Source: a virus
Strand: one strand, 5' to 3'
DNA: 64,000 bases
Virus record (IMG/VR): IMGVR_UViG_3300032288_005579
The notes beneath the pieces are model-generated. The model was given only the letters and a program-made list of their open reading frames with translations, searched no databases and had not been told where the DNA came from. Below, piece by piece: positions 1 through 64,000 of this stretch. Position numbers and translations under genes: made by a program. Positions within the stretch are counted from its first letter, which is position 1; each line of letters begins with the position of its first letter.

Positions 1-2
1 AG

Positions 3-548
3 TTCAAAGGGAGGATACGAATAGAAACAACAGAAGGAGGGTACCCAGCCCAAGCAAGACTCACAGGGAGCCTACGAGTAAGGACAGAACACGTACTGTT
101 CATGGACGCGGATACAATGCTACTCAACCCAGATACAATAGCACAGAGCCTAAGTAGGATGAGAGAGGGAGGATACCACCTACTGACAACGACAATAGAG
201 ACGGACAGACCCTACAGGTGGGTGTACAAGGCGTTCTACCTGTGCCAACTCCTGGCCAAACACGTACTCGGAACGAGCTTCGCGCCGGGAGGGTACCAAC
301 TCTGGAACACGGAAGCCTACTGGAACACGGGAGGTTGGAGGCCCGACGAGCTGTTCGCCGAGGACTACAGCATAAGCAAGAGGGTAGAACCGAAGAGGTT
401 CCGCGTAGAGGGGATCAAAGGGGTGTACACGTCCGCAAGGAGGTTCCGCAACAAGGGGGTGACCTACATGCTCAAGCTCATGGTCAAGTCCTACCTGCAC
501 CGCAACGACCCCGAGTTCTTCAAGAAGAGCCACGGCTACTGGGACTAG
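3..548 (+). CDS. Glycosyltransferase family 2 (GT-A), 5'-truncated by window edge
   Basis: Frame open from nt 3 (FKGRIRIETTEGGYPAQAR...HVLFMDAD); DxD motif, GGYQLW..EAYWNTGG and AEDYSIS typical of GT2. Confidence 0.8.
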   Translation, partial: FKGRIRIETTEGGYPAQARLTGSLRVRTEHVLFMDADTMLLNPDTIAQSLSRMREGGYHLLTTTIETDRPYRWVYKAFYLCQLLAKHVLGTSFAPGGYQLWNTEAYWNTGGWRPDELFAEDYSISKRVEPKRFRVEGIKGVYTSARRFRNKGVTYMLKLMVKSYLHRNDPEFFKKSHGYWD

Positions 549-814
549 CAAACGTATTGTTCGCAACTTGTTCGATTGTATGCAAGCGGAAGGCGGGCCG
601 GAGCAAACAGGGAGCGTGCGGAAATGAAGAGGTCCCTGGAGGGAGTGCGGAACCGGGAACGAGACTCTATAGGGGGGAATACTCCCGATTTGACAGTGTG
701 ACAAAGAGAAAAAGAATACTCGCGTACGCGCACAAATAGTTTCCCGACCGTCAACGAAGACTTTCGCAGTAGGAGGACATCGCGTACATTTACTTTAAGA
801 AAACCGAAACTCCA

Positions 815-1078
815 ATGGCAGACTACACCAACGGCGGCAAGATACGAGTGTCATCGAGCGCCGTACCCGAATCCAGACCCACCTACGAGGAGTGGATCCG
901 CATGTACAACATCAACGAGACCGCCTACCAAAACGACCCCGACGGGAGGGCCAAGGCGGAGAGGATCATGAATAAAGTTGGGATCCAGTACGACAACCGC
1001 ACGGTTTGGGAGATCGTGACGGGCACGATGGTGTCCGAGTCCAGGAATTTTGTGAAAAAAATCACAGACCAAGAATGA
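815..1078 (+). CDS. Hypothetical early protein
   Basis: 87 aa ORF, A-rich leader, TACATTTAC promoter-like box at 785-793. Confidence 0.65.
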   Translation: MADYTNGGKIRVSSSAVPESRPTYEEWIRMYNINETAYQNDPDGRAKAERIMNKVGIQYDNRTVWEIVTGTMVSESRNFVKKITDQE

Positions 1079-1141
1079 AGATTGTACTTTAGCAGCAGGA
1101 TTTAGTATATTACATACATGTTAAACAAACAAATACAAGTT

Positions 1142-1387
1142 ATGAAGACTACTTCAAATCGCCCCGAGAGCTACCAAAAACTGACTTACATTCAGAAAGT
1201 GGCCCGGATCAACCGCCGGTTTCGTACCGGTGACGTGTCTGCCATCGCAGAACAGGCTGGTTACTCCAGCACCCACGTCTCTGACGTGTTGAGTGGCAAG
1301 TACTTCAACGAGCGCCTTGTGAACCAAGCGTGGGACATCGCCCGCAACCGGATCAGCAACGCCGTGAAGCTCGACAAAGCCGCGTAA
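1142..1387 (+). CDS. Helix-turn-helix DNA-binding protein
   Basis: DVSAIAEQAGYSSTHVSDVLSG is an XRE/Cro-like HTH; CAAGTT-ATG leader at 1142. Confidence 0.7.
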   Translation: MKTTSNRPESYQKLTYIQKVARINRRFRTGDVSAIAEQAGYSSTHVSDVLSGKYFNERLVNQAWDIARNRISNAVKLDKAA

Positions 1388-1481
1388 GCAGCGTAACGGA
1401 AAAACCGCCCGGGATGGAGTTAACCTGGCGGTACCGGGCCGGCGGAAGGTGTAGGAGCCCCGCTGGCCACCCTAAGGGGAT

Positions 1482-1518
1482 GGGGAAGGCCATGTTGCCG
1501 GTACCCTCCCCTTTTTTT
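1482..1518 (+). terminator. Putative intrinsic terminator downstream of the HTH gene
   Basis: GGGGAAGG (1482-1489) pairs with CCCTCCCC (1504-1511, one mismatch), followed by a T7 tract. Confidence 0.5.
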
Positions 1519-1586
1519 ATTCCTGTTGGGTACCAAGCAGTTGCGCAACGCGCTGACCGCCAACGAGAAAGATTTGCGGGCCCCTA

Positions 1587-1618
1587 TGTCCGGATTCCGG
1601 CCTTTCGCGTATATTTAC
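1587..1618 (+). promoter_or_regulatory. Early-type promoter TGTCCG-N17-TATATTTAC
   Basis: Same -35 hexamer and 17-nt spacing recur at 19825-19856; lies just upstream of ATG 1641. Confidence 0.6.
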
Positions 1619-1640
1619 CCTGTAATTGAAGCTAGAGACT

Positions 1641-1928
1641 ATGGAAATCAAGATCACCATCAAGAACGCCTTAACCAAATTGACAGAGTTAGAGGTCGTA
1701 GCGCCGCTGCGGCCGGAGGAAAACGTGGACAACATCCACAGGATCCTGAGCGAGGGATATCCCGATTGTTTCGTGAATATCTCTGTGAGCGACGGCAGCT
1801 TCATCGCCGGCCAACCGTACAACATGGCGGCCGACGAGCGCCGCTTGGAGAAGGGCACCATAACCTGGCAGGGATACCTCGAGAAGTGGTACCCCAACCT
1901 GGCCGAGAACGCCGAAACCATCGACTGA
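1641..1928 (+). CDS. Hypothetical early protein
   Basis: 95 aa ORF directly after promoter, C/G-ending codon bias like neighbours. Confidence 0.7.
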   Translation: MEIKITIKNALTKLTELEVVAPLRPEENVDNIHRILSEGYPDCFVNISVSDGSFIAGQPYNMAADERRLEKGTITWQGYLEKWYPNLAENAETID

Positions 1929-1948
1929 GCAACCAACCCATTAGCTAT

Positions 1949-2209
1949 ATGACAACAGCACAACAGGAGTACGACAAGAGAAAGGACAACTACAGCACCA
2001 ACTGCGCCCGCATGGTGGGATTCTTCACCGCCTGCATGGACGTCTACGGACGGGAACTCATGAAGGAGAAGCCGGTGTGGACCGCACAGGAGATGGGCGA
2101 GAAGATGGTCAACATGGGCAAGCTGATCGACCTCTGGTTCGAGAAGCGGTACGAAGGCCCGTACATGAGCGCGGACATCGCCGCAATGCTCGAAGCACCG
2201 AAATCTTAA
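1949..2209 (+). CDS. Hypothetical early protein
   Basis: C-terminal part of ORF 1526..2209 from MTTAQQ; upstream part overlaps the real gene 1641..1928. Confidence 0.65.
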   Translation: MTTAQQEYDKRKDNYSTNCARMVGFFTACMDVYGRELMKEKPVWTAQEMGEKMVNMGKLIDLWFEKRYEGPYMSADIAAMLEAPKS

Positions 2210-2211
2210 AT

Positions 2212-2244
2212 TTTACTTTCAACCCTAAATCGTTTACATTACAT
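2212..2244 (+). promoter_or_regulatory. Sigma70-like early promoter TTTACT-N17-TACATT
   Basis: Near-identical to 5371-5399 (TTTACA-N17-TACATT, both with AAATCGT before the -10). Confidence 0.65.
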
Positions 2245-2257
2245 CTAAATAAAGGTT

Positions 2258-3061
2258 ATGACAAACAAACTCAATCCCCAAACAATCACTTCGCTCAGCC
2301 TCGAGGAGGCAGCTAAGCGCGCGCCCGCTATCATGGCCACCCGGCCTGCGGACTACATCAACCTCAACAGGTACAAGTTCACACCCACCACAGAGGTCAT
2401 CGACCACATGCAGGACCTCGGTTACGTGTTGACCGGTGCCAAGCAGAGCAAGACCAGCGTGCCGCTCCGCCGCGACTTCGGTACCCACATCGTCACCTTC
2501 CAACACCCTAAGCTGTACATCAAGGACAGCGAGGGCGGAGTGGAGGCGAGGCCTACCATCGTAGTACTGAACAGCCACGACGGCAGCCGCCCGATCCAAT
2601 TCGAGATGGGCATGTTCCGCCTCGTCTGCTCGAACGGCCTCATGGTCAAGACGCAGGACTTCGGCAGCATCCGCGAACGCCACACCAAGTACACCTTCCC
2701 GCAACTGAAGGAGCTCGTAGACAGCAAGATCAGTGCCTTACCCAAGGTAGTAGAGAAGATCAACGACTGGAGCAGCAAGGTAATGACACCTAAGGAGCAA
2801 TCCCAGTTCGCCATCGATGCACTGCTCATGCGGTTGGGCGACGATCGCCAGCCCGAGAACTACGAGATCCAGTCCATCCTCACACCCAAGAGGGACGCCG
2901 ACAAGGGCAACAGCCTGTGGAAGACCTTCAACGTGGTGCAGGAGAACCTGATCAAGGGCGGCTTCGACCTCAACGAGCGCGTAGCACGCGGCATAACCAA
3001 CCCCGTGCAGGACATGGTCCTCAACCAGGACCTGTGGCAGCTCGCGGAGAAGTACGCCTAA
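2258..3061 (+). CDS. DUF932/DUF945 phage/plasmid-like protein
   Basis: APAIMA, NSHDGS..FEMGMFRLVCSNGL, SLWKTFNVVQENLIKGG, LNQDLW motifs. Confidence 0.85.
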   Translation: MTNKLNPQTITSLSLEEAAKRAPAIMATRPADYINLNRYKFTPTTEVIDHMQDLGYVLTGAKQSKTSVPLRRDFGTHIVTFQHPKLYIKDSEGGVEARPTIVVLNSHDGSRPIQFEMGMFRLVCSNGLMVKTQDFGSIRERHTKYTFPQLKELVDSKISALPKVVEKINDWSSKVMTPKEQSQFAIDALLMRLGDDRQPENYEIQSILTPKRDADKGNSLWKTFNVVQENLIKGGFDLNERVARGITNPVQDMVLNQDLWQLAEKYA

Positions 3062-3076
3062 GCGTGGCTGCGGTGG

Positions 3077-3161
3077 ACCGCTAGCGGTGCGTTAGCGGTT
3101 CACTAGCGGTCGCTAGCGAATCACTAGCAAGTGCTAGCGCAACACTAGCACCGAACTAGCG
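3077..3161. repeat. Intergenic array of eight (C/T)TAGC units with 10-11 nt period
   Basis: Units start at 3081, 3092 (TTAGC), 3103, 3113, 3124, 3134, 3145, 3156. Confidence 0.9.
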
Positions 3162-3289
3162 CCCCGCCAAAGGAACAATTGTTGTAGACAGGGGGCCCTA
3201 AGGGGGGGCCTGCCTCGCTTAATCAAACTCGCCAACATTGGAAAATTTTTAACAGGAAAAACGTATTTATGAATATACACCCAAAGACT

Positions 3290-3412
3290 ATGAAAACCAA
3301 ACAGAACAAACCAAAGACCAAACTCGGTTCGATCATCGCCAACCACATCGCACTGATCAACGAAGCCACCAAAGGCACCCAGGACGCATCGAAAAAATCC
3401 AAAGGCGAATGA
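3290..3412 (+). CDS. Small basic hypothetical protein (40 aa)
   Basis: MKTKQNKPKTKLGSIIANH..., A-rich leader, stop overlaps next start (ATGA). Confidence 0.45.
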   Translation: MKTKQNKPKTKLGSIIANHIALINEATKGTQDASKKSKGE

Positions 3413-3588
3413 ACGACCTGACGACTAAGGAACTGATGGAGCTCAGGTGGGTGATCGAGGAATACGTACCGGTGAAGTCAGACTTGCTTCGCGAGACGCT
3501 CCTCAAGATCGACGCCCAATTGGAGAAGGAGGGGTACGTGTTGGAGCTCAGGGCGTTTCAGTCGGAGTGGAAGATAAGCAAAAAGTAA
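3409..3588 (+). CDS. Small hypothetical protein (59 aa)
   Basis: MNDLTTKELMELRWVIEEYV..., ATGA coupling to the previous ORF. Confidence 0.55.
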   Translation: MNDLTTKELMELRWVIEEYVPVKSDLLRETLLKIDAQLEKEGYVLELRAFQSEWKISKK

Positions 3589-3592
3589 CGGT

Positions 3593-3814
3593 ATGCAAAA
3601 CGCAATGGACTTCGCTTTCTACTTCGGCCTGGTGGCCGTGATCATGGGCTTTCTATCGTGGGCGTGGGTGAACGGCATAGACCGTGCGATGCGCGACTTT
3701 CCCGACTACCGCGGAGAGGACCTGCTCGACGAGTTTCCAGCCCGGGAAAAAGGCACCGAAACCGCAAAAACGCACGGGCAGGCAGGGGAAAAACCGGGCG
3801 CAGACAAACAGTAA
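3593..3814 (+). CDS. Small membrane protein
   Basis: Hydrophobic segment FAFYFGLVAVIMGFLSWAWV. Confidence 0.55.
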   Translation: MQNAMDFAFYFGLVAVIMGFLSWAWVNGIDRAMRDFPDYRGEDLLDEFPAREKGTETAKTHGQAGEKPGADKQ

Positions 3815-3824
3815 ACACACGTAC

Positions 3825-4061
3825 ATGAATACGATCAACAGGATAGACACACCGATCAGACAGCTGATGGAGCGAGTGAACGCAGCGGCCAGGTGGGCTC
3901 GCAGCGACGACGATAGGCACGTGCTTGGCCTTGTGGCCGAAGAGTGCGAAAAGCTCTTGCACACGGAGCGCGAGCACATCGAAGGGGCGTGGCGCGACGG
4001 CCAGTCCGGGGTCACGAACCAATCAGGCGCACAGTACTACGATAAAACATACGGCAAATGA
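3825..4061 (+). CDS. Hypothetical protein
   Basis: From MNTINRIDTP; C-terminal EREHIEGAWRDG...QYYDKTYG resembles common small phage ORFs. Confidence 0.6.
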   Translation: MNTINRIDTPIRQLMERVNAAARWARSDDDRHVLGLVAEECEKLLHTEREHIEGAWRDGQSGVTNQSGAQYYDKTYGK

Positions 4062-4334
4062 GGTACGTTGAGGTTTTTTTGGGTGTAGCGTTTTCGCTCA
4101 TAGCGCTTGGCTGCTGTGCGGCCCTTGTGTTCGCTGTTGTGGCCGATCTTTTCGGTTGGTACGATAAACCCAAGAAGCCGTGATGCACCTCATAGAACTT
4201 CTAGCGCAGGTGGCGGTTTTCGCCGTGCTTGCGTTCGTCTGCCTCGGTGCATTCATGTGCATATACGTGTTCGTGTTCCTGCCCTTTGTGTGGATCACTT
4301 CGTGGGTATTTTCTAGGATCAAACGCATGCTGCA

Positions 4335-4883
4335 GTGAAACGCATAACGCCAGAAGAGACGAAGTACTACGTGCGCCTCACGCGCAACGAACACAACTGG
4401 CACGGTAAGGCCGTCGCCTACACGATGCTTCCCAGCTCCGACCCAGTTAGGGCAGCGGAAGGATGGGAGGACCTCGAGTACTACATGGAGGGCATACTCG
4501 ATCCGAGTTACTCTTCCAAACCGCCCGAGTGGGTGTACGTGTTGGTCAACAAGGGGGTACCCGGCATCTGCAAGATCGGCATGACCACCACTTCCGTACC
4601 GCAGCGCGTGCGTGAGATCAACTCCGCGACGGGCGTGATAACGCCGTGGTTCGCGGTGTACCAGTACAAGTGCATCAATTCCTACGCTCTAGAACAGGCT
4701 GTGCACCAACACTTCGAGGACTTGGGTTACAGGGTCAACCCGAACCGGGAAGGCTTCGAGATACCGAGCGACATGGCGATACAGATCATCGAGGCGTTGG
4801 GAGAGAGGCTTACCGTGCACCCTCAAGAGTTCGGTGGCGCACAGCCGCAGGGAGAAACTTCCGATCTGACCGGGTCCGAGTGA
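4335..4883 (+). CDS. T5orf172/MUG113-type GIY-YIG domain protein
   Basis: WVYVL..KIGMTT..RVREINSATGV...LEQAVHQHF...NREGF. Confidence 0.85.
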   Translation: MKRITPEETKYYVRLTRNEHNWHGKAVAYTMLPSSDPVRAAEGWEDLEYYMEGILDPSYSSKPPEWVYVLVNKGVPGICKIGMTTTSVPQRVREINSATGVITPWFAVYQYKCINSYALEQAVHQHFEDLGYRVNPNREGFEIPSDMAIQIIEALGERLTVHPQEFGGAQPQGETSDLTGSE

Positions 4884-5356
4884 TGGGTCTGCGCGTAGAT
4901 AAGTTGGGTCCCCACAACGCGGCTACCGCCCTGCGGTTGGCGACCAAGGTAGTGTCCTCTCTCAGGGGCATCTACTCGAAAGAGGCTATCGCGGGCGAGA
5001 TCGAACCTCTCAACTGGTCAAGGCTGCACAACCCCGATTACTTGGACTTGGTCCTGTTTAGGGACTCGCGCTGCGTCGGCTTCTGCTTCTGCGAGATCGA
5101 AGGCGGTGTGGCCTTCCTGCGTTGGTTGGGCGTCGAGCCCGCCGAACTGGGCACGGGCGCCGCTCGCTACCTTTTCGAGGATTTATTGCGCAAGTGCCGG
5201 AACTTGGGCGTTCGCAAGGTCTGGTTCGACACCAATGCGGCCAACGTTAGGGCCATCAATTTCTTCGAGTCGTACGGGTGCGCTAAGTTCGGGACCGTGG
5301 AAGACTTCTGGTACGGGCACAGCTACCACTTCTGGGAAAAGAGATTAAGCGAATGA
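4883..5356 (+). CDS. GNAT family N-acetyltransferase
   Basis: LRWLGVEP.ELGTGAARYLF acetyl-CoA motif A; N.RAINFFESYG motif B; TGATG coupling. Confidence 0.85.
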   Translation: MGLRVDKLGPHNAATALRLATKVVSSLRGIYSKEAIAGEIEPLNWSRLHNPDYLDLVLFRDSRCVGFCFCEIEGGVAFLRWLGVEPAELGTGAARYLFEDLLRKCRNLGVRKVWFDTNAANVRAINFFESYGCAKFGTVEDFWYGHSYHFWEKRLSE

Positions 5357-5370
5357 CCGAAAACGAATAG

Positions 5371-5404
5371 TTTACATTTCTCATAAAAATCGTTACATTT
5401 ACAG
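5371..5404 (+). promoter_or_regulatory. Sigma70-like early promoter TTTACA-N17-TACATT
   Basis: Twin of 2212-2244. Confidence 0.65.
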
Positions 5405-5432
5405 TATGTTAAACAAAACCAAAACAAACGCA

Positions 5433-5567
5433 ATGAAAAAAATTGTAATCGCGCTGGCCCTGGCATTCGCCGCGGCAGCGTGCACACCGAAGGCGACCGA
5501 AGGCGCCAACGATTCCACAGCTGTGAGCGTGGACACCGTTAAAGTTGACACCGTAAACGCACAGTGA
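5433..5567 (+). CDS. Small lipoprotein (44 aa), Bacteroidota PG1828-like
   Basis: MKKIVIALALAFAAAAC lipobox then DSTAVSVDTVKVDTV tail. Confidence 0.7.
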   Translation: MKKIVIALALAFAAAACTPKATEGANDSTAVSVDTVKVDTVNAQ

Positions 5568-5569
5568 TC

Positions 5570-5731
5570 ATGAACCAACAGTACGCAATAGTCACAGCTA
5601 CGAACGTGGCCGAGCTCGAGAAGCAGGTCACCGCTAGGTTGTCGAAGGGGTGGGAACTGGCGGGATCGCTGGTCTACGTCGCAGAAAGCGGGCAGTTTAT
5701 CCAACCGCTGGTCTACAAACCGAAAGAGTAA
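5570..5731 (+). CDS. DUF1737-like small protein (53 aa)
   Basis: YAIVTA..ELEKQVTARLSKGWELAGSL...FIQPLV. Confidence 0.7.
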   Translation: MNQQYAIVTATNVAELEKQVTARLSKGWELAGSLVYVAESGQFIQPLVYKPKE

Positions 5732-5737
5732 TCGAGC

Positions 5738-5983
5738 ATGAGAAAGCGTTACGAAGAGAACCCCCTGACCAAACAGCCCGGGGGCGCCACACTGGTATTC
5801 ACGTTCAACGATCGGCCAACAGAGGTTCGAAGGAACGTCAAGGTCCCGAAGCGTTACGTTGAAACCGTCTTGGACACGTTGGTTACAGAGAACAGCGTAT
5901 CGTCGTTGGTATCTGTGTACAACAAGTCCGACGACCGTTACGAGTACGTTCGTCAACAACCCGACGTATCATCGCAGTTGTGA
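5738..5983 (+). CDS. Hypothetical protein
   Basis: 81 aa ORF in tightly packed operon. Confidence 0.6.
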   Translation: MRKRYEENPLTKQPGGATLVFTFNDRPTEVRRNVKVPKRYVETVLDTLVTENSVSSLVSVYNKSDDRYEYVRQQPDVSSQL

Positions 5984-6216
5984 ACTCGTCGCTATTCGCG
6001 GAGAACCTCGTTCTGAAGTCGAAGGAAGCGTTGCAGGGTTCCGTCAAGGACGGGACCGACCTGCACGCCCTCGCAGTACAAGAGTGCCTTGCTTTTTGTG
6101 AACTCACGCTTCGCGTGATAAATGCAAACTGTGGGGGCACTCGAGTACCGGGGTTCGAAGAGGTGTCATTTTGGGAAAAAGTTACCAACGAAATCAAGAA
6201 CCGTGAACGACGCTAG
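5980..6216 (+). CDS. Hypothetical protein
   Basis: GTGA coupling to previous ORF. Confidence 0.55.
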   Translation: MNSSLFAENLVLKSKEALQGSVKDGTDLHALAVQECLAFCELTLRVINANCGGTRVPGFEEVSFWEKVTNEIKNRERR

Positions 6217-6332
6217 TTTCAACACAGTCTACGTTCCCGTCATAGTGTTCTCTTGCATGATCGGGATCTTCATCTACGAACTCATACTCGGCCGCAACAA
6301 CCGTCGGGGACCGAGCAAGAACCCCGAGAGGT

Positions 6333-6611
6333 GTGTCCACTCGGTGCGCAACGCTAAGGCGAGGAAAAACGAACGTATACGCATTTATAGGATCTCGGGT
6401 CGACGTGGAACAGTGGGAGATAACCAATAAAGCGTGGTTCAAGTCCATCAACGACGCGCGCGATAAGTGGAAGGCTATGGAAGAATCCGAACGCAAGGCC
6501 GCTTTTGATAAGTGGCGCGCTAAGAATCCTACTGACTTCCGTCGAGATTGGGACTTCAAACTGATATCGATATGCAAGCACGCGGTGAAGGACATACTCA
6601 CCGAAAGTTGA
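6333..6611 (+). CDS. Hypothetical protein
   Basis: 92 aa ORF; true start uncertain. Confidence 0.45.
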   Translation: MSTRCATLRRGKTNVYAFIGSRVDVEQWEITNKAWFKSINDARDKWKAMEESERKAAFDKWRAKNPTDFRRDWDFKLISICKHAVKDILTES

Positions 6612-6650
6612 AATTTTTCTTATAGGAAAAAGTCGAATACATTTACTTAT

Positions 6651-6839
6651 ATGAGCAAGGCTAAAGTGAAGTTGAACGGCAACAGGGGAGCTTTCCACTG
6701 TTCGCAGTGCAGCGTAGCTATCAAGGATAGCTATCACTGGAACGAGGACGAGTGGTCTTACGCGAAGACGGGCAAGCCGAAGATAAAGGCGATGTTCTGC
6801 GAGGAGTGCTCTTATTCTAGAAAACAAAGAAACAAATAA
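6651..6839 (+). CDS. Small zinc-finger-like protein
   Basis: CSQC...CEEC pairs; TACATTTAC box at 6638. Confidence 0.65.
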   Translation: MSKAKVKLNGNRGAFHCSQCSVAIKDSYHWNEDEWSYAKTGKPKIKAMFCEECSYSRKQRNK

Positions 6840-6840
6840 C

Positions 6841-7104
6841 ATGGCAGAATTCAGCAAACAATACGTAGAAAATTACATGCGCGATTTTGAGAGTTGGGAC
6901 TTCGATCTCGATGCGGAGTTTTCCAAACTATCTCCGGGTCAGTACGAACCCATGATATGCGAGGGTTTCGGCTTCATCGCGATCATAAAACAGTTGGACG
7001 GATCTCTCATGTGTCTGTACAAGAATCACAAGACTGGGGAATTCAAGGAAGTGACGTACGAGTCTCTGACCGATACAACTCACGAAGACATCTGGACAGA
7101 GTGA
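6841..7104 (+). CDS. Hypothetical protein
   Basis: 87 aa ORF immediately before tRNA. Confidence 0.65.
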   Translation: MAEFSKQYVENYMRDFESWDFDLDAEFSKLSPGQYEPMICEGFGFIAIIKQLDGSLMCLYKNHKTGEFKEVTYESLTDTTHEDIWTE

Positions 7105-7110
7105 GTGGAT

Positions 7111-7196
7111 GCCTGGATGGCGGAACAGGTATACGCGCAAGACTTAAAATTTTGTGGGCAGTAATGCTCGTACGGGTTCGATTCCCGTTCCAGGTA
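7111..7196 (+). tRNA. trnL: tRNA-Leu(TAA)
   Basis: GCCTGGA/TCCAGGT acceptor, CAAGA-CTTAAAA-TTTTG anticodon arm, long variable arm, GGTTCGATTCC T arm. Confidence 0.92.
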
Positions 7197-7214
7197 CAAC
7201 GATAATTATATAGG

Positions 7215-7850
7215 ATGGCAACACCTTACAAAATACAATACGACACGACGCTCTATCCCTTTAGAGAGGTTATAAAGAGCGTTTTAAACGAGTCTTCGTT
7301 AGAGAAGCTTCACGAAAAACAGTCTTACGAACTGTTCGAAGTGGCTAAAGAGTCTAAGACCGTTTGGCACCCCATGTATTACACTAAGTACGAGCAGGAA
7401 ATTTATCCGCTATACAAGCAGTTCTTGCAAGAGGTAATCAAACCCCACTTTCAATTCTCTTCTATGGTGTATCAAAAGATTCCCACTTTCAGGATACACC
7501 TTCACGGAAACGTGGGAGTGGGAGGTTGGCACAAGGATCGCGATTACAACCACACACAGGGCGAGATCAACTGTTGGTTGCCGTTTACAGACACCTACGG
7601 TACGAACACCATATGGATGGAATCGGAAGAGGACAAAGGCGATTACAAACCCTACGACGTGAAGTACGGAGAGGTTTTGATATTCGACGGCGTTAACTTG
7701 TATCACGGTAACAAAACAAACGAAGAGGACTCTACGCGTGTATCTTTCGATTTTAGGGTCGTAGAAGAGGGCAAATTCAATCCTTCAAAAAAGAGCAGCG
7801 TGGTAAACTCTGTTCAATTCACTATAGGAAGTTATTTCGAAAAAATGTAA
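7215..7850 (+). CDS. 2OG-Fe(II)/cupin-type oxygenase-like protein
   Basis: WHKD (HxD), distal YHGN and RVSFDFR motifs of the double-stranded beta-helix dioxygenase fold. Confidence 0.7.
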   Translation: MATPYKIQYDTTLYPFREVIKSVLNESSLEKLHEKQSYELFEVAKESKTVWHPMYYTKYEQEIYPLYKQFLQEVIKPHFQFSSMVYQKIPTFRIHLHGNVGVGGWHKDRDYNHTQGEINCWLPFTDTYGTNTIWMESEEDKGDYKPYDVKYGEVLIFDGVNLYHGNKTNEEDSTRVSFDFRVVEEGKFNPSKKSSVVNSVQFTIGSYFEKM

Positions 7851-7958
7851 AAACACAATAGTTATGAAAACGTTAGCAATATACTTGATCATCGCTGTCG
7901 TAGCATCGGCGCTGATAATTACTTTTAATCACAATGCTACTGATAAGCTCGATAAAGA

Positions 7959-8669
7959 ATGAAGACCGTCGTCGTGGGCGATATTCACGGTCGCACCGTT
8001 TGGAAGGAAATCTTCCACAAAGAATGGGACGCGGACCGTGTTGTATTCGTAGGTGACTACTTCGATTCTTTCGACATTCCAGGCATAGACCAACTCAGGA
8101 ACTTCGAGGACATAATCAAGTTCAAGAAGGAATCGGGTAAAGACGTCGTGATGCTCATCGGCAACCACGATCTGCACTATTTCCCGGAGATCGGGTACAC
8201 AGGCACAAGCGGGTTTCAAAGGAACATGTACACTTCGATAAGCAACGCTATCAACGAGAACCGCCAACACCTGCAGATGTGTTACGCTCAGGACGGTTTC
8301 CTGTTCTCGCACGCAGGCATCAGCACAAAGTGGCTGAAGCGTGTTTTCAAGAAGGCGTGGAACGTGAACAACGTGGTAGAAAAGGTGAACGAACTTTTCG
8401 CAACCAAACCGAGATGGTTCAACTTTCCCGACCACTGCTTCGATCCGTACGGTGACAACGTAGACCAGACTCCGGTGTGGATCAGACCGCGCAGTTTGAA
8501 GATCGCGAACAACAACACGAACCTGTACAGGAAATACATTCAAGTCGTAGGTCACACCCACAGGAACGGAATAGAATTCAGCGGTCGTACATACTTTGTG
8601 GATACCTTCGATACAGGAAACGAATACTTGACTATTGTCGACGGAAAGGTTATATTAGCATCATTATGA
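7959..8669 (+). CDS. Calcineurin-like metallophosphoesterase
   Basis: GDIHG, GDYFD, GNHD, SHAG, VGHT motifs. Confidence 0.92.
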   Translation: MKTVVVGDIHGRTVWKEIFHKEWDADRVVFVGDYFDSFDIPGIDQLRNFEDIIKFKKESGKDVVMLIGNHDLHYFPEIGYTGTSGFQRNMYTSISNAINENRQHLQMCYAQDGFLFSHAGISTKWLKRVFKKAWNVNNVVEKVNELFATKPRWFNFPDHCFDPYGDNVDQTPVWIRPRSLKIANNNTNLYRKYIQVVGHTHRNGIEFSGRTYFVDTFDTGNEYLTIVDGKVILASL

Positions 8670-9049
8670 GCGAATTCAAAATAGACTTCTTTGAGCTGGC
8701 TTTCTTAGCGGAAGCCTGCATTCCACCGAGGCCCATCGCTAGAACCATGTTTTGGCACAACCTCACCGAAAGGTATTGGCACCATATGACCGAAGGGGAG
8801 AGGGCGCACCTGTTCGAGTGGTTGAACAAGAACGAAACATTCAAAGAAAGCTTGGAGAACAACGCAGACACGCAGGTCTTTCATGCAAGGTTCGATCCAG
8901 AAAACCAGTACTTGGTTTCAAACGACGACGCGGAAGAGAAGGTGCGAGCGTTCAAAATGGGGGATCGCTACTACGTCGGAATCAATCGATGGATAGCGGA
9001 GGAGTATATAACGGCTGTAGAAAAGTTTGTACCTAAAAGAGAGTATTGA
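8666..9049 (+). CDS. Hypothetical protein
   Basis: From MSEFKIDFFEL; ATGA overlap with the phosphoesterase stop. Confidence 0.7.
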   Translation: MSEFKIDFFELAFLAEACIPPRPIARTMFWHNLTERYWHHMTEGERAHLFEWLNKNETFKESLENNADTQVFHARFDPENQYLVSNDDAEEKVRAFKMGDRYYVGINRWIAEEYITAVEKFVPKREY

Positions 9050-9050
9050 T

Positions 9051-9383
9051 ATGAAATACGAAGACTTTGAAAAGGTCCTGTCGATGATGAACGAACAGGA
9101 CTCGAAGGTGCACCAGTTGTACAAGAACAAGATCGACATAGCGGAGTTCTTGGACCCGTACCACGCTATAATAACCATGCTCTTCAAAGAAATTTACGGG
9201 GAACATGGCTACGATTGGATAAGTTGGTTCGTTTACGAGAATGGATTTGGTTACGCTGGATTGGAGGCGTACGACGAAAACAAGAACCTGATATGCCAGG
9301 ACGTTAAGGGACTTTGGGAATACATAGAAAAAAATCACTCATGGAAAAAGAAAAACCCCGTAGGTTCACGTATTCAACCGTAG
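9051..9383 (+). CDS. Hypothetical protein
   Basis: From MKYEDFEK; 110 aa. Confidence 0.65.
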   Translation: MKYEDFEKVLSMMNEQDSKVHQLYKNKIDIAEFLDPYHAIITMLFKEIYGEHGYDWISWFVYENGFGYAGLEAYDENKNLICQDVKGLWEYIEKNHSWKKKNPVGSRIQP

Positions 9384-9760
9384 GTTACGGGGTGATGACT
9401 TTGCTCGGAGAGAGGTACCGAATGGGTCGCATAGAGATCTTCGATAGGGAAGACGACTCAGGTTACCAAGTTTCCGAGGGAGTATACTGCATGCCGTTCG
9501 GAGCGGCGACGAAGTTCGAGGACTTCATCGAGTCCCTAGAAACGGATTTGCCCATTCACATTGACATGGGATCACACGAGTGGTGCGCGGAAGAGTGTGC
9601 TAAAGATTTGGGATTAGGTAGCGCAGAGGATCTTAGGGATCCCGAAAAGGTGGCGCAATACAGAAAGAAGGAGAACGACGAATACGCGAAGGAGCGTGGC
9701 TACAAAGATTGGGAAGATCTCGTAAACAATACCGAATGGATGAAAAACAACAAACTATGA
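9341..9760 (+). CDS. Hypothetical protein
   Basis: From MEKEKPRRF. Confidence 0.6.
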   Translation: MEKEKPRRFTYSTVGYGVMTLLGERYRMGRIEIFDREDDSGYQVSEGVYCMPFGAATKFEDFIESLETDLPIHIDMGSHEWCAEECAKDLGLGSAEDLRDPEKVAQYRKKENDEYAKERGYKDWEDLVNNTEWMKNNKL

Positions 9761-10008
9761 AACAGACAGCACTACAACAACTCATAGCATGGGGTGATGA
9801 AAAGTTAAAAAATGAACCAATGAAACACCTCTCGTTTGCTGAAGTGATCGATAAAGCTGAAGAACTTTTGGAGGTGGAGAAAGAACAGATGAAGCTTATG
9901 TTTGATTGCGGAAGGCAGTATCAATTGACTGGAGAAGGAACATTCACACAGGTTCACAACGAAATATACAACAATGAGATTCACACAACAAAAGACACTG
10001 AAGGATAA
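9757..10008 (+). CDS. Hypothetical protein
   Basis: MKQTALQQLI...EVEKEQM...YN, common small phage ORF type. Confidence 0.65.
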   Translation: MKQTALQQLIAWGDEKLKNEPMKHLSFAEVIDKAEELLEVEKEQMKLMFDCGRQYQLTGEGTFTQVHNEIYNNEIHTTKDTEG

Positions 10009-10183
10009 TTACATTAAGGGTGTCACAAAAGTTGATGTTATGTTCCTATGGTGGCCCGCAACTATTGACGGAGAAACCCGATGGTTGGAACTGGCCACGA
10101 TTGAATACAAAGTCGATTTTGAAGACACTGCATTTTTCGGTCGGATATATAAATGGATTCCTTGGAATTTTTTAAACCAATAA
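9974..10183 (+). CDS. Hypothetical protein
   Basis: 69 aa; FLWWPATIDGETRWLE motif. Confidence 0.55.
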   Translation: MRFTQQKTLKDNYIKGVTKVDVMFLWWPATIDGETRWLELATIEYKVDFEDTAFFGRIYKWIPWNFLNQ

Positions 10184-10188
10184 GTGTC

Positions 10189-10581
10189 ATGAAAGCGAGC
10201 GATGTTCAGGAAGGCGGAAGCCACTACAAGCGTTACGTCATACAACCCACAGAGTTCATATTCAAGAACGGTTTGGGTTTCATAGAGGGTAACGTGATCA
10301 AGTACGTGATGCGTCACAGGGAAAAGAACGGAAAGCACGACCTTCTCAAAGCCAAACACTACATAGACCTTTTGTTGGAATACGAATACCCAGATAAAGA
10401 AGCCCCAGTGTTGGAATCGGTAGACATCAAAGACTTAGGATCTTTGGCTGAAAAGCGTGGGGGTTCGAGTCCCTCCTGGGGTACGGATAATTTTTCGAAG
10501 TCGTTGGAAGAGATGATTAAAGAAGTTCCCAACGATTTCACCTTAGGCAAGAAGGTCAGAGAGAAGTACGGAAAACACTAA
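10189..10581 (+). CDS. DUF3310 (SaV-like) protein whose reading frame runs through a tRNA
   Basis: GGSHYK..IQPTEFI..GFIEGNVIKYVMRHREKNGKHDLLKAKHYIDLL; AACCAATAAGTGTC-ATG leader. Confidence 0.8.
   Translation: MKASDVQEGGSHYKRYVIQPTEFIFKNGLGFIEGNVIKYVMRHREKNGKHDLLKAKHYIDLLLEYEYPDKEAPVLESVDIKDLGSLAEKRGGSSPSWGTDNFSKSLEEMIKEVPNDFTLGKKVREKYGKH
10402..10483 (+). tRNA. trnL: tRNA-Leu(TAG), nested in CDS 10189..10581
   Basis: GCCCCAG/CTGGGGT acceptor, AAAGA-CTTAGGA-TCTTT anticodon arm, variable arm GC-TGAAAA-GC, GGGGG-TTCGAGT-CCCTC T arm. Confidence 0.85.
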
Positions 10582-10587
10582 CAACAC

Positions 10588-10660
10588 AGCCATGTGGCGC
10601 AACGGTCAGCGCAGGACTCTTATACAGTCAAGGTTGTTGGTTCAAATCCAGCCGTGGCTA
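10588..10660 (+). tRNA. trnI: tRNA-Ile(TAT)
   Basis: AGCCATG/CGTGGCT acceptor, GCGC D stem, loop CTTATAC, GTTGG-TTCAAAT-CCAGC T arm. Confidence 0.85.
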
Positions 10661-10665
10661 CAAAC

Positions 10666-10739
10666 GGTCTCATAGCTCAATCGGATAGAGCAACTGCCTT
10701 CTAAGCAGTAGGTTTCGCGTTCGAGTCGCGATGGGATCA
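10666..10739 (+). tRNA. trnR: tRNA-Arg(TCT)
   Basis: GGTCTCA/TGGGATC acceptor, ACTGC-CTTCTAA-GCAGT anticodon arm. Confidence 0.93.
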
Positions 10740-10753
10740 CTAAATTTTATCAT

Positions 10754-10909
10754 ATGAAAAGGATATTGTTCTTGTGCATGTTTTTATTGTCCTCCTGTGT
10801 TGTAGAATACAAGGTAGTAAGCGACGAGTGTAGATCTCTAAAAAATAGAGGTTCAGAGGACGACGATGATTTACGGGTAGTAAAAGTTTACAAGATTAAA
10901 ATCAAGTGA
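10754..10909 (+). CDS. Small putative lipoprotein (51 aa)
   Basis: MKRILFLCMFLLSSC lipobox-like signal. Confidence 0.5.
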   Translation: MKRILFLCMFLLSSCVVEYKVVSDECRSLKNRGSEDDDDLRVVKVYKIKIK

Positions 10910-10946
10910 TACGTATCATATTTATGGGTAAGATGACAGACACATT

Positions 10947-11144
10947 ATGAAAATCAATAACTATAAAGATCTCATCCTAGTGTTTTCTTCACTCATGATG
11001 TTGCTGTTAGCATTGGAAGTTATGATGCTTAGAAATAATATCTCAGACTTGGAAAAAGAAAGATACAAATTAAGCAATAAATTAGAACATTGTAGAACGT
11101 ACCAATTTTACGATTTAAGCGTAAGAGGTACAATAGAGAAGTAA
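10947..11144 (+). CDS. Small membrane-anchored protein
   Basis: N-terminal hydrophobic helix, ATATTTAT box at 10918. Confidence 0.55.
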   Translation: MKINNYKDLILVFSSLMMLLLALEVMMLRNNISDLEKERYKLSNKLEHCRTYQFYDLSVRGTIEK

Positions 11145-11217
11145 GCCTCCTTAGCTCAGCTGATAGAGCATCTGATTTGTACTCAGAAAGTCGTGGGTTT
11201 GAATCCTACAGGAGGCT
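11145..11217 (+). tRNA. trnT: tRNA-Thr(TGT)
   Basis: GCCTCCT/AGGAGGC acceptor, TCTGA-TTTGTAC-TCAGA anticodon arm. Confidence 0.92.
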
Positions 11218-11221
11218 CAGA

Positions 11222-11293
11222 GGTCGATTCGTCTAACGGTTAGGACGTCAGATTTTCATTCTGATAATAGGGGTTCGATTCCCCTATCGACTA
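11222..11293 (+). tRNA. trnE: tRNA-Glu(TTC)
   Basis: GGTCGAT/ATCGACT acceptor, TCAGA-TTTTCAT-TCTGA anticodon arm, AGGGG-TTCGATT-CCCCT. Confidence 0.92.
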
Positions 11294-11332
11294 CAACACC
11301 GCTGTTCTTTGACATATAGGAGAAAACAAACC

Positions 11333-11740
11333 ATGGAACAATTACTATTTTTTGGTCTGGGCGTGGTCACGGTCACAGCGTTAGCTTTGATTGTGGGTGC
11401 GGTTAGGCTACAGAAGCAAGTCGTGAATCTGCAACACGAGATGAAAAGTTTGCAGAAACAAGCAGAGAACCAAGAAAGATACTTCGAAGACAGGTTTAGA
11501 ATTCTTGAAGAGGTATCAAATACTGTAGATAGGCGGATAGACGCGGAGACTCGAGAGCTGTACAGCACCATCGATTCCAGATTCGACAAACTGGACAATC
11601 GATTGGGTCGAGATCTTGATGATATCAGCAGAGAATCACAAGCTATGTATTCCGCTATTGAAAGACGCATCGATGAAACTTTGCTGTCTGTTGATGTAGC
11701 GGAGTTGAAGTCGAAAAATAAATCTATCACTAATAATTAA
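11333..11740 (+). CDS. Membrane-anchored coiled-coil protein
   Basis: N-terminal TM (LLFFGLGVVTVTALALIVGAV) then heptad-rich helix. Confidence 0.7.
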   Translation: MEQLLFFGLGVVTVTALALIVGAVRLQKQVVNLQHEMKSLQKQAENQERYFEDRFRILEEVSNTVDRRIDAETRELYSTIDSRFDKLDNRLGRDLDDISRESQAMYSAIERRIDETLLSVDVAELKSKNKSITNN

Positions 11741-11792
11741 AACAGTCTAAGGGGCGGCGGTGTTTTTTATTCTCCTCTCACATATTTATACA

Positions 11793-12017
11793 ATGCCAAA
11801 TAAAAAGTCTATGAAAGAAATTAGGAACGCAAAAGTAGAACAGATTAAAAAGATGCTCGTTGGTGCGATCATCGAGTCGGTTGAACCTACTAAAAATAAC
11901 AACGGTTTACGCATAAGAACGAGGTCTTTTATTCGAACAGGGGATTACTATAAGGCGGATGTGAACGTAGAATACGAGAACGATAAGGGTTGCATAAACG
12001 TAACCTTTACTGAATGA
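11793..12017 (+). CDS. Hypothetical protein
   Basis: Starts 4 nt after ATATTTAT box (11782-11789). Confidence 0.6.
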   Translation: MPNKKSMKEIRNAKVEQIKKMLVGAIIESVEPTKNNNGLRIRTRSFIRTGDYYKADVNVEYENDKGCINVTFTE

Positions 12018-12439
12018 AACGAAAACCGAAAGAAAAGAAACATTTCACACCGGTACCGAGAGTCAAAACATACACAGTTACATCGATAAAAAACCTCGGT
12101 ACGGAGGATTTCATTGAAATCGTACACGGTCTGTCAGACGACTTGCACTACAGAACGGCGGACTCAGAGAATTTTAAATGCTCATTTTGGAACCTAAAGC
12201 CCGAGGATCCGTTTCACAAACGATTCTTTTACGACGATAGGGGCAACAAACACTACTCTATGGAATTCGAACAGATAGGCGACGGAGATCCGTACGCGAC
12301 GGTCGACCTTGTGATAGTCCAGGCCACCATGTTCGATTTAGAGAATAAAGTCAGGGAGACCGCAAAAAATTATATGTTCATCGGTAACCCCATGCAAGAA
12401 TCCTACCAGGCTGCCCTGGAATACTGGACCGAGTTCTAA
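12014..12439 (+). CDS. Hypothetical protein
   Basis: 141 aa, ATGA coupling. Confidence 0.65.
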   Translation: MKRKPKEKKHFTPVPRVKTYTVTSIKNLGTEDFIEIVHGLSDDLHYRTADSENFKCSFWNLKPEDPFHKRFFYDDRGNKHYSMEFEQIGDGDPYATVDLVIVQATMFDLENKVRETAKNYMFIGNPMQESYQAALEYWTEF

Positions 12440-12543
12440 ATCTTTCCCATCTGGGGGAATTGCGCTACATTTGTAGGATAGCGCTGTACACAGGCAATTA
12501 AGTTTTGGGTACATATTTATCAAAACACTAAACCAAAAAAGAT

Positions 12544-13248
12544 ATGAAAACACAATTTCTAAAAACTATGGTGTTGTGCTTGCCGTTGTTGTTTATTACT
12601 ACGTACTTCGGTCTCTCCATGGACGTTAACAGGGAACACAAGGCTAGGATAGAGGCTTTGAAGAAGCAAAGGTACGATGAATTTATGGAGTGTTACAGAG
12701 GCGTTAGGGCGTGGGAAGGTAACTATTGTAATCTGATATACGATAAGGGCGGAGAGACTTACGGCGGAATAACTAGGAACTTTCACCCAAATTGGGAAGG
12801 TTGGGCCGTCATAGATTCCTACAAAAGGTGGAACAGAGTGGAGTGGAACGATTCCATACCTGGAGTAGAGAAACTAGTCGAAGAGTACTATTGGAATGTT
12901 TATAACGAAAAGCAATTCTACCTCATAGAGAACTGGCTTGTAAGAAAATACGTATTCGATTACAGAAATTCGGGGCCTGTGGCGTACAAGCACATCAAGG
13001 AGGTTCTAAATTATCACGGTTTTAGAGTTGGGAAAAAGGCAGATTTGGACTATAAAACCATAAACGCACTAAATAAAATCAACCCCATAGTGTTTATACT
13101 TCACCTAAAAGAACTGCGTGAGGACTTCTACATGAGAGTCGTCGACCGGCGTCCAGAGATGGAAATATATCTACGCGGATGGTTGAGAAGAGCCAGGGAC
13201 ATCGCTAACGGTCCGCATATTTATAGCAGTACAATGGGTTTATCGTAG
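12544..13248 (+). CDS. Glycoside hydrolase family 108 endolysin with N-terminal membrane segment
   Basis: EGNY.N..DKGGETYGGIT catalytic motif; C-terminal YLRGWLRR peptidoglycan-binding helix; N-terminal hydrophobic stretch. Confidence 0.85.
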   Translation: MKTQFLKTMVLCLPLLFITTYFGLSMDVNREHKARIEALKKQRYDEFMECYRGVRAWEGNYCNLIYDKGGETYGGITRNFHPNWEGWAVIDSYKRWNRVEWNDSIPGVEKLVEEYYWNVYNEKQFYLIENWLVRKYVFDYRNSGPVAYKHIKEVLNYHGFRVGKKADLDYKTINALNKINPIVFILHLKELREDFYMRVVDRRPEMEIYLRGWLRRARDIANGPHIYSSTMGLS

Positions 13249-13301
13249 TTTGCGTTTAAAGGGTTCCGCAAAGGTTGTGGAAACACTAAACAAAAACTAC
13301 A

Positions 13302-13553
13302 ATGAAACAATTTTTTCACGATCTATTTAACGATTCAAACAGTATCAACGAGAAAGCAGTCATAGGGTTCGCTTCTTTCTGTGTGATGATCATCTTCGCA
13401 GTGGCTGACATCATCACCGGCGCTTTGAACCAGGAGCTGGTGGTCAACGAATTCATATTCGACGCTTTCAAATGGATAACCATCGCGTGCTTCGGTATTG
13501 CTTCTGTGGACAAGTACATAAACAAAACGAAAGGCACATCAGAAGAATCTTAA
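13302..13553 (+). CDS. Two-TM membrane protein, putative holin
   Basis: Two hydrophobic helices, basic C-tail, adjacent to endolysin. Confidence 0.5.
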   Translation: MKQFFHDLFNDSNSINEKAVIGFASFCVMIIFAVADIITGALNQELVVNEFIFDAFKWITIACFGIASVDKYINKTKGTSEES

Positions 13554-13574
13554 AATCCACATATTTATAAGTGT

Positions 13575-13952
13575 ATGAAAAACAACTTCAATTTAGTGAA
13601 GTATCTGTCCAAGGGTAACAGGCTTCTAAAAGAAAACATCGGCGGGATAGTAACGCTGAAACCCATCAATTCGGTAGACACCCTCAGGGAAACTTACGGT
13701 GCCGAGATGGAGGACGAACCTGTTTCTGATTATCCAGACATGGGCGCCGCTCCTGATCCGGGTGACATGCCCATCGGTACTTCCAAAAACAGATTGGATT
13801 CCATAGTCACTAAGATGAAGCAACTCGCAATGGCGTACAAGTCGGGAGACACTTCTGTGGTTCCCCAGTTGAAGGCGCTCAGCGCAGAAAAACGCAGACT
13901 TGAAGCTGAGCTCCTGGACGTCGGTCAGGACGACAGCGATGCGGGTTTTTAA
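13575..13952 (+). CDS. Hypothetical protein, candidate head-internal protein
   Basis: ATATTTAT box at 13561; LKE/LRE motifs, acidic. Confidence 0.6.
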   Translation: MKNNFNLVKYLSKGNRLLKENIGGIVTLKPINSVDTLRETYGAEMEDEPVSDYPDMGAAPDPGDMPIGTSKNRLDSIVTKMKQLAMAYKSGDTSVVPQLKALSAEKRRLEAELLDVGQDDSDAGF

Positions 13953-13973
13953 TTTGAATATTTTAAATAGTTT

Positions 13974-14945
13974 ATGGCTTCTATATTGAGGGAAAGAATA
14001 CTCATCGGTGCGGTAGCGTGTGGACCCACTTACAGAGAGTCAGCTTACAAACAGCTTAACGATTACTACTTTGACGATGATAACGTTTACTACTATGTTT
14101 TAACTGACGATAAGGGTTTTTTCGATTCTTTACAAAGAAAGAATTTAGTTGTAAAGCAATTAGAGGAGTATTACTCAATTTTTCCAGAAATAGAGAAGCA
14201 CGAGACATTTTTAAAAAGTACCAGCGCAGAAGATTACGCAACGAAGTTCTTAGAGACTGGGTGGAAATTTCCATTTTCTACTTACAGGTTTATTCTTCAT
14301 CACGCAATAGAGTTAGAAATCACTAACGTCGCATTAATGTGCACAGACGCTTTTGTTAGATTGGACACCATGTCTACTGTGAACAATTTCTTCGATAGAA
14401 AAAATCGTCTTTATTGTGCTGTGTCTCTTTGGGACGAATACATTTGGAACGGTAACATTACGGAAGTTTTAAGGCGTTTACAATTCGAACACAATTTGAT
14501 CATGAACTCCACTGTTATGCGAGTGTACGATCAAGCGGGCAGAATAATAATAGCTAGAGATTTAGACCAACTCAAAAAGCTTTTCGAGATTTGGCACGAT
14601 GTGACAGTTCATTTATGGAAACACAATTTTCAAAGGTTGTTTTACGGACCTTACGTAGTGCACGACGAATACATTCTAGCGCCTATATACCACGTTTTGG
14701 GAATAAACAAAGATCCCGAACCTCCAGAACAAGAGGGCTATTGGATCAATTGCGCGGGTCAGTTGATTACTGTAAAACACAACGCACTCAGAGAAAGGTT
14801 CTTTTCGGTAATAGGAGGCAATCCTAAAAACGCGGAAATGATGAAGGGCGCTACGAGTTACGAAGAGTTTTTACAAATCAACGGTCTGACAGAGGAAGAC
14901 GTTGAAAACATATGCGGTTGGAAAAATTTCTGCGAGAACAAGTGA
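13974..14945 (+). CDS. Putative glycosyltransferase-like protein (paralog of 21656..22756)
   Basis: YVLTD..NL..FP.S.YRF.LHHA.E..ITN pattern shared with the minus-strand paralog. Confidence 0.4.
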   Translation: MASILRERILIGAVACGPTYRESAYKQLNDYYFDDDNVYYYVLTDDKGFFDSLQRKNLVVKQLEEYYSIFPEIEKHETFLKSTSAEDYATKFLETGWKFPFSTYRFILHHAIELEITNVALMCTDAFVRLDTMSTVNNFFDRKNRLYCAVSLWDEYIWNGNITEVLRRLQFEHNLIMNSTVMRVYDQAGRIIIARDLDQLKKLFEIWHDVTVHLWKHNFQRLFYGPYVVHDEYILAPIYHVLGINKDPEPPEQEGYWINCAGQLITVKHNALRERFFSVIGGNPKNAEMMKGATSYEEFLQINGLTEEDVENICGWKNFCENK

Positions 14946-15012
14946 TCATTCACTAGAAATATAAATTTGTTGGATTTTAGGCTATTTTGTATATTAGCCT
15001 ATAATAAGAGTT

Positions 15013-15777
15013 ATGAAGTTACCTATATCTCCCTACAACACTCGACAGGAAGAATACAGAGAAGATCCTTGGAAGATGCTCATGGTCTGTTTCATGCTGA
15101 ACCAGACTTCCCACAAACAGGTCGATAAGGTTAGGCACGAGTTCTTCAATAGGTATCCCAACGCACAGTCCTTCTTAGACTCAGACGAATCCGAAATCGT
15201 AGAGCTGATCAAGCCTCTGGGATTCTATAATCGTCGCGTCAAGGCGTGGAAGGAATTCTGCAGTCAGTGGATAGCACTAGGTACAGACGCACCCTCGCTC
15301 GCCCAGCTCATCGAAATGAAGGGCATAGGCAAATACGCGTTGGACTCTTGGAAAGTCTTCCAGCTCTACGAGTACGATACGGAGGTTGAGGATCACGTGC
15401 TCAACTGGTACGTTGAGTGGGCCAAACAGGAAGTTGAATGTATCAAGCGCGAGGGAAAAGAATACACTCCCCACGTTGTGTACTACCTGCACTACTACGA
15501 CGAGGACCGATTCATGGATCCCGCGTGGATGAAGCACGGCGATTACGCATCGTGCGTGATGGCCAGAACTGCGAACGAGGCGATAGAGAAAGTTAAAGCC
15601 ATAGCGGATAGACAATCCGACGGTCGCACTCACGTAAAGATAGTGGGAGTTTGCAAAGGCGAACCCGGTTGGGTCAACGAAGAGACACCCATATTCACAG
15701 ACGAGGCGGAGTACCGTAAGCGCAAGGAACAAGTAATCAGAATGATCAATTCACCGTTTTTAAACCAATTCAAATAG
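15013..15777 (+). CDS. HhH-GPD DNA glycosylase, MBD4-like
   Basis: EDPWKML.VCFMLNQT, IKPLGFYNRR, EMKGIGKYALDS, EDHVLNWYVEW closely parallel the MBD4 glycosylase domain. Confidence 0.85.
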   Translation: MKLPISPYNTRQEEYREDPWKMLMVCFMLNQTSHKQVDKVRHEFFNRYPNAQSFLDSDESEIVELIKPLGFYNRRVKAWKEFCSQWIALGTDAPSLAQLIEMKGIGKYALDSWKVFQLYEYDTEVEDHVLNWYVEWAKQEVECIKREGKEYTPHVVYYLHYYDEDRFMDPAWMKHGDYASCVMARTANEAIEKVKAIADRQSDGRTHVKIVGVCKGEPGWVNEETPIFTDEAEYRKRKEQVIRMINSPFLNQFK

Positions 15778-15778
15778 T

Positions 15779-16882
15779 ATGTTAAAACCAAACAGTTTCG
15801 AAGAGTGTAATTGCGACAGCTTAAGCAAGTACCCGTTGTTTCACTACTTCACGGATTTCGAAAAAGAGAAGTCCATAAAAATAGGAATATGCGCGTTGAT
15901 CGGTAAGATCAGCAAACAGATATCGTCTCACAAGGCGGGTTGGGCGCACATGATCGCCAACCAACTGAAGACGGCGGGTTACGACAACGTGACTGTCATA
16001 AACAGGGTCGAGGACGATTGGTCGAACTACGACGTGATACTCATCGACCACGGCATGGAATACAAAGGCGCGTTCAACATTTTCGGAGGAGCGAACAACG
16101 AGTTATACATGCAGATCTGCAGGTTGTTCAGAATGTCCTACAACACTAGACTGTACTCGCTCAACATCAACATGCCCGATGTATCGGAACTGGTGAAAGT
16201 CAGGTTGAGAACCGGAACTGATCTATTCAAAAAGCTTGAGAGTTCCATAGACAGGATCAAGGACATCTGTTCACGAATACCTCGAATAGACTTCGTGGAC
16301 AGGAGCGACAAACAGATACTCGGCGATTCCCACTCGTTCAGTCTCTACAGACCGGGTTGGAACGTTACTCGCTACGACGGTCTCACTCTTCACGGGGTTT
16401 TGGAACGCCGCATCAGTAATTTCCTGCTTCCGCAAACGAAGAACCTCATGGTTTACTTCGGTAACATCGACGTTCGACACCACCTCATGCGTCAGCAGGA
16501 TCCCATAGCATCGATAGACAAACTCATGGCCGATTACGAGCTTCAGCTCAAGGATCTGAACATGGAATCGATCACTGTGTCTCACGTGTTGCCGGTCGAG
16601 AACGAAAGTCGTAAGATCCCTAAGACGGGTTGGTACAAGAAATCTGCATACTTCGGAACTCAGAAAGATCGTGCAGCGTTGTCGTTCTACATCAACAAGA
16701 AGATAGACGCGATGTGCGAACTCAACGGTTGGTCGGTGTACAAAGTTCCAACGAATTTCTTCAACGCAGAAGGCGAACTCACGTTCGACGTGATGGAGAA
16801 ACCGCAGTCTGTGCACATATCGAGGGAGTTCCACTACTGGGACTACGAAGAGAACAAGCCCAACGCAAGAATAACACAGTAA
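15779..16882 (+). CDS. Protein with SGNH/GDSL-hydrolase-like C-terminal domain
   Basis: ILGDSHS (block I), YFGNID (block III), terminal SVH. Confidence 0.5.
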   Translation: MLKPNSFEECNCDSLSKYPLFHYFTDFEKEKSIKIGICALIGKISKQISSHKAGWAHMIANQLKTAGYDNVTVINRVEDDWSNYDVILIDHGMEYKGAFNIFGGANNELYMQICRLFRMSYNTRLYSLNINMPDVSELVKVRLRTGTDLFKKLESSIDRIKDICSRIPRIDFVDRSDKQILGDSHSFSLYRPGWNVTRYDGLTLHGVLERRISNFLLPQTKNLMVYFGNIDVRHHLMRQQDPIASIDKLMADYELQLKDLNMESITVSHVLPVENESRKIPKTGWYKKSAYFGTQKDRAALSFYINKKIDAMCELNGWSVYKVPTNFFNAEGELTFDVMEKPQSVHISREFHYWDYEENKPNARITQ

Positions 16883-16884
16883 TC

Positions 16885-17895
16885 ATGGACATAGTATACA
16901 ACAACACTTGCGAAGTAGAATTCAAAGGCAAGAAACCCAAAGACAGTTGGATGAAGGATTGGCCGCTCGAGGATCGGGTGGAAAAGTTCTTCGAGTTTTG
17001 CAGAGTATTCGACGATCGACAGGACTCTCTTCTAAACCAAGAGTACCAAATCTTCTCTCACCGCCTGCACTGGCACGAGCATCCCTTCTGTCAGTACATG
17101 CAGAACATTACGGACAACGAGCAGAGGATGTTCCTTACGTTGGTGTTCTCCTTCACTAACGAACACTGGGGGACTTTCATGAAGCTGTACAACGAGGGCG
17201 TCGATGCTACTCGTGAACACTTCGTTGACAACCGACACGCTCGCAACGACCTCTTCCAGATCTATTATCCGAAAGGCACCAACGTAAAAGAGTGGGTGCT
17301 TGATGGTCCTAAAAGAGCTGCGAAGGATTTGAAGTATCTGTTCGACGACATAGAAAAGAGCCAGCACGATTTCAGGGAAAAGCGCAGACCCTATACGATG
17401 ATGGAATTCGCCAAGAAGTTGGAGAAATACTTCAAAGAAAACCAGGGTTTCCGTTCGCCTCTGTACCCGTGCAAGAACACCGCGCGCTACATCGCGATGT
17501 CGTACCCACACTTGGTCGACCCAGAATCCATCCTCTTCGGTGGAACGGGCCACTTTGACGGTCTTCACCAGATATTCGGTGGAACTAACCTAAACGGAAA
17601 GGTGAAGTACAGCATAAACCACAACGGGCAATTCATAGCTGAGAACAAATACGCGCACACTTGGTTGCAGCAGATGGACTACCTTGTGAATCACCCCAAA
17701 AACCCGATGGTGGCTCAGAAGTACCTGAACGTGGAGGATAAGACGTGTTTCTTTTGGAAGCACATAGCCATATCCCACGGGGAGAAGCGGCCAACGAAGA
17801 ACATACCTTACACTTGGATATTCCCGGACAACTTCAGTTTGTCTAACAATTCCCAATTTTTACAGGGTATAGGATCTCGAAATCTTATGTACTAG
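16885..17895 (+). CDS. Putative aGPT-Pplase / amino acid:DNA transferase-like protein (HhH fold)
   Basis: ARYIAMSYPHLVDPESILFGGTGHFDGLHQIFGG resembles the C-terminal motif of aGPT-Pplase clade 1; recognition from memory only. Confidence 0.45.
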   Translation: MDIVYNNTCEVEFKGKKPKDSWMKDWPLEDRVEKFFEFCRVFDDRQDSLLNQEYQIFSHRLHWHEHPFCQYMQNITDNEQRMFLTLVFSFTNEHWGTFMKLYNEGVDATREHFVDNRHARNDLFQIYYPKGTNVKEWVLDGPKRAAKDLKYLFDDIEKSQHDFREKRRPYTMMEFAKKLEKYFKENQGFRSPLYPCKNTARYIAMSYPHLVDPESILFGGTGHFDGLHQIFGGTNLNGKVKYSINHNGQFIAENKYAHTWLQQMDYLVNHPKNPMVAQKYLNVEDKTCFFWKHIAISHGEKRPTKNIPYTWIFPDNFSLSNNSQFLQGIGSRNLMY

Positions 17896-17925
17896 CACAT
17901 ATTTATTGGTATAAATCTGTAATAA

Positions 17926-18444
17926 ATGAAAACCAGGGAAGTAAAAAAATTACAAAAGATCGCGGGCATTTTAAAAGAAAACGCGAACATCGTTTCAGAA
18001 GCTCTTATGAGAATCGAATGGGAAGACCTTGATCACACTGATATCAGCGGTCAGGCCATGGAAATGGAAATTATCGAATTGATCGATAGAGTAGAAGAAA
18101 CAATACAATTCGAATTGACTAACGATGCCACCGTTAGCCAACTGAACCGTGAGAATCCTAGACAGGCCGCTGCACAGATCAGACTACTCATAAAGCGACT
18201 TTGGTTACAAAAAATACAAGAGTGGAGTGCAACGAATAGAGGAATGAACGAGATGTTCGGAGACGATTGGCACCCTGAAACTACGGCCGATACGGTTCAG
18301 GCACCCCAAGCAGGAACTGAGGAAGACGTGTTGGCCGCCATGATCACTGCCCTGCAAGACGCTGGCTTCTCTAAGCAAGACATCGAACAACTTTCTCACA
18401 CCATTTCAAACGATCCAAAAGTATTGGACTTCGGGGATTTTTAA
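17926..18444 (+). CDS. Hypothetical protein, candidate head-internal protein
   Basis: N-terminal REVKKLQKIAGILKE motif; ATATTTAT box at 17899. Confidence 0.65.
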   Translation: MKTREVKKLQKIAGILKENANIVSEALMRIEWEDLDHTDISGQAMEMEIIELIDRVEETIQFELTNDATVSQLNRENPRQAAAQIRLLIKRLWLQKIQEWSATNRGMNEMFGDDWHPETTADTVQAPQAGTEEDVLAAMITALQDAGFSKQDIEQLSHTISNDPKVLDFGDF

Positions 18445-18452
18445 ATATCAAA

Positions 18453-19415
18453 ATGATGAAGAACATAAACCTTTTAAACTTACTAAGCAAAGCTCTTAAA
18501 GAGGCCGAGGAACCAAAACCTGATTCTGAAAAAGCTCCTGTTAAATCAGACCAAGAGGCTGCATCTAAACTGAAGCGTGCTTTTCAGGATCCCAAGGTTT
18601 CTGGTTTCGTGCAAAAGTTTAGAGCGATAGCTCAGGATCCAAAAGTACAGGCCGTACTCGCGGCTGGTAAAGGCGATAAAAAGGGACCTGAGGACGAGCA
18701 GTTAGTTTACGAGAGGGTAATGATACCAGTGTTAAACCTAAAACCTACACAGAACGAGATAGGTTTCGATCAGAGCGTAATGGGTCTTTTGACCGACGAG
18801 TATAAGAGTTTGAAAAGCATACTCGACGGAACCAATCCGGATGTGGGCGGGGAAATCGTAATTTATAACTCTATGTACGTCATAGACGGTCACCACCGTT
18901 GGAGCTCTGTTTTTGCTGGTAATCCTAAAGCAAAGATGGCGGCTTTCAACATAAAGGGTAAGTTAAAACCCACAGAGGTGTTGAAAGCTGTTCACGCAGC
19001 CATCGCTATAATAGCTAAGAGAGTTCCCACTGCAGAGCCGAAGGGCATAAACATCCTGAACGGGATATCTTACGAAAAGGTACTGGAGAAGGTCAACAAG
19101 AATCTATCTAAGGAAGCTAAGACGATTTGGGCGGAAAACGGTCAGAAGAGCAACGAAGAGATCGCAAAGTACATCAACACCAACTTACAGAAATTAATAT
19201 CAATGAACAAACCTGTTCCCGGTGCGCCTGGCAGAATAGACATGCCGCAGACCGACGCTAAAGGTACGGGTGTGATAAAAAATAAGTTAGATTTGCTTTC
19301 GAAAGGCGTGGTGAATTTTAACGAACCCGCTCCAAACGATAAACAAATTAAAGAGACACTGCAGCGCAGGGCAGGCATAAAACTTTCAACTCAAAATGCT
19401 GACAGCGAACAATAA
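18453..19415 (+). CDS. ParB/Sulfiredoxin-like domain protein
   Basis: IPVLNLKPTQNEI...YVIDGHHRWSS. Confidence 0.75.
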   Translation: MMKNINLLNLLSKALKEAEEPKPDSEKAPVKSDQEAASKLKRAFQDPKVSGFVQKFRAIAQDPKVQAVLAAGKGDKKGPEDEQLVYERVMIPVLNLKPTQNEIGFDQSVMGLLTDEYKSLKSILDGTNPDVGGEIVIYNSMYVIDGHHRWSSVFAGNPKAKMAAFNIKGKLKPTEVLKAVHAAIAIIAKRVPTAEPKGINILNGISYEKVLEKVNKNLSKEAKTIWAENGQKSNEEIAKYINTNLQKLISMNKPVPGAPGRIDMPQTDAKGTGVIKNKLDLLSKGVVNFNEPAPNDKQIKETLQRRAGIKLSTQNADSEQ

Positions 19416-19475
19416 ACAAATTAAAGAGGCACTACAACGCAGGGCCGGCATAAAACTTCCAACTCAAAATCCTGA
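19339..19475 (+). repeat. Direct repeat of about 64 bp (19339-19402 and 19412-19475)
   Basis: ATAAACAAATTAAAGAG(A/G)CACT(G/A)CA(G/A)CGCAGGGC(A/C)GGCATAAAACTT(T/C)CAACTCAAAAT(G/C)CTGA. Confidence 0.9.
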
Positions 19476-19752
19476 GGTGCAGAGTTGGCTCTCAACGCCC
19501 ATCGGACAGAAGTACGTTCAACTCGTGCAGATTCTCATGGCTGCAGAGGAAAACATGACCGCTTTCATAGATAGTCACGCAGCTGGAACGCCGATGAGTC
19601 CGAAAGAGAGAGCACAATACATGGCGATTCAAAAGGCTTCCGATAACGCGAACAAGAACGAGATAGCTTTTCGTAGAAAGTACGTCGTTCCGCAGGCAGA
19701 AAAGCTGTTAATGTCTTGGACAGACTTCATGGACGCTGCCAAACAGGCGTAA
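19396..19752 (+). CDS. Hypothetical protein
   Basis: 118 aa, begins with QIKEALQRRAGIK motif. Confidence 0.6.
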   Translation: MLTANNKQIKEALQRRAGIKLPTQNPEVQSWLSTPIGQKYVQLVQILMAAEENMTAFIDSHAAGTPMSPKERAQYMAIQKASDNANKNEIAFRRKYVVPQAEKLLMSWTDFMDAAKQA

Positions 19753-19824
19753 AAAATAACGCGCTGACGGCCAATGAGTTGTGCAACTGATTGGTAACCA
19801 ATAAGAATAATTTTAGGGGGCCTA

Positions 19825-19856
19825 TGTCCGGATATGCAAGATTTCGGTAGTTTTAC
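19825..19856 (+). promoter_or_regulatory. Early-type promoter TGTCCG-N17-TAGTTTTAC
   Basis: Twin of 1587-1618; heads an operon of five small ORFs. Confidence 0.6.
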
Positions 19857-19879
19857 TATGTAATCAATCAATAAAGGTT

Positions 19880-20074
19880 ATGACAACAGTAAGACATTTA
19901 ATGCTAGACCTCACAGACGTAGAAACCGCAGAACAGGCTCAGGACTGGGCGATCGATCTGGACAAAGCGTACAACGCGGGTCTGGTCAGCGAAAAGGCCT
20001 ACGAACTTCTGCAAGGCGAACTTCAAGTCCACGCCCGTTTCGAGAACATTGAACTTACCACCGTTAACCAATAA
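19880..20074 (+). CDS. Hypothetical early protein
   Basis: AATCAATAAAGGTT-ATG leader. Confidence 0.7.
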   Translation: MTTVRHLMLDLTDVETAEQAQDWAIDLDKAYNAGLVSEKAYELLQGELQVHARFENIELTTVNQ

Positions 20075-20079
20075 GAGTC

Positions 20080-20301
20080 ATGAAACACCTCAGCTTATTT
20101 CAAGCCAGCAAAGTAGCGGAGTACATCCGCGCCAACAGCGATCGCTTCCCCTACGCTGCACACGTCGCAAGGGAAATTGAACTCTTCTCGCGCAAGGACG
20201 GTATGGTATACCACTTCGTTGTGAAGGACTCTCTCGGTGATGAGCCGATGCCAGAGATCGAAGCCAACTGTGTAATGTATTTTGAATTAGAAAAAGCCTA
20301 A
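20080..20301 (+). CDS. Hypothetical early protein
   Basis: AACCAATAAGAGTC-ATG leader. Confidence 0.7.
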   Translation: MKHLSLFQASKVAEYIRANSDRFPYAAHVAREIELFSRKDGMVYHFVVKDSLGDEPMPEIEANCVMYFELEKA

Positions 20302-20313
20302 CCAATAAGAGTC

Positions 20314-20520
20314 ATGACAACGATAACCAAACTCAGCAGATACAAAGATAACCTCAGCATCATCAACGAGAACGGGGAGACCTACGTGCAGTCCTACTCA
20401 TCGCGCGTGGCCAAAGTGGAGGGTCCCTTCCTACGCCAACTAGGTTGGTGGAGCACAACCACCCAGAAGCACATCAACTACGCTGCAAGCCAACTGGGAC
20501 TGGAGCTGATCCGTAAGTGA
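20314..20520 (+). CDS. Hypothetical early protein
   Basis: AACCAATAAGAGTC-ATG leader; SYSSRVA..WSTTTQKHINYAA is a widespread small phage family pattern. Confidence 0.7.
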   Translation: MTTITKLSRYKDNLSIINENGETYVQSYSSRVAKVEGPFLRQLGWWSTTTQKHINYAASQLGLELIRK

Positions 20521-20546
20521 GAACGAACCAAAAACAAGCAAAAGCC

Positions 20547-20702
20547 ATGAAAACAGTTTGGAAATCAGTATCGATCGAGGATCTCATCAAAGCTTTGCAA
20601 AAAGCACAAGACACGGGCGCAAAAACTGCCCAAGTCAACGGAACAGTAATGGTTCCCGATAACGGCAATCTCATCTTGATAAGTACAGAAAAACAATCGT
20701 AA
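20547..20702 (+). CDS. Hypothetical early protein
   Basis: From MKTVWKSV. Confidence 0.55.
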   Translation: MKTVWKSVSIEDLIKALQKAQDTGAKTAQVNGTVMVPDNGNLILISTEKQS

Positions 20703-20724
20703 ACGTAATCAACCAATAAAAGTT

Positions 20725-21132
20725 ATGAAACAAGCCAACCTCAAACAGCAAATCGAAGCATTCAAAAACGGTCAGTTCCTCGAGTCAGACGGGGCCGTAG
20801 ACACCGGTTGCTTCAACTTCTACGACTGGTTCTGTAAGGACACCAGCCTCAGGAACAAGGCGCGTCGACTCTTCGGCAACGTCAAGACTTTCCTCAAGCA
20901 CAATCCCGAGATCGATCCGACCAAGTACTACGTGTTCTTCAAGAACAACTGTTCTATGGCCTACGGACTCTACGACGACTTCAGGATCTGCGACATGGAA
21001 ACTCAAGACGTGATTTGGAACGTGACGCCCAGATCAGCACACTCAGGAATGGCCGAGGTGTGGGGCAGAGTCAACGATTTCAAAGCTCCGCTCAAACAGG
21101 CAGAAACTTTCAAAAAGCTGTTTAGCAACTAA
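20725..21132 (+). CDS. Hypothetical early protein
   Basis: AACCAATAAAAGTT-ATG leader; FYDWFC, YVFFKNNC, LYDDFRICD motifs. Confidence 0.75.
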   Translation: MKQANLKQQIEAFKNGQFLESDGAVDTGCFNFYDWFCKDTSLRNKARRLFGNVKTFLKHNPEIDPTKYYVFFKNNCSMAYGLYDDFRICDMETQDVIWNVTPRSAHSGMAEVWGRVNDFKAPLKQAETFKKLFSN

Positions 21133-21230
21133 AACCGTGGATCACAACTCGTTCAACGCTCTGTTCGTCGTGCTCACCGTAATGTCCGCCGTGTTCGTCC
21201 CCATATTAGCCAACAGGCATATTTATAGGC

Positions 21231-21329
21231 ATGACAAAAGCAGAAAAAAAGTACAAAAGCCGTAAGCGCATACAAAAGGTCAATCGCAAGATCAACCAGC
21301 GAAAGGGCATTCACCGAAAGCACACATAA
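21231..21329 (+). CDS. Very basic 32 aa peptide
   Basis: MTKAEKKYKSRKRIQKVNRKINQRKGIHRKHT; ATATTTAT box at 21219. Confidence 0.45.
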   Translation: MTKAEKKYKSRKRIQKVNRKINQRKGIHRKHT

Positions 21330-21357
21330 CATATTTATTTCCATAAACGTAAAACAA

Positions 21358-21648
21358 ATGGCAAGATTACGCGAAGTGAAGAAACTTCAAAAAACCGCGG
21401 GCATTCTTAATGAAAACTTAGGAGCTGCAGAAGCAGCTGATTACAGCGAAGCGGCATTCAACATCGATAAGTTCATGCCAGACGACGAAACAATAGCGAT
21501 GGAGTACTTCAACTTAAAAGATGAGGGTGACGTAGAGCAACTAGTGGGCTTCTTAGAACAAGAGGCTGACATGGAAGTTCTAGACCGTTACATGCCAGAG
21601 GGCGGAACACTAGAGGGATTCGCAGAATACTTGATCAACAATATCTAA
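21358..21648 (+). CDS. Hypothetical protein, candidate head-internal protein
   Basis: REVKKLQKTAGILNE motif; ATATTTAT box at 21331. Confidence 0.65.
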   Translation: MARLREVKKLQKTAGILNENLGAAEAADYSEAAFNIDKFMPDDETIAMEYFNLKDEGDVEQLVGFLEQEADMEVLDRYMPEGGTLEGFAEYLINNI

Positions 21649-21655
21649 GAGAAAT

Positions 21656-22756
21656 TTAGATCTTATCGAATCCGTCTATTATTATGTTAGCCACTTCGCG
21701 TCCGTAAATCGCCTCTATCTCGTCTTTGTTCGCCTTTAAAAACTCCTCTCTGTTGTTCGCATCCGTAGGAGTTCCAATGGAACCAAGTTTCGGAAAAAAC
21801 GCTGGGGCTTTATTTATCACCCAATCGTTTTCCGGTTGGTAGAAGTGTGTGACTATGCCGAAATAAGAAGACAGAGTTGTGTTGTAGTATCTGCACAGTA
21901 GCGTGGCCAAATACGCAAAAATGGCCTCGAACTCTACGTAGTAAGTACCTCCTGGTCTTATGTATCCCACTTCGTAACCGGTCTTAACGTAATCGTTCCA
22001 AAAATCTAGAGCGGTCTTAATTATGTTTATGTCGTGCACGTAGAAACCGTAACCGAATCCGTCAGAAGTCATGCACACGTACTCTTTGATCCCGTCCTCT
22101 TCTCCGGATTGCAATACAGGCATTTTTTCTGGATACGTGTTTATGTCGAAGTTGGGAACGTATTTCTTGAAAAGCTCGTGGAGTTGAGAATCTTTCGACA
22201 GTATCGCGTGTTTTAGTGGATCTGTGGGAGAATCGCCTGTAGGGCCCCAAATATTCGTGATCATGAGGTTGTGTCCCTCTTTGAACTTTTTGGTCAACAA
22301 GTCGAAACCGTTCTTTGTTATTTGTTCGTAACCAGGGAAACCTATCTTGCACCCTATGTCTATGACCATGAATTTTGTGACGTTGTGCTCAATGGCCCAA
22401 CTCATAGCGTATCTGAATATCGCTGAGGGATACCTGTAAGTCTCTTCGGTGTACAACCTTTTGTATTCCATCATGTAGGCTGTTTCGTCCTGTATGTCTA
22501 AGACCCTCTCGTACTTTCTGCTCCATTCGGGACGGTGCTTTTCGAGATCGTCTACTATCAAATTGAAGTTCTCTGGTTTAACATCGTTTAGTAGTTTCGG
22601 GGTATTTGTTAGTACAACCACATTTGTGCCGTCAGGCATGTAGGGAAAGTACTTGATCAACGGCCTAACGTAGTTGTCCCCAGTGAGAACGTAGAAAAAG
22701 TAGAAATCTTTCCAGTCTTCTATGTTGTTAACGAAAAAATCCTTTTTTAGTTCCAT
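21656..22756 (-). CDS. Putative glycosyltransferase-like protein (paralog of 13974..14945)
   Basis: VVLTN..FNL..YP.AIFRYAMSWA.EHNVTK pattern. Confidence 0.4.
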   Translation of the reverse strand: MELKKDFFVNNIEDWKDFYFFYVLTGDNYVRPLIKYFPYMPDGTNVVVLTNTPKLLNDVKPENFNLIVDDLEKHRPEWSRKYERVLDIQDETAYMMEYKRLYTEETYRYPSAIFRYAMSWAIEHNVTKFMVIDIGCKIGFPGYEQITKNGFDLLTKKFKEGHNLMITNIWGPTGDSPTDPLKHAILSKDSQLHELFKKYVPNFDINTYPEKMPVLQSGEEDGIKEYVCMTSDGFGYGFYVHDINIIKTALDFWNDYVKTGYEVGYIRPGGTYYVEFEAIFAYLATLLCRYYNTTLSSYFGIVTHFYQPENDWVINKAPAFFPKLGSIGTPTDANNREEFLKANKDEIEAIYGREVANIIIDGFDKI

Positions 22757-22816
22757 GTATTTTTATGTTTATGGTTACAAAATTAATTTAAGTGAGCTGC
22801 CATGCGCTTTATGGGA

Positions 22817-23335
22817 TCACTTCACCTGGCTGTATAACGTATCTATGGACCCGGAATTGTGATACTCTGGGTTAGACGGATGCAGTTCTGGGTTGGCTTT
22901 AACGTCTCTCTTAAAGAACCTTCCTGCTATCGAATCGTTGTAGGCGTCGGTGTGTAGCACTTCCAACTTAAACTGCCAGTATTCTTCGTAGTAGGTCAAT
23001 TGTTTCTTGGTGAAACACACCTCGAGTATCTCCTTTGTGAAGTGTTTCTGGCCAAGGGATTCTATGTCCCTAAGCAGCGGCACGTTGCTGCCGTTGTACT
23101 CGAGCCAATTGCTCTCTTTGACCACCTTCTTTTTCTTGGGTACCCGACCGGGTTTTTCCCACTCGGAGATCTCCTTCTTCGTGAGCTTTTTCGTGAGCCT
23201 GTTCTGTAGCGATTTTTTCCCTATGTATATCCTTCCGTTGGTGGTGTTCGTGATCATGTACACGAAACCGACTGCTTTATCTGGGAATTGGGAAGCTTCT
23301 GTTATTTCTTTACCTTTGTACAACCATTTATTCAT
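22817..23335 (-). CDS. GIY-YIG nuclease family protein (T4-like conserved)
   Basis: GFVYMITNTTNGRIYIGKK...ESNWLEYNGS...KEILE. Confidence 0.8.
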   Translation of the reverse strand: MNKWLYKGKEITEASQFPDKAVGFVYMITNTTNGRIYIGKKSLQNRLTKKLTKKEISEWEKPGRVPKKKKVVKESNWLEYNGSNVPLLRDIESLGQKHFTKEILEVCFTKKQLTYYEEYWQFKLEVLHTDAYNDSIAGRFFKRDVKANPELHPSNPEYHNSGSIDTLYSQVK

Positions 23336-23342
23336 GCGTTAC

Positions 23343-24080
23343 TTATTTAGTCATTAACTTTTTTACCAAATCAACGTGGCCTTCTCCCGCTATAATGATT
23401 GGGATTTTTCCGCTTGAAGAAATCTCTCTTTGTTTTTTAAGTAAATTAAAATCCCTTGCAAGGTTGAAAGCAACTTGAATGGTATTAACTCCCGTTTCCA
23501 CATCTCCGTTATCTTCGGGAAAAGATAGTCGATAAAGCGTATCTATGTCTTGGGGAGTTGGATCCTGCCAATCCTCTATAGGAGGAAATCCCGCTTTTTT
23601 CGCGGATTGCTGTAAAAAGATCTTGCCTTCTTCATCCAGAAAATGGTTTGGAGACATGGTATCTGTTCCTTCTCCCTGTCCTATCATGCTTGCCCAGTTA
23701 CCGGCTTTTATCTTGCTTTGTGATAGACCTGTTTGATCCCTTTGAGATTTGTACAGATCCGATTGCTCGTTGTGAACGTCTAATTCGTCCCCGTCCCATG
23801 TATCAATGGACGCTCCCATTTCTTCGAATTTTGGGACAGCGTAATTCATCTCGTCGTGAAACTGTAAATCGCCATCTTCGTTATTCGCTCCGCCTTCTCC
23901 AACGAATACAACGTCTTTCCACATTTCTTCTGGAACTGTTTTTTTAACGTAATCTACTATGTCATCGATAGCTTTGTGATCTCTGTGAATAACGCCAAAA
24001 AGATATCCTCCACCACTAAATTTAATGGTTTTAACTGGAGGGGAAGCGACCTCCAACAATATATCCATAAGCTTTATCAT
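23343..24080 (-). CDS. Hypothetical protein
   Basis: Start reassigned to MIKLMDILLE just after ATATTTAT box (24085-24092, minus). Confidence 0.65.
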   Translation of the reverse strand: MIKLMDILLEVASPPVKTIKFSGGGYLFGVIHRDHKAIDDIVDYVKKTVPEEMWKDVVFVGEGGANNEDGDLQFHDEMNYAVPKFEEMGASIDTWDGDELDVHNEQSDLYKSQRDQTGLSQSKIKAGNWASMIGQGEGTDTMSPNHFLDEEGKIFLQQSAKKAGFPPIEDWQDPTPQDIDTLYRLSFPEDNGDVETGVNTIQVAFNLARDFNLLKKQREISSSGKIPIIIAGEGHVDLVKKLMTK

Positions 24081-24091
24081 GGTTATAAATA

Positions 24092-24379
24092 TCAACTGTC
24101 CCAACGAACGACGAAAGTCACATCAGTGTTTGCAGGAATCGGATGAGGAGAGGATAGCTTACCGACCACAAGCAGATCATCCGAGTCGTTATATAGGCCG
24201 ATAGCTGTAGCGTAAGGGTGGAAATCCGATCCAGTAATGGCATTGATGTATGACCCGGTTGTACCAGCTTGGGTCGCGCTGTTGTTTAGTGTGTAATTGA
24301 AATCGTTCTCCGAAACCCTGCACCGAACGGTGTTTTCGTATATCGTTGTTTCTGCAAGAAATCCTAGCGAGTATGACAT
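24092..24379 (-). CDS. Tail-associated protein, C-terminal module only
   Basis: DFNYT...PYATAIGLYNDSDDLLVVGKLSSP matches C-terminus of 31753..32793. Confidence 0.7.
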   Translation of the reverse strand: MSYSLGFLAETTIYENTVRCRVSENDFNYTLNNSATQAGTTGSYINAITGSDFHPYATAIGLYNDSDDLLVVGKLSSPHPIPANTDVTFVVRWDS

Positions 24380-24397
24380 ATTATTTGCTTTAATTTA

Positions 24398-25351
24398 TCA
24401 AGATGGACAAGGACCAAGAGCGTTATACAACTCTACATTTACTAATTGTGCTCCGCTAGGACCGCTGTTTGTGGACCCTCCAGTAGATAGCCAATAAGAC
24501 CCATCAGAAGTGGCTTTAAATACGGTAGCTTGTGTTGTTATTCCATCGGAACTTTGTCCGCTTACAAAGCCGAAATATCCTTCTGGAACTCCTTGGGTGT
24601 ATGCGTATTTTCCGGTGGTACACGATTGTATGAAATACCACAATTTTGGATTCAATCCCGGACAGAATTTATTTGTTTTGTATAACTTTCCTACGGCAGG
24701 ATTTTCTGGTACACCTGTAGCTATTTGATAGATTTGATTGTCATCTACATCTCTGATATATTTGTAATCGTATACAGGTATAGTTCTAGAGGAATCATAG
24801 AATATTCGTCCGTATTGATACAAGTACCCCGTAGATATGTAGACTACGGTCGTATCGACTTTTTGACAAACTTCGTCTGTGCTCTGTCCCAACACTACGC
24901 GAACGTTTCCTCCAGTCATGGGTATTATAGAAACTGTAGGACTCGGGGTAACAGTTAGGCTCGGAGTTATTGTAGGCGTTACGCTGATGCTTGGTGTCAA
25001 AGTGGGAGATATGCTTATTGTAGGAGTTACAGTAATACTAGGAGTTACGCTAATCGTAGGCGTAGCGCTAGGAGTTGCGGGAGGCAACGAACCTAAATAA
25101 GCGTCTGTATAAGTCTTACAATCCCAACAATCGGTCTTTATTCTAATTATGGAAGTACCCCGTGGTACAACGTGAGACGTATAACCAGAGAGTAGAGTTC
25201 CCCTAGGTATGTTTATTTCGAACGGTTCGCTAAAGCCGTCTAAATTAGAATACAGATTGAATGGACCCACAGGACCCTTGGTGTCGCCTACGTAATCTCC
25301 GAAGGTTGCCGTGATCTTAACTGAGTATTCCGTGTATTCGTAGAATGGCAT
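24398..25351 (-). CDS. Anchor-stalk-tip protein, short TPT stalk
   Basis: Shared N-terminal domain (YSNLDGF..P..LLSGY..VP..C) then about 55 aa TPTISV repeats. Confidence 0.75.
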   Translation of the reverse strand: MPFYEYTEYSVKITATFGDYVGDTKGPVGPFNLYSNLDGFSEPFEINIPRGTLLSGYTSHVVPRGTSIIRIKTDCWDCKTYTDAYLGSLPPATPSATPTISVTPSITVTPTISISPTLTPSISVTPTITPSLTVTPSPTVSIIPMTGGNVRVVLGQSTDEVCQKVDTTVVYISTGYLYQYGRIFYDSSRTIPVYDYKYIRDVDDNQIYQIATGVPENPAVGKLYKTNKFCPGLNPKLWYFIQSCTTGKYAYTQGVPEGYFGFVSGQSSDGITTQATVFKATSDGSYWLSTGGSTNSGPSGAQLVNVELYNALGPCPS

Positions 25352-25368
25352 ATCTTAATCTATTATTT

Positions 25369-26343
25369 TTATGGACAAGGAACGCCTTCATCAGAACCTG
25401 CGGAGTAAATTCTAAAAGTTCTGCTTAAGCTTGTACTGGATGTTATAGTTGCAGACCATGGAGTACTCTTTCCGCAATATGCGCCTGTACCAGTGGGACA
25501 AACTCCGGCCGAGGTGCCAGCTCCATCGAATTTTATATCTGCTCCACCGTTGTCTGTTATACCCACGTAAAGTGTGTTACCAGATAAGAAATCTGTTATC
25601 ACCCCTATGGACAAACAGGTCGTATTAGAACTACCTGTTCCCAATTCCGTCCAACTTCCAGCCCCTATTTTATACCATATTCTAGGGGGTATACCGATAT
25701 TTATTATGTCATCTACAGACTGGTATATAGTGATTTGAGGATTCGGAGGAGTTATGGTTGGAGTTCTACTTATCGTCGGAGTTATAGTTATTGTCGGTGT
25801 CACGCTTATAGTAGGAGTTTTCGTAACACTCGGAGTGATGCTTATAGTAGGAGTGACGCTTATGGTAGGAGTAATAGTTGCGGTTACACTTATAGTGGGA
25901 GTTACGGTTCTAGTAGGACTGATGCTTATAGTAGGAGTGATAGTTGGAGTTACACTTATACTAGCTGTTCTAGTAGGAGTTAAGCTTATAGTGGCAGTTT
26001 TAGTAACGCTAATCGTGGGAGTTAAGCTTATAGTGGCTGTTATAGAAGGAGTTATAGAAGGCGTCAGACTTATGGTTTGAGTAGGAGTAATTGTCGGTGT
26101 GGGACTGGGTTGCACTAGATACACTATTGCCGAATTGTAACATGTGGGACCTTTAGAGATCAGTTTTAAATTTGTTGCGTAATCGGGAATGTTAGAAATT
26201 ATGAAACCAGCCAATAAGTCGGTCTTTTTAGCATTTACGTACACAGGTACACAGTATCCGTCCGCGTTGGAATACACGTCGATATAATCCCCGACATCGG
26301 CTCCTACTGTTCTTAGTGTTACTACGGCTGCTACTGTTGACAT
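25369..26343 (-). CDS. Anchor-stalk-tip protein, medium TPT stalk
   Basis: Shared N-terminal domain then about 120 aa of repeats. Confidence 0.75.
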   Translation of the reverse strand: MSTVAAVVTLRTVGADVGDYIDVYSNADGYCVPVYVNAKKTDLLAGFIISNIPDYATNLKLISKGPTCYNSAIVYLVQPSPTPTITPTQTISLTPSITPSITATISLTPTISVTKTATISLTPTRTASISVTPTITPTISISPTRTVTPTISVTATITPTISVTPTISITPSVTKTPTISVTPTITITPTISRTPTITPPNPQITIYQSVDDIINIGIPPRIWYKIGAGSWTELGTGSSNTTCLSIGVITDFLSGNTLYVGITDNGGADIKFDGAGTSAGVCPTGTGAYCGKSTPWSATITSSTSLSRTFRIYSAGSDEGVPCP

Positions 26344-26379
26344 CTATTTATAAATATATTTGAATTTATTTCTCATCAT

Positions 26380-29300
26380 TTAGCAGATTATGTTACCATC
26401 AGCTGTTATGTATATGTAGTTAGCTCCGGGCTCTGGTAAGAACGATACTACACATTCATTTCCTCCAGTAGTTGGACATCCCGCGCCGAATCCTACGTTT
26501 GCTTGTAATCTTTGATTTCCAGCGCCAGCGCTATCTGTCGTGAAATCTATAGTTTTATTTGCTGCTGGAGTGAGAGTGGCAACTAAATTACAGGATGTCG
26601 ATAGAGATTGTATAAAGGTAGTAGTACTATCTATAGTATAGTACAGATCTGCTGCTCCATTGTTATATTTAGCGTATACGTATACTGTTGGAGGAGCAGG
26701 TGGCGTGCTAGTTATACTGATAGTCGGAGTCCTAGTAGGAGTTATGCTTATCGTAGGAGTTAAACTCTTTGTTAGGGTTATTGTGGGCGTTCTAGTCGGT
26801 GTTATACTGATAGTGGGAGTGATAGTTTTTGTAACGCTTATCGTGGGAGTTGTTGTAATTGAAGGCGTCCTAGATATAGTAGGCGTTGGAGTAGGAGGTA
26901 TGTTACAAGCAGTGTTTATAACTACAGTAACAGTCGAGTTATTCGCTACTACAAACGTACTACCGTTTACGTATGAAACTCCGTTAACCTCCACTTGATT
27001 GACTTTTTGATAACCGTAAGAAGTACCCACAGAACAACCAGTTCCTACAGTATCTCCATTTACGAATTTAGCACCGCTTTGTCCTGGGGTCCAAGTAATT
27101 GCTCCACCAGCTCCTTGACCCGGTTGAGTGTTATCTCCTCCCAAACAATTACATAGGTCCGTATCAGTTCCTCCTACCCAAACTGTAGCGTAAGATCCGC
27201 TAACACTGAGAGTCTCTGCTACTGGATCTGATAGCGTCCATGTAAATCTTCCTGTTCCCCTATCGTAAGACGTGTAAGTTAAAGTTACGTTATCTTTGTA
27301 ATCGGTGGGAGAAGGCGTCGGTGTTAATGAGACAGTCGGGGTTGTCGTTGGAGTTAGGCTTATAGTAGCAGTTCTAGTAGGAGTTACAGTAGGGGTAGGA
27401 CTAGGAGCAGGTATACAAGCCGTGTTTATTGAAACTGTTACCGTAGACTGACCGTCCTGCGTTACCCAAGATTGTCCATTACTTTTCACGTCTCCGTTTG
27501 TGGATCCGTGATTTATGGTCATAGAATTGTCTTTAGCGTGAGAATAAGTGTTAGTAACACCTAAACCAGCAACGCTTTTAGTTCCCGCTTCTCCCTGAAG
27601 CCACGTTACAGTAGCGAGTATATAGGATCCTCCAGCTGCATTAGTACATGTGCTTCCATCGCTATACGTAGTGACTGACGCATAAGTTATCGTAATGTCT
27701 TCTCCAACCGCAGTATTTAAATTAAAATAGAAAGTGTCGTTTGTATTATCGAAGGACACGAACGATAGTGTGGCATCGGTAGCGTAGTCAGTAGGAGAAG
27801 GCGTTACTGTCACAGAAGGAGTTCTTGTTGTCGTAGGAGAAACTGTGGGGGTTCTTGATATGGTAGGAGTTATGCTAGGAGTAAGGCTGATTGTAGGTGT
27901 TAAGCTTATTGTCGGCGTTAAGCTTATTGTTGGAGTGCGAGTTACTGTTGCAGTAATGCTGATTGTAGGAGTTAAACTTATGGTAGGCGTAACGCTAATG
28001 GTACGTGTAACGCTTATGGTGGGAGTCACGGTTTTTGTTACACTTATAGTGGGAGTTAAACTTATAGTTGCTGTTGCTGTTACAGTAGGAGTTATGCTGA
28101 TGGTTGGAGTTGGCGTTATGGTCCGAGTTATGCTTATAGTAGGCGTAGAGGTTACAGTCGGCGTTACACTTATGGTTGGAGTTGCCGTAGCGGTTTGAGT
28201 TACGCTTATTGTAGGAGTAATAGTTGGCGTAGCGGTGACAGTTGCTGTTTGTGTTATGCTTATGGTCGGGGTAGTTGTAACAGTTTGAGTTACACTTATG
28301 GTTGGAGTAACGGTTGTGGTAGGAGTGACACTGATAGTGGGAGTAGCTGTTTTGGTTACACTAATGGTCGGCGTAATAGTCGTTGTAGGAGTGATGCTTA
28401 TCGTAGGAGTAACACTTATGGTAGGAGTTGCTGTAGCAGTTTGAGTTATGCTAATAGTAGGAGTAACACTTATGGTAGGAGTTGCTGTAGCAGTTTGAGT
28501 TATGCTAATAGTAGGAGTAACAGTCTTAGTCACACTAATAGTAGGAGTGACACTGATAGTGGGAGTAATTGTTACTGTAGCAGTGATGCTAATAGTGGGA
28601 GTTAAGCTTATTGTTGGAGTTACACTTATAGTTGGTGTTAAACTTATGGTCGGAGTGATGCTTATAGTCGGAGTAACCGTTTTAGTAACACTAATTGTAG
28701 GCGTAATGCTTATAGTTGGAGTGGTGGTCCTAGTCGGTGTTATGCTAATAGTTGGCGTACTTGTTATTGAGGGAGTTACGCTGATGGTGGGAGTAATGGT
28801 AATGGTAGGCGTTATACTTATGGTCGGAGTTACTGTCTTAGTTACGCTTATGGTTGGCGTTAAACTAATAGTAGGAGTTAAGCTTATAGTAGCAGTTCTA
28901 GTAGGCGTAATGCTTATAGTAGGAGTTACACTTATTGTAGCGGTCACGCTCAGGAAAGGCGTTAATGTAACAGTGGGAGTTACACTTATAGTCGGTGTTA
29001 AACTTATGGTAGGAGTTCTACTTGGAGTGATGCTTATAGTGGGAGTTACGCTTATGGTAGGAGTAACCGTTGTGGTTACACTTATAGTGGGAGTGACGCT
29101 TGTTGTAGGAGTGACAGTTTTTGTTACGCTTATCGTTGGAGTAGTGCTAATTGTGGGAGTGATAGTTTTTGTAACGCTTATTGTCGGTGTAACGCTAATC
29201 GTAGGTGTTCTAGTTGGAGTAATGCTGATTGTGGGCGTTACACTAATAGTTGGCGTTACACTTATGGTGGGAGTTGCGGTATTAGTTACACTAATAGTAG

Positions 29301-29961
29301 GAGTTAAGCTGATAGTTTGAGTTACGCTTATGGTCGGAGTGACGCTTATTGTCGGCGTTACACTCGCACCAGGGGATACAGTTATTGATGGAGTAATGCT
29401 GATGGTTGGGGTAATGGTTACCGTAGGCGTAATGCTTATTGTGGGAGTGACACTAATTGTTTGGGTAACGCTTATGGTGGGTGTAGCGGTTTGAGTAACT
29501 GTAACGGTTTGAGTTACACTAATTGTCGGAGTTAAGCTGGGGGTAGCTGTAAATGTTATTGAGGGGGTTAGAGTTATGCTCGGGCTCGGTGTTGACGTGA
29601 CGCTTACGCTTATGGTAGGAGTTATAGTGGGTGTTATGCTGATAGTGGGAGTAACAGAGGTCGTAACACTGGGAGATACGCTCACTGTTGGGGTAACTGA
29701 GGGGCTCGCATTAACGGAGACTAGATATAAATCTAAACAATTGGTACAACCTTCGCAATGAGCACAAACTCGTATTATGCTGGTGTCGGGAGGAACTGTA
29801 TTACAAGTATATCCGCTTAACAAATACGCAGTGGGAATCTTTCTTACTATGGGCATTTTAAAGCCATCGCCATTAACAAAAATATCGCAATACTCAGAGC
29901 TCACATCGAGTCCAGCTGAGCTTAGGGTTATTGTTACCGATTTGTATTTAGCGTCTGCCAC
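26380..29961 (-). CDS. Anchor-stalk-tip protein, long mucin-like stalk (1193 aa)
   Basis: Shared N-terminal domain, about 640 aa TPTIS(V/I/L) repeats, three beta-rich C-terminal domains separated by shorter repeats. Confidence 0.8.
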   Translation of the reverse strand: MADAKYKSVTITLSSAGLDVSSEYCDIFVNGDGFKMPIVRKIPTAYLLSGYTCNTVPPDTSIIRVCAHCEGCTNCLDLYLVSVNASPSVTPTVSVSPSVTTSVTPTISITPTITPTISVSVTSTPSPSITLTPSITFTATPSLTPTISVTQTVTVTQTATPTISVTQTISVTPTISITPTVTITPTISITPSITVSPGASVTPTISVTPTISVTQTISLTPTISVTNTATPTISVTPTISVTPTISITPTRTPTISVTPTISVTKTITPTISTTPTISVTKTVTPTTSVTPTISVTTTVTPTISVTPTISITPSRTPTISLTPTISVTPTVTLTPFLSVTATISVTPTISITPTRTATISLTPTISLTPTISVTKTVTPTISITPTITITPTISVTPSITSTPTISITPTRTTTPTISITPTISVTKTVTPTISITPTISLTPTISVTPTISLTPTISITATVTITPTISVTPTISVTKTVTPTISITQTATATPTISVTPTISITQTATATPTISVTPTISITPTTTITPTISVTKTATPTISVTPTTTVTPTISVTQTVTTTPTISITQTATVTATPTITPTISVTQTATATPTISVTPTVTSTPTISITRTITPTPTISITPTVTATATISLTPTISVTKTVTPTISVTRTISVTPTISLTPTISITATVTRTPTISLTPTISLTPTISLTPSITPTISRTPTVSPTTTRTPSVTVTPSPTDYATDATLSFVSFDNTNDTFYFNLNTAVGEDITITYASVTTYSDGSTCTNAAGGSYILATVTWLQGEAGTKSVAGLGVTNTYSHAKDNSMTINHGSTNGDVKSNGQSWVTQDGQSTVTVSINTACIPAPSPTPTVTPTRTATISLTPTTTPTVSLTPTPSPTDYKDNVTLTYTSYDRGTGRFTWTLSDPVAETLSVSGSYATVWVGGTDTDLCNCLGGDNTQPGQGAGGAITWTPGQSGAKFVNGDTVGTGCSVGTSYGYQKVNQVEVNGVSYVNGSTFVVANNSTVTVVINTACNIPPTPTPTISRTPSITTTPTISVTKTITPTISITPTRTPTITLTKSLTPTISITPTRTPTISITSTPPAPPTVYVYAKYNNGAADLYYTIDSTTTFIQSLSTSCNLVATLTPAANKTIDFTTDSAGAGNQRLQANVGFGAGCPTTGGNECVVSFLPEPGANYIYITADGNIIC
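27785..29705 (-). repeat. Degenerate 18-bp-period coding repeat (TPTISV hexapeptide)
   Basis: Visible as recurring ...cttatagtaggagt... units on the + strand. Confidence 0.9.
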
Positions 29962-29964
29962 TTT

Positions 29965-31749
29965 TTAACAAGTTTGAGTAGTTTGTTGAGGGAAACCCTG
30001 GCCTGTGTAACTAACACTACCCAGTTTTGCACAAAAAGTATCTCTAGGCACTACAAGTGCATTTGATATACTAACTCCTGAACAATCAATATAATTTACT
30101 ATTATATTTGCCGAATAACTTGCATTCTGGTATCTTATGCAATTGATTTTGGTCGTATAAGTAACTGTGAAATTTCCATTAACATTAGTGAAAGTGTAAG
30201 ATCCTATTCCAGATCCAACGCTCGCAGATCTAGTTCCTCCGCTATCTGTTATTTGTAACACACTTATTAATGTACCTGTTGCAACAGCTATATAAACTTC
30301 TGCATTTACAATAGCTGCCCCTCCAGCCGTTCCAGACAATTGATTACACGAAGTATTCGGTAAATCTTGAGAAGCTAACACTATAAATCCTCCGTTAGGA
30401 TTTTCAGAAACCCTATTTCTGTATTTTAAATTTACGTATCTATCGCTAGGGGTTGCTGTCAAAGTTCCACAAAGATTCCAAGCGTTAGTTGGAGAAACGC
30501 TAATTGAAGGAGTTATGGATATCGTTGGTGTTTTTGTTACAGTGATAGTTGGTGTAATACTTATGGTTGGAGTTACGCTTATAGTCGGAAGTGGGGTGTT
30601 GGTTATACTAATTGTAGGAGTAAGACTCAAGAATTGTGTAGGAGTTACGCTTGTTGTTATTGTGATTGTCGGAGTAGTTGTGGGAGTTATCGAAATAGTG
30701 GGAGTTAGACTAATTGTCGGCGTAATAGTTGCTGTTCTAGAAGGGGTTCTAGTCACTGAGGGTGTTTTTGTAACACTCTTAGTTATAGTTATACTTGGAG
30801 TTATACTCGGAGTTGGATTGGGTATTATGTAAGCAACACCAGCGAACTCGCAATCGTTATATTGAGCAGAACCGGTGATTCTACAATCATTTTCTTTTGC
30901 CATGCCTGCCAGTGAATCGTAAACGTATTTATTAACGGTTATAGTGCACTTAGCAGTATTAGAAATCAATCCACAATCATCAAAAGAATTCTTTATATTA
31001 TAATAACTTGTGTATGTTCCTGCATCTTTAGCGGCAATAGTTACCTGTCCCGTAGAAGGATTCGCTGAAAATAGGTGTGATTGATCTGTTCCGAAAAAAT
31101 TAAGTGTAGAATAGTCAAAGGATCCTTGTCCAACGTTATCAACGCCTGTGATTACATTAAATGTTTTCGGGGAAACGTTATCGTAGAAGGAACCGTAATA
31201 GTCCATTAGTACTGGACTTTTTGGAAACACGTCTTGGTAATTCTGATCTGTTATTATTACGGTTCCATGAGCGTATATTATGTTACCAATTAATTTTCCG
31301 TCGCTAGCTATATCTAACACGTTGCCGTTTCCATCGTCTGTTAACAGCGCGCTTCCGCTGGAATAAGTGAATGTGGTAGGACTAACTCTTTCCCCGAATA
31401 AATTTCTGGGAATATGCATCACGGAGATCTTTGCTCCTGATTGAGTTGGAAAATATTTGGCCTCGTATTCGAATGTCCCAGAGGCCGCGGTGGATTGGGC
31501 GTAATTGTCCCATGCACTAGCCGAATTATATAGAGATCCCGACATTGCTCCCATATAATAGAGCTGTCGAATCTTTCTGTATAGAAGAATAGATTGGTTT
31601 ACAGATCCAGAATAATCTACTTCGCCGTTATATCCTTGGATAAATAGAATGCCTTCATCTCCTCCACAAGAACTCGTCTGAGAATACTTTAGTTTTATCG
31701 GTACGCTTGTGATCTCCGATTCTTGTATTGTATTCTTGCATAGACTCAT
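29965..31749 (-). CDS. Tail-associated protein (N-terminal module) with internal TPT stalk
   Basis: HIPRNLFGERVSPTTF..LTDDGNGN..IGNIIYAHG; stalk about 30490-30825. Confidence 0.7.
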   Translation of the reverse strand: MSLCKNTIQESEITSVPIKLKYSQTSSCGGDEGILFIQGYNGEVDYSGSVNQSILLYRKIRQLYYMGAMSGSLYNSASAWDNYAQSTAASGTFEYEAKYFPTQSGAKISVMHIPRNLFGERVSPTTFTYSSGSALLTDDGNGNVLDIASDGKLIGNIIYAHGTVIITDQNYQDVFPKSPVLMDYYGSFYDNVSPKTFNVITGVDNVGQGSFDYSTLNFFGTDQSHLFSANPSTGQVTIAAKDAGTYTSYYNIKNSFDDCGLISNTAKCTITVNKYVYDSLAGMAKENDCRITGSAQYNDCEFAGVAYIIPNPTPSITPSITITKSVTKTPSVTRTPSRTATITPTISLTPTISITPTTTPTITITTSVTPTQFLSLTPTISITNTPLPTISVTPTISITPTITVTKTPTISITPSISVSPTNAWNLCGTLTATPSDRYVNLKYRNRVSENPNGGFIVLASQDLPNTSCNQLSGTAGGAAIVNAEVYIAVATGTLISVLQITDSGGTRSASVGSGIGSYTFTNVNGNFTVTYTTKINCIRYQNASYSANIIVNYIDCSGVSISNALVVPRDTFCAKLGSVSYTGQGFPQQTTQTC

Positions 31750-31752
31750 TTG

Positions 31753-32793
31753 TTACCAATCTAATTTGGTCCTTATTAGAGCTTCTTTCGTGAAATCTTT
31801 CACTAGCGGTTTAGACAATTTCGCAACTGCTAGCAGATCGTTATTGTCATTGTACATACCAACAGTGGTAATGTATGTCTGCGGACTGTTTATGAAATTA
31901 TCGTAGATTAACGTACCAGATCCCGTTATGAAAGAGGGATTTGATGTGTAGTTAAACTCGCTATTTCTAACTCTAACAAAGACATAATTAGACGATACAG
32001 TCTCTTTGGATTGCAGCGTAAATTCGTTTCCGTTATCTATGAAATCGTAAACCGCAGAGTAGTTAACTCCGTTTTTAGTAGCATCTGTACCAACGTAAAA
32101 ATCGTGACCTAATCCTCCGTTTGCAGCGCTCAGCGAAAGAGCAGCTGGATTCAGTATTATAAGTCCAATATCAGGAAGGAATAGTCCGTAAGATCCAGCT
32201 ATTGTATAACCCTCTTCAAATTGTGTAGTATCTGCGGATCCGTTTGATCCCCAAACTATATCGAAAGCTCTACCGCAATTAAGATATGTTACAGTAGAAA
32301 CGTCGTTCGAATTGTCGGTCAAGTTAAGGTATGTAGATCCGCTTCCAAGTGTCAACTTAAAAGTTCCAGGAAGCAAACTCTCCTTATATCTATTTCTGTC
32401 TATCGGTATAGCTATTATCGATTCGGCCTCTGTAGAAGTTCCTCCAAAATTGAATCTTCCTCCAACAACGTTTCCATTGCCCTCAGAATCCCCGTACACT
32501 AAGTTTCTGTATTGTCCGTAAGTTATTCTACTAGGACTATTACCAACCACTAAAGGATTTATAGGAGCAGATCCTGAACCAGCGTAGTGCCCGTAAGCTA
32601 TAGAAAATTGTACTGCGGCAGCTGTGCTTGAGCACGGAGCGTTGTATACGTCTATGTAGAAACTACTCGTATTGTAGCATGTTGATCCTGTATAAAAAAC
32701 AGTCAACGTGGGATTATTTGTACTCCACGCCGGCGCAGTTATTGCATCCGCGGATATTACAAAATCTTGGGGATCTAAGGCTTTATAAGACAT
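31753..32793 (-). CDS. Tail-associated structural protein
   Basis: EFNYTSNPS...TYITTVGMYNDNNDLLAVAKLSKP resembles tail-fibre attachment modules. Confidence 0.65.
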   Translation of the reverse strand: MSYKALDPQDFVISADAITAPAWSTNNPTLTVFYTGSTCYNTSSFYIDVYNAPCSSTAAAVQFSIAYGHYAGSGSAPINPLVVGNSPSRITYGQYRNLVYGDSEGNGNVVGGRFNFGGTSTEAESIIAIPIDRNRYKESLLPGTFKLTLGSGSTYLNLTDNSNDVSTVTYLNCGRAFDIVWGSNGSADTTQFEEGYTIAGSYGLFLPDIGLIILNPAALSLSAANGGLGHDFYVGTDATKNGVNYSAVYDFIDNGNEFTLQSKETVSSNYVFVRVRNSEFNYTSNPSFITGSGTLIYDNFINSPQTYITTVGMYNDNNDLLAVAKLSKPLVKDFTKEALIRTKLDW

Positions 32794-32804
32794 GTCTTGT
32801 TATT

Positions 32805-33461
32805 TTATGCTGATTTTGTTATTGTCACAGGCACAGAAATTCTAGCGCCAGAATCCCTACCGGTGATGGTGATGGTTGTTTGAAGCTTAGTTTGACTACC
32901 AAACAGTGTATTAATGGTTGTAGCACTCACATTGCAAGTTATGCCTATGACGGTCTGACTTACGTTTGTGCCTATGGTAGTGGTCGCGTTAGCATTTACT
33001 GCCGCGGGAGTGTTTATACCAATGCCTGTGAAAGTGGCCATAGTTCTAACGTCTCCGATGGTGAATGTGTATCCTGAAGGCTCTCCTTGAGAAGTCGTGC
33101 CAAGGTAGTTTAGTGTCGTAGGCGTTATAGAAGTGCTTTCTCCCTGTTTTAATTGGATGTTAGTGTTAGCTATACTTACAACAGGTAACTTAGCGGTCCC
33201 CCTGGGCAGGGTTACGAGCTTATATTTCATTATCTCGTTGTCGTCGGGATAAGCTTGAAGTATTGGCATGGCTTCGATAGCTTCTCCGTAAAAAGCAGAT
33301 CCCGATGGGTGATTAGGATTGTACAAAGTGTAATCGATCTCGTCATCACCCAAAGAAAACTGGGTGATTCTAAAGGATCCATCGTTTCTTGACAGCAGCT
33401 CTCTTCCCTTCTTTGTTAGGATTGCGTCTACTATTACGGATGTTGAATTTAAATATGGCAT
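32805..33461 (-). CDS. Tail/baseplate-associated structural protein
   Basis: LTKKGRELL...ITQFSLGDDEIDY resembles tail-fibre N-terminal modules. Confidence 0.6.
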   Translation of the reverse strand: MPYLNSTSVIVDAILTKKGRELLSRNDGSFRITQFSLGDDEIDYTLYNPNHPSGSAFYGEAIEAMPILQAYPDDNEIMKYKLVTLPRGTAKLPVVSIANTNIQLKQGESTSITPTTLNYLGTTSQGEPSGYTFTIGDVRTMATFTGIGINTPAAVNANATTTIGTNVSQTVIGITCNVSATTINTLFGSQTKLQTTITITGRDSGARISVPVTITKSA

Positions 33462-33508
33462 GATTTTCTTATTGTGTGTCTAAATATAAATATATTGCCG
33501 ATGTGAAT

Positions 33509-36500
33509 TTATGCTATGTTTGTAGTGGTCTGGATCAAATTTTGGGACTTTAAAGATTTTATAATGTTTCCGGATCTTAATTTTAGATCCTCAGATATGT
33601 ATTCTGGGTATAATAATCCCTCTTCTTTTATCGTGGGATCAGTTGGATCAAAATCCAAAACTATATTTGTCTCGTCTGGCTCGTGTCGCCAGATTATAAA
33701 GTTAGAAGAACTAAAGTTAGCTTTTGTGGTTGAATCAACCCCGTTGGAAGATATGGGTCCGTATAGCAATCCAAGCGGTATGTTTCTGTTGAAAGTTAGT
33801 ACTATTCTAGATTCTGCCTCGTTATAGCTACCTGTGAATTCCACGGTTTTTATGCAAAACTCGTTTTTCCTATTCCAACCCTCTGTACCAATTGACCCAG
33901 TATCTCTAAAACTTACGAAATCTCCGGGTTTCAATAGAAAAGGTTTCACCACTCTTTCCAATCCTGATCCAGTAAAGTATAGATCAGAAGAAGAGCTATA
34001 TATCACAGAATAATTCTTGTATATGTCCTCTGTTCCGTACGTATCTGTCAATTTTATGACAGCGGTTTGAGAGGCTGTATTATAGAATAATCCTGATTGA
34101 CTAGTGAAAACACTTTCAACATAAAATACACTGTAATTGCCAACAATTTCATCAGGATAGTTTTTTATGTTAGATACAAACGCCAATCCTTGATCTAAAG
34201 CTGATATTATGGGATCTGGAATTATGGGAGCCGTATCATATACATACTTAATTGAAGATGAGACCAACGTAGGACCTCCAGGAGTGAAGTATACTATCGT
34301 GGTTTCAGTACTTAGTCCGTCCAATCTTGGTACATTTATAATTAAAGAAGCGCTGTACCCACCGGGGAAAGTTCCCCCAGGATCGTATGACGCTGTTACG
34401 CCTACTGACGCTTCTATGAAACCCTCTGGATAGTTTATGGAGCTTATCACATTATAGTCAAACAAACTATAGTTAGTCAATTTCCATTGGGGATCTTGAG
34501 CACTGAATGCTTGAGATGATCCACTAGGTACTACAAAGTCTATGGGTTTTACAAGATCAAATTGAGCGCGTGTCAAGCTACCAGACAGATTATGATATAC
34601 CGGTATGTATCTGTATCCCCCATCAAATATCTTTAGACTGGGATTGTTTACTAATTTTTGGGTATAGGGATTCCTTTCATCGTATTGAAATAACGCTATA
34701 TCGGTACTTTGTTGGCTTTTAAATATATTTTGAACTTCGAAGATATTAGAGTTTGTCTTAGTTAAATCTATGATGTTCTCATTAGCGTCTATGAGATATT
34801 TTATCTGAGCATTTGATCTTTCTGGAAAGAAGACTGATGCCGTAAATATATCTACTAGATATACGAAATAGTTTGTAAGTTTATCTATCGCAGCTGTTCT
34901 TCCGTAAGATTTGTCGCCGTTTGTGTAATCGTTGTATTGTCGACTCACGGTTTTTGTACCATAATATCTTAAATCTGTAAAAGCCCTAGATGTGTAATTT
35001 GTGTCTTGAACTTCTGCGTATGGGTAATTTGGATTGCAGTATATTGGAGCGTTTTCGTAATTTCTTGAAGCTGATGCTATGGCAATGTATGAGGCCGTGA
35101 TTATATTCAAATTCACGGGTTTCTTTTGTCCGCTAGTATAATCAAGATTTAAAAATCTTCTAGATCTAGCCGAAGCTGTAACGTTGTGTAAAAGACCCCC
35201 GTAATTAACGTATATAGAACTTGAATACTCTCCTACAGCCGTATAGTTGGAAGAAAGTTCTTTTTGTTCCATGTATCCGTTTTCATCTACCGCCGAAATA
35301 CGAGATCCGCTGAATTCTCCGTTATAGAATTCCACTGATTGGGTAGAAATATAGTGTACGGATCCAGTAGGAGTTTTAAACTTATTAGCGATCCAAGATG
35401 AAGACATATGAGTATCGCTAGAATTTCCTCCTGATATCTTTACTAGAATGGATTTTGCAGATTTTAGATCTACGCTTAGACTAGGTTCATTTCTTGCGTA
35501 TTTGTTTCTCTCTAATACGTGACTCTTTATAACAATTCCGGATTGTACGTTTGCTCGAGCGGGAACAAAGTCTTTTATCGTCTTGAATAAAGAGTTGTTG
35601 TAGTATTTGATGAGTCTCATGTACTCCCAAACACTATGAGGATAATTATAAGAAGAGGAAAAATAAGTGTTTCTGTAGCTTTCTAAGTCTGGATAGTTAT
35701 CCAAGTATTGGTAATTTGGGTTACCTATGAGTTGATCTATGTCAACAAAGAGAGACGAAGATTGCAGATTTTTATTTATTGTGTTCGCTGGCGAGAAACC
35801 TACTTCTATGTCGTAAGATCCTCTTCTAAAGGAATCAAAATTGTTCTTTTGTATAGTCGTGTAAGGAGACAATACAGATTGCGATAACTCGTTAGCGTTG
35901 TTGTAGATAAGAACTTTGCTGTTGTTTATCTCAGAAAGTCCAGTTTGTCTATATCTAGGATACGCACCAAATTCTGAAGGTTCTAATATAGTGTCAGGTA
36001 TTCCGTAACATGCTATAAGTGCTCGTAAAGCGCGCTGAGATCCTTTAGATTTGTACAGCAGCGGTAAGTTGTGATATATCCTTTTATAGAGTTCTTTTTG
36101 TATATCGTTCGCAGACAGCGTATCTATACTTGACGTAACATAACCTCTATTTCCTAAAGCGTTTATCTCTATGAGTTCTGATCCGGTGGGAGGAAGGAGA
36201 CTTCCGTCTGGATTCATTCCAAATAGAGAGTAGTATAGATTATTAGATAGATTGGTGTTAGTATGAAGTTTGAAACCCAATCCCTTTAAAGCATTTCCAA
36301 CGAGATCCATTGATATACCGCTCTTTGGATTATTGGTTGCATCGAACCTATTTGTTACGTCTTTATAATAGAGCCAAATGTTATCGAAGTGTTGTCCTAA
36401 CATGTACATAAAAGATACCATTGGAGCGTTATTGGGATCTTCTATTAGATATTGCGGAGCCGTATTAGTAATTATATCGTTGTTATTCGAATCGTATAAA

Positions 36501-37753
36501 GACGCAGAAAATAACATCGATACAGCAAGAGGATTAGACGGGTTAGGTAGCGTATCGTCATCACCTAGCCAAGCAATGGCTTGAGAAGAAGTCGTTGCAA
36601 AAAGTTTATAGGGCTTTGTGCTAGTAGATTTAGGCCAAGCAAAGGATTCGGACTCGTAATATAGATAGTATTCGTAAGTATCGAATTTTTTTACTATGTT
36701 GTCTATTTTATCTTTAGCAGATTGAATCGATTGGCTTATGTAAGATACTGTTAAAGATTGATTAGAGTTTATCGTTTGGCTAGATGATATTTCGTTTTCA
36801 TATTGCTCTATTAGCTGTAATTTGTACACAAAGTTTTCCAATCTCTCTGTTGCACTTGAGAAGTGCACGAAGTTAGAAAAATCTGTGTAATCAACATTTA
36901 TAGCTACTGCTTTATCGTCATAGTAACTAGATAGTTGCTGTATCGATGAAGATACTTCACTAGAAAATAAGCTAGAATAGTTGTAGTATCCCGTAGTTTG
37001 TCCTATTTGATTACTAATCTCTACGTTAAAGTTGGGTCCTCTAAGTAGATTTTCGCTTACCGGAGCTACCTCGGCCTCTACGTCAATGTTAACGTTAAAT
37101 AAGACCGATTCAGCCAATTTTTCTACTATCCATAGAACGTCTTTTTGTTTGAATTCTACAGGTAGAGGTTCGTATAATTTTATTAGTAGATAAGTCTCTT
37201 GATTATCGTTTAATTGTTCTACAGCTGCGTTTGTGCAAAGTACGAGTTTATTTAAACCGAAGTTTAAGTAAAAATCAGATTGGTAATTTCTGTTTTGTGC
37301 ATTAGCATCAAACAACTGAAATTCTGAGAGTATTGTATTGTCAGATATGTCTTGGCTGGAGAGCCTTAATTCCGTTCTTGATTTTGATATGTCTTTAATC
37401 CAATACTTTGATCCTATCGCTGCGGATCCGAATAGATTTTTTATGAAATTATATTGTATTCTTAAACTTCCGCGATTGTATCCTAAAGATTCTAGATCTC
37501 TTTTTGGATTTACGGATATCGAAGAGTACGTTAAACCGTTTTGAGGAGCACCTACGGGTGTGTAAGTTCTACAATTATATTCGTAATCTAATAGAGTGTC
37601 TGAGTTATCATATATGCCAAACTCCACTACATCTCCTCCCAAAGAAGAAAATTTGCTGTCTATGAAATTTGAAACAATTAGATTTTCGTCCCGTTCTTTG
37701 TAGGATTGGTAATCTATAGTTGAATTGTCGACGAATATCCTTACTATTTCCAT
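33509..37753 (-). CDS. Large virion structural protein (baseplate/tail region)
   Basis: 1414 aa in baseplate operon; MLGQHFDNIWLY..YKRIYHNLPLLYKSKG..LRALIACYGIP resembles baseplate wedge gp7-like segments. Confidence 0.55.
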   Translation of the reverse strand: MEIVRIFVDNSTIDYQSYKERDENLIVSNFIDSKFSSLGGDVVEFGIYDNSDTLLDYEYNCRTYTPVGAPQNGLTYSSISVNPKRDLESLGYNRGSLRIQYNFIKNLFGSAAIGSKYWIKDISKSRTELRLSSQDISDNTILSEFQLFDANAQNRNYQSDFYLNFGLNKLVLCTNAAVEQLNDNQETYLLIKLYEPLPVEFKQKDVLWIVEKLAESVLFNVNIDVEAEVAPVSENLLRGPNFNVEISNQIGQTTGYYNYSSLFSSEVSSSIQQLSSYYDDKAVAINVDYTDFSNFVHFSSATERLENFVYKLQLIEQYENEISSSQTINSNQSLTVSYISQSIQSAKDKIDNIVKKFDTYEYYLYYESESFAWPKSTSTKPYKLFATTSSQAIAWLGDDDTLPNPSNPLAVSMLFSASLYDSNNNDIITNTAPQYLIEDPNNAPMVSFMYMLGQHFDNIWLYYKDVTNRFDATNNPKSGISMDLVGNALKGLGFKLHTNTNLSNNLYYSLFGMNPDGSLLPPTGSELIEINALGNRGYVTSSIDTLSANDIQKELYKRIYHNLPLLYKSKGSQRALRALIACYGIPDTILEPSEFGAYPRYRQTGLSEINNSKVLIYNNANELSQSVLSPYTTIQKNNFDSFRRGSYDIEVGFSPANTINKNLQSSSLFVDIDQLIGNPNYQYLDNYPDLESYRNTYFSSSYNYPHSVWEYMRLIKYYNNSLFKTIKDFVPARANVQSGIVIKSHVLERNKYARNEPSLSVDLKSAKSILVKISGGNSSDTHMSSSWIANKFKTPTGSVHYISTQSVEFYNGEFSGSRISAVDENGYMEQKELSSNYTAVGEYSSSIYVNYGGLLHNVTASARSRRFLNLDYTSGQKKPVNLNIITASYIAIASASRNYENAPIYCNPNYPYAEVQDTNYTSRAFTDLRYYGTKTVSRQYNDYTNGDKSYGRTAAIDKLTNYFVYLVDIFTASVFFPERSNAQIKYLIDANENIIDLTKTNSNIFEVQNIFKSQQSTDIALFQYDERNPYTQKLVNNPSLKIFDGGYRYIPVYHNLSGSLTRAQFDLVKPIDFVVPSGSSQAFSAQDPQWKLTNYSLFDYNVISSINYPEGFIEASVGVTASYDPGGTFPGGYSASLIINVPRLDGLSTETTIVYFTPGGPTLVSSSIKYVYDTAPIIPDPIISALDQGLAFVSNIKNYPDEIVGNYSVFYVESVFTSQSGLFYNTASQTAVIKLTDTYGTEDIYKNYSVIYSSSSDLYFTGSGLERVVKPFLLKPGDFVSFRDTGSIGTEGWNRKNEFCIKTVEFTGSYNEAESRIVLTFNRNIPLGLLYGPISSNGVDSTTKANFSSSNFIIWRHEPDETNIVLDFDPTDPTIKEEGLLYPEYISEDLKLRSGNIIKSLKSQNLIQTTTNIA

Positions 37754-38103
37754 TAGAACGTTATTTTATTTAGTGTGGAGAATGTTTGTCCAAGGTCTAA
37801 AAGTTGTTGTTTAAGACTGTTGATTTCCTCTATGAGAGCCTGTTTTTCTGGATCATTTATAGATCCTCCAACAAATTCTTGACTTCTTTGTATCAAGTAT
37901 TGATGGGAATTTATTTCTCCGGAAGGAGGTATATCGAAAAATAATGTATCGTAATACTCAAAGAACTCTTCCACCGTTGGAGTCGTGTCAGCGGTTTCTG
38001 GTGGTGTTTCAGCTACCAATTCAGTAAACCTAGTATCAATTACTTTATTGTAGGTGGCTACTCCCCTAGTCTTCTTCAGCAATCGAATGTCTTTGTTATC
38101 CAT
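37753..38103 (-). CDS. Hypothetical structural-region protein
   Basis: 116 aa, coupled stop/start. Confidence 0.7.
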   Translation of the reverse strand: MDNKDIRLLKKTRGVATYNKVIDTRFTELVAETPPETADTTPTVEEFFEYYDTLFFDIPPSGEINSHQYLIQRSQEFVGGSINDPEKQALIEEINSLKQQLLDLGQTFSTLNKITF

Positions 38104-39203
38104 TAGTTAGATACTTTAAAGATTAGATTTTCATCAAAAGCAACTGTTTCCCCCGAACTAAACGTACTTCTAATTAAGACTTTGTAATATCTCTCTGGTT
38201 CTAAGCCACTAAAGTGTACGTTAAAATAGCTGCTAGTTCCATCACAACTTATTTTTGTGTAGCTTTCATCAAAATCTACAACAACTTCGTTTGTTTTAGA
38301 GTCGACTATACACCAGTAAGACTCTTCGGGAAGTCTTTTATTTGTCGTATATAGCGAAGAAGTAGTGAATACTCTAGCCGGATAAGTATCTCTACAGTTT
38401 ATTTTAAACTTGTATTGTTTGGTTTTAGCGCTAAATTTGTAAGAGTTGTTTGCCAAGCTAACTATTGAAGCTGCGGTTTGTGCCTCCTGTAAATTTCCAG
38501 ATACATATTGACTATCATCCCAACGTATTTCTAGTGTAGGAGGATAAATAGTGTGAGTATCTGTACTATAATAATTCAAAGCTATATAACTGCTTTGATT
38601 GTTTTCTATTACTGTTGGATGCTTTATTAAAAATCCATTGTTTGGTTGTGCATTGTTAAACCAAGACGTGACTATATCTGTTACATCGACATGGATGTCT
38701 TTGTTTGATTGATAATCGAAAGACTGTGTTGTGTATGTACCCGTCCATGATCCTCCGCCCGAAGTTAAATAGTAGGATGGATTAGCCCAGTTTGTGGTAT
38801 CGGAATACCAGGATTGCGTATTGTACCAGTTAACACCGTTCTTTGTTTCAGGAGAATCGTTAAATTTTCCGGTTCCCATTGCCCAAGACTGATCCACTTG
38901 TCTGATCTCAACGTCGTAATCTGTGTTCAGATTTTCGGCGTTAGCTACGTATAGGTTTAAATACGTTTTCCAGGATCCCGTTCTAAAGGTTTTTAATGTT
39001 TCTAGATCAGAGTCAGAGAATTTTACCAGCGTTCTACGGATATCGTCTATAGATATGGTGTCCACTGAAGGAGTTAGAGTGGCTCCTATGTTTTCAGAAT
39101 TTTTTACAGAGACTTCAAGAATCTCGTCCAATCCAGTGTTTTGTCTTGGAAATTTTGAATAGAGAGTTGAGTCCGCCTCCGCAAATATCTTGTATACTGC
39201 CAT
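38103..39203 (-). CDS. DNRLRE-like domain structural protein
   Basis: ADSTLYSK..NTGLDEILEV..RTLVKF..DVTDIV..NNGFLIK..PTLEIRW. Confidence 0.55.
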   Translation of the reverse strand: MAVYKIFAEADSTLYSKFPRQNTGLDEILEVSVKNSENIGATLTPSVDTISIDDIRRTLVKFSDSDLETLKTFRTGSWKTYLNLYVANAENLNTDYDVEIRQVDQSWAMGTGKFNDSPETKNGVNWYNTQSWYSDTTNWANPSYYLTSGGGSWTGTYTTQSFDYQSNKDIHVDVTDIVTSWFNNAQPNNGFLIKHPTVIENNQSSYIALNYYSTDTHTIYPPTLEIRWDDSQYVSGNLQEAQTAASIVSLANNSYKFSAKTKQYKFKINCRDTYPARVFTTSSLYTTNKRLPEESYWCIVDSKTNEVVVDFDESYTKISCDGTSSYFNVHFSGLEPERYYKVLIRSTFSSGETVAFDENLIFKVSN

Positions 39204-39214
39204 TTTTTTATCTT

Positions 39215-41071
39215 TTACAGTGTTACTATTCTACCGTTTATGTCCGTGTTTGGATACCTCAATTCGAATATAGAGGGATCCAGTGACGGATATACAACTC
39301 CATTTATAGTGGCACCAACTATATCGTAAGCGTATTTAGAATAGCCACTAGATTCTCCCGATTTGTTTACTATCTCAACTCTTTTTACCGTCTGTACTCC
39401 GTCTTGGGTATCCAACAAAGAGTACACATTCGAAAGTATTATAGGTTGATTCATTTCCCAATTATTGATGTTGAAATGATTCTTTAACGCTAATATGCAC
39501 TTAGATATAACGTCTTGAGAATTGTAACCGGGTCTCATAATGATATCAAAATTGCATCCGATGTTTATTATGTATCCGCTCTTTAATAGTAAACTATCTG
39601 TCATCATTCTGTAATCTGAAAGATAAGTTTGTAAATTAGTTAACAGAGACACACTGGGTGCTTCTAAATTTCCGTTAGAGTTTAGGGATAATACATACAT
39701 GCTCATATTAGATGGGTCTTTGTTTATCATGGTTCCCACATTGTAATTTGAGAACACAGAATCATCTTTAGACATGTATACTTTTGCCACTTTTCCGTAT
39801 TTTCCAGGCATTTCTAGCGCGCGTTCCATATAATCTTGCTGGGTAACTGCTCTCATTTGCGCGCTAAACGCGTTTCTTATGTTGATCCGCATCTCTTCGA
39901 CCGTATCCCCATCACCTCCTCCAGAGGCCGGGTCCTCGTTGCCAACCGCTAATGTATTTGAATACGCATTTCCAGGTCCGTTTAAACTATAGCTGCCAAT
40001 TACGGATAACTCTCCCGATTTTGCATTTGAAGCTGCTCCTCCTCCCACTAGATAAGTGACAGTTAAGGTTGTATTGTAAGGAGCTAAACCATATGTAGAG
40101 GTTGTTAAAAAGTTAGTTGGATCAAAAGCCGTATTGATAGTTGTTGATCCAGAGGTCAAACCCACTCCTACTGTCGATGGGTTGGGTAGTATTAAATCGT
40201 CTATAACAGAATTTACACCCGCTCCGAACTCCATTACTAAAGTTTCTTTACTGGTAAATCTAGTTGTAAATCGCCTATCCACTTTTACCTTTTGCATTAT
40301 ATATGGAACCTGATTGGCGTCTTGATACAGATCTGGATAGTTGACGGCCATGTTTCTTACTGGATTGTATATATAATCTTGAGCCAGATTCGGAACTTCG
40401 TACCATACGTTATTCGAAGAATCAGTCACGTTTACTATTGATACAATGTCTGAATCGGATATCGTTAAAGTCGTGAATCTTTGAGCTGATCCTAAAACAA
40501 AACTCTGAGTTTTTATTTCTCCTGATACCGCGGTTACTTCTTTTTTTAACAGATAGCTCTGTGGAGTTCCTGCTCCATTTATTTCGTATACTGATACTTC
40601 GGTTGGATCTAACGATGATGATAATGAAAAATCTATTTTATTAGGAATGTAGTAACTCACTGATCCGTTAGCGCCTGATTTTACTGTCATACCTGGTTTT
40701 ATTACCATACAGTAAGTAAAATCAGGATACTTTTGTCCGCCGAAAGTGATAGCGGGAATAACTTGGTAAACTTGAAGTTTTGCTACTGCGGCAGAGGTGA
40801 CCTTTGGGGTATATCCCATCATGTACGCAAGAGCATATAGATTATTCTTTTGCTTGGCGTATTGTACGAAAGTCTCTTGTATCTGGTTATCTAGGTAGAA
40901 CGAGAGCACATCACCAACGTAAGATGCCATGTCTATAAACATAGTACCGGGTGACGCTTGCGAAAAGTCCGTGTATACAGTTGGAAAATAGGCTTTAGCG
41001 TACTCTATTAAATCAGCTTTAAAAGTGCTAAAATCTTTGTTTAAATACTTTATGTCTATGTTGTTTTCCAT
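39215..41071 (-). CDS. Baseplate wedge subunit (T4 gp6 / baseplate J-like)
   Basis: KDFSTFKADLIEYAK..DFSQASPG.MFIDMASYVGDVLSFYLD; RAVTQQDY. Confidence 0.88.
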   Translation of the reverse strand: MENNIDIKYLNKDFSTFKADLIEYAKAYFPTVYTDFSQASPGTMFIDMASYVGDVLSFYLDNQIQETFVQYAKQKNNLYALAYMMGYTPKVTSAAVAKLQVYQVIPAITFGGQKYPDFTYCMVIKPGMTVKSGANGSVSYYIPNKIDFSLSSSLDPTEVSVYEINGAGTPQSYLLKKEVTAVSGEIKTQSFVLGSAQRFTTLTISDSDIVSIVNVTDSSNNVWYEVPNLAQDYIYNPVRNMAVNYPDLYQDANQVPYIMQKVKVDRRFTTRFTSKETLVMEFGAGVNSVIDDLILPNPSTVGVGLTSGSTTINTAFDPTNFLTTSTYGLAPYNTTLTVTYLVGGGAASNAKSGELSVIGSYSLNGPGNAYSNTLAVGNEDPASGGGDGDTVEEMRINIRNAFSAQMRAVTQQDYMERALEMPGKYGKVAKVYMSKDDSVFSNYNVGTMINKDPSNMSMYVLSLNSNGNLEAPSVSLLTNLQTYLSDYRMMTDSLLLKSGYIINIGCNFDIIMRPGYNSQDVISKCILALKNHFNINNWEMNQPIILSNVYSLLDTQDGVQTVKRVEIVNKSGESSGYSKYAYDIVGATINGVVYPSLDPSIFELRYPNTDINGRIVTL

Positions 41072-41072
41072 G

Positions 41073-41486
41073 TTAACGGTTTTCTATGCCTACGACTAAA
41101 TCGTCTGTTTCGTTAGAGTTTAATAACCTATATGCCAAATTTAAAGTTATGATATTTGAGTCTTCTTGGGGAGTTATATAGCACTCGATGACTTGAACTA
41201 TAGGAAATCTGTCGTCTATTTGAGCAGCTATTTGTTGTTCAAGATTTGAAAGATTATCCGGGCTTATGTTTTCAAATAATTGGGCTCGTAAATTAGCTCC
41301 AAAATTGGGATAAAACACTCTTTCCCTGTTATTGGTTAAGAGAAAGTTAATTATGTTATATCTTATTTGATCTTTTGTGGTATAAACGCTAGTGAAAGCA
41401 CTTGGATAAGAGAAGGGTATCTTCACTCCCAAAGCTACAGACCTTTTTAGGTCTACGGGTGCGATTCTTTTTGCGTTATATGCCAT
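41073..41486 (-). CDS. Baseplate wedge subunit (T4 gp25 / GPW-like)
   Basis: QIRYNIINFLLTNNRERVFYPNFGANLRAQLFE. Confidence 0.88.
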   Translation of the reverse strand: MAYNAKRIAPVDLKRSVALGVKIPFSYPSAFTSVYTTKDQIRYNIINFLLTNNRERVFYPNFGANLRAQLFENISPDNLSNLEQQIAAQIDDRFPIVQVIECYITPQEDSNIITLNLAYRLLNSNETDDLVVGIENR

Positions 41487-41496
41487 TTCACGGGTA

Positions 41497-41913
41497 TTAC
41501 TTGTTCATTAACTTTTTCATAATACCTGAGAAGTCCGGAACGTTTTCTATCTCCACCATTTCTAAATTACTGCTTTTTCTAGCTGTTCCTATCATGTCAC
41601 TAACAGAAGACACAACAGAAGGCTCCCTGGTCTCACCCATGTCTTCTGGAGTCATATTTTGTGCGGTCTCGTTCAGTAACATAGATAACGGATTATTACC
41701 GCTGAATTGCACGGGTGCAGCCCGGCGAGGTTCGTTTAGGGTTAGAGGAATTCCTCCAGTAACGCTCTTTTTAACCTGTTCCCGAATCTTATTTTTATAA
41801 TCGGGGTCTTTTTCGACGTGTTTATTTTCAGAAAGTAGTCTAGGCAGCTCTTCTCTTATGGCTGACCTGATCTCCTCTCTGATTAATTTTCTAAGTGCGT
41901 CTAATTTACTCAT
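41497..41913 (-). CDS. Hypothetical protein
   Basis: LRKLIREEIRSAIREE N-terminus; ATATTTAT box at 41918-41925 (minus). Confidence 0.7.
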   Translation of the reverse strand: MSKLDALRKLIREEIRSAIREELPRLLSENKHVEKDPDYKNKIREQVKKSVTGGIPLTLNEPRRAAPVQFSGNNPLSMLLNETAQNMTPEDMGETREPSVVSSVSDMIGTARKSSNLEMVEIENVPDFSGIMKKLMNK

Positions 41914-41941
41914 ATTGATAAATATGGCTTTTAGTTTTTTA

Positions 41942-44440
41942 TTATCCAGGATTAATTATGTAGGTGTAGTTCTTTTCTTGATTTGGATCGTACTTGTCTA
42001 TCAATTTTTGTTTTGCTAGTTCGGCATCATCAGCTCTTAATTGTATGCTAGCCACTGATTGACCTGAAGAATTTTTAACTATTCCAAAGTAAGAGTTATC
42101 TCCCCTGGTTAAGTCCACGTTGGGGTTTTGAGTTTGTTTGTTGAAGGAATCGTTGACTTTAGTATCCGGAATTTGTTTTTTAGATTCTATTGGAGTCTGT
42201 TGTTTAGCTTTATCTGTGTCTTTCTTAAACGCACTCAATATTTTCTCCATCATTTTCCTCATTCTATTTCTTAATTTTCTTCCCCCTTTTAACTTATTCA
42301 CAAAAGCGTTTAATCCAAGACCCTTATCTTCGTCCTCATTGTCAGGAGGATCCATTGAATATTGGTCTAAATCAGGATCGATGTCTCCTAGAAATTCTGT
42401 ATCAAATAAACCGTCGTCTTCTGTATATCCTACGTCTTTCGGAGAAAATCCTTCGGCGACTTCTTCATCCTCGGCGCTTTGCGTTCTAGTTGGCTGAGTT
42501 CCGTTTTCCGGGACCGACCTATTGTTGCTTAAGTTGGGGAAATTATCCCAGTTTAAGGTATTATCAAACAGGTAGTTTTCTACTGTTTGAATCAATGCTT
42601 TTTCGTCGTTAGTATAAAGAGAAGAGTAGTGTTGGACTAGGTTTTTAGACAGTAACAATTGCTTTACTTCCTCTATTATAATTTGACTATCTGATGCGTA
42701 CGTTGGTGGCGTTTGAACTACGACTATGCCTTTATTGTCAAGCGCCACCCCGTATCTTCTTCTTAAATTGAACGTGGGTTCTACTACTTCTTCGTTTACT
42801 ATCTTTATGTCATACTGCCCCAATTTACCGCTTGGATCATTTACTCCACTAGCGTCTATTCCGTTTCTTGTATCTTTAGGCAATCCGCTTCTTATGAAGG
42901 GATTAACTCCCCAATAATCAGATAGACCGTTATCATCCATGTTTGGGGGATCGTTTAACACGTCGTCCACTGAACGGGAGTTGGGATCATATATTCCGTC
43001 TTTTGCATCATTGAGTTCCTTATTTTTAGAGAACAGATACATCATGTCAGCATACTTTTGCATACCGTCTCTTGCCCCTATTAGGTCATCGAGTACGTCT
43101 TTATCCATATTAGGACAATTACTCAATTGTATGATTATAAGGTTGATATTTTTTATGATCTCGTTTATTGGTGCAAGTACACTATTAATTAGAATTCTTA
43201 TTAATTCGCATAAAAATAAGGCCTGTCCTAATCTATTAAATAGAGTATTTGGCTTCTCCGGCTTACCTATAACCTCTTTGTCCAGCGTTGTTGCAGTATC
43301 AGATATAGTTGTAGTTATGCCAGTAGTTGTATATATGTTTGGAATAGGTAATTTTTTTAGTAGTTTAGCAATAAACTTTATAACAATGATTATTACCATC
43401 ACTATTTTTATAACCATTTGTAAAACCTGTATAATGTTTAATAACGTTTGACATATGGATTGTATTTTTCTACATACAGAGATTATTTTTTTTAGAAACG
43501 GTATAGCTCGCTCTGGTTTTATTATGGATTGAACTTTTTCAGAAATGTTAGCCAAACTAGGGCCAGCTAATGTTAATCCAACGCCGGTTAAAAACGCCAA
43601 TGGAGAGGAAAGTGACTGTATTGATATGAGTAATTTTCTTATGTTCTGTATTCGTAACATAAACTTTTGAAAATCTTTATCGGGTATTTGCCTCCAATCA
43701 GAGTATCCGTCTATTGCTGAAAAGACTCCGTTTAAGTATAAGTTCGCTCTTTGTAACATTGGAAAAGCGGTTATCAGAGTTTTTATCTCCGATGTTGCAT
43801 CTCCCAAACCGTTTCCCCCTAAACTTTGATACGCCGCAAATCCCCTGGTTTGTGTAGCAGAATTTATAAGATTATCCAATCCAGATTTACTTTCATTCGG
43901 ATCGTTTGATTCCAAGAACCTCTCATTTATGATGGTGTTTATGTCAGTAGTTAAACCCTTTTTCAATTTACGCATCAATTTGAATAGAGCGTTCTTAGAT
44001 TCGGGGTTTTGCACGTCCAAATATTGAGACATGAACTTATCTATCTCAGTTTGAGAATCGTAAGATACTTTTTGTAGTTTCCAAAGCGATCTTTTTATGC
44101 CAGGAGCATCATCTCCCGGTGGTTTATCTGGATCGAAATTATCGTTGGCGCTGCCTCGAGGAACTTTTGAAATGCCGTACCCTACGATATCACAATAATT
44201 GATAGACGCTATTAATCTAACTATTGGAATTATGCCTAGTTTTAATGGATCTTTTGGACGAAGTATTCCGTTTTTGAAATTATTTACTTCATCGGGTTTT
44301 CCATAAAATATTATTTCGAATGTATTTCCTAGCTTTACTACACCTATAGAGGATTTACACATCAATTTCTCTAATCCCTTACTCTCTTTACAATTAGGAA
44401 AAGCCAGTTGTATGTTTACGTTTAAATCTTTGAATGACAT
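41942..44440 (-). CDS. Large hypothetical baseplate-region protein
   Basis: 832 aa between gp5-like and gp25-like genes. Confidence 0.65.
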   Translation of the reverse strand: MSFKDLNVNIQLAFPNCKESKGLEKLMCKSSIGVVKLGNTFEIIFYGKPDEVNNFKNGILRPKDPLKLGIIPIVRLIASINYCDIVGYGISKVPRGSANDNFDPDKPPGDDAPGIKRSLWKLQKVSYDSQTEIDKFMSQYLDVQNPESKNALFKLMRKLKKGLTTDINTIINERFLESNDPNESKSGLDNLINSATQTRGFAAYQSLGGNGLGDATSEIKTLITAFPMLQRANLYLNGVFSAIDGYSDWRQIPDKDFQKFMLRIQNIRKLLISIQSLSSPLAFLTGVGLTLAGPSLANISEKVQSIIKPERAIPFLKKIISVCRKIQSICQTLLNIIQVLQMVIKIVMVIIIVIKFIAKLLKKLPIPNIYTTTGITTTISDTATTLDKEVIGKPEKPNTLFNRLGQALFLCELIRILINSVLAPINEIIKNINLIIIQLSNCPNMDKDVLDDLIGARDGMQKYADMMYLFSKNKELNDAKDGIYDPNSRSVDDVLNDPPNMDDNGLSDYWGVNPFIRSGLPKDTRNGIDASGVNDPSGKLGQYDIKIVNEEVVEPTFNLRRRYGVALDNKGIVVVQTPPTYASDSQIIIEEVKQLLLSKNLVQHYSSLYTNDEKALIQTVENYLFDNTLNWDNFPNLSNNRSVPENGTQPTRTQSAEDEEVAEGFSPKDVGYTEDDGLFDTEFLGDIDPDLDQYSMDPPDNEDEDKGLGLNAFVNKLKGGRKLRNRMRKMMEKILSAFKKDTDKAKQQTPIESKKQIPDTKVNDSFNKQTQNPNVDLTRGDNSYFGIVKNSSGQSVASIQLRADDAELAKQKLIDKYDPNQEKNYTYIINPG

Positions 44441-44441
44441 T

Positions 44442-44867
44442 TTATTTTACAAATGTTGTTTTAGATAGTGTGCTGTTCAAAGTTGATTTTAAAGCAGCTA
44501 CTGAGCTATTCATTTTTTCAAAAGCGGCTTTATATGCTGCGTCATTCCCAGGTCCAGCGGCTTGAGCAAACACAGTGGCTGTATACATTGTATCGCAAAA
44601 TTTTTGAATTGCGTCAACCATTGTTTTACCCAATATAACTGGTTCGTTCTCACTTTCTGCTCCGTTTCCTAAGTATATTTTTTTAGAGAAAACTGCAGTG
44701 TATATGTCTGCGTCTAGATTTATAGTGCCCTTTGAGGATAATCCAACAGACTCTTTTCCAAAAATAAACGAAGAATCATTTTTAGAGTATAAAGAAACCC
44801 TATCGGACACTACCATTGTTTGGCTTCCGCTATATGGAAATTGTGGTCTATAATCGGATAGTGGCAT
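44442..44867 (-). CDS. Baseplate hub/spike-associated protein (gp5 C-terminal-like)
   Basis: QTMVVSDRVSLYSK..SVGLSS..IYLG...EPVILGK. Confidence 0.55.
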   Translation of the reverse strand: MPLSDYRPQFPYSGSQTMVVSDRVSLYSKNDSSFIFGKESVGLSSKGTINLDADIYTAVFSKKIYLGNGAESENEPVILGKTMVDAIQKFCDTMYTATVFAQAAGPGNDAAYKAAFEKMNSSVAALKSTLNSTLSKTTFVK

Positions 44868-44883
44868 ACGAAATTACTTTAGA

Positions 44884-45807
44884 TTAAGAATCCAACGTAC
44901 GAGCTGGTATGGTATCAGTTGGAGGATTATATTCTGTTTTTGTTATGATTGATTTTTTGGGGTTATATATAGTTCTTCCCAATCCGTAAGACAATAACGG
45001 AAAATCTAAGCCTGTAAAAGTTATAGATTGGTTACTAGTCAACCAAATCGATGAATCATCGTTGTTTATGTCTTCATCGAGAAGACTTTGATAATCCACC
45101 TCTTCTCTGTGCCCCTGTCCATTTCTTATTATAGTTATTGGACTATTTGGAGAATTTTTATCAGAAGACCATGGATTTAAAACTACGCCGGGTCTTTGTT
45201 TATCTACGTTTGTACTTCCCAATCTTATTGACTGGCCGAATCTCCCTTCTAATATGACGTCGCCTTCGTAAGGTTTTAATCCCCTTATGTCTTGTTTTTC
45301 TGCAAATGTGTTTCCCATAGGAATGGGCGGAAAAGAAAAAGTTTTGGGATTGTTGCGATTCCTGCTGTTGTTGTATCCAGGTTTACTTGATATGCTATCG
45401 TAGTATTTCTGTAATTCATCTAAACGAGGAAAAGCCCCGTGATTGGGAAAATTCCAAACTGAGAACGGAGGCATATAATAGAATGAGGCTCTATCTACAC
45501 CATCGTTCAAATTAGAGTCCGGTCCGGATATAATCATTACGAACTCATTCAATAGCGGATAGTTCTTGATAGAACTAAACATTGGATAGGCAAAATTTGT
45601 AGTTCCGTCTGAAAATGATTGGTTTAAACTAGAGAACATTACTTCAAAAGATATTCGGCCTATGTCTCGTCTCGTGGTTGTGGGTTCTAATGGGGAATCA
45701 GGCGTAGGGACGGAATTCTCTAATACTATTTCTTTTACGCGACCTATTATGAAAGGAACCGTCTCTTTCTTTCCATCGTTGTTATAGCCTTTGTAAAAAA
45801 GAGACAT
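44884..45807 (-). CDS. Baseplate hub/gp5 N-terminal OB-like protein
   Basis: YPLLNEFVMI...PYEGDVILEGRFGQSIRLGST. Confidence 0.6.
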   Translation of the reverse strand: MSLFYKGYNNDGKKETVPFIIGRVKEIVLENSVPTPDSPLEPTTTRRDIGRISFEVMFSSLNQSFSDGTTNFAYPMFSSIKNYPLLNEFVMIISGPDSNLNDGVDRASFYYMPPFSVWNFPNHGAFPRLDELQKYYDSISSKPGYNNSRNRNNPKTFSFPPIPMGNTFAEKQDIRGLKPYEGDVILEGRFGQSIRLGSTNVDKQRPGVVLNPWSSDKNSPNSPITIIRNGQGHREEVDYQSLLDEDINNDDSSIWLTSNQSITFTGLDFPLLSYGLGRTIYNPKKSIITKTEYNPPTDTIPARTLDS

Positions 45808-46157
45808 TATTTTATGAGTTTTTGTTGGCCACTAAAAGCGCTCGGTGGCAAATCATTAAATAGATCGTCTATGTCTTTTTGAGTCAAATTCCCCGATTCC
45901 CCAGAGGCTTTTTGTTCGGAAGATTGTTTAAACAATTGAACCATCTTCAGGAGCACCTCGTTGTTTCTAACCCCAGTGTCCATGAGGTCTTTAATAAGGG
46001 GCATCATGACTATTGCGTCACCCGGAGTTTCAATATAGGAAGAAAGCAGGCCCAACTTCTCTTTCAAAGTGGTATCCTGCTCTTTTTGGCGATCGTAGAT
46101 CTCTTGCAATAGATCGGACACATTTTTGCCAGAAAACACCTGTTTATCTAATTCCAT
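45807..46157 (-). CDS. Hypothetical helical protein
   Basis: 116 aa; ATATTTAT box at 46171-46178 (minus). Confidence 0.7.
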   Translation of the reverse strand: MELDKQVFSGKNVSDLLQEIYDRQKEQDTTLKEKLGLLSSYIETPGDAIVMMPLIKDLMDTGVRNNEVLLKMVQLFKQSSEQKASGESGNLTQKDIDDLFNDLPPSAFSGQQKLIK

Positions 46158-46179
46158 ATTGTGTTTTCTTATAAATATC

Positions 46180-46926
46180 CTAGTAGTCCGATTTCTGTAT
46201 GTGCTCCTCGAGCACTTCTTTGTATATGTTTTTGAGCTTTTTTATGACTTTAGTTATGGTGTTTGTTTGAACATCCACCATTTCTTTCACGTATATGTAG
46301 ATCAATTTCTTATTGAAGATGTCAAGGGACTCTCTTTTTTCAAATATCTCTATCAGGGATATAGCTACTTTTACGTCCTGAGGCGATTGAAAGGTCTCAA
46401 ACAACCTATCGTTGACCGTTTTTATGAATTGTTCTATAAGTTTTTCTGCGTCAAGTTCATTATTGAACTCGTCATTGATTAGTTTATCTATAGTTTTTTC
46501 TTCGTTATCTACCTCTTTAACCTCTATTTTGGATATCTTGCTCTTATAATTCTTTTGGTTATACACTATGAGGTATCTTTTGGCTATTGTACCGAAGTAT
46601 GAATACGCTTTTCCCAAAGACGCGTTGTACTTATCAAGTTTTTGAAGCAGAAAAGATATCACTTCATACTTAAGGTCTTCTATGGAATCAGCTTCCATAT
46701 GATAAAACTTAAAAGTGTGTATAATGTTCTCTACAAGTTTGTAAAAAGCGCCGTGAATTCTCTCCTTGTATATCTTATTCCTTAGGTAAGGATCTTCAGT
46801 TTTTCTATATTCTATGATCGCGTTCTGTGTGTCTTCCGTAAAATAGTTGTTAGATTTCTTGGGCTTTCTCTTTCTTACAGTACCCTTCTTTGTGTACTGT
46901 ACTGACTCCTGCAAAAAGTTCTCCAT
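46180..46926 (-). CDS. Phage RNA polymerase sigma factor (gp55-like late sigma candidate)
   Basis: YFT..AIIEY..RNKIY..KLVENII..EDLKYEVISFL..KY..GKAYSYFGTIAKRYL sigma region 2 pattern. Confidence 0.7.
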   Translation of the reverse strand: MENFLQESVQYTKKGTVRKRKPKKSNNYFTEDTQNAIIEYRKTEDPYLRNKIYKERIHGAFYKLVENIIHTFKFYHMEADSIEDLKYEVISFLLQKLDKYNASLGKAYSYFGTIAKRYLIVYNQKNYKSKISKIEVKEVDNEEKTIDKLINDEFNNELDAEKLIEQFIKTVNDRLFETFQSPQDVKVAISLIEIFEKRESLDIFNKKLIYIYVKEMVDVQTNTITKVIKKLKNIYKEVLEEHIQKSDY

Positions 46927-46927
46927 A

Positions 46928-47197
46928 TTAACTTAGGAACTCTTTTGATTTTCTTTGCATCTCTTTGATTTTATCGAAAAGCGCTAATAATTCAGGATCA
47001 GATTGCACCCAAATTTGGGAATCTATTTTATTGACCACCTCATCGAATTCTCGTACGAGAGTTATCATTTCGTTTGAAAAATTGGCGTAATTATTCGCCA
47101 TTTGTTCTAATTTTTTATTTTTATTGTAGAGGTTAAATATAACCCATCCCACCATGGTTGTTATCCATAAAGATATTCCTACTATTCCTAAGATCAT
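46928..47197 (-). CDS. Membrane-anchored small protein
   Basis: N-terminal hydrophobic helix. Confidence 0.65.
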   Translation of the reverse strand: MILGIVGISLWITTMVGWVIFNLYNKNKKLEQMANNYANFSNEMITLVREFDEVVNKIDSQIWVQSDPELLALFDKIKEMQRKSKEFLS

Positions 47198-47201
47198 AAT
47201 T

Positions 47202-47864
47202 TTATTTTTGTGTTTCTATTTTGCTTGACATAAGATCTGCTTGATGAAGTACGTAAGGAAGGTTTGATTTCAATTCGTAGTCTTCATTGTACGACATGTA
47301 GTAAGATTTATTTGCTTCTTCGTAAAGACCGTCGTGAAGTTTTATAGCTAAAAATTCTTTCGCACTTACGGGTATACCAGCATTTTGTAGATAGAATAAA
47401 CTTCTGTCTGCAATACGCATATGGGGGATATTTGTATTATACTTGTAGTATATGCCTTTATCCAATTGCCACTGTACATCATTAGGAATATAAAAAGGCT
47501 CTTCATTGGTTCCTAATTTTCCTAAATCGTGATTGATCGCTGAGAAAACTAATTCCTCCAACGTATAATCCTGTGCCTGACCAAATTTGGTCCAAACTTT
47601 GTGGAACACTAACGCAGCCTGAGTCACGTTAATAACGTGGTCCAAGTATCCTCCAGCGAAACAATTGTGCCTAGTTACTTTAGACGAAGCAGGAGATGTG
47701 GCTAATACAAGCTCTATACTTTTATAGAATGATTTCAGTTTCTCTCCACGAACCTTATTTTCGCTAGTGATGTACGTATCTATGTACTCATAGAACGTTT
47801 TGAGATTCTCCTCGATCTCTAATTCAGTCAAAACCTTCATTTTCATAATAGCATTATTTTCCAT
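47202..47864 (-). CDS. HD-domain phosphohydrolase
   Basis: HNCFAGGYLDHV, INHDLGKLG, IKLHDG, LHQAD. Confidence 0.88.
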   Translation of the reverse strand: MENNAIMKMKVLTELEIEENLKTFYEYIDTYITSENKVRGEKLKSFYKSIELVLATSPASSKVTRHNCFAGGYLDHVINVTQAALVFHKVWTKFGQAQDYTLEELVFSAINHDLGKLGTNEEPFYIPNDVQWQLDKGIYYKYNTNIPHMRIADRSLFYLQNAGIPVSAKEFLAIKLHDGLYEEANKSYYMSYNEDYELKSNLPYVLHQADLMSSKIETQK

Positions 47865-47908
47865 GTTTATGAAAGTACATAAAAATAAACTATATTGGAA
47901 ATAATCGA

Positions 47909-48238
47909 TTACGGTGTATAGCGCTTCTTATATTCACTTATAGCTGAACCCATTAGTTCGTGAAACGTTAGAACACCAATTCCACTTAGTTTATCGTTTA
48001 GCTGTCTAACAGCGGCAGATTTAGTGTAATTTAGAAGTTGATATATTACGGTATTATCAATAACTATTATGGGATAATCTATTGCGCCTGTTAATACTTC
48101 AAGATTATGACACGTTTCGTTGTACCCAGAACAATCTATAAATTCGTAATCTATAGCTAATTCTCTAAACTTCTTTGCTGTATTTTCGCATTTTTCGCAG
48201 CCTAAAAGGCCATAAATTGCTATTTTTGAATTACTCAT
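47909..48238 (-). CDS. Glutaredoxin-like protein
   Basis: IYGLLGCEKC (CxxC) and DYPIIVID (cis-Pro) motifs. Confidence 0.7.
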   Translation of the reverse strand: MSNSKIAIYGLLGCEKCENTAKKFRELAIDYEFIDCSGYNETCHNLEVLTGAIDYPIIVIDNTVIYQLLNYTKSAAVRQLNDKLSGIGVLTFHELMGSAISEYKKRYTP

Positions 48239-48434
48239 CTTCGTCATCGTAAAAATTTTCGTCTAGCTTTTCAAGTGCGGTAGCTATAACAGCTAATTCA
48301 TCTTCAGAAAACTTATCCATTATACTATATAGATAGGTGTATACATAATCCATGTCTTTATCTGTTATAGATTCTTTAGCGATTTTTAATATGTCTTCAA
48401 CTTTTAAGTTATCTTCTTTTTCTCTATTTGACAT
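48231..48434 (-). CDS. Small acidic hypothetical protein
   Basis: 67 aa first gene of minus block. Confidence 0.6.
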   Translation of the reverse strand: MSNREKEDNLKVEDILKIAKESITDKDMDYVYTYLYSIMDKFSEDELAVIATALEKLDENFYDDEDE

Positions 48435-48490
48435 AGTGGTTTCTATAAGGGTACAAAATTTTTGACTCCGTTTTGAGTTTCAGATTATTA

Positions 48491-48657
48491 GAACACCCCC
48501 TTAGCGGTCTTTCACCGTCGGATCACCCGATATTGGTGTTCTTTTTATGCCTACGCTCTATTTATATACCTGACGCATATTACTTCGTCTTAGCGCCTGG
48601 TAGATTGTTTAGCGATCGCTCTACAACACACCCATGGAATTTCACCAAGCTATGTGT
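48491..48657. other. Structured intergenic element at the strand switch (possible ncRNA or origin)
   Basis: GAACACC/GGTGTTC stem enclosing two hairpins; further TAGA/TCTA and ACACA/TGTGT stems. Confidence 0.4.
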
Positions 48658-48733
48658 ATAGACCCCGAACGATAATCTTTCCTACAATATAACGAAATTT
48701 TCTAAATAAAAAAATTTTGTTTATAATAAATAC

Positions 48734-49702
48734 ATGAGCAAGAAAAAAGAAGTCCTGGATAAGAGTGTTCAGAAGCTTATACTCGGCGTGTTAGAGTCCC
48801 AATTGGGCAAAGGTAAGCCCGATAAGCTTGATAATTATACGTTCAATTGCCCAATCTGCAAGCACAGGAAACCGAAGCTCGTAGTAAACGTACGTACAGG
48901 CGCTTATAACTGTTGGACGTGTCATCCTCCCACAAAAGGAGGAAATCCCTCTTCACTTCTAAAAAAGATTGTGGCGCCGTCATCAGCTATAGTCGAGATG
49001 AAACAATACTACGGTATGAGCGTCACCAAAGAAGACACTCAGTCACAAGAAAACGTAGTAGAATTACCTAAAGAATATAAATTGATTACGTTTTCTAAAA
49101 AAGATACGTACGAAAACCGAGTTATCACGTATTTAAAAAAGAGGGGTCTAACTGAGCAAGACATTCTAAAGTACCAAATCGGATATTGCATGTCAGGGAG
49201 GTACAGAAACAGAGTCATAGTTCCGTCTTTCGATTCCCAAGGAAAATTAAATTACTTCGTGGCTAGATCGATAGACCCAAATGTTAAACCTGCTTACGAT
49301 GCACCAAGTATCAAGAAGACTGACATCATTGGTTTCGAATACTATATCAATTTCAACGTTCCAGTGGTGCTTTGCGAAGGAGCGTTTGACGCGATAGCCA
49401 TAAAAAGAAACGCTATACCCCTGTTCGGTAAAACAATTCCCAAAGCACTCATGATGAAACTTGTACAATCTCAAGTAAAAACTATATATTTAGCTTTGGA
49501 TAAGGACGCTATGCGAGAGAGTTACGACTACGCAGAGCAGCTATTAAACATGGGAAAAGACGTTTATTTTTTAGACATGGAAGACAAAGATCCATCAATC
49601 TTGGGTTTCGATAAGATGATCGAAATGCTGCAGCAAGCTAAACCCATGAATACACAAGATTTATTTTTTAGAAAGATGCAAATGGTATTGTACAAAATAT
49701 GA
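48734..49702 (+). CDS. DNA primase (DnaG/T4 gp61-like)
   Basis: CPIC..CWTC Zn finger, YLKKRG, RNRVIVP, Toprim VLCEGAFDAI, LALDKD. Confidence 0.92.
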   Translation: MSKKKEVLDKSVQKLILGVLESQLGKGKPDKLDNYTFNCPICKHRKPKLVVNVRTGAYNCWTCHPPTKGGNPSSLLKKIVAPSSAIVEMKQYYGMSVTKEDTQSQENVVELPKEYKLITFSKKDTYENRVITYLKKRGLTEQDILKYQIGYCMSGRYRNRVIVPSFDSQGKLNYFVARSIDPNVKPAYDAPSIKKTDIIGFEYYINFNVPVVLCEGAFDAIAIKRNAIPLFGKTIPKALMMKLVQSQVKTIYLALDKDAMRESYDYAEQLLNMGKDVYFLDMEDKDPSILGFDKMIEMLQQAKPMNTQDLFFRKMQMVLYKI

Positions 49703-52700
49703 GCGACATAGTAAAATCAAAACTACCGCTATCCAAGATAGATAAAATACATCACGTATCGGACGTACACATTAGGAATTACAAACGACACGCAGAATAC
49801 AATCGTGTGTTCAATAGGTTGTACGATAGGATAAAAACAAATCTAACTAAGAACGATCTTATAGTTCTTACTGGTGATATAGTACACTCTAAAACGGACG
49901 TCACACCCGAACTGTTCAACGAGGTTCAAAAGTTCCTAAACGGTCTGTGTGACATCGCACCGGTGCTCATGATACCCGGAAATCACGATACGAACCTCAA
50001 TAATTCTCACAGACTCGACGCGTTGACCCCGATAGTAAATGCTATGGCGTCATCTAAGCTAGAGTACTATAAAGATTCCGCCATAATTCGCTTAGGTAAT
50101 GTGGATTTTTACCACTGGTCTGTCATGGACGATGAACAGGACTACCCGTCTGTTATGGAAAATTCCCAAGTAAACATCGCGCTCTATCATGGTCCCGTAA
50201 ACAATTGCACGACTGAAGCTGGGTTCATCATAGAGAACGAGAGCATGACTGTGGAAAAATTCCGAGGCTTTGATGTGGTTCTTTTGGGCGACATACACAA
50301 GACACAGTTCTTAAACCCACAGAAAACAGTTGCCTATCCAGGATCCTTAATACAACAGAACCACGGAGAAGAACGCAAGCACGGTTATTTGCTATGGGAG
50401 GTAGAAAGCAGATTCGTGGAGTTCGTTGAGGTAGAAAACGACACGGCGTTTTACACCATAGATGTCGATGCGGGTCTACACAAACCCATAGACGAAACGC
50501 TTCCAGAGAATTTGCACCTTCGAGTAAGATACAAGAACACAGATCAAGCAACTCTGCGCGATATAGTCGACAGCGTGAGAAAACAGAAGAACATTGTAGA
50601 AATCACAACTCAGAGGATGAGTACTTTCACCTCTAGCGAAAAGACTCTCGATGCTTCTAAAACGTTGGACTTTAGATCCATAGAACAGCAGAAAAAGTTA
50701 CTCACAGATTTTCTCAAACAGAAGCATGATTTGAAACAAGAGGAGCTCGATAGAGTTCTTGAGATCAACGAACAGGTTAATAAATCACTGAAGAAAAGCG
50801 AAGTACCTAGGAACTCCATGTGGATTCCCAAGCGCTTTGAGTTCGAGAACATGTTCAGCTACGGAAAGAACAATTTCGTCGATTTTACGAACATGAAAGG
50901 TACTTTTGGACTTTTTGCGCCTAACGCAAGTGGTAAGTCCACGTTGCTTGATTCTTTGACGTATTGCATATTCGATAAGTGTACCAAGACCAATCGTGGT
51001 CACCAAGTCATGAACTCAAGTAGCAACACGTTTTACTGTAAATTGAATTTTGAGCTCAACGGGCTCGATTATTTCATAGAGAGAAACGCTAAGCGACAAA
51101 ACTCTGGAAACGTTAGGGTAGAAGTAGATTTCTACTACGTAGATGAAGAAGGAAACAAGATTTCTCTAAACGGAAAAGATCGATCGGACACTAATAATAG
51201 CATAAAAAACTTGCTGGGTAACTACGAGGACTTTGTTTTAACGACACTATCCACACAGAGCAACAATACTGGGTTCATAGACATGAATCAGAAAGACCGT
51301 AAGGACCTACTGAGTCAATTTATGGACATAGGAGTCTTCGAAGAACTGTACAATATAGCAAACGAGACCGCCAGGGAAAATGCAGCGGTACTAAAACACT
51401 TCCAGAAAACCGACTACGAATCAAAACTCTGCGAGATAGAGCACAATCTAGAACAATACAACAAAGATCTAAAAAAACAAAATCTAGAAAAAATTCATTC
51501 AGACTCGGAGAAGTCTGTTTTGACTGATAAGTTAGAAAAACTCATAAAAGAACTTGAGTATGTCGATACTTCTATAATAGACGAAAAGGCAATAAGCAAC
51601 AGCATACAATCTTCGAAAAGCAATTTGGTAGATCTTAAAGAGGCAAAACAATTACTCACTAACGAACTACATGCTCTTGCTATAGAGATAGACGAGTTAC
51701 ATTTTAGAATCGATTCAGTCGATGAAAAATCTCTCAAGACACAATTAGAAGAGTGTAAACAACTCGTAACCGAATTCAATAACGTTAATATAGAGAAACA
51801 AAAGTTATCAGAGCACATTTCCCATAAATTGGATAAAATGGGAAAATTGAAAGAGTTGGAATACGATCCAAACTGTAAGTATTGCATGGGAAATGTGTTT
51901 GTAAAAGACGCCATAACCGCAAAAGAACAAATAACTGCAGATAAAGAGAAGCTTCAAGTGTTAGAAAATAAGCACAAAGAACTCGCCTCTAGTGTAAAAA
52001 AGTGTGCATTGATCGAGCAATCTAGAGATTCTTACGAAGAAGTTAAAAGAATCTTAATGACCCTTAAGAATAAGTCTTCTGAATTGTCTTTGAAACTTGA
52101 GAGAGTCATCAATAAGATAAAATCAGAGGAGGATTCAATAAAATTGGGCGAAGAGAAACTACAACTTAGAAAAAAACAACTCTCTTCCATTAAGAAAAAC
52201 GAAATAACAAATAAAAAGATAGAGGACACCAAGCGTGATATCAAAGTGCTTGATGCGGAAATAAAATTGTTGAACTCCTCGCTATCAGATCTAAACGCGC
52301 AGATAAAGATAACTGAGAAGAGCATAGACGATTTAAGAACTGAGATTGATAAGCGTAAAGGCCTTGAAACTTCTCACCAACTGTATCAATACTATTTAGA
52401 AGCCACTCATAGGGACGGAATACCTCACGAAGTCATATCTGTAACAATACCACAGATAGAAGAGGAAGTCAACAACATCCTTTCTCAATTGGTTGATTTT
52501 AGGATAGTATTTGAAACTGACGATAAGAACGTCAACGCCTACATCGCCTACAGCGAAGAGCGGTTTTGGCCTTTAGAGTTGACTTCCGGAATGGAAAAGT
52601 TCGTCTCGTCCCTAGCAATTCGTACAGCACTTATCAACATATCCACCCTTCCCAGGCCCAATTTTATTGCGATAGACGAGGGCTTTGGATCTTTGGACAA

Positions 52701-52857
52701 ATCAAACCTTGGATCCATGTCGCTGCTCTTCGATTACTTAAAGACCCAATTCAAATTTATAGTTATAATATCCCACATTGACTCTATGCGTGACGTGGTA
52801 GACTCCTACATAGAAATCCACAAAGTAAAAGATAGGTCATTAGTGAACCACGAGTAG
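49699..52857 (+). CDS. Mre11/SbcD nuclease - Rad50/SbcC ATPase single-chain fusion (gp47-gp46-like)
   Basis: SDVHIR, GDIVH, PGNHD, GDIH then APNASGKST, CKYC hook, TSGMEK, IDEGFGSLD, IISH. Confidence 0.93.
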   Translation: MSDIVKSKLPLSKIDKIHHVSDVHIRNYKRHAEYNRVFNRLYDRIKTNLTKNDLIVLTGDIVHSKTDVTPELFNEVQKFLNGLCDIAPVLMIPGNHDTNLNNSHRLDALTPIVNAMASSKLEYYKDSAIIRLGNVDFYHWSVMDDEQDYPSVMENSQVNIALYHGPVNNCTTEAGFIIENESMTVEKFRGFDVVLLGDIHKTQFLNPQKTVAYPGSLIQQNHGEERKHGYLLWEVESRFVEFVEVENDTAFYTIDVDAGLHKPIDETLPENLHLRVRYKNTDQATLRDIVDSVRKQKNIVEITTQRMSTFTSSEKTLDASKTLDFRSIEQQKKLLTDFLKQKHDLKQEELDRVLEINEQVNKSLKKSEVPRNSMWIPKRFEFENMFSYGKNNFVDFTNMKGTFGLFAPNASGKSTLLDSLTYCIFDKCTKTNRGHQVMNSSSNTFYCKLNFELNGLDYFIERNAKRQNSGNVRVEVDFYYVDEEGNKISLNGKDRSDTNNSIKNLLGNYEDFVLTTLSTQSNNTGFIDMNQKDRKDLLSQFMDIGVFEELYNIANETARENAAVLKHFQKTDYESKLCEIEHNLEQYNKDLKKQNLEKIHSDSEKSVLTDKLEKLIKELEYVDTSIIDEKAISNSIQSSKSNLVDLKEAKQLLTNELHALAIEIDELHFRIDSVDEKSLKTQLEECKQLVTEFNNVNIEKQKLSEHISHKLDKMGKLKELEYDPNCKYCMGNVFVKDAITAKEQITADKEKLQVLENKHKELASSVKKCALIEQSRDSYEEVKRILMTLKNKSSELSLKLERVINKIKSEEDSIKLGEEKLQLRKKQLSSIKKNEITNKKIEDTKRDIKVLDAEIKLLNSSLSDLNAQIKITEKSIDDLRTEIDKRKGLETSHQLYQYYLEATHRDGIPHEVISVTIPQIEEEVNNILSQLVDFRIVFETDDKNVNAYIAYSEERFWPLELTSGMEKFVSSLAIRTALINISTLPRPNFIAIDEGFGSLDKSNLGSMSLLFDYLKTQFKFIVIISHIDSMRDVVDSYIEIHKVKDRSLVNHE

Positions 52858-52871
52858 TCATATTTATACGT

Positions 52872-54587
52872 ATGAAGACTACTGTTTTACTCCCCGGAGG
52901 ATTTAAACCTCCACACGTGGGACACCTACAACTCGCAAACGCTTACGCCGCTGATCCCAGTGTTGAAAAAGTGGTGGTGCTTGTCGGTCCCTCTGAGCGA
53001 GACGGAATAGGCCGAAATCAATCTTTAGCCGTTTGGAAACTTCTTCCTACTCACCCAAAAGTGAAAGTAGTCGCTTCTAATGTAGATAATCCCATGGAAG
53101 CAGCGTTTGAAACAGTGTTGAATTTGGACAAATCAGCAACAGGACAATATGCAATGGGAGCTAGTTCAAAGGGATCTGACGCTGAAAGATCCAAGGTATT
53201 TGTTGACTATCTAAGAAAACACAAAACAGTTCCAACTCCTAGAGACAAAAAGATGACGCCGAAAGGCGTAAATCCAGTTTTACTTCCAATAGATACAAGA
53301 CCCTTATTGTATAGAGGTCGTACAGACAAATTGAACGGAACCGGTATAAGCGCTAGCGTGCTCAGAAAAGATCTTAAACTAGGCGACGTAAATAATTTTG
53401 CTACAAACTATCCAGGTGTTCCTAAGAACATCATACAGAACATTTTCGACATACTGTCAAAAAAAAAGCTGAAAACTCCTACTAAAAAGTTAAGAGAATT
53501 TGCTGATATCTTGGAAAGTGTGGCGGTATTTAGAACAGCCATAAGACAATTACTTACAGAGGGAGGAGCAGCTGGACACATGGCCCACCCATTTGATATC
53601 CCTACAGTGAAAAACGGATCTGATCTCATAAAAGTCTTTAAAGACACTGAGACGTATTTAAAGAATAACGAAGTGCCCCTAAAAATAGACGGCATAAATT
53701 CTTCCATTAGGCTTGTAAATACCGATAGTGGTAAAGAATTTGCGTTGGACCGTGGGTCTAACAAATCTCTGGATGTAAAGGGTGTAACAACTAAAGACTT
53801 AAAAGACAGGTTCGAAAAGGGTCATGGAATGATAAAGATCGGTGGCACCGTTCTTAAGATATTCAACGAGGCATTACCGTCTGCTAAATCTGCGTTAAGC
53901 AAATTGGGAATCATGAAGAATCCTAACATTATGCTTAACATAGAATACGTAGAAGGAAAATCTAACGTGCAAAAGTACGAAAAGAATTTCATAGTGATAC
54001 ACAATTTGCTTGAAGTAAAACAGTCGAAAGAGGGAAAAAGGTCTATAGGTGAAATGTCTTATTCTAAAAACGATCTTCAAGCTTTGGTAGATGCTTTGAA
54101 ACCGACAGCTAAAAAGTACGGATTCGAAGTGTTCAATGTGATACCGGCAAAAATGGAAAAGAGTTCTAGTCTTTCAACCGAATTGGGTAAATCCTATACG
54201 GTGAATTACGCTAAAGGTAAGAAAGAAACCAAGACCCTGGATCAGTGGTTGAAGGATGCTAAGAATACTAAAGGTCAGAAACTAAAATTGAAAGACGGTA
54301 AAACTGTCGATGCGTTGAGCAAACAAGTTTTCATGGCGATAAACGGGGGTCAAAACATCCAAGACATGGTCGCTGATCCTAAAGACATGAAAATTGCTAT
54401 AGATTCTTTTGTCATATATCTAGCAACAGAAAAATTAGGAGAAGCTATACTCAAATCAATGAGCTCTCCTTTAGGAGACGTTAACGATCAAGAGGGTATA
54501 GTGGTTAGAAACCCCAAGGTTTACGATAAACCCTATAAGATCACTGGGTCTTTCATAACTAGGGGAATGCAATCACAATTCCGATAA
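52872..54587 (+). CDS. HIGH-family nucleotidyltransferase fused to RNA/DNA-ligase-like domain
   Basis: PGGFKPPHVGH; C-half GGAAGHMAHPFD, KIDGIN, NIEY, EGIVVR, YKITG. Confidence 0.7.
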   Translation: MKTTVLLPGGFKPPHVGHLQLANAYAADPSVEKVVVLVGPSERDGIGRNQSLAVWKLLPTHPKVKVVASNVDNPMEAAFETVLNLDKSATGQYAMGASSKGSDAERSKVFVDYLRKHKTVPTPRDKKMTPKGVNPVLLPIDTRPLLYRGRTDKLNGTGISASVLRKDLKLGDVNNFATNYPGVPKNIIQNIFDILSKKKLKTPTKKLREFADILESVAVFRTAIRQLLTEGGAAGHMAHPFDIPTVKNGSDLIKVFKDTETYLKNNEVPLKIDGINSSIRLVNTDSGKEFALDRGSNKSLDVKGVTTKDLKDRFEKGHGMIKIGGTVLKIFNEALPSAKSALSKLGIMKNPNIMLNIEYVEGKSNVQKYEKNFIVIHNLLEVKQSKEGKRSIGEMSYSKNDLQALVDALKPTAKKYGFEVFNVIPAKMEKSSSLSTELGKSYTVNYAKGKKETKTLDQWLKDAKNTKGQKLKLKDGKTVDALSKQVFMAINGGQNIQDMVADPKDMKIAIDSFVIYLATEKLGEAILKSMSSPLGDVNDQEGIVVRNPKVYDKPYKITGSFITRGMQSQFR

Positions 54588-54592
54588 TTCTC

Positions 54593-55498
54593 ATGAAGGA
54601 TACACAAAAAATAGCGATAATAAGGGATTTCTTGAAGTACTGCTATCATGAGCTTCAGATAAAAGAAGCACCTAAGATCCGTTTACACCATGACAATAAA
54701 GCAGTAAAAGATCAAGCGAGTTTCGGAGGCTATTATCCAGACGGAAAAAGCATTCAAGTGTACATGAAAAACCGGAATTTGGCCGACGTTCTTAGAACTT
54801 TGGGTCATGAACTGGTTCATCACAGTCAACACGAAATAGCTGGTATAGACGTAATGGACGGAGCAACTGGATCAGATTATGAGAACGAAGCGAATAGCAA
54901 AGCTGGTGTTCTATTAAGGAATTACGGAAAGATGAATCCCATGATTTACGAATCAGTAGTTTACATGGAGATGATAAACGAAGAAGACACAAAAGTCTAT
55001 CAGATATACTGTGACATGGACGGGGTATTGTGCGATTTCGATGCGCAATTTGAACACTATTTCGGAAACTCTCCGTCAGAATACAAAAAAGAAAAAGGCA
55101 TACCAAGTTTTAAGAACGCAATAGACGAAGCAGGAAAAGATTTTTGGGCTAACATGCCATGGACTTCAGCGGGAAAAAGACTGTGGGAAAAGATAGGAGA
55201 ATACGGGGTGATAATACTCACGGACCCCTCTAATTTTACAGATTCTAAGAAGGGAAAACTTGAGTGGATAAATCTCCATCTTTCTCCAATGCCGAAAAGC
55301 GTGATATTCAAATCTACCGGTAAAAAACACGAGGTACTTCAGGGTATGAATCCGAATGACGTAGAAAAATGCGTTCTTATAGACGATTCAAAACTTAATA
55401 CTCAACCTTGGGAATCTGCAGGAGGTATAGCATTTGAACATAGCGATAACAATCCCACACATTATCAAGTAGATCTTCTAAAATTAAAAGACAAATAA
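54593..55498 (+). CDS. Zincin-like domain fused to HAD 5'(3')-deoxyribonucleotidase
   Basis: RTLGHELVHHSQ; IYCDMDGVLCDF, ILTDP, GKLEWI, LIDD. Confidence 0.8.
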   Translation: MKDTQKIAIIRDFLKYCYHELQIKEAPKIRLHHDNKAVKDQASFGGYYPDGKSIQVYMKNRNLADVLRTLGHELVHHSQHEIAGIDVMDGATGSDYENEANSKAGVLLRNYGKMNPMIYESVVYMEMINEEDTKVYQIYCDMDGVLCDFDAQFEHYFGNSPSEYKKEKGIPSFKNAIDEAGKDFWANMPWTSAGKRLWEKIGEYGVIILTDPSNFTDSKKGKLEWINLHLSPMPKSVIFKSTGKKHEVLQGMNPNDVEKCVLIDDSKLNTQPWESAGGIAFEHSDNNPTHYQVDLLKLKDK

Positions 55499-55503
55499 AA
55501 GTC

Positions 55504-56073
55504 ATGAAAGAATCAAATTTAAACAAAGAGTTTAGTAAACGAGAGGTACAACGGATGAGAAATCTCATCTCTGGACAAATTGGAGAAAAAACCCAAGTCC
55601 AATCTGGATGGGAAAAACAAAAACAATATCGAAAAGAGGGCGAAGTTTGGGAAGAAAACGGAAAAAATTGGACAATAAAAAACGGGATAAAACAGAGTGT
55701 CACAAAGCACGATTCTATAAGGAAATTAGCCCACTTTCCAATAGCCTGTCCAAAGTGTAAAAAACACATGAGGGCAGACGATATAAACAAAAAAATGTAT
55801 TCTATACACTCTATGTGCTTAGATTGTGTCATAGAAATGGAAGCAGAATTGAAAAAACAGGGCACTTTTGAAAGTTACAGTACACAGATTGTAAAGAGCA
55901 ATCAAACAGTTTATTTAAAGGACATTGAAGACGCTCTGGAGGCTTGGTATAAAGACAACGAAACGTATGTTACCGAGAATGGACAGATAGAATCTTGGGT
56001 CGGTGGAAACAAAAAGAATGTTTATGATGCCGTAAAAGAGCAATTGAACCGAATAAAAAGCGAACAGGAGTAG
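55504..56073 (+). CDS. Hypothetical protein with CxxC pairs
   Basis: CPKC..CLDC; RKEGEVWEENGKNWTIKNG. Confidence 0.75.
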   Translation: MKESNLNKEFSKREVQRMRNLISGQIGEKTQVQSGWEKQKQYRKEGEVWEENGKNWTIKNGIKQSVTKHDSIRKLAHFPIACPKCKKHMRADDINKKMYSIHSMCLDCVIEMEAELKKQGTFESYSTQIVKSNQTVYLKDIEDALEAWYKDNETYVTENGQIESWVGGNKKNVYDAVKEQLNRIKSEQE

Positions 56074-56095
56074 ATATTTATAAGAAAAAACCAGT

Positions 56096-56758
56096 ATGCT
56101 GACAAGAAAACAACTTAGACTTCTCGAAAATAAACTCAAGAAGCACGCTGTAAAAGAGGGAGAACTCGATGGAGCCGTATCCCAGCTTTTTTTGGTTAAG
56201 AAGCCAGAAGATGGATGCGCAATGAAAGGAATGATTCAACCCATAGATCCTCTAGTAGGTTTACAAGGATCTCAAATGGTACCAGACCAAATACACGGGG
56301 TGTATCCAGATAAAGAATTAGCGGCGACTGTTGCAGAGGGTTTATGCGCAGAATGCATGCAACGTGAACAAGCTCTCGAAGAGAAGAAGTATAAAGTCAC
56401 TGAGAAGTTGAAAAAAGCGATCAATGTGCTTGAAAAGCAACGTACCGAATCTATGAATCTCATAAAAGAGGAACCTGCAAAAGCTGGCGAACACAAGGAC
56501 GTTGTAGCTAATATCACGTCTAAAATAGATGATTACATGACTACTTTAGAGAAAGTGGCAAAGTCTGTTAAGCCTAAAGAAAAAGAAGAGAAGTCGAAAG
56601 ACAAAAAAGATAAAGATAACCTAAAAGAAGATCTTGCCAAACAAGATAATCTTGATAGTGCACAATACCAAAAAGAAAAAGATAAAAAGGGTTTCAAAAA
56701 ATCAGATTGGAAATGGAATCCAAACCAAAGTCTTTATAACAGAAACAGAAAAAAATGA
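56096..56758 (+). CDS. Hypothetical protein, candidate head-internal protein
   Basis: ATATTTAT box at 56074; LLE/VKE/LKE motifs. Confidence 0.7.
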   Translation: MLTRKQLRLLENKLKKHAVKEGELDGAVSQLFLVKKPEDGCAMKGMIQPIDPLVGLQGSQMVPDQIHGVYPDKELAATVAEGLCAECMQREQALEEKKYKVTEKLKKAINVLEKQRTESMNLIKEEPAKAGEHKDVVANITSKIDDYMTTLEKVAKSVKPKEKEEKSKDKKDKDNLKEDLAKQDNLDSAQYQKEKDKKGFKKSDWKWNPNQSLYNRNRKK

Positions 56759-57120
56759 TGGACCAGTTCGCTATATTCGTCGGTACTCTGATGCAGAGTC
56801 GCAATCAGGTACACATATACCATTTACAAACTGACTCTTACGCTGCGCACGTAGCGCTTCAAGGGTATTACGATGGGATAGTGGGTTTAATAGACGGATT
56901 GGTAGAATCTTATCAAGGCAGATACGGAATACTTACCGGTTACAGAATGGCAGGAAACATAAAAGAAGATAACAATCCTATTATGTATTTCGAAGGTCTT
57001 TGTAAATTCGTAGAAACGCTGAGATCACAGATTCCCCAAGACTCCTACATCCAGAATCAAGTTGACGAAGTGGTAGCTCTTATAGAGTCAACAAAGTATA
57101 AGCTGAAATTTCTGAAGTGA
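56755..57120 (+). CDS. DUF5856-like ferritin/Dps-fold protein
   Basis: HIYHLQTDSYAAHVALQGYYDGIVGLIDGLVESYQG. Confidence 0.75.
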   Translation: MMDQFAIFVGTLMQSRNQVHIYHLQTDSYAAHVALQGYYDGIVGLIDGLVESYQGRYGILTGYRMAGNIKEDNNPIMYFEGLCKFVETLRSQIPQDSYIQNQVDEVVALIESTKYKLKFLK

Positions 57121-57554
57121 TGAATACCACAGACATGATACAATGTAAAAACTGTGGTTGGGAGTGGAAAGCTTCAGAGGGGGGCAAAGATAAGTACATT
57201 TGTCATAAGTGTGGAACAGATAACAGTCCCATAGAAGAACTTCACGAAGGCCAATTTTGTCCGCAGTGTTTAATAGAGTATATACTAGAGAGGTGGAATA
57301 AAGGCATTCTTGAAGAGGCAGAATATCAAGGGAGGACAGTTCCGCTTGGTAAACCCATGGCGGGAGACGTAAAGAAATTTAAGGTCTATGTAAAAAATAA
57401 AAAAGGTAACGTTGTAAAGGTAAACTTCGGACAAAAGGGCGTAAAGATCAAGAAAAATAATCCCGGAAGGAGAAAAAATTTCAGAGCTCGTCATCGTTGT
57501 GATACCGCGAAAGACCGAACCACAGCAAGATACTGGTCTTGCAGAAAGTGGTAA
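57117..57554 (+). CDS. Zn-ribbon plus conserved T4-like basic domain (DUF6321-like)
   Basis: CKNC..CHKC; KFKVYVKN..VKVNFG..RRKNFRARHRC..ARYWSCRKW. Confidence 0.75.
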   Translation: MMNTTDMIQCKNCGWEWKASEGGKDKYICHKCGTDNSPIEELHEGQFCPQCLIEYILERWNKGILEEAEYQGRTVPLGKPMAGDVKKFKVYVKNKKGNVVKVNFGQKGVKIKKNNPGRRKNFRARHRCDTAKDRTTARYWSCRKW

Positions 57555-57595
57555 GGCGTTATTGAATGTTTGTATTGAATATAATAATATGGACG

Positions 57596-57823
57596 ATGGC
57601 AGTAAACACTCAAACAACCTGGAGAAAAACACTAGCGGGGAATCTAGCGACATTCTGTTTGATGATGGCGATGTTTTTCAACCCTCTTGGATTCGACGTG
57701 CTTTTCAAGACAGTGATGGACTTGACAAACAGCTATTGGATTACGGATTTTATTTTCTATGGCGCTGCACTATTATTTCTTGGATTGTATATTTTATTGA
57801 AATCGTATTCTAAAAAACTATGA
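57596..57823 (+). CDS. Small membrane protein
   Basis: Two hydrophobic helices, FFNPLGFD loop. Confidence 0.65.
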   Translation: MAVNTQTTWRKTLAGNLATFCLMMAMFFNPLGFDVLFKTVMDLTNSYWITDFIFYGAALLFLGLYILLKSYSKKL

Positions 57824-60327
57824 AACACCTCAAAAAAGTGATCGAAAAATTGATAACAGAAGAGTCCAAAGGGCTTTGGCACAATATAAATCAGAAAAAA
57901 GAAAAAGGCGAAAAACCTGCTAGAAAAGGCTCAGAAGCTTATAAGAGTGCCGTTAAAGCCGCAAAAGAAATAAATAAAGCTACAAATGAAGAGGCGGCTA
58001 AATTCACAGACAAGCACGACGATAGTCCTAAATTGAAAGGCGATCAGAAGAAACTTCCTGATCAATTACAGGCACAAATAGTTAAAAAAGAGAATCACGA
58101 GGGCGGAGATCACGAGGTTTCCATGGCCAACAACAGTCTAAGATCTATAGTCAGCAACGCAAGTCAACTCATAGACAAAGTGGGGCAAGACGAAAAAGAC
58201 ATTCCCGCTTGGATACAGGATCACATAGCTAAGGCAGAAAATTACATAGAACAGGCCAACAGTAACTATCACGAGTACGGAGAAGAAGATCACGAAGAAT
58301 TGCCAACAGGCAACATAAAACTTATGAGCGCTCTTCAAGAGATGTACGACGAAGACGATGTTGAAGAGACACGGTTTCAAATCGGAGATATCGTTTTGGT
58401 AACTTATCCCAACCAATACAAAGGAGAACAAGGCGAAATCGTAGAACTCAGCAGAGACGGTTCGTTCCTGACATTGGAGATGCCCGATGGCAACACTGTT
58501 TCAATGCACTCTAGCGACGTAGAATTGGCAGACGACTCAGATTTTGATGACAATTTTGGCTACGACGATGAAGGTTGGGACGACGGTATTCGCGCCAGTG
58601 ACGACAAGCACCCCGGTGGTTTCCCTGGCATGACAGAGGCCAGAGACATCAATGACCCTGCTCGCATGGCCTCAGCAGCTCGTATACATGCATTCAAACA
58701 AAGACAAACACAACCAAAACAATCTCTCGCGCAATTCATGGGACAGAGAGATAATGATTTTGAAATAGAACAAGAGATAAAAGCCCTAAAGAGAGATCGC
58801 CTCCAGTTAATGAGAGACATGGAACAGGAAGCTGAACCTGAAGGCGGTCCGATAGCTGACGATTACGGAGACAGACTCAACCAAATAGATCAGCAGATAG
58901 CAGATCTTCAGGCTCAACTTATTGGTAAAAGTTTGGAAGAAGACACAATACAGGAGGCAAATGTACCTAGCAACATTTTAGAGTTCGCTAAAAGAAAGGG
59001 TGTCTCAGCTCTAGTCCAAAAAGTCGCTCGTTGGGCCGAGAAAGCCGGAAAAAGAATTGTCGGAGGTACAGCGATAGGTAAAAACTATAACGCTTTAGTG
59101 TTAGATCTAACGTATAATGGTGGTGAGATATACATAGACTGTTTCAAAAAACAAGTAAAAGTAAATGACCAATACGCAGACGATTACGAATCCTTTGTGT
59201 ACGCCTTAGATCCTAGCAACTTCGACTCAGACGATGACTATGAATATAACGACGGAATTACTGCAGACCCCGATCCACATCCAGCTGGTTTCCCCGGTAT
59301 GACAGAGAAAACCGAAATCATAAAGAAGATCGTACAAAAAGAATCAAAGATGATTCAAGAGCGACATATCGCAAAGAATCTAGTCACAATGATTTTGAAA
59401 GAAGCTGAAGAAGTAAAGAAAGCGGATAACAAAAAACCCGTAGACAATAAAAAAAGTAGTAAAGGTCTAAATGCAGATCCTGAAGTCGTAAAAAAAGCGG
59501 CTAAAAACATGCCTAAACCCGATTCTACTATAGCTGTAAAAGGATTAAAAGACTTGGCTAAGAAAGCGGGTTTGGGTGACGCCGATGTTAAAGTGAATCC
59601 TGGAAATAAAGAAGTTCCCGTGGAATTGAATGTAAAGGGTGGTAAACAAGATCTAAAAGAAGAAGGCATAACGCTAACTCTAGTTCTACTTGCACCTACA
59701 ATACTAGAATATCTAGGAAAACTCGTAAACTGGTTCACTAAAGACATAAAAGACGTTCTTAGATCTGGTTACGAAAAGGATGATTTACAGAAAATGAAAG
59801 ACGAATTACTTACGGCTCAAGAAAAATATAAAGCGGCTGATAAAGTAGATGATAGAAAAGGCGAAGAGAAATACCAAAAAGAGGTAGAACACTTAAAACA
59901 CGAGATAGATAAAATAGAGGGCAACGTAGTAGGTAATTTTCTGCAATGGTTGGGCCATCTCACTCACAGCGTATATCTGTGGCTTAGTGTAAAACCACTC
60001 GTTGAAGGATTTGGACTTATAGTGCGAAAGAGGTACGGATGGGATAAAGCACAGGGGAAATATAAAGAACAACCTAAATTTGAAACCATAGCAAGACTCG
60101 GATCAAGTAAACAGTTTAGACAATACATATCAGAGTTGATATATTGCGTATTCTGGGTGTTTGTAGCGGGTTCGCACATGTGGAAATCTCTGACTAATCC
60201 TGAGGTAGCCACAAAGATGGCAAAAGCCGTAGGAACCACTACCGAAGTAGTAGGAGAAGCTCTTAATGCTGCTAAAGGATCTAGCAGTCTTAAAGGAGCG
60301 ATAGAAGCCGCACTAAAAGCAGTTTAA
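57820..60327 (+). CDS. Large modular protein, candidate processed head-internal polyprotein
   Basis: 835 aa of short modules separated by (L/I/M)xE motifs; KOW-like FQIGDIVLV..GEIV; repeated HP(G/A)GFPGMTE. Confidence 0.7.
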   Translation: MKHLKKVIEKLITEESKGLWHNINQKKEKGEKPARKGSEAYKSAVKAAKEINKATNEEAAKFTDKHDDSPKLKGDQKKLPDQLQAQIVKKENHEGGDHEVSMANNSLRSIVSNASQLIDKVGQDEKDIPAWIQDHIAKAENYIEQANSNYHEYGEEDHEELPTGNIKLMSALQEMYDEDDVEETRFQIGDIVLVTYPNQYKGEQGEIVELSRDGSFLTLEMPDGNTVSMHSSDVELADDSDFDDNFGYDDEGWDDGIRASDDKHPGGFPGMTEARDINDPARMASAARIHAFKQRQTQPKQSLAQFMGQRDNDFEIEQEIKALKRDRLQLMRDMEQEAEPEGGPIADDYGDRLNQIDQQIADLQAQLIGKSLEEDTIQEANVPSNILEFAKRKGVSALVQKVARWAEKAGKRIVGGTAIGKNYNALVLDLTYNGGEIYIDCFKKQVKVNDQYADDYESFVYALDPSNFDSDDDYEYNDGITADPDPHPAGFPGMTEKTEIIKKIVQKESKMIQERHIAKNLVTMILKEAEEVKKADNKKPVDNKKSSKGLNADPEVVKKAAKNMPKPDSTIAVKGLKDLAKKAGLGDADVKVNPGNKEVPVELNVKGGKQDLKEEGITLTLVLLAPTILEYLGKLVNWFTKDIKDVLRSGYEKDDLQKMKDELLTAQEKYKAADKVDDRKGEEKYQKEVEHLKHEIDKIEGNVVGNFLQWLGHLTHSVYLWLSVKPLVEGFGLIVRKRYGWDKAQGKYKEQPKFETIARLGSSKQFRQYISELIYCVFWVFVAGSHMWKSLTNPEVATKMAKAVGTTTEVVGEALNAAKGSSSLKGAIEAALKAV

Positions 60328-60328
60328 C

Positions 60329-62257
60329 ATGTCAGATCAAGATAAACACATATTAGCAAGATTGATAAAAGAGCAGGATAACGAAAATCCTGCTTTGAGT
60401 GTAAAGAGCCCATTTGAAAGGGATCCAATGGGATTCATATTGAGAAAGTATACCACTCTAAACGATGTACTAACGGAGCTCATGACATCTGGTTTTCAAG
60501 ATTACTTAAACGCGATATTCATAGTTGCGCCTAAACCCACGACATTTAAGATACTTCTTCACAATGGTCAATTCTTTTTCTTGACATTCATGGGTAAAGC
60601 GTATCAAGCCACAGTGCAAGGTACGGATTATTATTTGATGACCATAGGAGAGAAAGAGCGTTGTATGCAAGCCATCGCAAGGCTACTAAGATTTGGAAGC
60701 CCGCTGAAAAATAAAGGCCCAGAGGGAGCTGAACAAAGTACAGACTCAGGCACTTCAGATACCGGAGATACTGGAGGAGGCGGTGGAGGTGGCGAAGAGT
60801 TTAGCGGAGAAGGCGGTGGAGGTGAAGAGGGCGGAGGAGAAGGCGGAGGAGAAGGAGAAACCCTAACTGAATCAAATAAAAATTTTGGAAAACTAATACT
60901 TGAATCCCTCTTAAAAAAAAACTTAAATGAGGCCTCAGGAATGAGAGGCAGAAAAACCGGTTCTGCTTTTACAGACGGAAAAAATACGTTGACATTAGAC
61001 ACAGAGCTATACGTAAAACCAAAAGATAAGCTAACTCCCCAAGAAAAGAAAGCTTTTTTTCAAAATCCCCAATTGGCGGATAAAAGACCTAACGTAGCGT
61101 TGGTAAAATTTAAAGACGACAAAGGCAAAATTGTCATATGGGGTAAATATGTTGATACAAATGTATCGTCTGCCGTTTCTTGGAAGAGCGATGGTACAGA
61201 ATCACCGCAAGGCGAATATCAAAAATACGGATTCAGAAACATTAAAGCCGTATCAGGAATAAGTCCTTCTGAATTGATACGCACAGAGGAACCTTTGAGT
61301 TTGGAAGAGATAATAAGCACCGTCTCTAAGAATACAAAAGATACAGCGCTCGTAAATGCCTTGAAAGACTTAGCCAAAGGAAATTTGCCCACTGTGGTAG
61401 GATACGCAGATAGGTTGTCAGCGGTCAGAGACTATTTTGGAGAAATCATGGCGCCTGTCGCTCTTTTGAGCGGAAAAAACGTACAAGGCAGCAAAGAAGC
61501 AGAAAGAGACGTTTTACAGGGCAAAACATTTAAAAGCGCCAAAGCAAAGTGGCCCATGTCAAAGACCACTGGACTTTTCGATAGTTACATAGTCACTTCA
61601 GCAGGAGAATACGGAGTAAGTAGCAAAGGCGCTAAAGGCGCGCCTGCCTCCTTATTGAATCTTAATGATGGAATAAAAAAAGCTGAAGAAGATAGAGAAG
61701 ATACTACTAAATACATCGGATTTAAAAAAATAGTGGAGATCGTTAAACAATACGATTCCATAGAAGGCATATTCGAATTGGCTAAGCTATATAATCCTTA
61801 CAAAGGATACGATAAGAGCGACATTGACACTTTGAAAAAAGAGGTGATAGATTACAAAACCAAAGGAAAAACAAAGCCCGCGAACAACGCTTCAGATCTT
61901 GCTAAAAAATTGTGGAAAGAAAACAGAAGTAAATTCCAAGTAGAATCGGGAACATTTAACGTTGGCTACGCGATTCTTTCTGTGGTCGCTAAAGACGTGT
62001 GTAGAGTGATAAACGCAAAAGGCGCGTTATCAAAGAAAGGCGCCAATTTCTCAGATTCCGCTAAATACTTCATGAATAAATTGAATTTCATGCAGGTCTA
62101 TTGCGACGTTAAAAAAGACGGAGATGACGTTAAAGTCAGCTCGTTCGATATCGTTTACACGAAATCTATAACGGGCCAAGTTGTGCTTTGGGCCGACAAG
62201 AATTATTTTGCGGGAGGCCCGCCAAAAGGAAAGCTTTCTTTCAAGGTGCCTCATTAA
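60329..62257 (+). CDS. Large hypothetical protein with Gly/Glu linker
   Basis: 642 aa; GGGGGGGEEFSGEGGGGEEGGGEGGGEG linker followed by LTE/LNE. Confidence 0.7.
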   Translation: MSDQDKHILARLIKEQDNENPALSVKSPFERDPMGFILRKYTTLNDVLTELMTSGFQDYLNAIFIVAPKPTTFKILLHNGQFFFLTFMGKAYQATVQGTDYYLMTIGEKERCMQAIARLLRFGSPLKNKGPEGAEQSTDSGTSDTGDTGGGGGGGEEFSGEGGGGEEGGGEGGGEGETLTESNKNFGKLILESLLKKNLNEASGMRGRKTGSAFTDGKNTLTLDTELYVKPKDKLTPQEKKAFFQNPQLADKRPNVALVKFKDDKGKIVIWGKYVDTNVSSAVSWKSDGTESPQGEYQKYGFRNIKAVSGISPSELIRTEEPLSLEEIISTVSKNTKDTALVNALKDLAKGNLPTVVGYADRLSAVRDYFGEIMAPVALLSGKNVQGSKEAERDVLQGKTFKSAKAKWPMSKTTGLFDSYIVTSAGEYGVSSKGAKGAPASLLNLNDGIKKAEEDREDTTKYIGFKKIVEIVKQYDSIEGIFELAKLYNPYKGYDKSDIDTLKKEVIDYKTKGKTKPANNASDLAKKLWKENRSKFQVESGTFNVGYAILSVVAKDVCRVINAKGALSKKGANFSDSAKYFMNKLNFMQVYCDVKKDGDDVKVSSFDIVYTKSITGQVVLWADKNYFAGGPPKGKLSFKVPH

Positions 62258-62322
62258 GAGCCGCATCACTCGTACAATAAATTTTTTACTGTCGAGGTTT
62301 TTTTGTACTTTGTAGAAAAGTT

Positions 62323-62790
62323 ATGAACATATTCTACGTACAATCCGACCCCGTTCAAGCGGCCAAGGACCTCACAGATCAACACATACTTAAAATGGGC
62401 ATAGAGTCAGCACAGATGCTGGCCACAGCCCACTGGATGAATGGATCTTCTGCGCCCTACAAGAAAGCACACGTCAATCACCCATCAACCAAGTGGACAC
62501 GTGAGTCCATACAGCACTATCGCTGGTTAGCCAAGCATGCTAAGGCCATACTACAGGAATTCACAGCGCGTTACGGCAACGTGCACAAGACGGAACAGAT
62601 TGTGGACTGGCTCATAGACAACGAACCCAACATCGAAGACCGAGGATTCGTACCGCCTCCTCAATGTATGCCTGAGGAGTATAAAAATCCTGACACTATA
62701 GCTGCGTATCGTAACTTCTACATTAAAGACAAACTGGGAGTCAAGAAGCTTAAATATGGCAAGTGTGCCCCTCCTCCATGGATTGCGTAA
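62323..62790 (+). CDS. Pyrimidine-dimer DNA glycosylase / endonuclease V family protein
   Basis: MNIFY..DP..A..DQHILKMGIESAQML..HVNHPSTKW..EFTARYG..HK. Confidence 0.8.
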   Translation: MNIFYVQSDPVQAAKDLTDQHILKMGIESAQMLATAHWMNGSSAPYKKAHVNHPSTKWTRESIQHYRWLAKHAKAILQEFTARYGNVHKTEQIVDWLIDNEPNIEDRGFVPPPQCMPEEYKNPDTIAAYRNFYIKDKLGVKKLKYGKCAPPPWIA

Positions 62791-62811
62791 CTTGCATATT
62801 TATTATAGTAT

Positions 62812-64000
62812 ATGAGTGAAAACGCGCAACAGATACGTGAAAGAATAAAAGAGGAATTCGTAAAGTGTGCCTCTGATCCAACGTATTTCATGCGTAAATA
62901 CTACATGATACAACACCCCACCAGGGGTAGACAGCGCTTCGATCTGTATCCATTTCAGGAAAAAACTCTAACGCTTCTTCAAAAGAACGACTACGTAATC
63001 ATAAATAAGTCCAGACAGCTCGGAATATCCACGCTAGTGTCTGCCATATCCCTGTGGATGATGCTGTTCAATAAGGATAAGAACATCCTTGTTGTAGCCA
63101 CTACTCAGGCCACAGCAAAGAACATGGTGACGAAGGTCAGATTTGCCTACCAAAACCTTCCGACCTGGCTTAAAATAGGAGCTCAGGAAGATAACAGATT
63201 GAGCTTGAGATTGGTTAATGGATCACAAATAAAGGCAGTATCCGGTGCTGGTGATGCAACTCGATCTGAAGCCGTATCGCTCTTGATAATGGACGAAGCG
63301 GCTTTCATAGACAGGATCGACGACATATTCACAGCTGCTCAACAAACTCTTGCTACAGGTGGTCGTTGCATAGCGTTATCCACTCCAAACGGCGTAGGTA
63401 ACTGGTTTCACAAGACCTATACGAAAGCACAAAAGCGGGAAAACAACTTCCTACCCATATCGCTTCCTTGGACCGTACACCCAGAGAGGGATCAAACGTG
63501 GAGAGATCAACAGACCAAAGAATTAGGAGTAAGAAACGCGGCACAAGAGTGCGATTGCGATTTTGCCACTTCAGGAGCTACGGTAATAGATCCGGAAATC
63601 ATGACTTGGTACGAGATGAACATGATCTCAGAACCCGTAGAGCGTCGATTGATGGACAAATCCTTGTGGATTTGGGAATACGCTGATCCCATAAAGCATT
63701 ATGCCCTAGTCGCTGACGTTGCTAGGGGCGACGGAGCCGATTACTCTGCTTTTCACGTCATAGACATAGAAACCGTAACGCAAGTTGCAGAGTTTAAAGC
63801 GCAAATAGATACGCGGGAATTTGCCAACGTACTGCTTTCAGTAGCCAACGAATACAATCAAGCACTGCTAGTCGTAGAAAACGCAAACATAGGTTGGGAC
63901 GTTTTACAAACGCTCATAGAACGCGGATACACAAACATCCATTACAGCCATAGGATGGAAACAGACAGTAGTTTTGAGAAATATATAGATCGCTACGATA
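62812..64000 (+). CDS. terL: Terminase large subunit (T4 gp17-like), 3'-truncated by window edge
   Basis: Translated by hand: LYPFQ, INKSRQLGIST, LLIMDEAAFI, STPNGVGNWF, ADVARGDGADYSAF; ATATTTAT box at 62796. Confidence 0.93.
   Translation, partial: MSENAQQIRERIKEEFVKCASDPTYFMRKYYMIQHPTRGRQRFDLYPFQEKTLTLLQKNDYVIINKSRQLGISTLVSAISLWMMLFNKDKNILVVATTQATAKNMVTKVRFAYQNLPTWLKIGAQEDNRLSLRLVNGSQIKAVSGAGDATRSEAVSLLIMDEAAFIDRIDDIFTAAQQTLATGGRCIALSTPNGVGNWFHKTYTKAQKRENNFLPISLPWTVHPERDQTWRDQQTKELGVRNAAQECDCDFATSGATVIDPEIMTWYEMNMISEPVERRLMDKSLWIWEYADPIKHYALVADVARGDGADYSAFHVIDIETVTQVAEFKAQIDTREFANVLLSVANEYNQALLVVENANIGWDVLQTLIERGYTNIHYSHRMETDSSFEKYIDRYD

Follow-up and report, generated by a model that had tools for sequence, protein, structure and literature searches.

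A leucine tRNA gene set in frame between a DUF3310 gene and a PND-motif micro-protein module in one phage lineage

In Escherichia coli, the tufB and secG-leuU operons give co-transcripts of tRNA and mRNA that are processed by RNase P and RNase E. A word search of the literature on overlaps between phage tRNAs and open reading frames brought up nothing specific. In Alphaproteobacteria, the gene for tRNA-Sec, selC, is nested in the selB open reading frame (Mukai 2021, Int J Mol Sci 22:4605, PMC8124441). There, processing of the tRNA is hypothesized to create a non-stop mRNA, so that the tRNA and the full-length protein are alternative products (PMC8124441).

Here, we consider a phage locus with the same kind of nesting. 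The window, i.e., the whole stretch of 64,000 nucleotides that was analysed, corresponds to bases 95372-159371 of an IMG/VR virus record of 183,411 bp that is rated as complete. The frame of interest sits in a same-strand series of small genes that runs into a tRNA cluster, and it consists of a DUF3310 core, a tRNA-Leu(UAG) and a module with a PND motif (Table 1). All three parts are real and lie in one reading frame, in a layout found in this lineage only. Judged from sequence comparison, two gene families are fused across the tRNA, and the identity assigned to the tail is new here. The base composition of this one phage genome is strongly heterogeneous, with a GC content of 54-56% in positions 1-6000 of the window and 35-41% in the structural-gene region (30000-58000).

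Table 1. Positions of the open frame, its parts and the neighbouring tRNAs in the window, with examples of PND loci in the coordinates of their own contigs
Feature	Position	Strand	Remark
Whole open frame (DUF3310 + tRNA + PND module)	10189..10581	+	130 codons
DUF3310 body (MKASD...LLEYEY) and four tail codons (PDKE)	10189..10401	+	own stop absent
tRNA-Leu(UAG)	10402-10483	+	ARAGORN, Rfam; class II, discriminator A73, 27 codons in the frame of the ORF
TGG codon in 3' acceptor strand	10477..10479	+	partner C4 at 10405
PND-motif module	10483..10581	+	32 codons and TAA 10579-10581; phmmer, motif pattern, alignment
11-bp inverted repeat	10497-10507 / 10529-10539	.	inside tail; encloses TTG 10504 and ATG 10513
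tRNA-Leu(UAA)	7111		ARAGORN/Rfam
tRNA-Ile(UAU)	10588-10660	+	begins 6 nt past ORF stop
tRNA-Arg(UCU)	10666-10739	+	tRNA cluster
tRNA-Thr(UGU)	11145		tRNA cluster
tRNA-Glu(UUC)	11222		tRNA cluster
PND example ORF, L206	2470-2607	-
PND example ORF, L179	4806-4943	-
PND example ORF, L216	948-1145	+
PND and DUF3310-like gene, L278	2039-2447	+
PND and DUF3310-like gene, L206	762-2607	-

The original prediction, made from the letters of the sequence, was that the frame has no stop codon before, within or after the tRNA. The list of open reading frames, taken together with ARAGORN and Rfam, bears this out: the plus-strand frame is open, and the complete tRNA lies inside it. The translations quoted with the prediction agree with the list. 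The longest form of the frame, 10153..10581, has 142 amino acids. Two things favour ATG 10189 as the start, which gives a protein of 130 amino acids: MKASD is where the homologues begin, and the gene before it has its end at 10183. The tRNA is in phase with this start, its first base falling on a codon boundary (10402-10189 = 213), and of the three sense frames of the tRNA only one is open, namely the one shared with DUF3310 and the PND module. The locus shares what characterizes nesting of the selB/selC type: the sense-strand tRNA lies wholly within an ORF that has no stop ahead of the tRNA or inside it. By chance, frames often stay open across a tRNA: of 18 tRNAs sampled, 13 are open in one sense frame or more, and 6 lie in frames of at least 80 codons. 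A real gene that lacks its stop, in contrast, is not ordinary. The 142-aa protein occurs in two near-identical contigs only, among about 15 billion proteins. In its AF2 model, pLDDT is 82-94 over the DUF3310 core and below 50 over the whole extension. An ORF across tRNA-Leu(UAA), 6894..7205, was rejected as a comparable case, because it is off-frame and the called gene stops at 7104.

The tRNA is called as tRNA-Leu(tag) at 10402-10484 by ARAGORN, and the Rfam model RF00005 covers 10402-10483 over its full length (1-71) with 43.3 bits against a gathering threshold of 29, while the five neighbouring tRNAs score higher, 55-66 bits. It has the anticodon loop CUUAGGA (U33, UAG, G37) and a long variable arm, and CCA is not encoded. 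The discriminator A73 is an identity element for LeuRS. The cloverleaf had been described as nearly intact with one mismatch in the D stem, in agreement with cmscan, which flags U10.U25 as the sole non-standard pair. The same pair is present in the copies in contigs L083 and L296, and is hence typical of the family rather than a sign of decay. When the tRNA is compared with the L083 copy, 80 of 83 positions are identical, as against 80% of the adjoining DUF3310 DNA and 60% of its third codon positions. One compensated acceptor pair (C4:G69 versus U4:A69) and one base in the variable loop account for the three differences. When the more distant copy in L003 is included, there is compensatory change at 10 stem pairs among the three homologues. 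By these sequence comparisons, the tRNA-Leu(UAG) is shown to be real and under purifying selection. The minimum free energy fold of the tRNA alone gives no cloverleaf, which for a tRNA is uninformative. Exact and degenerate searches for the tRNA-Leu(UAG) found nothing in IMG/VR or in metagenome contigs. The copy in L296 encodes CCA and begins 1 nt past the stop of a metallophosphatase gene.

The clustered tRNAs (7111-11294) all have U34 anticodons for A-ending codons (6/6), and in none of the six is CCA encoded. The phage favours such codons: ATA accounts for 59% of the Ile codons in long ORFs, AGA for 47% of the Arg codons and CTA for 15% of the Leu codons. The tRNA-Leu(UAG) fits this phage tRNA set for A-ending codons. 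Between tRNA-Arg and tRNA-Thr (10754-11144) there are two small ORFs, one with a lipoprotein-type signal (MKRILFLCMFLLSSC) and the other with a single transmembrane helix; a homologous transmembrane ORF is found at the same spot in L003. When positions 9000-12000 were compared by blastn with 50,697 phage records, the tRNAs alone matched, and a scan for sigma-70 promoters and terminators gave fewer sites than in shuffled sequence.

The first part of the frame matches Pfam PF11753 with 41.7 bits (cut-off 24) over residues 22-72 of the 142-aa form, and the residues that are invariant in the family, 19 columns in an alignment of 60 DUF3310 sequences, are present. There are 336 homologues. The comparison covered 80 loci from IMG/VR and 80 from metagenomes that carry DUF3310 relatives, together with the contigs of the closest proteins. 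The 163 complete ORFs among these relatives end a median of 7 residues past the position of EYEY, the longest tail having 43 residues, and none of them overlaps a tRNA or has lost its stop. All relatives thus keep a stop shortly after LLEYEY, the comparison with orthologs that the original prediction had singled out, and the window is alone in being without one. Conservation of the overlap in diverged relatives, as in the case of selB and selC, is likewise seen in 0/163. The closest relatives (83-91% amino acid identity; L002, L083, L088, L089, L293, L296, L297/298) end with GSEYER[TS] or similar, followed by the stop. In at least eight close relatives, where the contig reaches that far, DUF3310 is followed by a TGA stop, a spacer of about 100 nt and then tRNA-Ile(UAU), with a hydrophobic ORF of 35-41 amino acids ahead of the tRNA. 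To this spacer, the segment from EYEY to tRNA-Ile in the window has no nucleotide similarity. Furthermore, tRNA-Leu(UAG) lies downstream of tRNA-Ile in L083, L296 and L003, but upstream of it in the window, where the order is Leu-Ile-Arg.

DUF3310 proteins in general tolerate varied N- and C-terminal additions. P0002, a protein of 153 amino acids with 85% query coverage, was rejected as a second read-through, since it is a tandem duplication of the DUF3310 domain. Two homologues from other metagenomes, P0013 and P0026, have N-terminal extensions that are the translated 3' half of an upstream tRNA (..GSSPAAAT.. and ..GSNPVLTT..). Extensions of this type are a common annotation artefact beside tRNA clusters.

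The 32 residues that follow the tRNA had been noted as a protein-like tail, and they turn out to belong to a separate family of small proteins with a PND motif, as seen by phmmer, pattern search and alignment. When they were searched exhaustively with phmmer against 1.84e9 proteins, P0121 (E = 7e-5) and P0122 (E = 1e-3) were found, each with two copies of hh.KE.PND..LGK.hR. The tail has what defines the module, P-N-D-x-x-L-G-K-K-h-R after an amphipathic helix, and its flanking residues outside the motif have a PSSM score in the top 0.6% of random windows. The best match is an ORF of 45 amino acids in L206, where residues 2-27 align to residues 2-27 with 61.5% identity over 26 amino acids. In this register, the position of the family's Met1 is taken by ACG 10483-10485, the A of which is the discriminator base of the tRNA. 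The two in-frame start codons further down, TTG 10504 and ATG 10513, would truncate helix 1, with 8 and 5 residues, respectively, ahead of the Pro of the motif, and the minimum in the family is 10, among the matches listed. There is, in other words, no start codon of the tail's own at least 10 residues before the Pro. From the register with L206, the ACG at Met1 and the too short forms from the internal starts follows that the tail is a whole PND module without its start.

In the DUF3310 frame, the codon usage of the tail scores 0.262, compared with a coding mean of 0.258, which is above 99.3% of stop-free off-frame windows, although the test is weak, the tRNA part having by chance a fairly high score too (0.213). 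The segment 10485-10587, which contains the inverted repeat of Table 1, folds with z = -2.13, and 3 of 200 shuffled sequences fold as well. The tail has no Pfam or PHROG family and no relatives in DUF3310 loci or elsewhere in the phage genome, and a comparison by shared words with proteins of 30-228 amino acids gave no close homologue.

The motif, h..hhKE.PND.ELGKKhR..Y, defines a phage micro-protein module that is widespread and unannotated, being absent from both Pfam and PHROGs. The degenerate DNA pattern for PND..LGKK.R matches at least 120 IMG/VR contigs (L172-L291), compared with one for the reversed control. All of the 120 matches listed lie in open frames with the same amphipathic helix upstream, and the median protein length among them is 55 amino acids. 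The module can stand alone as a protein, be repeated in tandem (P0121, P0122) or be attached to other proteins at either terminus. None of the 120 matches listed lies in an ORF within 400 nt of a tRNA, and a pattern with a tRNA T-arm followed by the PND motif gave no matches.

We regard the three-part in-frame fusion as probably a recent, lineage-specific and tolerated by-product, and it is no proven regulatory device. The ancestral layout would have been DUF3310, a TGA stop, the small hydrophobic ORF and tRNA-Ile, with tRNA-Leu(UAG) further downstream. A rearrangement at the cluster's upstream edge would then have swapped the stretch from the DUF3310 core to tRNA-Ile for one in which a micro-gene with the PND motif comes immediately after tRNA-Leu(UAG). 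With the single open frame of the tRNA in phase with both neighbours, DUF3310 would from then on run through to the TAA at 10579. That a rearrangement at the cluster edge produced the layout is inferred from the gene orders: since tRNA-Leu comes after tRNA-Ile in the relatives, the order Leu-Ile-Arg in the window is by parsimony the derived one, the direction of the rearrangement being set by parsimony over fragmentary contigs. In the original prediction, the fusion of two ORFs across the tRNA was ascribed to loss of a stop codon. The fusion itself stands, as relatives keep the stop and the tail comes from a separate family, but instead of a point loss, replacement of the segment and relocation of tRNA-Leu look likelier.

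What would be made from such a transcript depends on processing. Transcripts that escape it would be translated to a DUF3310-linker-PND protein of 130 amino acids. When RNase P and 3' processing free the tRNA, a stop-less DUF3310 message that ends after GAA 10399-10401 would be left, together with a PND fragment without a start, and tmRNA would be expected to rescue the stop-less message. That maturation of the tRNA could regulate or diversify the protein, the other part of the original prediction, is mechanistically reasonable, and the idea has been put forward for selB and selC (PMC8124441).

From this mechanism arises the strongest of the alternatives, in which the cloverleaf and the frame are both maintained by selection, so that the tRNA-Leu gene doubles as a linker between DUF3310 and PND, and the competition between read-through and RNase P sets the ratio of tRNA to protein. 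To this we give a clearly smaller, though not negligible, chance. The PND module, whose motif and codon usage are intact, can be translated as a whole only via the tRNA, since ACG stands at Met1 and TTG and ATG cut helix 1. The tRNA and 2 nt add up to 84 nt, and thus form an in-frame insert between PDKE and DNFSK. The window has TGG where L083 (2919-3001) and L296 (1431-1515), the closest tRNA alleles, have TGA and a closed frame (..SPS*G), and this difference is one compensated pair in the acceptor stem, with C4:G69 in the window and U4:A69 in L083 and L296. However, the outgroup L003 also has C4:G69, so that TGG may simply be ancestral. Nor is the chance that one open tRNA frame agrees in phase at two junctions small, about 1 in 9.

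The known habits of the PND module weigh on both sides of dual use. PND modules are natural C-terminal appendages on other phage proteins (L174, L208, L228, L180), the N-terminal domain of L174 having been considered as a DUF3310 and rejected as not detectable (hhalign probability 0.6%). A same-strand DUF3310 ORF is present in 59 of the 120 PND loci listed and in 15 of their 43 non-redundant groups. Elsewhere, however, PND is upstream of DUF3310 and not downstream: the DUF3310 ORF almost always follows the PND gene, and overlaps its stop in 10 of the loci listed. Since a large share of these loci seem to come from a single broad group of phages, the shared order may be inherited synteny, and the proximity of PND and DUF3310 could reflect either a functional link or synteny inherited in one large phage group. 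A DUF3310-PND fusion without tRNA was not found, and no listed PND ORF contains DUF3310. In the AF2 model, the docking of the tail on the core is not confident. Even though selB and selC provide a published precedent (PMC8124441), the layout is here confined to one lineage with two near-identical contigs, and that no diverged relative has it argues against a long-maintained device and for the by-product that we favour.

It is still less probable, and in our view improbable, that the long ORF is an annotation artefact over three independent genes, with DUF3310 made from a stop-less mRNA or by unstable read-through, and PND started from TTG 10504, ATG 10513 or a TTG or GTG inside the tRNA. In-frame alternative starts do exist, gene callers often extend ORFs into tRNAs, as for P0013 and P0026, tRNA-spanning ORFs are common, and on the minus strand a 63-aa ORF also spans this tRNA. 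Against this, there is no stop between the parts, so that ribosomes on unprocessed RNA must read through, and the internal starts leave too few residues before the PND motif for any family member among the matches listed. A chimeric join or an indel that removed the stop can be dismissed as highly improbable, because, even though the contig is metagenome-assembled, two precise joins around an intact tRNA would be required, and a second assembly (ENA ERZ28594320 scaffold_7; 186,914 bp against 183,411 bp) carries the same frame and differs in one base of 8,429 (at 10102), i.e., elsewhere in the 8.4 kb compared, which makes a local assembly error unlikely.

If the fusion is an accident, as we consider more likely, it is a clean snapshot of how fused genes and genes without a stop arise when tRNA clusters are shuffled, and it should make annotators wary. 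If the frame is instead kept by selection, phage DNA would here serve as both tRNA and protein code, and the locus would be a simple system for the competition between translation and tRNA processing on one transcript, so far proposed only for selB and selC. In either case, the tail has exposed a large unannotated PND family that often sits in the DUF3310 gene cluster, which gives a testable link between two families of unknown function.

When the locus is compared with known systems, the tail is like P0121, P0122 and the ORFs in L206, L179 and L216 in that helix, PND turn and LGKKhR helix occur in register, but family members have an ATG of their own and usually 10-25 more C-terminal residues, whereas the tail has ACG and ends 6 residues past the Arg. 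As in the tufB and secG-leuU operons, tRNAs and ORFs would share a transcript and be parted by processing, and the tRNA 1 nt past a gene stop in L296 is of the same kind; in those operons, unlike in the phage locus, there is a stop codon before the tRNA. The likeness to selB and selC goes further, since in both cases a whole sense-strand tRNA lies in the ORF just past the last conserved domain, the C-terminal extension is translated tRNA, and the proposed outcome of processing is either tRNA or full-length protein. The nesting of selC in selB, in contrast, is conserved across many genera, and its tRNA and protein belong to the same pathway. The selB stop overlaps the start of the next ORF, while the phage ORF stops 6 nt before another tRNA. 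The phage locus, finally, is found in one lineage, has a general elongator tRNA and, unlike selB, continues after the tRNA into a second protein module.
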